Shown here piece by piece: positions 1 through 29,018 of a stretch of DNA of 29,018 bases. This stretch comes from Trueperaceae bacterium (lineage in GTDB: Bacteria; Deinococcota; Deinococci; Deinococcales; Trueperaceae): positions 1 to 29,018 of the forward strand of contig JBBDRK010000081.1 in assembly GCA_040905465.1 (NCBI GenBank), in the 5' to 3' direction. Under the pieces are notes generated by a model. That model made no database searches. It saw only the letters and a list, made by a program, of their open reading frames with translations, and was not told where the DNA came from. The translations under genes and the position numbers were made by a program. Each line of letters starts with the position of its first letter. Positions within the stretch are counted from its first letter, which is position 1.

Positions 1-53
1 TTGGTGATCTGGCAGTCACCGCACCACCGGGTCGTGTAGACCTTGATCTGCAT
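1..53 (-). CDS. Glutaredoxin/NrdH/mycoredoxin-like protein, N-terminus only (runs off the window start)
   Basis: Not in the ORF track. Reverse strand from ATG at 53 reads MQIKVYTTRWCGDCQIT, with a WCGDC CxxC motif. SD-like GGAGGTG lies immediately upstream. Confidence 0.8.
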   Translation of the reverse strand, partial: MQIKVYTTRWCGDCQIT

Positions 54-180
54 CACACCTCCGCAGTGCTGCCCCGGTAAAAGAGGCTACCACGGACTCC
101 GCAGGATCCGGTCGTGTGTGTTTCACATCGTCGATCGGGCAGATCTCACATCCGCCGGGCGGCCGTGGCGGCAGTCGGCG

Positions 181-288
181 GAGCGCCAATTTCGAGCGCG
201 CCGGGTGTGGAGCGCGGGAGTCGAGCGCCGGTGTCGAGCGCGGGTGCCTGGCACTTATGCCGAGCGTGGGGGTCGAGCGCGGAGCGGC
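181..288 (+). repeat. Degenerate ~13-bp tandem repeat (consensus about GAGCGCGGGTGTC)
   Basis: GAGCG cores at 181, 194, 210, 223, 236, 262, 275 and 282; spacings are mostly 13 or 26. Confidence 0.6.
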
Positions 289-369
289 AGGCGGCCCAGC
301 GCCGTGCGCCGGTCACCTGCCGGACTGCGAAATCGTTGTCCGGAACGTGTTCTGAATCGTCCGCGCGAG

Positions 370-375
370 TATACT
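370..375 (+). promoter_or_regulatory. Candidate -10 box (TATACT) for typA
   Basis: Near-consensus hexamer ~170 nt upstream of the typA ATG; no clear -35. Confidence 0.4.
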
Positions 376-545
376 GTCAGGTCGTGTCGTGACGAGCCAG
401 CAAAGCGCCGCAACAGGGCGCGACGGCTCAAGGTCGTGTTCTGGCTCGACAGCAACAGGTGCACCATCCGTCCACAGGACATGTGCCCGCCTGCGCAACC
501 AAGAAGGTAGGCCGACCAGCTACGGCCGTTCAGCGAGGAAACCGA

Positions 546-2348
546 ATGACATATCGCAACATAGCCATCATCGCCCACGTCGACCACGGGAAGACCACCC
601 TCGTGGACGGGATGCTGCGGCAGTCCCACATCTTCCGTGACAACCAGGTCGTCGAGGAGCGGGTGATGGACTCGAACGCGCTCGAGCGCGAGCGCGGGAT
701 CACAATTCTTGCCAAGAACACCGCCGTGGAATGGCACGGCGTGAAGATCAACATAGTCGACACGCCCGGCCACGCCGACTTCGGGGGCGAGGTCGAACGC
801 GCGCTCGGGATGGTCGACGGGGTGCTGCTTCTAGTCGACGCGGCGGAGGGGCCTATGCCACAGACCCGCTTCGTCCTCAGGAAAGCGCTCGCCCGCGGTC
901 TCAAGCCGATCGTCGTGATCAACAAGATCGACCGCAAGGACGCCCGACCCGACGGAGTCGTCGACCTCACCTTCGACCTGATGGTGGCGCTTGGCGCAAG
1001 CGACGAACAGCTCGACTTTCCGGTGCTCTACGCGATCGCTCGTGACGGCAAGGCGTGGACCGACCTGGACGCCCCAGCCGACGATCTCGCGGCGCTGTTC
1101 GACGCGATCCTGGAGCACACACCCGAGCCGAATACCGATCCGGACGGGCCATTCCTGCTGCAGGTAGCCAACCTGGACTACTCCGATTACCTCGGCCGGA
1201 TCGCCGTCGGCCGTGTCCTGCGGGGCCGTGCCAAGACCGGCGACCCGGTAGCGCGGGTGGCGACCGACGGCAGCGTCGATCGTGCCCGGCTGACGAAGGT
1301 CTACGGTCACCTCGGCCTGCAACGTGTCGAAGTGGACGAAGCGTATGCCGGCGACATCATTGCGATCTCGGGAATGGAACGTGTGCAGATCGGTGACACG
1401 CTGTGCCATCCGGATCACATCGAGGCCCTGCCGGTGATGGAGGTCGACCAGCCGACCATGGCGGTGACCTTCAGCCCCAACACCAGCCCGTTCGCAGGCC
1501 GCGAGGGGCGTTTCGTCACCAGCCGCCACATCGGAGACCGGCTCAAGCGCGAACTGCTTACCAACGTTGCGCTGCGGGTGGAGGAACTCGGCGGCGAGCT
1601 CTACCGCGTCGCCGGCCGCGGTGAGCTGCACCTGTCGATCCTGATCGAACAGATGCGCCGGGAAGGTTACGAGTTCAGCGTCTCGCGGCCCGAGGTGATC
1701 CTCAAGGAGGAGGGCGGCGTGAAGCACGAGCCGTTCGAGCACGTGGTCGCAGACGTTCCCGTAGAGGCGATGGGCTCGGTAATGGAGTCGCTTTCCAGCC
1801 GCCGTGGCAGCCTGCTCAACATGGAACAGAGTGAGGACCGGGCGCGCCTCGAGTTCAGCATGCCCAGCCGTGCCCTCTTCGGCTACCGCACCATCTTCCT
1901 GTCGATGACGCAGGGCGAGGGACTGCTGTCGCACGTCTTCGACGGCTACGAACCGGTCGCAGGCGAGATCCGCACGCGCCAGGGCGGTTCGATGGTGGCG
2001 ATGGAGCCGGGCGAGGTGTTCGCCTACAGCATGTTCAAGCTGCAGGACCGCGGAACCTTCTTCGTCGAACCCGGCACCGAGGTGTACGTCGGCATGATCG
2101 TCGGTGCCCACGCACGCCACGGCGATCTCAACATCAACGTGTCGAAGAACAAGAAGATGACGAACGTGCGCGCCTCCGGCAGCGACGACAACATCACGCT
2201 GGTGCCGCCGAAGCGGCTCACACTCGAGGAGGCGCTCGAGTACATCGCCGACGACGAACTGGTGGAGGTCACCCCCAAGAGCGTCCGCCTGCGCAAGCGG
2301 GTCCTGGAACCGAGCATGCGCAAGCGGGAGAGCAAGGTCGCGGGCTGA
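546..2348 (+). CDS. typA: Translational GTPase TypA/BipA
   Basis: [34 protein letters not shown] and NKID G-motifs; C-terminal [17 protein letters not shown] at 546 follows a GAGGA SD, so the ORF-track start at 459 is too long. Confidence 0.97.
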
Positions 2349-2461
2349 GCCCCCTCATCTCGGGCTCCCGGAGCGGTAAGCCCTATCGGAGCCCTCCCCT
2401 TCCCGGGTTCGGCCGCAGGTGGGCGAGGGACCTCGGGAGCGACCGGAGGCGCTGAGGCCGT

Positions 2462-2590
2462 GGAGCGTTGTCAGTTCGGCGTTCTCCGGTATGAGGGTCA
2501 CACCGCGGCCGGCAGCCATTGCATCCAGGATCTCAACGAGGAGCCCTACGGCCCTGGGGGAAGCTCGATTGGCTCGTCTTGCCCACCAGT
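2462..2590 (-). pseudogene. Remnant of an excisionase-like/HTH_17 DNA-binding protein (type often paired with PIN-domain toxins)
   Basis: GQDEPIELP in one frame continues as RAVGLLVEILDAMAAGRGVTLIPENAELTT in another, with the frameshift at the G run 2556-2560. Similarity stops where the HTH should begin. The 5' end may extend to the ATG at 2821. Confidence 0.7.
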
Positions 2591-2951
2591 GAGTGGCGGG
2601 ATCGTAGGAAGTGGCGAGCGAGGCGTCCCCTCGCATGTGAGCTGCTTTATCCAGCTGACAGCGGTCAACGCAGTTTTGCTCTGCGGGCATCCATTCACGC
2701 CCATCGCTCGCGTGATTCTTCGCCGTTTCGCTGTCTGGCAGCACCGGAGAGCGTCGCATAGCGAAGCGGCGTCTCTGGCTTCGAGTGCCCCAAATGGCTT
2801 TTGCAGTGCAGCGATGCTCATTCCCTAGTCCGGCAGGTGCAGAAGAACAGGTTCTTGGCGGTGCCACGCCTCATTGCCGAGGATGAGGGGGTTTTGGGAG
2901 CTCAGTCCCTCTCTGGCGGTACTGATGTGGCCCTATGTTTTGAACCAACCT

Positions 2952-2979
2952 TTGCTCGACCGCCGCACTCCGGTATATT
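2952..2979 (+). promoter_or_regulatory. Candidate promoter of the MNT-HEPN operon, leaderless geometry
   Basis: TTGCTC (2952-2957), 16 nt, TATATT (2974-2979), 6 nt, ATG at 2986. Confidence 0.55.
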
Positions 2980-2985
2980 CTCCGT

Positions 2986-3303
2986 ATGACACGTGCGGCG
3001 CTGTCCCGAGACGAGGCCATACGTCGCCTCCAGCAAGCCGAGCCCGAGATTCGCTCCCTCGGTGTCGCGCGCCTTGCACTGTTCGGTTCGGTACTGCGCG
3101 ATCAGGCGAATCCAGACAGTGACGTAGACATCCTGGTCGAGTTTGCTCCAGGGACAAAATCATTCGCTCATCTGCTCACCCTCTTCGACCTCCTCGAGGA
3201 GCGGCTGGGGCAGCGCGTAGAGGTCGTCACGATCGAGGCCCTCTCGCCATTCTTGGGGCCACGAATCCTCGCCGAGGCGCAGGATGTCTTTCGAGCCGCG
3301 TGA
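2986..3303 (+). CDS. Minimal nucleotidyltransferase (MntA-type antitoxin)
   Basis: 105 aa with the GS-x10-DxD motif (LFGSVLRDQANPDSDVDILVEF); overlaps the downstream HEPN gene by 20 nt. Confidence 0.92.
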   Translation: MTRAALSRDEAIRRLQQAEPEIRSLGVARLALFGSVLRDQANPDSDVDILVEFAPGTKSFAHLLTLFDLLEERLGQRVEVVTIEALSPFLGPRILAEAQDVFRAA

Positions 3304-3619
3304 CTACCTCCGCCACATCCTCGTTGAGGCGGACTATCTGCTAGCCAACCAGTCCGGCTTGTCGTTCGAGACTTTCATGGCCAACGAAACATTGCAGCGT
3401 GCATTCGTCCGGAGTCTCGAAATCATCGACGAGGCGACCAAGAAGGTTCCCCTAGATTTCCGGTCCCAGTATTCCGACATCGAGTGGAGAGCAATGGCCG
3501 GCATGCGGGACCGCCTAGTCCACGACTACTTCGGGGTCGACTACGAAATCGTATGGGACGTAGTCCACAGCCGAATCCCGGACCTGCGGCGCCAGATCTA
3601 CTCCATTCTCGAGGCATAG
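3284..3619 (+). CDS. DUF86/HepT-like HEPN ribonuclease toxin
   Basis: 111 aa; DYLRHIL, RSLEII(D)EA and the Rx4HxY motif in WRAMAGMRDRLVHDYFGVD. Confidence 0.92.
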   Translation: MSFEPRDYLRHILVEADYLLANQSGLSFETFMANETLQRAFVRSLEIIDEATKKVPLDFRSQYSDIEWRAMAGMRDRLVHDYFGVDYEIVWDVVHSRIPDLRRQIYSILEA

Positions 3620-3720
3620 TGAACGATTGCGGTTCAGGTTCAACAGCTCCCAGATTGGAGTGGCAGTAGCGGGCAGCCGGCACAAGGGTCAAAATGGGCG
3701 ACGCAATCAATCAGTTGAAC

Positions 3721-3782
3721 CTCTACTTTCGCGCCAGATAGCGCCGGTTGCGCAAGTCCCAATATCGGGCGCGAAAATGGAG
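3721..3782. repeat. Long imperfect inverted repeat between the convergent HEPN and fic genes
   Basis: TTTCGCGCC-A-GATA (3727-3740) pairs with TATC-G-GGCGCGAAA (3763-3776); pairing extends to CTCTA/TGGAG; 22-nt loop. Confidence 0.6.
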
Positions 3783-3878
3783 CTTTGCCACGTAGATGTG
3801 TGTCTGCCTCGTGCGGATTAATCGGATCTAGGTCCGGTTACAGACCGGCTTCACATCGACCATATCGGATTTGCCCAG

Positions 3879-5285
3879 TTATCGAGCGCGGCTATCCGCC
3901 CAGGTGGCGCACCACTGCGCGAACTCCGCGGGCCGAATGCGGTAGCGTGCAAAGTTACCCTCATGCAGACCGAGAAGCTCGCTCTCAGCGATCTCGCGAA
4001 ACCGATCACGGTCTGCCGCGTTGATGTGATCATTTGTCCAGGACGCGATTTGCGAGGCCGCGGCCTTCCGATCCATGCCGAAGCGGACGATTTCCGCGAC
4101 GAGGGCGTGGAGGGCGTCTCGGTACTTCAGTCGAAACGGATCTGGCTCGCCGAGTGACTGACGGACCGCGGCGTAGCGAGCGGCGGAGCGCTCGTAGGCC
4201 CAAATGAAGACATCTTTGAGAAGATCGGCCCTGTTTCGTTCGTATATGCCGAGGATGGCCTCTGTGTAAGCGCCACGCGGAACGTCGGTGAAGGAGAGCG
4301 GCGAGAAATTGCCCTTGATGAGGGGAATATTCGCGGAAAGCCGCGAAACCCTCTTGTTCACATCGTCGAAGGGCTGGAGGTAGGGCAACTGCACCATGAC
4401 GAAGAACGCCTGCTCGAACGGATCTTTGATAGCGGCCGCGCTCATAAGCAACTGGTCGAAGCACTCCTCGATGACCTGCGGGACTTCGAGCGGATGGAAT
4501 GCGGACCTCTCGATTCCGACCGGAATGCGCCGCAGGCGACCCGCCGCTGACTCGTCCTGCAGCAGGTTATTCGCAAGAATCGCATGGAGATTGAGTATCG
4601 TGTAACGGTTGAAACCGATATCTTCGGCCGCACCGACCAGGAACTCAATCGCGTCCTTGTGGTTTAGGATCATCTGCGCTTCGAGACGGTCGCCGTCTTC
4701 GGCCTCTTCGCCGAACTCGATCAGGCGTCGTGTATCCAGCAGAGAGTAGGTGTTGCCTTCAAGGCGGCTCGAATTCCAGGATAGGTCGATCAGAAGGCGG
4801 TTCAGAATTTGCTTCGCGTAAGTACCTGCCGGCTGCGCATGGAAGTCGGGCTTGCCCACCTTTGCGAGATGGGCGCGCTGGTCGGAGGAAAGATAGAAGC
4901 TCTCGTTTGGGCGGTAGGAATCGAGAAAGGCGCGGTTGTAACCTACGGGCCCGCGAGCCGAGACCGGCTGACGCAGATAGGCGCGGATATCCTCGCCGGC
5001 GGGGGAGATCGGAATAACAGGCTCGCTCTCTTCTTCTGGGATCTGGACTGCTGAAGCGGGCGCTTCACGTTCTCCGGTCGGTGGAAGCCAGTATCGCGTC
5101 CAGCGGCGCTCACCTGTCCTGACAAGGCGTCCCTCTGCTACGAGGCGCCGCAAGCGGTATTGCAAGGTGCGCTCCGGCACGTCAGGTAGCGCCGCGACGA
5201 AATCCTGCAAGCGCGCCCCATCGGGGTGGCGGTTCACGATCTCGACGATCATTGTTAGCTCTTCGGCGGGAACGGGCCTCGGCAC
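3879..5285 (-). CDS. Fic/DOC family protein with N-terminal winged-HTH
   Basis: N-terminal ERTLQYRLRRLVAEGRLVRTGERRWTRY (wHTH); SSRLEGN (SxxxEG helix); variant Fic loop YLQPFDDVNKRVSR. GTG at 5285 is 5 nt after an AAGGAG SD, whereas the GTG at 5291 overlaps the SD. Confidence 0.9.
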   Translation of the reverse strand: MPRPVPAEELTMIVEIVNRHPDGARLQDFVAALPDVPERTLQYRLRRLVAEGRLVRTGERRWTRYWLPPTGEREAPASAVQIPEEESEPVIPISPAGEDIRAYLRQPVSARGPVGYNRAFLDSYRPNESFYLSSDQRAHLAKVGKPDFHAQPAGTYAKQILNRLLIDLSWNSSRLEGNTYSLLDTRRLIEFGEEAEDGDRLEAQMILNHKDAIEFLVGAAEDIGFNRYTILNLHAILANNLLQDESAAGRLRRIPVGIERSAFHPLEVPQVIEECFDQLLMSAAAIKDPFEQAFFVMVQLPYLQPFDDVNKRVSRLSANIPLIKGNFSPLSFTDVPRGAYTEAILGIYERNRADLLKDVFIWAYERSAARYAAVRQSLGEPDPFRLKYRDALHALVAEIVRFGMDRKAAASQIASWTNDHINAADRDRFREIAESELLGLHEGNFARYRIRPAEFAQWCATWADSRAR

Positions 5286-5297
5286 CGGCACTCCTTA

Positions 5298-5414
5298 CTT
5301 GCGCATAAACGCTAAACGCAAGCAAAGCAGAAATATGCGCAAGAATCAAGCCTATACGCCATCTTGACCTAACGAATGGAACAGAATAGTTGCGGATAGG
5401 CCACCTATGCGCAA
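5298..5414. promoter_or_regulatory. Four TTGCGCATA-like boxes in two inverted pairs upstream of fic (candidate operator)
   Basis: CTTGCGCATA 5298-5307 / TATGCGCAAG 5334-5343 is a perfect 10-bp inverted repeat. TTGCGGATAGG 5390-5400 / CCTATGCGCAA 5404-5414 has 1 mismatch. Confidence 0.6.
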
Positions 5415-5505
5415 AGGTAGTTCGCTGACGACGGGAGACCAGTCCCGTCGGGATTTCCTCAATTAACTGGCAGGAAAGCATTACTTTTGCCTGACCAATT
5501 ACCGA

Positions 5506-5537
5506 GCAGAGGCCACCCGCTCACGGGTGTCCTCTGC
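5506..5537 (-). terminator. GC-rich hairpin downstream of scpA, possible terminator
   Basis: GCAGAGG-C-CACCCG / CTCA loop / CGGGTG-T-CCTCTGC gives 13 of 14 pairs; no clear U tract. Confidence 0.45.
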
Positions 5538-5580
5538 AGATTAATCACCTCAGCCAGCGGGCCGTTTTGAGCGGCCTGTC

Positions 5581-6312
5581 TCAGGCAACCTCGGCTGCTT
5601 CGACCTCGGTGAGCTGCAGTTCGATTTCACCGTACGGCTCGGCCTGGGACGCGGCGATCTTGCCTTCGCGCACAAGCTCGAGCATACCCGCGAAGAACAC
5701 CGTCAGTTGCGGCCACTCCGGGCTTTCGCAGGCCTCGTGGAGCAGTGCCTTGCGCCATCGTCGCATGGTTCCCAGGAGCTGCTGGATGGCCCCGTTCATG
5801 GTCAACCGGTTGACCGCCAGCTCGAAGTATCCGCCGCCCCGGTAACGGGTCGCCAGTCGCGCCAGGTGTTCTATTCCCGTCGTGAACGGTCGAACCGGGC
5901 GGGGGTAGTCGGGTCGCGGCGTCCGGGCGGGCAGGACGATGCGGCGCTCGTCGCGGCGCCGGCGAAGGAAGTCTATGGCGTCCTCGAGCTCCTCGAGCAT
6001 CGCAACGGCCTCCAGCGTCTCTTCGAGCGCCTCACCCTCCTCGTCGTCGTCGGTCGTCGGCGGCCTCGGTAACAGGAGGCGCAGCTTCAGCTCGATCACC
6101 TGGGCGACGTTGGGCAGCGCCACGCTCGCCAGCTCGAGGCTGTGACTGGCCACGGAATTGAAGTGTTGCAGAAAAGACTGGACGAGTGCGAGCAGGTCGA
6201 TCGAAGACGGGGCTACCGCACCGCGCCGGAGCGCGTATGCGAGCTCTCCCAGCGTGCCCTCGAAGCCTTGCTGCTGGACGACGAAGGCCTGCGGCTCAGT
6301 GTCGCCGGTCAC
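5581..6312 (-). CDS. scpA: Segregation and condensation protein A (kleisin)
   Basis: N-terminal FEGTLGEL...SIDLLALVQSFL, IELKLRLLLP, and C-terminal FAGMLELVREGKIAASQAEPYGEI. Exact start is uncertain. Confidence 0.85.
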   Translation of the reverse strand: MTGDTEPQAFVVQQQGFEGTLGELAYALRRGAVAPSSIDLLALVQSFLQHFNSVASHSLELASVALPNVAQVIELKLRLLLPRPPTTDDDEEGEALEETLEAVAMLEELEDAIDFLRRRRDERRIVLPARTPRPDYPRPVRPFTTGIEHLARLATRYRGGGYFELAVNRLTMNGAIQQLLGTMRRWRKALLHEACESPEWPQLTVFFAGMLELVREGKIAASQAEPYGEIELQLTEVEAAEVA

Positions 6313-6376
6313 AGTCGCTCACCGCCGGAGTCTACCATGGCGGTCGCCCCGGTCCCGGCGTCCGGAGCGGCCACTC

Positions 6377-6988
6377 TCAGTCGAGGAATGGATCGAATTC
6401 GGTCCGCAGGTGACGCGTATCGTTCACCCGCTCGATCAGCACGTGGTCGTCTCGAAAGAGAAGCCTGGTGAGCGAGGTGTGCCGAAGGAAGATGCGCTTG
6501 CGCCAGAGCGGGTGCTCCACACCCATGACGTGCGCGATTATCATCTGGATCGGCCCCGAATGAGACAAGGCGACGATGTGGGGCGCCTCGGGCAGGTCCT
6601 CCAACCAGGAGACAGCGCGCTCCATCAGATCGCGGTAGCTCTCCCCCTCCGGAACCCTCCGAGAGAACGGGTCCTGGTGCCACCAGTCCCATGCCTCGTG
6701 GTCCCGGTTCTCCTCGGGCGTCTTGCCCTGGAACACGCCGAAGTCCAACTCCATCAGACGCGGGTCGGAGACGATGGCAGATTCGGGGAAGGCCAGGCGC
6801 GCGGTGTCGTAAGCACGCTTGAGCGGGCTTGAATAGAGCAGATCGACCTCGCTCGAGCCGACTCGCCCTGCCAGGGCGCGCGCCTGCGACGTGCCCTCGC
6901 TGGAGAGCTGGCAATCGAGGTGTCCCTGGAGGCGCCCGTCGGCGTTCCAGTCGGTGAGAGCGTGACGTATGAGGGTAAGCCGTCGCAT
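6377..6988 (-). CDS. Histidine phosphatase (PGM/CobC-like) family protein
   Basis: LIRHALTDWN (RHx), SSPLKRAYDTA, LMELDFG, PEGES and SHSG motifs. Confidence 0.9.
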   Translation of the reverse strand: MRRLTLIRHALTDWNADGRLQGHLDCQLSSEGTSQARALAGRVGSSEVDLLYSSPLKRAYDTARLAFPESAIVSDPRLMELDFGVFQGKTPEENRDHEAWDWWHQDPFSRRVPEGESYRDLMERAVSWLEDLPEAPHIVALSHSGPIQMIIAHVMGVEHPLWRKRIFLRHTSLTRLLFRDDHVLIERVNDTRHLRTEFDPFLD

Positions 6989-7079
6989 AGGCCGCCTGTG
7001 AGTCTACCAGTACATGGGCGCCACGAGACAGCTTCGCCACGACCCGACTCCCGCGCGCGCCGCGTGCTAGCCTGCCGCC

Positions 7080-7799
7080 ATGAATGCTCTGGAGAATAAG
7101 GTTGCACTGGTTACCGGCGGCTCCAAGGGGATCGGTCTGGCGGTCGCGGATGCGATTGTGCGAGCGGGCATGAACGTCGCCATCACCGCCCGCAATCGCG
7201 CAGAAGTGGAAGCCGCCGCCGCCCGGCTCGAGGAAACCGGCCCCGGCAAGTCTGTGGGAATCGTCTGCGACGTGCGGGACTTCGAACAGCAACGCTCGGC
7301 GGTAGACCGGGTGGTTGCCGCCTACGGCGGGCTCGATGTGGTGATTGCCAACGCCGGAGTGGGCCGGTTCGCGGCCGTCGACGAGATGTCGGTCGAAGAC
7401 TGGCACTCGGTCATCGACACCAACCTCACCGGCGTGTTTTATACCGTCAAGGCGTCGGTGGCGCAGTTGAAGAAGCGAAAAGGCTACCTGATCACCATCG
7501 GCTCGCTGGCTGGCACCAACTTCTTCGCTGGCGGAAGCGCCTACAACGCCAGCAAGTTCGGTCTCGCCGGCTTCAGTCAGGCGGCGATGCTGGACCTGCG
7601 TCGCCACGGGGTGAAGGTATCGACCATCATGCCCGGGTCGGTAGCGACCCATTTCAGCGGAAGCGCTCCGGCTCCCAGTGAGAGTTGGAAGATCCAGCCC
7701 GAGGACATCGGCGAGATGGTGATGTACCTTCTGACCGCGCCGGAGCGTACGCTCCCCTCGAAGATCGAGGTCAGGCCCAGCCGTCCACCGTCGTCCTGA
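7080..7799 (+). CDS. SDR family NAD(P)-dependent oxidoreductase
   Basis: TGGSKGIG, ANAG and YNASK (YxxxK). TGcTAGCCT lies 6 nt before the ATG. Confidence 0.95.
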   Translation: MNALENKVALVTGGSKGIGLAVADAIVRAGMNVAITARNRAEVEAAAARLEETGPGKSVGIVCDVRDFEQQRSAVDRVVAAYGGLDVVIANAGVGRFAAVDEMSVEDWHSVIDTNLTGVFYTVKASVAQLKKRKGYLITIGSLAGTNFFAGGSAYNASKFGLAGFSQAAMLDLRRHGVKVSTIMPGSVATHFSGSAPAPSESWKIQPEDIGEMVMYLLTAPERTLPSKIEVRPSRPPSS

Positions 7800-7850
7800 G
7801 CAGCGCCGATCGGAACGCCCTGGCCCGAGCGGGGCTAGACTCTGGGGGCC

Positions 7851-8933
7851 ATGTACTCGCTGATACGCCCCCTCCTGTTCGCGTCCGATCCCGAGTTCGT
7901 ACATCACGCGACGATAGGCCTGCTCGAGCGGGTCGGCCGGAACCGGACGACCCGGAACGCCTTGTCGGCCCTGTTCGAGCTGCGCGATCCGAGGCTGGCC
8001 GTCGAAGCATTCGGACTCAGTTTTCCCAACCCGGTCGGCCTGGCCGCCGGGATGGACAAGGACGGTCGCGCGCTGCCTGCCTGGCAGTCGCTCGGCTTCG
8101 GCTTCACCGAGGTCGGCAGCGTGACCGCCACCGCTCAGGAGGGGAACCCGCCGCCGCGCCTCTTCCGCATTCCGGCCGACGAAGCGATAATCAACCGAAT
8201 GGGCTTCAACAATCAGGGAGCCGAGGCGCTGGCCGAGCGCGTGCAGGCGTTGCGGGACGAACAGGTCTTGCGCACTCCACTGCTGGTGAACGTGGGGAAG
8301 TCGCGATCGGCGCCGCTGGCGGCGGCAGCAGCCGACTATCGGAGATGTCTCGGTCTCATCTGGCCCGTCGCCGACGGAGCCGTGATCAACGTCAGCTCGC
8401 CCAACACCCCTGGACTGCGCAGCTTGCAGGAACCGTCCGCCTTGGCCGCACTCCTCGAGGTGTGTGACGAGCTGCAAACCGGTCGGGAGATGCCGGTGCT
8501 GCTGAAGCTTGCGCCCGATCTGGAAGACGGCCAACTGGAGAAGATAGTGGAGTTGGCCGGTAGCCACCGGGTAGCCGGCCTGGTGGCTGTGAACACGACC
8601 ATCGCGCGAACCGGGCTGAGCCGCGATTCGGATGAGGCAGGGGGTCTTTCGGGCAGGCCGCTGGCACCGCGGGCGCTGTCGGTGCTGCGGTTCCTGGCGA
8701 GCCGGACCGACCTGCCCATCGTATCGGTGGGCGGGATATTCGATGCGACAGACGCGATAGCACGACTTCGGGCGGGCGCCTCACTGGTCGAGCTGTACAC
8801 CGGATTCGTCTACGGCGGGCCCGGCACGGTACGGGCGATATTGCGCGGGCTGCTTCGCCACCTGGATCTGGCAGGAGTGCCGAACGTACAGGCGCTGATC
8901 GGGATCGACCGCTTTCGGTCGGCCGGTCACTGA
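7851..8933 (+). CDS. pyrD: Quinone-dependent dihydroorotate dehydrogenase
   Basis: NPVGLAAGMDK, GNPPPRLFR, INRMGFNN, NVSSPNTPGLR, KLAPD, NTT and GGLSG motifs. Confidence 0.96.
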   Translation: MYSLIRPLLFASDPEFVHHATIGLLERVGRNRTTRNALSALFELRDPRLAVEAFGLSFPNPVGLAAGMDKDGRALPAWQSLGFGFTEVGSVTATAQEGNPPPRLFRIPADEAIINRMGFNNQGAEALAERVQALRDEQVLRTPLLVNVGKSRSAPLAAAAADYRRCLGLIWPVADGAVINVSSPNTPGLRSLQEPSALAALLEVCDELQTGREMPVLLKLAPDLEDGQLEKIVELAGSHRVAGLVAVNTTIARTGLSRDSDEAGGLSGRPLAPRALSVLRFLASRTDLPIVSVGGIFDATDAIARLRAGASLVELYTGFVYGGPGTVRAILRGLLRHLDLAGVPNVQALIGIDRFRSAGH

Positions 8934-9514
8934 CCCCGGCGCGGACTGCGCCGCTTGCGCGTTCTACCTTTCACCTTGAGCCGGGTCTCGCTTATGCCGG
9001 CCCTCATGTTCGCCACCCGGGCGAGGGTGAACAGCAGATCGGAGAGCCTGTTGAGGTACGACCGTACGTCCGTGCCAACCTCCACCCTCTCGGCCAGATC
9101 GATGACCTCGCGTTCGGCACGCCTGACCACCGTGCGGGAGAGATGCAGCGCGGCACCAGCGGCATCGCCACCCGGGAGGATGAACGAGGACAGCGCCTCG
9201 AGCTCGGCCGAGAAGTGGTCGATCACCTCCTCCAGCCAGGCCACGTCCTCCGCGCTCACGGGATCGAGCTGCTCCCGCTGGCGGGCACCCGCCGGCGTGG
9301 CGAGGTCGGCCCCGACATCGAACAGCGCATTCTGTATCTCGGCGAGCGCTTCGTCGAGGTCCGGTTCGCGCAGGAGCGACCGCGCTAGGCCTATCGAGCT
9401 GTTGGCCTCGTCGATCGTGCCGTAGGCCCTAACCCGCAGGTCGTTCTTGGACACCCTCTCGCCACCGTACAGGCCGGTTTCACCCTGATCCCCGGTCCGC
9501 GTGTAGATCTTCAT
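8927..9514 (-). CDS. pduO: PduO-type ATP:cob(I)alamin adenosyltransferase
   Basis: MKIYTRTGDQGET, AYGTIDEANS, FILPGG, RTVVRRAER and YLNRLSDLLF motifs. Confidence 0.93.
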   Translation of the reverse strand: MKIYTRTGDQGETGLYGGERVSKNDLRVRAYGTIDEANSSIGLARSLLREPDLDEALAEIQNALFDVGADLATPAGARQREQLDPVSAEDVAWLEEVIDHFSAELEALSSFILPGGDAAGAALHLSRTVVRRAEREVIDLAERVEVGTDVRSYLNRLSDLLFTLARVANMRAGISETRLKVKGRTRKRRSPRRGQ

Positions 9515-9640
9515 CCTGCCAGCATAGCCGAGACGCCGGAAGGCGGCGCGGCGGTTACTATGGGCCTGCCGGCCCGGACGCGATCCGCGGCCCTGGCCAC
9601 GCTCGGCCCTTATCTCGAGTAGTTCCGTCCCGGAGGTCCA

Positions 9641-10726
9641 ATGTCCCCCCTCGAGTACCTGACAACCGCTACGTCCGTGGACAACAGCCTGCTGCGCTGG
9701 TCGTTGGCACTGGGCGCGGGCCTGATCCTGGTCCTAGCCCTGCAGCTCATCCGCCGACTTCTGCGGCTCCGGCTCGACAGGGTGTCGGAACGACGTGGAT
9801 TCCGACCCGACGATCTGTTGTTGACCCTGCTCGGCGCAACCCGCAACTGGGCGCTGCTCGCCGCAGGAGCCTATCTGGCGGTGCTGCTGCTGGCGCTCGA
9901 GCCGGTCACTACTCTGCGACTGCTCCAACTCTTCGCCATCATCCTGCTGTTCCAGGTCGCGCTCTGGGGCAACCGGGCGATAGGCTACTTCGCCGAGCTG
10001 TACCGCAGCAACGAGAGTCTCGACGGCGGCCGGCGAACTTCGCTCGCTGCTCTTACCTTCGTTGGCCGGCTAGTGCTCTTTTCACTGCTCCTGTTGATGA
10101 TGCTCGACAATCTGGGGCTCGACATCACCGCGCTGGTCGCCGGCCTGGGTATCGGTTCGCTGGCCGTCGCCCTGGCGCTGCAGGGGATTCTCGGCGACCT
10201 GTTCGCGTCGCTGTCGATCGTCTTCGACAAGCCGTTCGAGATCGGTGACTTCATCCTCGTCGGCGACCATATGGGCAATGTCGAGCATATCGGCCTGCGC
10301 ACGACAAGGATTCGCAGCCTTTCCGGAGAACAGCTGGTGTTCGCCAATACCGACCTGTTGGAGAGCCGGATCCGCAACTACAAACGGATGGCCGAGAGGC
10401 GCGTGGTGTTCGAGCTGGGCGTCGAGTACGGCACGCCTAAGGAGCTGCTCGAACGGATTCCCGAGATAGTGCAATCCGCGACAAATGCTCTGGCCGACAC
10501 CCGCTTCGACCGCTCCCACTTCAGGGGGTTCGGGGCCTACTCGCTGGACTTCGAGAACGTCTACTACGTGCTGAGCGCCGACTACAACCGGTACATGGAC
10601 ATCCAGCAGGAGTTGAACCTGACGATCTACGAGCGCTTCATGGAGCTCGGGATAGAGTTCGCGTTCCCGACAGAGACGCTCCTGATCAGGTCGTCCGACG
10701 GGGAACGGACCGCTCTGGAGGGCTGA
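9641..10726 (+). CDS. Small-conductance mechanosensitive channel (MscS family)
   Basis: Several TM segments, [34 protein letters not shown] and [15 protein letters not shown]. Confidence 0.93.
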
Positions 10727-11945
10727 GTTCCGGACCGTACCGCTCGCTCACGTACTCCTCCACCATCGCGTTGAACTCGCCGGCGATATCGTCGCCCTGG
10801 AGCGTCGCCACCAGCTTGCCGTCGCGGTAGACGGGCGCCCTGGGAGACTCGCCGGTTCCGGGCAGCGAGATGCCGATGTCGGCGTGGCGCGACTCGCCCG
10901 GCCCATTGACCACGCATCCCATGACGGCCACCCTCATCTCCTCGACTCCCGGATAGCGATCGCGCCACTGCGGCATATGGGTCTTCAGATAGGCCTGGAT
11001 ATCGCGGGCCATCTCCTGAAACAGGGTCGAGGTTGTGCGTCCGCAGCCCGGGCAGGCGGTGACGGTCGGCGCGAAGGAGCGCAGCTCCAGGGCCTGCAGG
11101 ATCTCCTGGGCGATCTCGACCTCGCGCTCGCGCGGCGCTCCCGGGTCGGGCGTGAGCGAGACGCGGATGGTGTCACCGATCCCGTCGGCCAGCAGCGGTG
11201 ACAGCGCCGCCGCGCTGGCAACCGCGCCCTTGACTCCCATGCCCGCTTCGGTCAGCCCGAGGTGGAGCGGGTAGTCGCAGCGGGCGGCCAGTTCCCGGTA
11301 GACCCGCCACAACTCCGGCACCCTGCTCACCTTGGCCGACAGGAGGATCGCGTCGTGCCGCAAGCCCCGCTCCTCTGCGAGCTCGGCCGAGAGGAGCGCG
11401 GACTGCACCATCGCCTCCGCCATCACGTCACCCGCCGCGCGAGGGTTGGCAAGCCGCGCGTTCTCATCCATCAAGCGAGTGAGCAGCGCGCTATCGAGCG
11501 AGCCCCAGTTGACCCCGATGCGTACCGGCCGGTCTAGGTCACGCGCCACATCGATGATGGTGAGGAAGTTTTCGTCGTGCCGTTTCCCCACACCCACATT
11601 GCCCGGGTTTATCCGGTACTTATCCAGCGCCGCCGCCATCTCCGGAAAGCGCGTGAGCAACTGGTGGCCGTTGTAATGGAAGTCTCCTATCAGCGGTACC
11701 CGACAACCGAAGTCCTCGAGTCGCGCCCTGATGTCCGGCACGGCTCGAGCCGCCTCCGGCGTGTTGACGGTGATGCGAACGAGCTCGCTGCCGGCCGCCG
11801 CCAGTCGTGCGCTCTGTTCGGCGGTTGCGGCGGCGTCCGCCGTGTCGGTGTTGGTCATCGACTGCACCACCACCGGGTGCTGCCCGCCCACCGGCACGCC
11901 ACCCACTCTTGCCATCACGCTGCGTCGCCGACCGATCTCGCTCAT
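10686..11945 (-). CDS. ispG: (E)-4-hydroxy-3-methylbut-2-enyl-diphosphate synthase
   Basis: [50 protein letters not shown] and [10 protein letters not shown] motifs. Confidence 0.97.
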
Positions 11946-12012
11946 CGGCTTCAGTCTATCCGCTCACCCGAGTCGGCACGGATTGCCCGGCAACCGGGAG
12001 GCAAGAGCGGTT

Positions 12013-13221
12013 TCAGCCTCCCAGGGGGGCGCAGCCGGCGACACGGGTGAAACCGTCGCCGATCCGAAAGACGTTCAGGTGGTAACGGCCGGCCGAAAGC
12101 TCGTCGAATTCGGTCTGCACCAGGCTGGTGCTGTATGCCCGGCTTCCCGCGACCGGCTCGAGCGTGACGACTGCCCGATTGCCCGAACCACAGGCGCCGG
12201 AGTGGATAGAAGCCGGATAGGAGATGTCGGCGCTCACGTTCTCGAGAAACACCGTGACGATGGTGCCACCGGCGCCGTAATCCGAGAGCAGGACACTCCC
12301 GCGTACCCCTCGGTCGAAGTTGGCGGCCAGGGGAAAGCGCACGCGCCGCGGCTCCCCGGGCTGCTCGGCGACCTGCCCCAGCGGAGCCGCCGCCTCCACC
12401 TGCTCGACCGCTGCGGGCGAATCGTCCGGTTCGACGGGCGTCTGCTGCGCGGCCTGTTCCGGCGCCACCGCTGTCCACGGCGAGCCGTCATTCCGATTCT
12501 CGGCTTCAGCCGGTTGCTCTTGTTGACGGGCCGCCGACTCGTCGAACCCGATCAGCAGCCGGGGCGAACGTTCCCGATTGCCGTCGAAGGAGTAGGCCGA
12601 TCGGAGCGCGCTGCCTCCGGTTCTCGTCGGCCGAATCATGATCACGATCCCCGCTCCGCTCTGCCAGTCCGGATGGTTCACCAACTCCTGGATCAGGGGC
12701 GCGATATTGGGGCTTCTGTACTCCTGCCCGGTGGTCCACGGTTGCGGGGACCACGCGACCGCCGCCGCCGTGAGCGGCCGAGAGCTGAGGTCATGGCTTG
12801 CCTCGCTGTCGGCATCCTGGTTGAACGCATCGGGGGCCGGAACGGACTCGGCGACGATAGTCACCTCGAGCGGCGCCGACTGATCGGAGTCGGCCACGAA
12901 GGCGAGTACGGCTTCGTCGATCCGGGTGAGCGCCGGGATGTCCAGATCGGTGAAGCGCAGGCCGACGATCTGCCCTCCGTGCAAGGGATCGTGAGCCAAC
13001 TCCAGGTCGCTGCTCACCGTATAGCTGAAGCCCGCCGGCCAACGCTCGGCATCGTCGGCCGACCCATCGAGGAACTCCTCGGCATCGTCGTTGGCCGAAC
13101 CGATCGACCGCTCGACCGTCCAGCTCTGCTCCTGGGCCAGGGCCGCATGGGCGGCGAGCAGCCCGAAGAGCAACCAGGCGCTGGTCAGGATAGGTAGGAG
13201 AATTCCAAGTCGGTGCGTCAA
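12013..13221 (-). CDS. Exported two-domain protein: beta-rich N domain, acidic/Pro linker, C-terminal CHRD/Cu-Zn-SOD-like domain
   Basis: TTG at 13221 is 7 nt after GGAGGT. Signal-peptide-like N-terminus ends AALA-QE. SSDLEL...VGLRF...IP motif resembles extracellular DNRLRE-like domains. C-terminus has YPASIHSGAC...HLNVF...VAGC. Confidence 0.7.
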   Translation of the reverse strand: MTHRLGILLPILTSAWLLFGLLAAHAALAQEQSWTVERSIGSANDDAEEFLDGSADDAERWPAGFSYTVSSDLELAHDPLHGGQIVGLRFTDLDIPALTRIDEAVLAFVADSDQSAPLEVTIVAESVPAPDAFNQDADSEASHDLSSRPLTAAAVAWSPQPWTTGQEYRSPNIAPLIQELVNHPDWQSGAGIVIMIRPTRTGGSALRSAYSFDGNRERSPRLLIGFDESAARQQEQPAEAENRNDGSPWTAVAPEQAAQQTPVEPDDSPAAVEQVEAAAPLGQVAEQPGEPRRVRFPLAANFDRGVRGSVLLSDYGAGGTIVTVFLENVSADISYPASIHSGACGSGNRAVVTLEPVAGSRAYSTSLVQTEFDELSAGRYHLNVFRIGDGFTRVAGCAPLGG

Positions 13222-13378
13222 GAACAGTACCTCCCGGCATGACTCAGAGCGGAAGGAACGGCGCGACGACATCGGGGTGCAACGGACCGAATTCCGCACT
13301 GGGGCTCAGTGATGTCGTGCCGAAGTATAGGAGGCGATTCGACACGTTCGTGGTGCAGTCGGCACGGGCTGGTAAAGC

Positions 13379-14164
13379 TCAGCCGTCGGTGTCGCCTGCT
13401 ACGAGTTCGAGCACCTGCTCCAGGAGAACCGAGGTGGTGGAGAGCGCCTCGCCTCCGTAGATCGTGTGCTCGCCCGACCAGTTGCCGAAGAAGCCTCCCG
13501 CCTCGGCCAGAATGACCGGGAACGGCCCGCAATCCCAGACGTTCATCGCCGGATCGAGCATCAGCTCGAGGCGCCCCGTCGCCACCAGCGCGTGGCCGTA
13601 GGCATCAGACCAGCCTGCCTGGTACGAGGTGGCGGCCTGGAAGCGCTGCCAGGCCGCCTCGCGACCATGCCTGGCGAACGAGGAAGCTCCGGTGAAGGCG
13701 ACTACAGACTCCGCCAACGTCGCCGTTTCACGCACGAAACAGCGTCGACCGTTCCAGTAGCACCCTTCTCCACGGGCTGCCCACACCGTCTCACCCAGAG
13801 CCGGAAAGTCCGCCACCCCGACCTCGATCTTGCCGTCCACCTCCAGCGCCACCAGCACCGCGTAGAGAGGTACTCCCCGCACGAAGGCCCTGGTTCCGTC
13901 TATCGGATCGACCAGCCAGCGGTGCGAGGAGCCTCGCTGATCGTCGGGCCCACCGAACTCCTCGCCCAGCACGGCGTGCGACGGATAGGCCGCTTCGATA
14001 CGTTCCCGGATCCGCTGCTCTGCCGACCGGTCGGCCACGGTTACCGGCGACTGGTCGGCCTTCAGTTCGACGGTGGTGTCCGACTGGAAGTGTGCCAGCG
14101 TGATCCGACCGGCCTCCTGAGCCGTGGCGATGGCGAAATCGAGTTGTCGGCGTAGTTCTGACAT
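13379..14164 (-). CDS. Inositol monophosphatase family, probably HisN-type histidinol-phosphatase
   Basis: KADQSPVTVADR, GEE, WLVDPIDGT and WD..P..VI..EAGG; GGAGG SD. Confidence 0.88.
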   Translation of the reverse strand: MSELRRQLDFAIATAQEAGRITLAHFQSDTTVELKADQSPVTVADRSAEQRIRERIEAAYPSHAVLGEEFGGPDDQRGSSHRWLVDPIDGTRAFVRGVPLYAVLVALEVDGKIEVGVADFPALGETVWAARGEGCYWNGRRCFVRETATLAESVVAFTGASSFARHGREAAWQRFQAATSYQAGWSDAYGHALVATGRLELMLDPAMNVWDCGPFPVILAEAGGFFGNWSGEHTIYGGEALSTTSVLLEQVLELVAGDTDG

Positions 14165-14238
14165 CGTATGATCCTCCGGTACGGCAGGCCAGTTTAGCTG
14201 GGAGCGGAGCGAAGGGTAAGTGTTAGCATGGCGCTCCT

Positions 14239-15387
14239 ATGCTCTTTACCCGGGAGAAGCTCGAACAGAGTGAGCGCAAGACACTGGCTCCTTACGCCTG
14301 CTTCGCCGACAGCTCGCGGGGGCGGGTTCACCCGGAGTCGGAGAGCACCTACCGCACGGCGTTCCAAAAAGACCGCGACCGGGTGGTGCACACCAGCGCG
14401 TTCCGCCGCCTCGAGTACAAGACGCAGGTATTCGTCAACTACGAGGGCGATTACTACCGAACTCGGCTCACCCACACACTCGAGGTCGCACAGGTGGCCA
14501 AGGCGGTCACCCGGGCCCTGGGCCTCAACGAGGACCTGGCGGAGACGATCGCGCTCGCCCACGACCTGGGTCATCCGCCATTCGGCCACGCCGGCGAGAG
14601 CAGCCTCGACAGGTTGGCGCAAGAGGCGGGCGGCTTCGACCACAACAAGCAGAGCCTGCGGATCGTAACCCAGCTCGAGCAGCGTTACCCGGACTTCCCC
14701 GGTCTCAACCTCACCTGGGAGGCGCTCGAAGGGATCATGAAGCACGAGTCCGAGTACGACCTGCCCGACAGCGACTGGGAGCCGGACAAGCGGCCCGGCC
14801 TGGAGGCCCAGGTGGTGAACATCGCAGACGAGCTCGCCTACAACGCGCACGACCTCGACGACGGGCTGCGCTCCGGTCACCTCAGCCCCGTACAGATCGC
14901 CGAGGTTCCGGTGGTCGGACGGCTGATGGAGAAACTGGGACTGCGAGCAGAAACTTTCGGGCGCCGCGAGCGCTACGTGCTGATCCGTGAACTGCTGGGG
15001 CTGATGATCGAGGACGCGATAGTCTGTACCGGCCGGCGGCTGGACGATGAGGGCGTAGGAGACATCGAAGACGTGCGCGACGCGCCCGAGAAGCTGGTCT
15101 CCAACAGCCCCGGGCTACATCAGGAGCTGGCCGACCTGAAGGCGTTCCTCTACCAGAACTTCTACTTCCACTACCGGCTCATCCGGATGACCCGCAAGGC
15201 CGACCACATCCTGGCCAGCGTCTTCGCCGCCTACCTCGAGGCACCCGACATGCTGCCGTTCGACGTGCGGCGCGCGGTAGAGGACCGTGGACTGGTGCGG
15301 TCCGTCACCGACTACCTGGCGGGCATGACCGATCGCTACGCGGGCGAAGAGTATCGCAGGCTCTTCGACCCGCACTCGCTCACCTGA
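14239..15387 (+). CDS. dgt: Deoxyguanosinetriphosphate triphosphohydrolase (HD domain)
   Basis: RTAFQKDRDR, FRRLEYKTQVF, RTRLTH, HDLGHPPFGH and DYLAGMTD motifs. Confidence 0.95.
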   Translation: MLFTREKLEQSERKTLAPYACFADSSRGRVHPESESTYRTAFQKDRDRVVHTSAFRRLEYKTQVFVNYEGDYYRTRLTHTLEVAQVAKAVTRALGLNEDLAETIALAHDLGHPPFGHAGESSLDRLAQEAGGFDHNKQSLRIVTQLEQRYPDFPGLNLTWEALEGIMKHESEYDLPDSDWEPDKRPGLEAQVVNIADELAYNAHDLDDGLRSGHLSPVQIAEVPVVGRLMEKLGLRAETFGRRERYVLIRELLGLMIEDAIVCTGRRLDDEGVGDIEDVRDAPEKLVSNSPGLHQELADLKAFLYQNFYFHYRLIRMTRKADHILASVFAAYLEAPDMLPFDVRRAVEDRGLVRSVTDYLAGMTDRYAGEEYRRLFDPHSLT

Positions 15388-15396
15388 GCGCGCTGC

Positions 15397-16461
15397 TCAG
15401 CGTGAGGCGGGCGTAGCCGCACCCAGAAGTCGATCGCTGCCGGCCTGCCGTACCCAGGCCGCGTCGATCCCGCCACGCAGAATCCTGATCATCGTCCAGG
15501 GGCTGGTGATGGCCTGGGTGGTTATCGCTCCCTCGCCCGGCTCGACCAGCCTTACGTCGACGAACAGCTCCCCCTGTCGAAGGTTGACTCCCTCCACCTC
15601 GATCGCGTAACCACCGGTGGGCTTGCGACCCATGAACAACGCCACGATCGTCTCTCTGCCGAACTCGACCTCCGGTACCGGCGGCACCTGCAACTGGGAG
15701 CCGTGAGCACGGTTCCACAGGTTTCGGAGCGAATCCGGATCGTTCACCAGTTGGAAGGCCTGTTCCTCGAAGCCGGTGGCCTGAGCGCCGCGCGCCATGA
15801 CCTCCCAGACCAGCTCCTCGCCCGAGGGTTGCGTCGCGGCGGCGCTGCTCGAGAACTTCCGCTGCAGGTGCAGGCCGGTGCGAAGATACTCCGAAACTCC
15901 GTCCGCGACGCGTGCTGTTGCCGGCACTTCATCGAGAACGGTAACGACCACCGGCCCCTCGGCCTCGAGGTAGCGCGCGAGCGCGTCCGCCTCGGCCCCG
16001 GTGAGCGAGCCGATGCCGCGCAGGTCGCCTATCCGAGGACGCGGCACGACACTCGTGTCCATACCGCTCCGGGCGTCGCCCAGCAGCGTGAACCAGCGTC
16101 GTCCATCGAAGTACAGGATCGGACCGCTGTCCTCACGAACCGCTACTCGCAGGTCGCTGCTCCGGGAGATCGTCCGTACCTCGTTGGGTGGTTCGCTCAG
16201 CGGCCGTACGCGTTCCCGCAGATAGGGCCGGTCCTCCACCGACAACGCTTCGGCCAGCGCGAGCGGGTCGCCCTCGACCGTCCTCCCGCGTACCAGCGTC
16301 ACTTCGTCGTCACCCAGCATCAGAGTGGTCGGGGAACCGTACAGGTAGCTCAACCGGACGTTCTCGGAACCGTACAAAACGATCTCGTGCAGCCGGGGTT
16401 GCCCCTCGGGCACGCAGGCGGCCAGGAGCAGTAAGGGAGCGAGCGCCAGCAGGACGCGCAT
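15397..16461 (-). CDS. Lipoprotein with C-terminal PrcB-like domain
   Basis: Lipobox LLAAC; C-terminal PEVEF..ETIVALFMGRKPTGGYAIEV...TQAITSPW; AAGGAGG SD. Confidence 0.85.
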   Translation of the reverse strand: MRVLLALAPLLLLAACVPEGQPRLHEIVLYGSENVRLSYLYGSPTTLMLGDDEVTLVRGRTVEGDPLALAEALSVEDRPYLRERVRPLSEPPNEVRTISRSSDLRVAVREDSGPILYFDGRRWFTLLGDARSGMDTSVVPRPRIGDLRGIGSLTGAEADALARYLEAEGPVVVTVLDEVPATARVADGVSEYLRTGLHLQRKFSSSAAATQPSGEELVWEVMARGAQATGFEEQAFQLVNDPDSLRNLWNRAHGSQLQVPPVPEVEFGRETIVALFMGRKPTGGYAIEVEGVNLRQGELFVDVRLVEPGEGAITTQAITSPWTMIRILRGGIDAAWVRQAGSDRLLGAATPASR

Positions 16462-16576
16462 CGGTACCTCCTTCGTCGCGACATGCTACCACCGGTCGGT
16501 GGAGCCGCCATGAGTTGCCTGAAGGTGAGGCGTTTCCGCTTTGGGGCGCTCCGGGCCTTCCTGGTAGACTTCCACC

Positions 16577-17734
16577 GTGTCTGACCCGCCGAATCGCGTG
16601 CTAATCACCTCGGCGTCGATCGGCGCCGGTCACGTGGCAGCGGGGAGGGCCCTGGAGTCGGCGTTCGGCGAGCTGGGGGCGGAAACGCTCCACGTCGACC
16701 TGCTCGACTTCACGACCGTGCCATTTCGCCGGCTCTATCGTCAGGCGTACTTCGATCTGGTGCGCAATGCACCGGACCTCGTCGACTGGCTGGGCAAGCG
16801 GCTCGACCGCGGGCCGGTACGCACCCGGATGCGCCACCTGCGACTGCGATCCAGACTGACCCGGCTAATCTCCTACCACCTGCCGCGAACCATCGGCTCC
16901 TACCGTCCCGATCTCATGGTGCACACTCACTTCCTGCCGGGCGAGATACTGAGCACCGTCGGTCATCGGCTGCCGGCGCCGCAGGCCGTGGTCGTGACCG
17001 ACTTTGCCGCCCACCGGCTGTGGTTGCAACCGGAGGTGAGCCGGTACTTCGTGGCAGCCGAGGAGGTCAAGGCTCACCTGGTCTCGCTGGGAACCGACTC
17101 GGGACGGGTCCGGGTGACCGGTATTCCCATTGACCACCGGTTCGGCCGCCTGGGATCGAAGCTGGAGGCGAGGAAGAGGCTGCGGCTGTTGCCCGATCGC
17201 GACATGTTGCTGGTGATGGCCGGAGGAATGAGCGCCCAGGTACTGGGGGCGATGCTGGCCCGATTGCGCGGTCTGCGCTGCCACCTGCACGCGGTAGTGA
17301 TTTGCGGCCGAACGCCGGAGTTGCAGCAGCTGGCTCGAGTGAGCGTGGCAGACTCCAACGGGCTGGTTACTTTCGACGTGCGCGGGTTCACCGACGATAT
17401 CCCCGGCCTGATGACGGCCGCCGACCTGGTACTCGGCAAGCCCGGCGGCCTCACCACCAGCGAGGCATTGGCCGCGGGACTCCCGTTCGCGGTGGTGGAT
17501 CCCTACCCCCTGCAGGAGGAGGCCAACGCCAACTACCTGCTCGAGCACGGGGCGGGGATGCGCATCGACCCGCTCAGCACCCTCGAGCTCAAGCTGAACC
17601 GGTTCTTCGGAGATCCGCAGCGACGGGCGGCGATGAGCGAGGCGGCGCGCCGGTTGGGACGGCCGGATGCGGCCGAGCGCATCGCCCGGGACCTGACCGA
17701 CGACAAGCCCTTGTCTCGGCGGCCGAAGCAGTGA
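16577..17734 (+). CDS. MGDG-synthase/UgtP-like GT28 glycosyltransferase
   Basis: ASIGAGH, VVTDF..H, TGIPI, KPGGLTTSEA and QEEAN. TGgTAGACT lies 6 nt before the GTG. Confidence 0.92.
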   Translation: MSDPPNRVLITSASIGAGHVAAGRALESAFGELGAETLHVDLLDFTTVPFRRLYRQAYFDLVRNAPDLVDWLGKRLDRGPVRTRMRHLRLRSRLTRLISYHLPRTIGSYRPDLMVHTHFLPGEILSTVGHRLPAPQAVVVTDFAAHRLWLQPEVSRYFVAAEEVKAHLVSLGTDSGRVRVTGIPIDHRFGRLGSKLEARKRLRLLPDRDMLLVMAGGMSAQVLGAMLARLRGLRCHLHAVVICGRTPELQQLARVSVADSNGLVTFDVRGFTDDIPGLMTAADLVLGKPGGLTTSEALAAGLPFAVVDPYPLQEEANANYLLEHGAGMRIDPLSTLELKLNRFFGDPQRRAAMSEAARRLGRPDAAERIARDLTDDKPLSRRPKQ

Positions 17735-19494
17735 GCGGTCTTCCGCGGCTGGCGCTCCTGCTGGCACTCTGCCTGGCGACGGTTAGCGCACAGAACACGC
17801 TCAGGGACATCGGCGGCTACGACGTCGTGGTGGTGGGCTCCGAACCGGAGGCCATCGCCGCGGCGGTAGCCGCCGCCGAAGCGGGCGCCGTCACCCTGCT
17901 GGTGAGCGAGGACTCGCGGCTGGGCGGACTCTTCGTGCTCGGCCAACTCAACGTCCTGGACCTGCGAACTCAGCCCGTCAACCTGCAGCAGGGGTTGTTC
18001 GCGCGCTGGTGGCGGACGGTTGGCGGTAGCCACTCGTTCGACGTGGTGCGTGCCGAGAGCGCGTTTCGGGAGATGCTCGAGCGTGCCGGCGTGGAGGTTC
18101 GCCTGGGCGCCGCTCCGATCTCCCCGGTAGTCGAGAACGGGCGAGTCATCGGGGTACGCTCCGGCGGCGTAGCAGTGGCGGCGCACCAGGTGATAGACGG
18201 TACCGCGGAGATGGATTTCGGGGCGGCGGCCGGAGCCGGCTACAGCATCGGCTTCTCTTCGCTGGGGCTGGCCGAACGGATGGTCGATACCCTGGTGTTC
18301 CGAATCGACGGCGTCGACTGGCAGGCGCTGCGCAGCGGAATCATCGAGCGCGGCCGTTCCTATGCGACGGTAGACGACCGGGTCGCATGGGGACACTTCG
18401 GCGGCTACCCCGCGCGGTACCAGCCTCACGAGGACGGTCTCAGGCTACGCGGCCTCAATCTCGGCCTGCAGGACGACGGCAGCGTCCTGGTGAACGCCCT
18501 GCTCATACACGGCATCGACCCTTTCGACCCTGAGAGCGTTGCCGACGGTCGCGCCAGGGCCGAGCGCGAGGCGCCGCGGGTGGTGGCCTACCTTGCCCGG
18601 GAGCTCCCCGGCTTCGCGTCGGCGAGCTATGCCGGCGCAGCGGAGCGCCTCTACATCCGGGAGAGCAGGCACCTCGAGGCGCGCTGCACCCTCACCGCCG
18701 ACGACGTACTCGACCACCGCGTAAGCGATCTCGACGTCGCGGCGGGCGGCTACCCGCTCGACGTGCAGGTGCTCACGCCATTCGATTCCGGGTACGTGTT
18801 CGGGGCACCGGAGATCTATGGGGTGCGCCTGTGCGTCACCGTCCCGCTTGCCCTCGACGGCCTGTGGGTGGTGGGCAAGGCGGCGGGATACGACCCGATC
18901 GCTGCCTCCAGCGCCCGGGTAGTGCCGTTCGGGATGAACGTGGCGGAAGCGGCGGGGTTGGCGGCCGCCTCGGCGGCCAGGCAGGACCGCCTGCCGGCCG
19001 AACTGGTGGCCGACCCCCGGGCTGTTCGCGAGCTGCGCTCGCAACTTATGGAGCGCGGCGCTTACTTGCCGGCCGTCGCCGAGCGCGAGCCGGCGGGTCC
19101 GGCCGATCACCCGCATTACCGGGCGTACCGGCTGATGCTGAGCCGCGGGCTGGCCGTGGGCGGTTACGGCAACGACCCGGGACTCGACGCGCCCGTTTCG
19201 GCGCTTAGTTACGTCTACTTGTTGAGCAACGTTCTGACCCGCTTCTTCGCGGAGCCCGACGTCGGGCGTGAGCTGGTCGCCAGTGTCGGCACGCCCGAGG
19301 GTCCTCTCACTCTGGGCATGGCGGTCGAGCTTACCCGCTTGGTCGGCTGCCGTATCGGGCGCTGCATCGTGGCGGGATCGGACGCCCTGGCGGGCTCGGT
19401 CGCCGGTCCCCGTGAACTGGAACTGACCCGCGGTCAGGCCTACGCCCTGGCGGCAGACCTGGTGCTGGCGAACGAGCTGGCCGACACCCGTTGA
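17731..19494 (+). CDS. Exported FAD-dependent oxidoreductase (FAD_oxidored-like)
   Basis: GTG at 17731 overlaps the upstream stop (GTGA). Signal peptide RLALLLALCLATVSA; YDVVVVGSEPE..AAAVAAA, IDGT, LYIRESRH and ASSARVVP. The ORF-track start at 17302 is too long. Confidence 0.85.
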   Translation: MSGLPRLALLLALCLATVSAQNTLRDIGGYDVVVVGSEPEAIAAAVAAAEAGAVTLLVSEDSRLGGLFVLGQLNVLDLRTQPVNLQQGLFARWWRTVGGSHSFDVVRAESAFREMLERAGVEVRLGAAPISPVVENGRVIGVRSGGVAVAAHQVIDGTAEMDFGAAAGAGYSIGFSSLGLAERMVDTLVFRIDGVDWQALRSGIIERGRSYATVDDRVAWGHFGGYPARYQPHEDGLRLRGLNLGLQDDGSVLVNALLIHGIDPFDPESVADGRARAEREAPRVVAYLARELPGFASASYAGAAERLYIRESRHLEARCTLTADDVLDHRVSDLDVAAGGYPLDVQVLTPFDSGYVFGAPEIYGVRLCVTVPLALDGLWVVGKAAGYDPIAASSARVVPFGMNVAEAAGLAAASAARQDRLPAELVADPRAVRELRSQLMERGAYLPAVAEREPAGPADHPHYRAYRLMLSRGLAVGGYGNDPGLDAPVSALSYVYLLSNVLTRFFAEPDVGRELVASVGTPEGPLTLGMAVELTRLVGCRIGRCIVAGSDALAGSVAGPRELELTRGQAYALAADLVLANELADTR

Positions 19495-19534
19495 CAACCG
19501 ATGTTGCAGTCGCCGCTTTGCGGGGAGGCGCGGT

Positions 19535-20728
19535 TCAGGAGAGGGTGTCCACGAACTGGCGGGCGGTGCGTCCCGAGTAACCGTTCCCCCACTCGGCGAA
19601 GCGGATGGCTTCGCCGTCGAGCCGACCGTCGGCCGCCTCGATCCCCCGGAACCGGGCCAGCTCGCGCACCATTACCAGGTAGTGGCGCTGGTCGGCGGGC
19701 GGAAAAGTGACGAGCAGGCCGAAACGGTCCGACAGCGCCAGCCGTTCGTTGGTCGTGTCCCAGGCGTGGACGTCATCGTTCTCCGGCATCGGCCGATCGG
19801 CAAGGCTCTCCCGAACCAGGTGCCGGCGGTTGCTGGTGGCCACCAACAGCACGTTGCCTGGCCGCTCCACCAGGCTTCCTTCGAGGAGCGTCTTGAGCGG
19901 CCGGTAGCCGCTGTCGCCGGATTCGAAGGCGAGGTCGTCGATGAACGCCAGGAACCGGTGCGGGGAACCGCGCAGCGCTTCAGCAAGCTCGGGCAGTTCG
20001 CCGAGCGACTCCGGGCCGACCTCGACCAGCCGCAGCCCGTCGCCGCGGTAGCGGGCGAGCAGCGAGCGGACCGCGGTGGACTTGCCGCTGCCCCGGGGAC
20101 CGTAGAGCAGCGTGTGCAGCACCGGCGCACCCGCGAGGAACCGCTCCACGTTGCCGGTCAGGCGCTCGAGCTGGCGCTCGAGTCCCACGAGCTCCTCTAG
20201 CCGGTCACGCGCCGGCCGCTCGAGCCCCTCGAGTCTCCCCCCGCGCCAGCGAAACGCGCCGTGACGCGCCAGCAGCCCCGTCCCGCAGGCTCGGTAGCGA
20301 CCGAGCAATGCGTCCAGCAGCGCCTCCGGCTCCTCGCCGAGGACGCCCGACGCCCACGACTCAAGATCGCCCGGCGGCGCCAACTCTTGCAGTGGCGCCA
20401 GCTCCCGGCCGGTGGCCGCCTGGGCCAGCGCCTGCCAGTCCCGGTCGAGCCGCGTGCGCAGGAGCCCGAGGTCGAGCAGCGCCGCTCGCCGCAGGCCGGA
20501 GGGTAACGAGCCGTCGCGGCGGGCCAGCACCTCTTCCCCGCTGCACAACGCCTCGGCCGCCGCGACAGCGAGCGACGCGTGACCGGCCCTTACCAGCTCC
20601 GCCACCAGCGACGAGTAGGCGTTGGCGACAGCCCGCGACTCACCCTCGTCGAGCGCTCTCTCCAGCTCGTCCAACGTCCGCCACCAGGCGCACTCGGCCA
20701 TCCCTTCGAACACGTAGCAACCTATCAA
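19535..20728 (-). CDS. DUF815-type AAA+ ATPase
   Basis: Walker A GPRGSGKST, Walker B FIDDLAF, LKTLLEG, ATSNRRHLV, LSDRFGL and SGRTARQF. Likely TTG start at 20728 overlaps the patatin stop; ATG at 20701 is the alternative. Confidence 0.88.
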   Translation of the reverse strand: MIGCYVFEGMAECAWWRTLDELERALDEGESRAVANAYSSLVAELVRAGHASLAVAAAEALCSGEEVLARRDGSLPSGLRRAALLDLGLLRTRLDRDWQALAQAATGRELAPLQELAPPGDLESWASGVLGEEPEALLDALLGRYRACGTGLLARHGAFRWRGGRLEGLERPARDRLEELVGLERQLERLTGNVERFLAGAPVLHTLLYGPRGSGKSTAVRSLLARYRGDGLRLVEVGPESLGELPELAEALRGSPHRFLAFIDDLAFESGDSGYRPLKTLLEGSLVERPGNVLLVATSNRRHLVRESLADRPMPENDDVHAWDTTNERLALSDRFGLLVTFPPADQRHYLVMVRELARFRGIEAADGRLDGEAIRFAEWGNGYSGRTARQFVDTLS

Positions 20729-21621
20729 GTCTCTATCCTTCCCGTGGCCCGGCCGAGGCCGAGCCGGTGCCGGTCGAGGGCCGCTCGCATGGCCGCTTCC
20801 CCGGCGGCTATCGCCTCGGGAGAACGGTGGAAGTCCCACCAGCTCAGCGGCGGATCGGCGCGTACCAGCATGGCCCCGGCCGGAACCGTCTGATCACAAA
20901 GGTACGACGCCAGGGCGCACGAGATCCCACGGGCAAGGCTGCGCATCGATGTCGACGGAACCGTCCGCCTGGTAGCGCGCGCCCAGGCCGCTCCTATCCG
21001 CGAGGCCGCCAGCTTCCTCAACGCCGCGATCATGGCAGAACTCTCGGCGTCGACCCCGGCATGGATACCGATTATCGCGTCGGGCCGGAGCGACTCCAGC
21101 GCCCTGAAAGGGACCGCCTCGACGAACCCTCCGTCTATCAGCACCCGCCCGTTCAGGCGAACCGGCGCGAACAGAGCCGGCAGCGCCGAGGAGGCGACTA
21201 CCGCCCTGGCGAGCGAACCCTCGCGCAGGACCACCAGGCTGCCGTCGGCCACATCGGTGCAAGCCACGGCCAACGGCAGCAGGCAGTCGGCGAAGGTAGC
21301 GCCGAAGAATACTTTGCGGTCGAGCCACCGTTCCAGGCGCCGGCCGTGGATGAGGCTCGCCCGATGAAGCCCGAAATCGAGGCTCGTCGACCAGAGCTCC
21401 AGGATGTTCTGCCGTCTCACCAGCTGCTCGAGCTCGACCGCCGGCGTCCCCATGGCGTAGAGCGCAGCGATTATGGCGCCGTAGGAGGTACCGGAGAGGA
21501 CGCGCGGAGCCATGTCCCGCGACTCCAGCACCTTCAAGGCACCGATATGGGCGAGTCCGCGAGCGGTTCCGCCCCCGAGCGCCACCCCCAACCGGGACGC
21601 AGCAGGGCCATCTGCCGTCAT
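20725..21621 (-). CDS. Patatin-like phospholipase
   Basis: GGGTARGLAHIG, GTSYG (GxSxG), ASSALP and DGG all intact. Confidence 0.93.
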   Translation of the reverse strand: MTADGPAASRLGVALGGGTARGLAHIGALKVLESRDMAPRVLSGTSYGAIIAALYAMGTPAVELEQLVRRQNILELWSTSLDFGLHRASLIHGRRLERWLDRKVFFGATFADCLLPLAVACTDVADGSLVVLREGSLARAVVASSALPALFAPVRLNGRVLIDGGFVEAVPFRALESLRPDAIIGIHAGVDAESSAMIAALRKLAASRIGAAWARATRRTVPSTSMRSLARGISCALASYLCDQTVPAGAMLVRADPPLSWWDFHRSPEAIAAGEAAMRAALDRHRLGLGRATGRIET

Positions 21622-21714
21622 GGCGCATGGTACCCCAGCGAACCCCGGAACGGTCTCGCAAGGCAGGGCTCAACGACTGCCGGGGCCAATGCGCGAGTGT
21701 TAGCATTGTCCGCG

Positions 21715-23565
21715 ATGGCAGCCATCTATCAGAGCGCCCGGCCGGCGACATTTGCCGAAGTCGTTGGTCAGGATCACGTCAAGGACGTGCTTTTGGCCGC
21801 ACTGCAGCGCGGCCGCGCCAGCCACGCCTACCTCTTCTCGGGTCCGCGCGGGGTGGGCAAGACCACCACGGCACGGCTGCTGGCCATGGCGCTGAACTGC
21901 GAGGCGGACGCTGCTTCGGTCCGGCCCTGCGGCAGCTGTGACGGGTGCCGGATGGTACGCGAGGGCCACCATCCCGATGTCATCGAGCTCGACGCCGCCT
22001 CCAACAACTCGGTCGACGACGTGCGAGAGTTGCGTGAGAAGACCAACCTTGCCTCGATGCGCGGCGGCAGCCGGGTGTGGATCCTCGACGAGGCTCACAT
22101 GCTCAGTCGCCCCGCCGCCAATGCCCTGCTCAAGACGCTGGAGGAGCCACCGCCGGGGTTGGTGTTCATCCTGGCGACGACCGAGCCGGAGAAGCTGCCG
22201 CCTACGGTGCTGTCGCGCTGCCAGCACTTCAGGTTCCGGCGCCTGGCCGAGGCGGAGATCCTCGGGAAGCTCGAGCGGCTGTGCCGCGAGGCGGTGGTCG
22301 AAGCGGAGACGGAAGCGCTGGCGTTGGTGGCCAGGGCGGCAGACGGAGCGATGCGCGACGCCGAATCGCTGCTCGAGCGGCTGCTGACCCCGGGTTCGAC
22401 CATCACGCTGGCCTCCGCCGAGGAGGCGCTCGGCCTGCCACCGGTGCACCGCATGCAGCGACTGGCGACGGCGCTCGCCGAAGCAGATCTGGCCTCGCTG
22501 CTGAGCGAGGCCGAGGCGCTCTACCGGGACGGATTCGCGCCCCGGAGCCTGGCCGAGAACCTTGGGACGGTCCTGCGTGACGCCCTGCGCACCGACGTGA
22601 TAGGGGCAGACGTGATCCGGGCAGACGTGATCCGGGCAGATGTGGTCGGGGCAGATGTTGCCGGCGCGCCGGCGGCATTTCGGCTTCCGCTCGAGCGCGC
22701 CGCCCTGATGCGCCTGATTCACGCCCTGGACGACGAGCAGGATCGGTTCATTCGCCGCGACGACCTCTACAGCCTCGAGGTCGCGCTGATAAAGGGCGTG
22801 AACTCGCTCACCACTTCTGCCGGCGGCGGGACAACGACGGAGGCTGCGCAATCGGCGGGACACGCGGAACAGGCGGCAACGCGTCAGGCACCTGGACAGT
22901 CGGCGCCGGCCAGGCAGACTGGGGCGAGGCAGGCAGAGCCGCGTCAGGCAGCGGTAGGGCAGGCAGCGGTAGGGCCGGCAGAGGCGAAGCAGGCAGCGGA
23001 AGGGTCGGCGCAGGCACGGAAGGCAGATGCGGAGCCGGTGCCGGCGCGGGAGGCTGGTGCCGTCCGGCAGCCGGCGACGCCCGAGCCGGCACGGCACAAA
23101 GCGCAACCGGCACGGCACAAAGCGCAAAAGGTGCCACAGCAACCTACGGCGGACGCGAGCGCGCAACCGGGCGAGCTGCCGTCTTTCGATCCCACCGGAC
23201 GCGCTCCCAACCCCGCTGCCAAACCCGCTGCCAAACCTGCCGCGCGCCCGTCGGCGAGTGAGCAGGCAGCAGACACCAAGGGCGCCAGCGGCGGCGAAGC
23301 CTCCGGAGACGCGCCACGGAAACGGCTCGACTGGCACAAGGTACGCAGCGCAGCCGGCCCGCAGCTCAAGGCCTTCCTGATGCCGGCCCGCGAGAGCGTG
23401 GAAGGAACCGACGTCACCATCCGCTACGCCGAAATGCACAAGTTCCACTTCACGGAGCTGAAGAAGCGCGAGAGCGAACTGGCAAGGCTGATCGAGGAGA
23501 TCGGCGGACCCGGGTACCGGCTACGCATCGAAGGGCCTGGCGAAGACACCGCAAAAAAGTCCTGA
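21715..23565 (+). CDS. dnaX: DNA polymerase III subunit gamma/tau, zero-frame product (616 aa)
   Basis: MAAIYQSARP..F.EVVGQ, HAYLFSGPRGVGKTT, Zn cysteines, ELDAAS, DEAHML, LLKTLEEP and SRC. The ORF-track start at 20308 is spurious. Confidence 0.96.
   Translation: MAAIYQSARPATFAEVVGQDHVKDVLLAALQRGRASHAYLFSGPRGVGKTTTARLLAMALNCEADAASVRPCGSCDGCRMVREGHHPDVIELDAASNNSVDDVRELREKTNLASMRGGSRVWILDEAHMLSRPAANALLKTLEEPPPGLVFILATTEPEKLPPTVLSRCQHFRFRRLAEAEILGKLERLCREAVVEAETEALALVARAADGAMRDAESLLERLLTPGSTITLASAEEALGLPPVHRMQRLATALAEADLASLLSEAEALYRDGFAPRSLAENLGTVLRDALRTDVIGADVIRADVIRADVVGADVAGAPAAFRLPLERAALMRLIHALDDEQDRFIRRDDLYSLEVALIKGVNSLTTSAGGGTTTEAAQSAGHAEQAATRQAPGQSAPARQTGARQAEPRQAAVGQAAVGPAEAKQAAEGSAQARKADAEPVPAREAGAVRQPATPEPARHKAQPARHKAQKVPQQPTADASAQPGELPSFDPTGRAPNPAAKPAAKPAARPSASEQAADTKGASGGEASGDAPRKRLDWHKVRSAAGPQLKAFLMPARESVEGTDVTIRYAEMHKFHFTELKKRESELARLIEEIGGPGYRLRIEGPGEDTAKKS
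22591..22665 (+). repeat. Five in-frame 15-bp tandem units in dnaX (TDVIG ADVIR ADVIR ADVVG ADVAG)
   Basis: GCAGACGTGATCCGG occurs exactly at 22606 and 22621, with degenerate copies either side. Confidence 0.85.
22870..23244 (+). repeat. Low-complexity dnaX linker with 15-, 21- and 12-bp repeats
   Basis: CAGGCAGCGGTAGGG-like units; exact 21-bp duplication CCGGCACGGCACAAAGCGCAA at 23086 and 23107; three AAACCCGCTGCC-like units. Confidence 0.75.
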
Positions 23566-23588
23566 CGGGGCGCGCCCAGCCGGCCGTC
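23553..23588 (+). promoter_or_regulatory. Putative programmed -1 ribosomal frameshift signal in dnaX
   Basis: In-phase A AAA AAG at 23553-23559, followed by a hairpin: GACGG (23564-68) / CCGTC (23584-88) with inner GGC/GCC. Confidence 0.8.
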
Positions 23589-24278
23589 CCGCAAGAAGCC
23601 CCGGCGGTCTCCTCCACCCCCGAGCAGGAGTCGGCGGTGGGCCCGGACGCCTTGCCGGCGCGCGAGCCGGCGGCGGATTCGGAAGCTGCCCAGCCGCACG
23701 AGCCGGCGGCGGACTCGAATGCTCCCCAGGTCCGCGAGCCGGCGACGGACTCCGAGCCGGCTCGCGGCCGCGCGCCTGTAGCGCCGGCCACTTCGAACCG
23801 TGCACGAGCGGCGAGGGGTTCCCCGGCTCGCGAACCTGCAGCGGAAACGCCGGGGCCCACCCCTGAAGAAGACACGATGCTCGCGGAGGGCGAGCGCTAT
23901 GTGGAAGAGGAGTTGCCGCCCGGCTTCTGGGAGCAGGACCCTGCGCCGAAGCCACGGGGCGCCTCCCGACCGAAGCCGGCGTCCCGGGCTGCAACCGCGG
24001 ACGAGGAGGCGCCGGCCCCCGAATACGCGCCCGCGGACTACATGACCCACGAGGACACGGTCCCTGAGGCTGAGGCTGAGGCCGCGACCCCCGAGGACAC
24101 CGCCTTCGCGACACTCCAGCAGCTCTTCCCCGGTCGCGTGATCGCCGTAGAGTCGCTGGCGGAGGACTCACTGGCGAGCGAAGACGACCCGGCTGAGCCG
24201 GGATCACTGGAGGCGCCCGAGGCGCCGCAGTCCGGAGAAGGGATTGCCGACGAGGCGGGCGACCAGTTGGAACCCTGA
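23559..24278 (+). CDS. dnaX: -1 frame C-terminal extension of DnaX (239 aa; fused product about 854 aa)
   Basis: Frame is open from the slip site (VLTGRAQPAV...) through ORF 23637..24278. No SD or -10 box seen for an independent start. Acidic linker plus a FATLQQLFPGRVIAVE segment resembling tau C-termini. Confidence 0.75.
   Translation, partial: VLTGRAQPAVPQEAPAVSSTPEQESAVGPDALPAREPAADSEAAQPHEPAADSNAPQVREPATDSEPARGRAPVAPATSNRARAARGSPAREPAAETPGPTPEEDTMLAEGERYVEEELPPGFWEQDPAPKPRGASRPKPASRAATADEEAPAPEYAPADYMTHEDTVPEAEAEAATPEDTAFATLQQLFPGRVIAVESLAEDSLASEDDPAEPGSLEAPEAPQSGEGIADEAGDQLEP
23664..23771 (+). repeat. Three 36-bp units (EPAA/TDS...) in the dnaX extension
   Basis: GAGCCGGCG(G/A)CGGA(T/C)TC at 23664, 23700 and 23736. 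Confidence 0.75.
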
Positions 24279-24320
24279 GGAACCGGACCGCTGTGCGCTC
24301 CGGGGTACACTTGCCGAACT

Positions 24321-24641
24321 ATGAACATCCAGAAACTCATGAAAGAAGCACAAAAGGCGCAGCAGAAGATGCAGGAAGCGCAGGAGCGCCTGGCGTCGAT
24401 GCATGTCGAAGGCAGCGCCGGGGGCGGCATGGTCACGGCAACCGCCAACGGTGAGGGTACGATCACGGGCGTGAAGATCGATCCAGGGGTGGTCGATCCG
24501 GCGGACGTAGACATGCTCGAGGATCTGGTTTCCGCCGCGGTGGGCGACGCCCAGCGCAAGGCCAAGGAGCTCCAGGAGAGCGAAATGGGCGAAGCGATGG
24601 GCGGCATGGGCGGAATGGGCGGCCTCGGGGGAATGTTCTGA
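24321..24641 (+). CDS. ybaB: YbaB/EbfC nucleoid-associated protein
   Basis: MNIQKLMKEAQ, GSAGGGMV and DVDMLEDLV; lies between dnaX and recR as usual. Confidence 0.95.
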   Translation: MNIQKLMKEAQKAQQKMQEAQERLASMHVEGSAGGGMVTATANGEGTITGVKIDPGVVDPADVDMLEDLVSAAVGDAQRKAKELQESEMGEAMGGMGGMGGLGGMF

Positions 24642-25234
24642 AGTACCCGCCGACCCTGATCAATCTGATCCGTGAGCTCGGCAGGTTACCAGGCATAGGA
24701 CCCAAAAGCGCCCAGCGTCTCGCATTCCACCTCTTCAACAGGCCCGACGACGAGGTACTCGGCCTCGCTCGCGCGATCGCCGAGGCCAAGGAGACGCTGG
24801 CTCGTTGCCCGGAGTGCTTCAACGTGATGACCCGGGGAGACGAACGCTGTTCGGTTTGTGCCGACGCGGCACGCGATCAAACGCTGCTGTGCGTGGTCGA
24901 GCAACCCGCCGACCTGCTGGCCATCGAACGAAGTGGAGAGTACAGCGGGCTCTACCACGTCCTGCACGGCGCCCTCTCGCCGATGAACGGCGTGGGCCCC
25001 GACCAGCTCACCATCGGCAAGCTGTTCGAACGATTGGAACCGACTCCGGAGGTAATTCTCGCTACCTCCACGACGGTAGAGGGCGAGGCCACAGCCATGT
25101 ACCTCGCTCGAGCTCTCGCCGAAAAGGGCCTGCGCGTCTCGCGCATCGCTTACGGCCTGCCGATGGGCGGAGACCTCGAATACGCCGACGAGGTGACGCT
25201 GGGTCGGGCGATAAGCCACCGCCGTCAGCTGTGA
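24638..25234 (+). CDS. recR: Recombination mediator RecR (198 aa, apparent CTG start)
   Basis: [34 protein letters not shown], C4 zinc finger, YHVLHG.LSP, EGEATA and EYADEVTL. The ORF track finds only an internal GTG at 24824. Confidence 0.93.
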   Translation: [198 protein letters not shown]

Positions 25235-25364
25235 ACGTACTTCACCGGGCAGCTAGGCTCCTCCCGTAACATCCCGAGATCCGCTGAACCGTTTAGACGA
25301 AGGCGTCGGTTCGACCGGCTGGTCGGGGTCCTCGTACCCACGGTCAGCCGCCGGGAACCGCGCC

Positions 25365-25392
25365 TTGACAAAAAACAAGTCCTCCGTATAAT
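25365..25392 (+). promoter_or_regulatory. Consensus sigma-70/SigA promoter of topA
   Basis: TTGACA (25365-70), 16 nt, TATAAT (25387-92); GAGGT SD before the GTG at 25420. Confidence 0.85.
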
Positions 25393-25419
25393 GACCGGCG
25401 TTTTCCGAGGTGACTATTT

Positions 25420-28341
25420 GTGAGCAAGGCAGCACCGACAAAGCTCGTTATCGTGGAATCGCCGACAAAGGCGCGCACCATCAGGCGTTTCCTCCCAGGG
25501 GAGTACCAGGTGGAGGCCAGCATGGGTCACGTCCGTGACCTGCCGGCGTCCGCGGCCGAGATACCCGAGGAGTTCAAGAGCAAGGCCTGGGCCCGCCTCG
25601 GTGTCCGGGTGGAGGACGGTTTCGAGCCGCTCTATATAGTGTCGCCTCGCAAGAAGCAGGTGGTGACGCAGCTCAAGAAGGCGCTCAAGGGAGCGACCGA
25701 GCTCTTTATCGCGACGGATGAGGACCGCGAGGGCGAGTCGATCGGCTGGCATCTCGTGGAACTGCTGGAGCCCACGGTTCCGGTGCGCCGTATGGTGTTC
25801 CACGAGATCACCGCAGACGCGATCCTCCGCGCACTGGACGAAACCCGGGCGATCGACCGTCATCTGGTCGACGCGCAGGAGACCAGGCGCGTCCTCGACC
25901 GGCTGGTGGGCTACACGATCTCCCCGTTGCTGTGGAAGAAGATCGCGCCCAAGCTTTCCGCCGGGCGCGTGCAGAGCGTGGCGGTGCGGCTGATGGTACT
26001 GCGCGAACATGAGCGCCTGCGCTTCGTGCCGGCCGGATACTGGGACCTGAAAGCCCGACTGGCGCGAGCGGCACGGCCAGCGTCGGACAGCGGTCCGGGC
26101 GCCGCCTTCGAGGCCGTCCTCACCCATCTCAAAGGGATACGGCTGGCCAGCGGCCGGGACTTCGACCCCGATAGCGGGCAGTTGAAAGTGGGCCTCGATG
26201 CCGGCAACAACGTGCTCCTCCTGCAGGAGAGCCGGGCCGAGGACATCGCCGCCAAGGCCGAGCATGCGCCGTTCACCGTGCGCTCGGTCGAGGAACGACA
26301 GGCCAAGCGCTCGCCGGCGCCGCCGTTCACAACGTCGACTCTGCAGCAGGAAGCCAGCCGAAAGCTGGGGATGTCGGCGCGCGATACCATGCGCGTGGCC
26401 CAGGGCCTCTACGAGAACGGTCACATCACCTACATGCGTACCGACTCCACCAATCTGGCGCAGGAGGCGATAGACGGCAGCCGGCAAGCCATCGAGGCGC
26501 TGTACGGCAAGGAGTACCTGAGTCCGGCGGCGCGCCAGTACGCCACCAAGTCGAAGAGTGCCCAGGAAGCGCACGAGGCGATACGCCCGGCCGGTCGCGA
26601 TATGCGCACCGCCGACGCGATCGGGTTGGCCGCGCGTGAGAAGCAGCTGTACGATCTCATCTGGAAGCGCACGGTCGCCAGCCAGATGGCCGAGGCGCGC
26701 CTGAAGTTCGTGACCGCGACAATAGATGCGGACCTGGGCGAAGACGACATCGCCACCTTTCGGGCGACTGGGCGCACCACCATCTTCCCCGGCTTCTTCC
26801 GCGCCTACGTCGAGGGCAGCGACGATCCCGAAGCCGCCCTCGAGGAACGCGAGCAGCCGCTCCCCGACCTGACCGAGGGCGACGCCCTCGACTCCCATGG
26901 CGTGGAAGCGGCCGGCCACGAGACCAAACCGCCGGCGCGTTACACCGAGGCGTCGCTGGTGAAGCTGCTCGAGAGCGAGGGGATAGGTCGTCCCTCCACC
27001 TACGCCTCCATCATCGACACAGTCATCAACCGCGGTTACGCCCGCAAGAACGCCTCCCAACTGGTGCCGACCTTTACCGCCTTCGCCGTCAACAACCTGC
27101 TCGAGCACCAGTTCCGCCAACTGGTGGATACCGAGTTCACCGCCAACATGGAGCAGGCGCTCGACGACATCGCCGCCGGGGCGCTCGACGCCACTCCCTA
27201 CCTGAAGAGGTTCTACCTGGGCGAGCAAGGCCTCGAATCGCGGGTCAAAATCGGGCTCGAGGAGATCGACGCCCGGGAGATCTCCACCATCCGCTCGCCC
27301 AAGTGGGATCCGTACCTGGTGCGAGTCGGCCGCTTCGGACCGTACGTGGAGGGGACGCTGGAGGGCGAGCGGGCGACCACCTCTATCCCCGAGGACGCCG
27401 CTCCCGCCGACCTCACTCGCGAGCGCCTCGAGGAGATGCTGGTCGAAGGAAACAAGGGCGACCTGGTGCTCGGTGAGTTCCCGGGAACCGACCAGTCGAT
27501 GCTCCTCAAGCGCGGCCGCTACGGCCCCTACCTGCAGTTGGGCGAGGCCACCGACAACGGCGCGAAACCAAAGCGAATGTCGATCCCCGCGGGGACCGAT
27601 CCCGGGGAGGTCGGCCCCGAGCTGGCCACGGCGCTGCTGTCGCTGCCCCGTCCGCTCGGCACCCACCCCGAGAGCGGCCAGCCGGTCGAGGCGAGCATCG
27701 GCCGCTACGGCCCATACGTGAAACACGGCCGCACCTTCGCCTCGCTGGGCAAGGAAGACGACGTCCTCGAGGTGACGCTCGAGCGGGGCCTGGAGTTGCT
27801 GGCCAAGAAGCGCGGCCGCAGCGAGCCGCTCAAGGTGCTGGGCAAGCATCCCGTGTCGGGCGAGGACGTCGAGTTGCACGAGGGGCGCTACGGTCCTTAC
27901 GTGAAACACGAGAAGACCAACGCTTCGCTGTCGAGGGATCAGAGCCCGGAAACCGTCACCCTCGAGGAGGCGCTCGAGCTGCTGGCCGCGCGCGAAGCCA
28001 AGGGCGGCAAGGGCAAGGGCGGCCGCAAGAAGACTGCCGCGAAGAGCAAAGTCGCCGCGACCAAAGGCAGCAAGGCAAAGGGAAAGAAGGCCAAGCCCAA
28101 GAAGCCGGCCGGTCCCAAGGCCACGCCGAAGGATCTCCGCGCGTTCCTGGGCGAGCTCGAGGAGACGACTGCCGAGGTGGTGCGCCGGATCGAGGGGCTC
28201 GACGGCGAGAAGCGCCCTGTCGCGGATGTCGCCGACTCCCTGGGACTGGCCGAAGAAGAGGTCAAGGCACTGCACAAGCGCGGCATGTTCAAGCTGCGGA
28301 TGGCCTACGGCAAGGCGCGGAAGGCTGCCGAACCGGCCTGA
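25420..28341 (+). CDS. topA: DNA topoisomerase I (type IA) with Topo C-terminal repeats, Lys-rich tail and terminal HTH
   Basis: [39 protein letters not shown] and GIGRPSTY; four GR(F/Y)GPY repeats; no zinc-ribbon cysteines. Confidence 0.97.
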
Positions 28342-28456
28342 GGCCGTCACCGGCGAATTGACGCCGGCGAACGAGGCTGGCGATGAGGCCGGCGGATTAC
28401 GCCGCTCAATGAGGCTGGCGAACGCCGCACGCCAGGCGTAGCCGTACAATGACCGA

Positions 28457-29018
28457 GTGAGCGCGCGCTACCACCTGGGCCACGGCATCGTCATCAGGCG
28501 CCAGTCGCTGCCGTCGGGCGACGTGGTGGTCACGCTGCTGGCGGAGCACGGCAAGTGGAAGGGCATCGCCCGCAAGGGCAAGCTTCCCGGCGGCAATCTG
28601 GGCCGGCTCAGCCTGTTCCACGACGTCACCGTGCAGTTCTACCGAAGACGTGAGGACGATCTGGCGCTGCTGACCCAGATCAAGCTCAACGGCGCTCTGC
28701 CCAGGCTGGCCGATCCGTCGGTCTACCCGTACGCCCACATCCTCGCCGAGCTGGCCGACGCGCTCACGGTCGACGTGCACATCGGCGAGCCGCTCTACGA
28801 GTACCTCGCCTCAGGCCTGCGGGGACTCGACCGCCATCCCGACCCGGAGCGGGTGGCGCTACTCTACGCCTGGCGCCTGCTTCAGCAGGCCGGCCTGGCG
28901 CCGCGAACCAGAGACTGCGGCGGTTGCGGTAGCGATGCACCGGCCGAGGCCCTCGACGTGGCCGCCGGCGCACTCATGTGCGGCGGCTGCGGGGGGGGGG
29001 GGGGGGGGGGGGGGGGGG
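28457..29018 (+). CDS. recO: DNA repair protein RecO, 3'-truncated
   Basis: Not in the ORF track (no stop in the window). GTG at 28457 reads MSARYHLGHGIVIRRQSLPSGDVVVTLL...LSLFHDV...AHILAELADAL...CGGC...CGGC, like Deinococcus RecO. TACAAT lies 6 nt before the start. Confidence 0.9.
   Translation, partial: MSARYHLGHGIVIRRQSLPSGDVVVTLLAEHGKWKGIARKGKLPGGNLGRLSLFHDVTVQFYRRREDDLALLTQIKLNGALPRLADPSVYPYAHILAELADALTVDVHIGEPLYEYLASGLRGLDRHPDPERVALLYAWRLLQQAGLAPRTRDCGGCGSDAPAEALDVAAGALMCGGCGGGGGGGGG
28991..29018 (+). other. Terminal 28-nt poly-G, probable sequencing/assembly artefact
   Basis: Homopolymer at the sequence end that interrupts recO. Confidence 0.85.

What the first reader, a model, noticed from the sequence alone, without database searches (positions are those of the whole stretch)
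23553..24278. Inverted dnaX recoding: -1 frameshift yields the long (tau-like) product
Seen: the zero frame ends GCA AAA AAG TCC TGA, with the A AAA AAG heptamer in phase and a GC hairpin 4 nt downstream. The -1 frame is open for 239 codons to 24278, just before ybaB, and has no initiation signal of its own. Known: E. coli dnaX uses the same heptamer, but there the shift gives the short gamma; Thermus thermophilus uses transcriptional slippage on a longer A run. Inference: here normal termination gives 616 aa and the shift gives about 854 aa, so the final C-terminal segment depends on frameshifting. A small folded domain (LDWHKV...YRLRIEG) sits just before the site, so the short form is longer than a classical gamma. 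Similar arrangements may already be reported in some lineages, including Deinococcus. The upstream SD-like stimulator is weak (GAAGGG at 23530).
Basis: partly seen in the sequence, partly recalled or inferred. Interest (0 to 1): 0.8.

Follow-up and report, generated by a model that had tools for sequence, protein, structure and literature searches.

The report
Reversed dnaX frameshift site in Trueperaceae
In this Deinococcus-relative the replication gene dnaX stops early in its normal reading frame, and ribosomes most likely slip back one base at a conserved AAAAAAG site to add the tail that holds the DNA polymerase; the site is real and family-wide, but this mirror-image layout was already described in other phyla.

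Summary
dnaX (21715-23565, 616 aa) ends GCA AAA AAG TCC TGA, with A_AAA_AAG in phase. A hairpin starts right after the stop, and the -1 frame is open for 239 codons to 24278.

It is not an assembly error. Of 76 distinct Trueperaceae dnaX loci, 56 have an in-phase slippery heptamer, a zero-frame stop one or two codons later (nine in one locus), a hairpin and a long -1 ORF. Four of these use C_CCA_AAA with only four A, which favours ribosomal slippage over RNA-polymerase slippage. Sixteen relatives carry the same tail in frame, so the -1 ORF is part of DnaX.

The tail holds an invariant FPG motif (24102-24161). A complex model places this motif on the last domain of the genome's own DnaE (score 0.67, best control 0.00), as in the solved Thermus aquaticus alpha-tau structure. 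The short form is therefore gamma-like and the long form (854 aa) is tau.

The site lies at the same junction as the A9 slippage site of Thermus dnaX, with the polarity reversed.

Reversed dnaX was predicted in other phyla (Antonov 2013; Atkins 2016), and this scan noted it on other DNA, though not in this family. I class it as a new member of a known kind. No RNA or protein data exist.

The parts
21715..23565 (+). dnaX zero-frame ORF, 616 aa: the short, gamma-like product
   Evidence: NCBIfam NF011524 scores 610.8 bits against a cut-off of 601, and Pfam finds DNA_pol3_delta2, the ATPase lid and gamma3. It is the only dnaX match in the genome.
23287..23535 (+). Small C-terminal globular domain (DnaX_C, aa 525-607), present in both products
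   Evidence: Pfam PF20964, E 7.9e-6, 26.3 bits against a cut-off of 26.2. It matches T. aquaticus tau-c chain 4IQJ_M residues 9-69, E 0.0016.
23553..23559 (+). Slippery heptamer A_AAA_AAG in X_XXY_YYZ phase
   Evidence: An in-phase heptamer is present in 56 of 76 distinct family loci: 27 A_AAA_AAG, 25 A_AAA_AAA and 4 C_CCA_AAA.
23563..23565 (+). Zero-frame stop TGA, one sense codon after the heptamer
   Evidence: The number of sense codons between heptamer and stop is 1 in 45 loci, 2 in 10 and 9 in 1, out of 56.
23566..23591 (+). Stem-loop: 7-bp stem CGGGGCG/CGTCCCG with a 12-nt loop, 6 nt after the heptamer; the likely 3' frameshift stimulator
   Evidence: In relatives a stem starts at the first nt after the stop in 43 of 56 loci. 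A stem of at least 7 bp occurs in 39 of 55 loci, against 14% at random positions of the same loci. Paired changes occur at stem positions 4-6. No T run follows, and no + strand terminator was found.
23559..24278 (+). -1 frame extension, 239 codons plus stop: the tau-specific tail, mostly low-complexity and acidic
   Evidence: Homologous -1 ORFs occur in the same frame in G001 and G002. The tail is in frame in 16 relatives. GC by codon position is 0.81/0.60/0.80.
23907..23930 (+). Tail motif i, EELPPGFW
   Evidence: The consensus of alignment A2 is EELPxxFW. A loose form of the motif occurs in 36 of 53 complete -1 ORFs.
24102..24161 (+). Tail motif ii, AFATLQQLFPGRVIAVESLA: the predicted DnaE (alpha)-binding helix and strand
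   Evidence: F-P-G is invariant in 42 of 42 aligned tails. Residues 71-95 of the tail form the modelled interface with DnaE. It aligns with the Thermaceae and same-order tail motif by hhalign, E 1.3e-4, probability 54%.
24234..24275 (+). Weak counterpart (GEGIADEAGDQLEP) of the terminal motif GYDDDxQDRLxFG seen in a subset of relatives
   Evidence: Alignment A2, columns 270-290, and the in-frame forms. The resemblance was judged by eye only.
23626..23639 (+). AGGAG, 6 nt, then an in-frame GTG: a possible internal start of the -1 ORF, seen only in this window
   Evidence: It is not conserved in G001 or G002.
23659..23752 (+). 36-nt tandem repeat (2.6 copies) inside the tail linker
24321..24641 (+). 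ybaB, the next gene
   Evidence: The same order dnaX-tail-ybaB-recR is seen in G001 and G002.

Best explanation
This is a programmed -1 ribosomal frameshift site at the 3' end of dnaX, conserved across Trueperaceae (Deinococcota).

Ribosomes that decode normally stop at TGA 23563 and release a 616-aa DnaX. That form has the clamp-loader ATPase and the small DnaX_C domain but lacks the polymerase-binding tail, so it is gamma-like.

A fraction of ribosomes, paused by the stem-loop 6 nt downstream, slip back one base on A_AAA_AAG and read on in the -1 frame to 24278. This gives an 854-aa DnaX whose tail carries the LQxLFPGRV helix-strand motif, which binds the C-terminal domain of DnaE (alpha). 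That form is tau.

Shown here:
- the sequence anatomy;
- its conservation in phase and position;
- homology of the -1 ORF to in-frame tails of relatives;
- a single dnaX in the genome.

Inferred:
- that the slip is ribosomal;
- its efficiency;
- that the tail motif is the alpha contact (a model plus likeness to the solved Thermus complex);
- that the short form acts as gamma.
For: 1. Conservation. Of 76 distinct family loci with the DnaX_C domain, 56 have an in-phase X_XXA_AAN heptamer with a zero-frame stop 1, 2 or (once) 9 codons later. Two complete genomes fetched separately (G024, G012) show the same. One further locus has the near-cognate G_AAA_AAA.

2. Ribosomal rather than transcriptional. 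The heptamer is always in phase while the A run varies: 4 A in 4 loci, 6 in 26, 7 in 19, 8 in 5 and 9 in 2. The four A4 sites are C_CCA_AAA, a valid tandem-slip heptamer on which RNA-polymerase slippage is not expected.

3. Hairpin. A stem starts at the first base after the stop in 43 of 56 loci. A stem of at least 7 bp occurs in 39 of 55 loci, against 14% at random positions. Stem position 4 is G-C in 26, A-T in 13 and G-T in 3 of 42 stems, and positions 5 and 6 also show double changes.

4. The -1 ORF is coding and belongs to DnaX. Its median length is 207 codons (range 76-476; 53 complete), against a median of 24 in the +1 frame. An FPGR-type motif is present in 50 of 53: 44 by the pattern, plus 6 variants printed among the 9 misses. 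Of the other 3, two are masked and one lacks it. Sixteen relatives, and the same-order outgroups, carry the same motifs in frame.

5. Function of the tail. The model of DnaE's last 330 aa with the 133-aa tail scores 0.67 (median of 3 runs) against a best control of 0.00 in 3 controls. That mark was reached by 58 of 80 solved complexes and 2 of 110 mismatched pairs. The runs agree in at least 50% of contacts, and partner pLDDT is 45-50. The interface is tail residues 71-95, which is motif ii.

6. Same junction as Thermus. A same-order genome whose tail matches 4IQJ_M at E 4e-48 has an A9 run at ..SLEKKSP.., directly after the same domain. In T. thermophilus this run yields gamma by slippage (PMC4320859, passage).

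7. No sequencing error. Contigs of runs X1, X3 and X4 cover the site with no listed indel.

8. No + strand promoter-like or terminator-like site lies between 23400 and 24400.
Against: - There are no RNA or protein data. No listed run is RNA.
- The window's hairpin is no more stable than shuffles (z = -0.76; 40 of 200 shuffles fold as well).
- Rfam's DnaX frameshift element did not match; the only row at E up to 10 was a chance miRNA.
- RNAalifold found no consensus on an ungapped 35-sequence alignment, because loop lengths differ. The covariation count therefore rests on my own arm-by-arm script.
- There is no SD-like tetramer upstream in the window. In relatives the SD-like sequence overlaps the conserved GPGE codons, so its excess (25 of 56 against 16%) may reflect the protein.
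- The genome has a tRNA-Lys(CUU) gene (cut by a contig end) as well as tRNA-Lys(UUU). As I recall from E. coli work (Tsuchihashi and Brown 1992, not read here), a CUU tRNA lowers slippage on A_AAA_AAG.
- The choice of AAG or AAA as the last codon shows no clear link with that tRNA: 10 of 26 against 14 of 25 genomes have the pattern, and incomplete assemblies confound the count.
- GTG 23637 with AGGAG could start a separate 213-aa protein in this window.
- In the 26 loci with 7 to 9 A, RNA-polymerase slippage could contribute.
- The complex model may pass from memory of 4IQJ.
Confidence: 0.8

Rival explanations
1. Programmed transcriptional slippage: RNA polymerase adds one A in the A run, and ordinary translation of that mRNA gives the long form, as in Thermus dnaX but with reversed polarity.
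For: The site lies at the same junction as the Thermus A9 run (PMC4320859, passage). Twenty-six of 56 loci have 7-9 A. Antonov et al. proposed slippage for the reversed dnaX genes with 7-10 A (PMC3711429, passage).
Against: The window has only 6 A, and four loci have 4 A in a C_CCA_AAA heptamer. The run is in X_XXY_YYZ phase in all 56 loci, and a hairpin sits at a fixed 6-nt spacing. Polymerase slippage needs neither feature. As I recall, bacterial polymerases need about 8-9 A for efficient slippage.
Confidence: 0.1
2. There are two separate genes. dnaX ends at 23565, and the downstream ORF is translated on its own (for example from GTG 23637) as a free acidic protein that binds DnaE.
For: AGGAG lies 6 nt before the in-frame GTG at 23637. 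The tail alone is modelled onto DnaE.
Against: - The start signal is not kept in G001 or G002.
- The -1 frame is open all the way from the heptamer in all 53 complete loci, while the +1 frame has a median of 24 codons.
- No start codon sits at the stop in the loci listed, so termination-reinitiation has no obvious signal.
- Sixteen relatives and the outgroups have the tail fused in frame to DnaX.
- A free tail would not link the polymerase to the clamp loader.
Confidence: 0.06
3. It is a homopolymer sequencing or assembly error, or a recent frameshift mutation that makes a pseudogene.
For: Homopolymer runs are error-prone, and the genome is an 81-contig assembly.
Against: The same out-of-frame layout occurs in 56 distinct loci, including long-read and complete assemblies, and in two complete genomes. 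Three runs from two studies give six A with no listed indel. This is the only dnaX in the genome.
Confidence: 0.02

Closest known systems
Reversed (two-ORF) dnaX genes, in which recoding is needed for tau (Antonov et al. 2013, PMC3711429; noted in Atkins et al. 2016, PMC5009743, with Chlorobium phaeobacteroides as an E. coli-like candidate)
   Same: The zero frame stops right after a shift-prone A-rich site, and the longer tau part lies in the -1 frame. The site is conserved across genera. It was predicted from genomes.
   Different: Those 17 genes from 12 genera are described with runs of 7-10 A and were assigned to transcriptional slippage (passages). The list of genera is in supplements that I could not open, so I cannot say whether any Trueperaceae is among them. 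The main text does not mention Truepera. Here the site is a phased heptamer with 4-9 A plus a hairpin. It lies after the DnaX_C domain, so only the polymerase-binding tail depends on the shift.
E. coli dnaX -1 programmed ribosomal frameshift (A_AAA_AAG, 5' SD-like element, 3' stem-loop; Rfam DnaX element)
   Same: Identical heptamer in the same phase, a stem-loop about 6 nt downstream, and the same gene. One gene makes two clamp-loader forms.
   Different: The polarity is reversed: in E. coli the shift makes the short gamma. The site lies about two-thirds of the way along the E. coli gene, but here it is near the end of the zero-frame ORF. There is no match to the Rfam model and no SD-like element in the window.
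Thermus thermophilus dnaX transcriptional slippage at A9 (Larsen et al. 2000 and Yurieva et al. 1997, as described in PMC4320859; the originals are not held)
   Same: Same phylum and the same junction in the protein..KKS.. directly after the DnaX_C domain. The short form therefore has the same domain content, and the long form adds the same tail motif.
   Different: In Thermus, tau is in the zero frame and gamma comes from slippage on nine A. Here tau is in the -1 frame and the run has six A.
[quoted passage not shown]
   Same: Chain M covers the DnaX_C domain, the LEKKS site and the tail with its ..LRRLARLLGGRLLWV.. motif. The window's tail motif is modelled on the last domain of DnaE. As I recall from the abstract, tau-c contacts the alpha C-terminal domain through its C-terminal helix and adjacent loop.
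   Different: Sequence likeness of the tails is confined to about 20 residues. The Trueperaceae tail is 2-4 times longer and carries two further motifs.

Membership tests
Reversed two-ORF dnaX recoding (Antonov 2013 type) | The zero-frame dnaX ORF ends directly after a shift-prone site | tested here: met
   The stop lies one codon after A_AAA_AAG. The same holds in 56 of 76 family loci.
Reversed two-ORF dnaX recoding (Antonov 2013 type) | The C-terminal, tau-specific part is encoded in the -1 frame and is homologous to tau tails elsewhere | tested here: met
   The -1 ORF carries motifs that are in frame in 16 relatives and in same-order outgroups.
Reversed two-ORF dnaX recoding (Antonov 2013 type) | Both products are made in cells | not testable with these tools
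   No RNA run is listed, and no proteome is at hand.
E. coli-type dnaX -1 PRF cassette | X_XXY_YYZ heptamer A_AAA_AAG in the zero-frame phase | tested here: met
   Positions 23553-23559.
E. coli-type dnaX -1 PRF cassette | 3' stem-loop 5-9 nt after the heptamer | tested here: met
   A 7-bp stem lies 6 nt downstream, conserved in position and with paired changes in relatives. Its energy in the window alone is not exceptional.
E. coli-type dnaX -1 PRF cassette | 5' Shine-Dalgarno-like stimulator about 10 nt upstream | tested here: not met
   No GGAG, GAGG or AGGA within -20..-5 in the window. Present in 25 of 56 relatives, but confounded with the GPGE codons.
E. coli-type dnaX -1 PRF cassette | Match to the Rfam DnaX frameshifting element | tested here: not met
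   No DnaX row at E up to 10 in 23450-23700.
E. coli-type dnaX -1 PRF cassette | The frameshift product is the short gamma | tested here: not met
   Here the shift gives the long form.
Thermus-type dnaX transcriptional slippage | Run of about 9 or more A (or T) | tested here: not met
   Six A in the window. Only 2 of 56 family loci have nine, and 4 have four.
Thermus-type dnaX transcriptional slippage | Site at the junction between the DnaX_C domain and the alpha-binding tail | tested here: met
DnaX (tau/gamma) clamp-loader subunit | AAA+ module, lid, domain III and DnaX_C | tested here: met
   Pfam and NCBIfam hits above their cut-offs; PDB gamma/tau matches at E 4e-67.

The most novel reading that the evidence does not exclude
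The Lys-Lys recoding site at the junction of the DnaX_C domain and the polymerase-binding tail is ancestral to Deinococcota and has flipped polarity within the phylum.

- Thermaceae keep tau in the zero frame and make gamma by RNA-polymerase slippage on A8-A9.
- Trueperaceae put tau in the -1 frame behind a ribosomal slip site, with three interchangeable heptamers and a hairpin.
- Several lineages later erased the site by in-frame fusion. The DnaX tree forces at least six such changes.

If this is right, an essential replisome contact (tau-alpha) in most Trueperaceae depends wholly on efficient ribosomal frameshifting. The tau:gamma ratio would then be set by translation rather than by the gene.
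Probability: 0.45. Interest if true: 0.6.

Novelty: new member of a known kind. Interest (0 to 1): 0.42.

Why it matters
1. Annotation. In most Trueperaceae genomes dnaX will be called as a truncated gene plus a 'hypothetical' acidic ORF. The polymerase-binding tail of tau is then missed.

2. Mechanism. The family offers a natural series at one homologous site: A_AAA_AAG, A_AAA_AAA and C_CCA_AAA heptamers, hairpins with paired changes, in-frame revertants, and Thermus-type A9 relatives. This series could be used to ask how the tau:gamma ratio is set and how easily recoding polarity flips, a point raised only in passing by Atkins et al. 2016.

3. Function. The results locate the likely alpha-binding peptide of Deinococcota tau (LQxLFPGRV) and show that gamma-like forms in this phylum keep the DnaX_C domain.

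The family has a cultured member, so the prediction can be tested directly.

Tried and rejected
- A database search for fused long forms with the 239-aa tail (lengths 'longer') returned nothing at E <= 0.001. The tool calls this weak evidence, and it also missed the in-frame relatives that I found by other means.
- Pfam, NCBIfam and PDB sequence searches with the tail alone gave no hit.
- RNAalifold on 35 ungapped 47-nt sequences gave no consensus structure, because the loops differ in length. I used an arm-by-arm count instead.
- Rfam gave no DnaX element.
- RNA evidence: no RNA holder is listed. The runs laid are contigs only, so they say nothing on mRNA slippage.
- I tested whether the last heptamer base (G or A) follows the absence or presence of tRNA-Lys(CUU). 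The pattern is present in 10 of 26 AAG genomes, 14 of 25 AAA genomes and 0 of 4 C_CCA_AAA genomes. Many assemblies are incomplete and I ran no positive control per genome, so the result is inconclusive.
- GC by codon position in the tail (0.81/0.60/0.80) fits coding in the -1 frame but is not decisive in this Ala/Pro/Glu-rich stretch.
- Hairpin as an intrinsic terminator: rejected, because there is no T run and no + strand terminator-like site.
- The papers by Liu et al. 2013 and Larsen et al. 2000 are not held.
- The supplements of Antonov 2013, which list the 12 genera, could not be opened.
Full report
**Observation**

The window's dnaX reads from ATG 21715 to TGA 23563-23565 (616 aa) and ends GCA AAA AAG TCC TGA. 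The six A (23553-23558) plus G form A_AAA_AAG in X_XXY_YYZ phase. Read from 23559, the -1 frame is open for 239 codons to the TGA at 24276-24278, 42 nt before ybaB. A slip would therefore give 615 + 239 = 854 aa.

A 7-bp stem (CGGGGCG 23566-23572 with CGTCCCG 23585-23591) starts directly after the stop, 6 nt from the heptamer.

Taken alone, none of this exceeds chance:
- AAAAAAG occurs once against 0.42 expected.
- The hairpin is not more stable than shuffles (z = -0.76).
- Long open frames are common at 70% GC.

**Who owns the window**

Records retrieved with the DnaX protein are titled Trueperaceae, Truepera sp. or Deinococcota MAGs. The window's assembly has 81 contigs, is 95% complete, and has one dnaX.

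**Conservation**

The two same-genus genomes keep four features: the heptamer in phase, one sense codon, a stop (TGA or TAG), and a CGGGACG..CGTCCCG stem. They also keep a -1 ORF with two islands of protein identity, ERYVEEELPPGFWE and FxxLQxLFPGRV.

I then collected loci from 81 family genomes (30 loci returned) and 80 named records. After removing duplicates, 76 loci had the DnaX_C domain. They divide as follows:
- 56 have an in-phase X_XXA_AAN heptamer with the zero-frame stop 1 (45 loci), 2 (10) or 9 (1) sense codons later.
- One has G_AAA_AAA.
- Three run off their contig.
- 16 have no site, and the zero frame simply continues.

Counted by the heptamer nearest the stop, 27 sites are A_AAA_AAG, 25 are A_AAA_AAA and 4 are C_CCA_AAA. 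The A run is 4, 6, 7, 8 or 9 long in 4, 26, 19, 5 and 2 loci. Two complete genomes fetched separately (G024, G012) show the same cassette.

Contigs of three runs from two studies reproduce six A with no listed indel. An assembly error or private mutation is therefore excluded.

**Hairpin**

- In 43 of 56 loci the longest stem starts at the first base after the stop.
- Stems of at least 7 bp occur in 39 of 55 loci, against 14% at 5,500 random positions of the same loci. Stems of at least 9 bp occur in 15 of 55, against 2%.
- Among the 42 stems that start at that base, position 4 is G-C in 26, A-T in 13 and G-T in 3. Positions 5 and 6 also show both-side changes.
- Loop length and sequence vary freely. 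For that reason RNAalifold on an ungapped alignment found nothing.
- No T run follows, and no + strand terminator-like site was found.

**The -1 ORF belongs to DnaX**

After the heptamer, the -1 frame is open for a median of 207 codons (range 76-476; 53 complete ORFs). The +1 frame has a median of 24. An FPGR-type motif is present in 50 of 53 ORFs. Of the remaining three, two are masked and one lacks it.

The 16 loci without a site carry the same three motifs in frame with DnaX: LPxGFWD, LQxLFPGRV and, in a subset, GYDDDxQDRLxFG. Four same-order genomes of other families carry the middle motif in frame as well.

In the 42-row tail alignment, F-P-G is invariant.

The window does have AGGAG 6 nt before an in-frame GTG at 23637. 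That signal is absent in the two same-genus genomes, and none of the loci listed has a start codon at the stop.

**What the tail does**

The zero-frame product already contains Pfam DnaX_C (aa 525-607), which matches residues 9-69 of the T. aquaticus tau-c chain 4IQJ_M.

A same-order genome (L117) matches that chain at E 4e-48 over its whole tail. The match shows that the chain runs through ..LEKKS.., a Pro-rich linker and ..LRRLARLLGGRLLWV.. to the C-terminus.

In L117 the codons for EKK are an A9 run. This is the run at which T. thermophilus makes gamma by slippage (PMC4320859, passage). The window's ..TAKKS* sits at the same junction, directly after the same domain. The short Trueperaceae product is therefore the counterpart of Thermus gamma, and the -1 tail is the counterpart of the tau-only tail.

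I modelled the last 330 aa of the genome's own DnaE (alignment of 22 rows) with the 133-aa tail (42 rows).
- The score was 0.67 (median of 3 runs), against 0.00 for the best of 3 controls.
- That mark was reached by 58 of 80 solved complexes and 2 of 110 mismatched pairs.
- The runs agree in at least 50% of contacts, and partner pLDDT is 45-50.
- The confident interface is tail residues 71-95, which is motif ii, against DnaE residues 236-278 of the 330-aa fragment.

A similar complex (4IQJ) is solved, so this pass shows likeness and may come from memory.

[quoted passage not shown] This is analogous, although that paper states that the E. coli and Taq domains are unrelated.

**Mechanism**

The fixed phase, the C_CCA_AAA variants with only four A, and the hairpin at a constant 6-nt spacing all point to ribosomal -1 slippage rather than polymerase slippage.

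Points against high efficiency in this genome:
- There is no SD-like tetramer upstream.
- A tRNA-Lys(CUU) gene is present beside tRNA-Lys(UUU).

The tRNA census across genomes was inconclusive.

**Evolution**

I built a quick maximum-likelihood tree of the DnaX N-terminal 346 columns (81 rows, rooted on five same-order outgroups). The frameshift layout is spread through the family, and the in-frame forms are nested at several places. The in-frame label needs 8 changes, of which at least 6 are forced by well-supported branches. The tree is a gene tree from a short search, and long branches are flagged, so I treat the count as approximate.

Its loci were not used.

**What is known**

Antonov et al. 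[quoted passage not shown] It covers 17 genes in 12 genera, 12 of them with runs of 7-10 A, and was assigned to transcriptional realignment (abstract and passages).

Atkins et al. 2016 restate this and name Chlorobium phaeobacteroides as a candidate with E. coli-like signals (passages).

A full-text search for dnaX with Truepera found one paper, which concerns D. radiodurans and reports a single 786-aa DnaX. A search for dnaX, frameshifting and Deinococcus found nothing on this family.

Earlier notes of this scan describe reversed dnaX in Neisseriaceae, a Firmicute, Planctomycetes and Bacteroidota, but none for Trueperaceae.

**Verdict**

This is a real, family-wide recoding site. It is a new member of the known reversed-dnaX kind, with three points of added interest: it shares its junction with the Thermus site, it uses three alternative heptamers, and only the polymerase-binding tail depends on the shift.

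Noticed in passing
window 22594-22655, 22913-23026, 23086-23127, 23202-23237: The linker of dnaX between domain III and DnaX_C is built of short in-frame tandem repeats: a 15-nt unit x4.1 (DVIRA..), 30/45-nt units, a perfect 21-nt duplication (PARHKAQ) and a 12-nt unit x3. The region differs in length between the three same-genus genomes.
   Followed up: partly
G000:C10:36876-40670 (DnaE), last residues; alignment A3: DnaE of this family ends in a conserved ..DVPF (P nearly invariant in 22 rows). This resembles the acidic-hydrophobic tips that other replication proteins use as docking peptides. Its partner was not examined.
   Followed up: no
G000:C80:69891-69912 (contig end): A tRNA-Lys(CUU) gene is cut off by the end of contig C80, so ARAGORN misses it. 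Only 38 tRNA genes are found in the assembly. tRNA censuses on such assemblies undercount.
   Followed up: yes
L029, L031, L067 (also L069, L104): Some family members are markedly AT-richer around dnaX (5.6-5.8 Mb genomes for two of them). Their tails are in frame and their linkers are Lys/Ser/Thr-rich instead of Ala/Pro/Glu-rich, yet they keep LPPxFW and LFPG.
   Followed up: partly
L009 / L043: In one lineage the stop after the heptamer is replaced by TTA. The zero frame then runs through the hairpin and stops 9 codons later, and the -1 ORF (244 codons, LFPG motif) is kept.
   Followed up: partly
L019 (= L051): A locus with GGA AAA AAA AAG (nine A) has a -1 ORF of only 110 codons without the FPG motif. 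The tail may lie in another frame or be degenerate. Not resolved.
   Followed up: no
window 20725-21621 (- strand): The ORF upstream of dnaX on the other strand (298 aa, with GTSYGA and DGG motifs) looks like a patatin-like phospholipase. Not searched.
   Followed up: no
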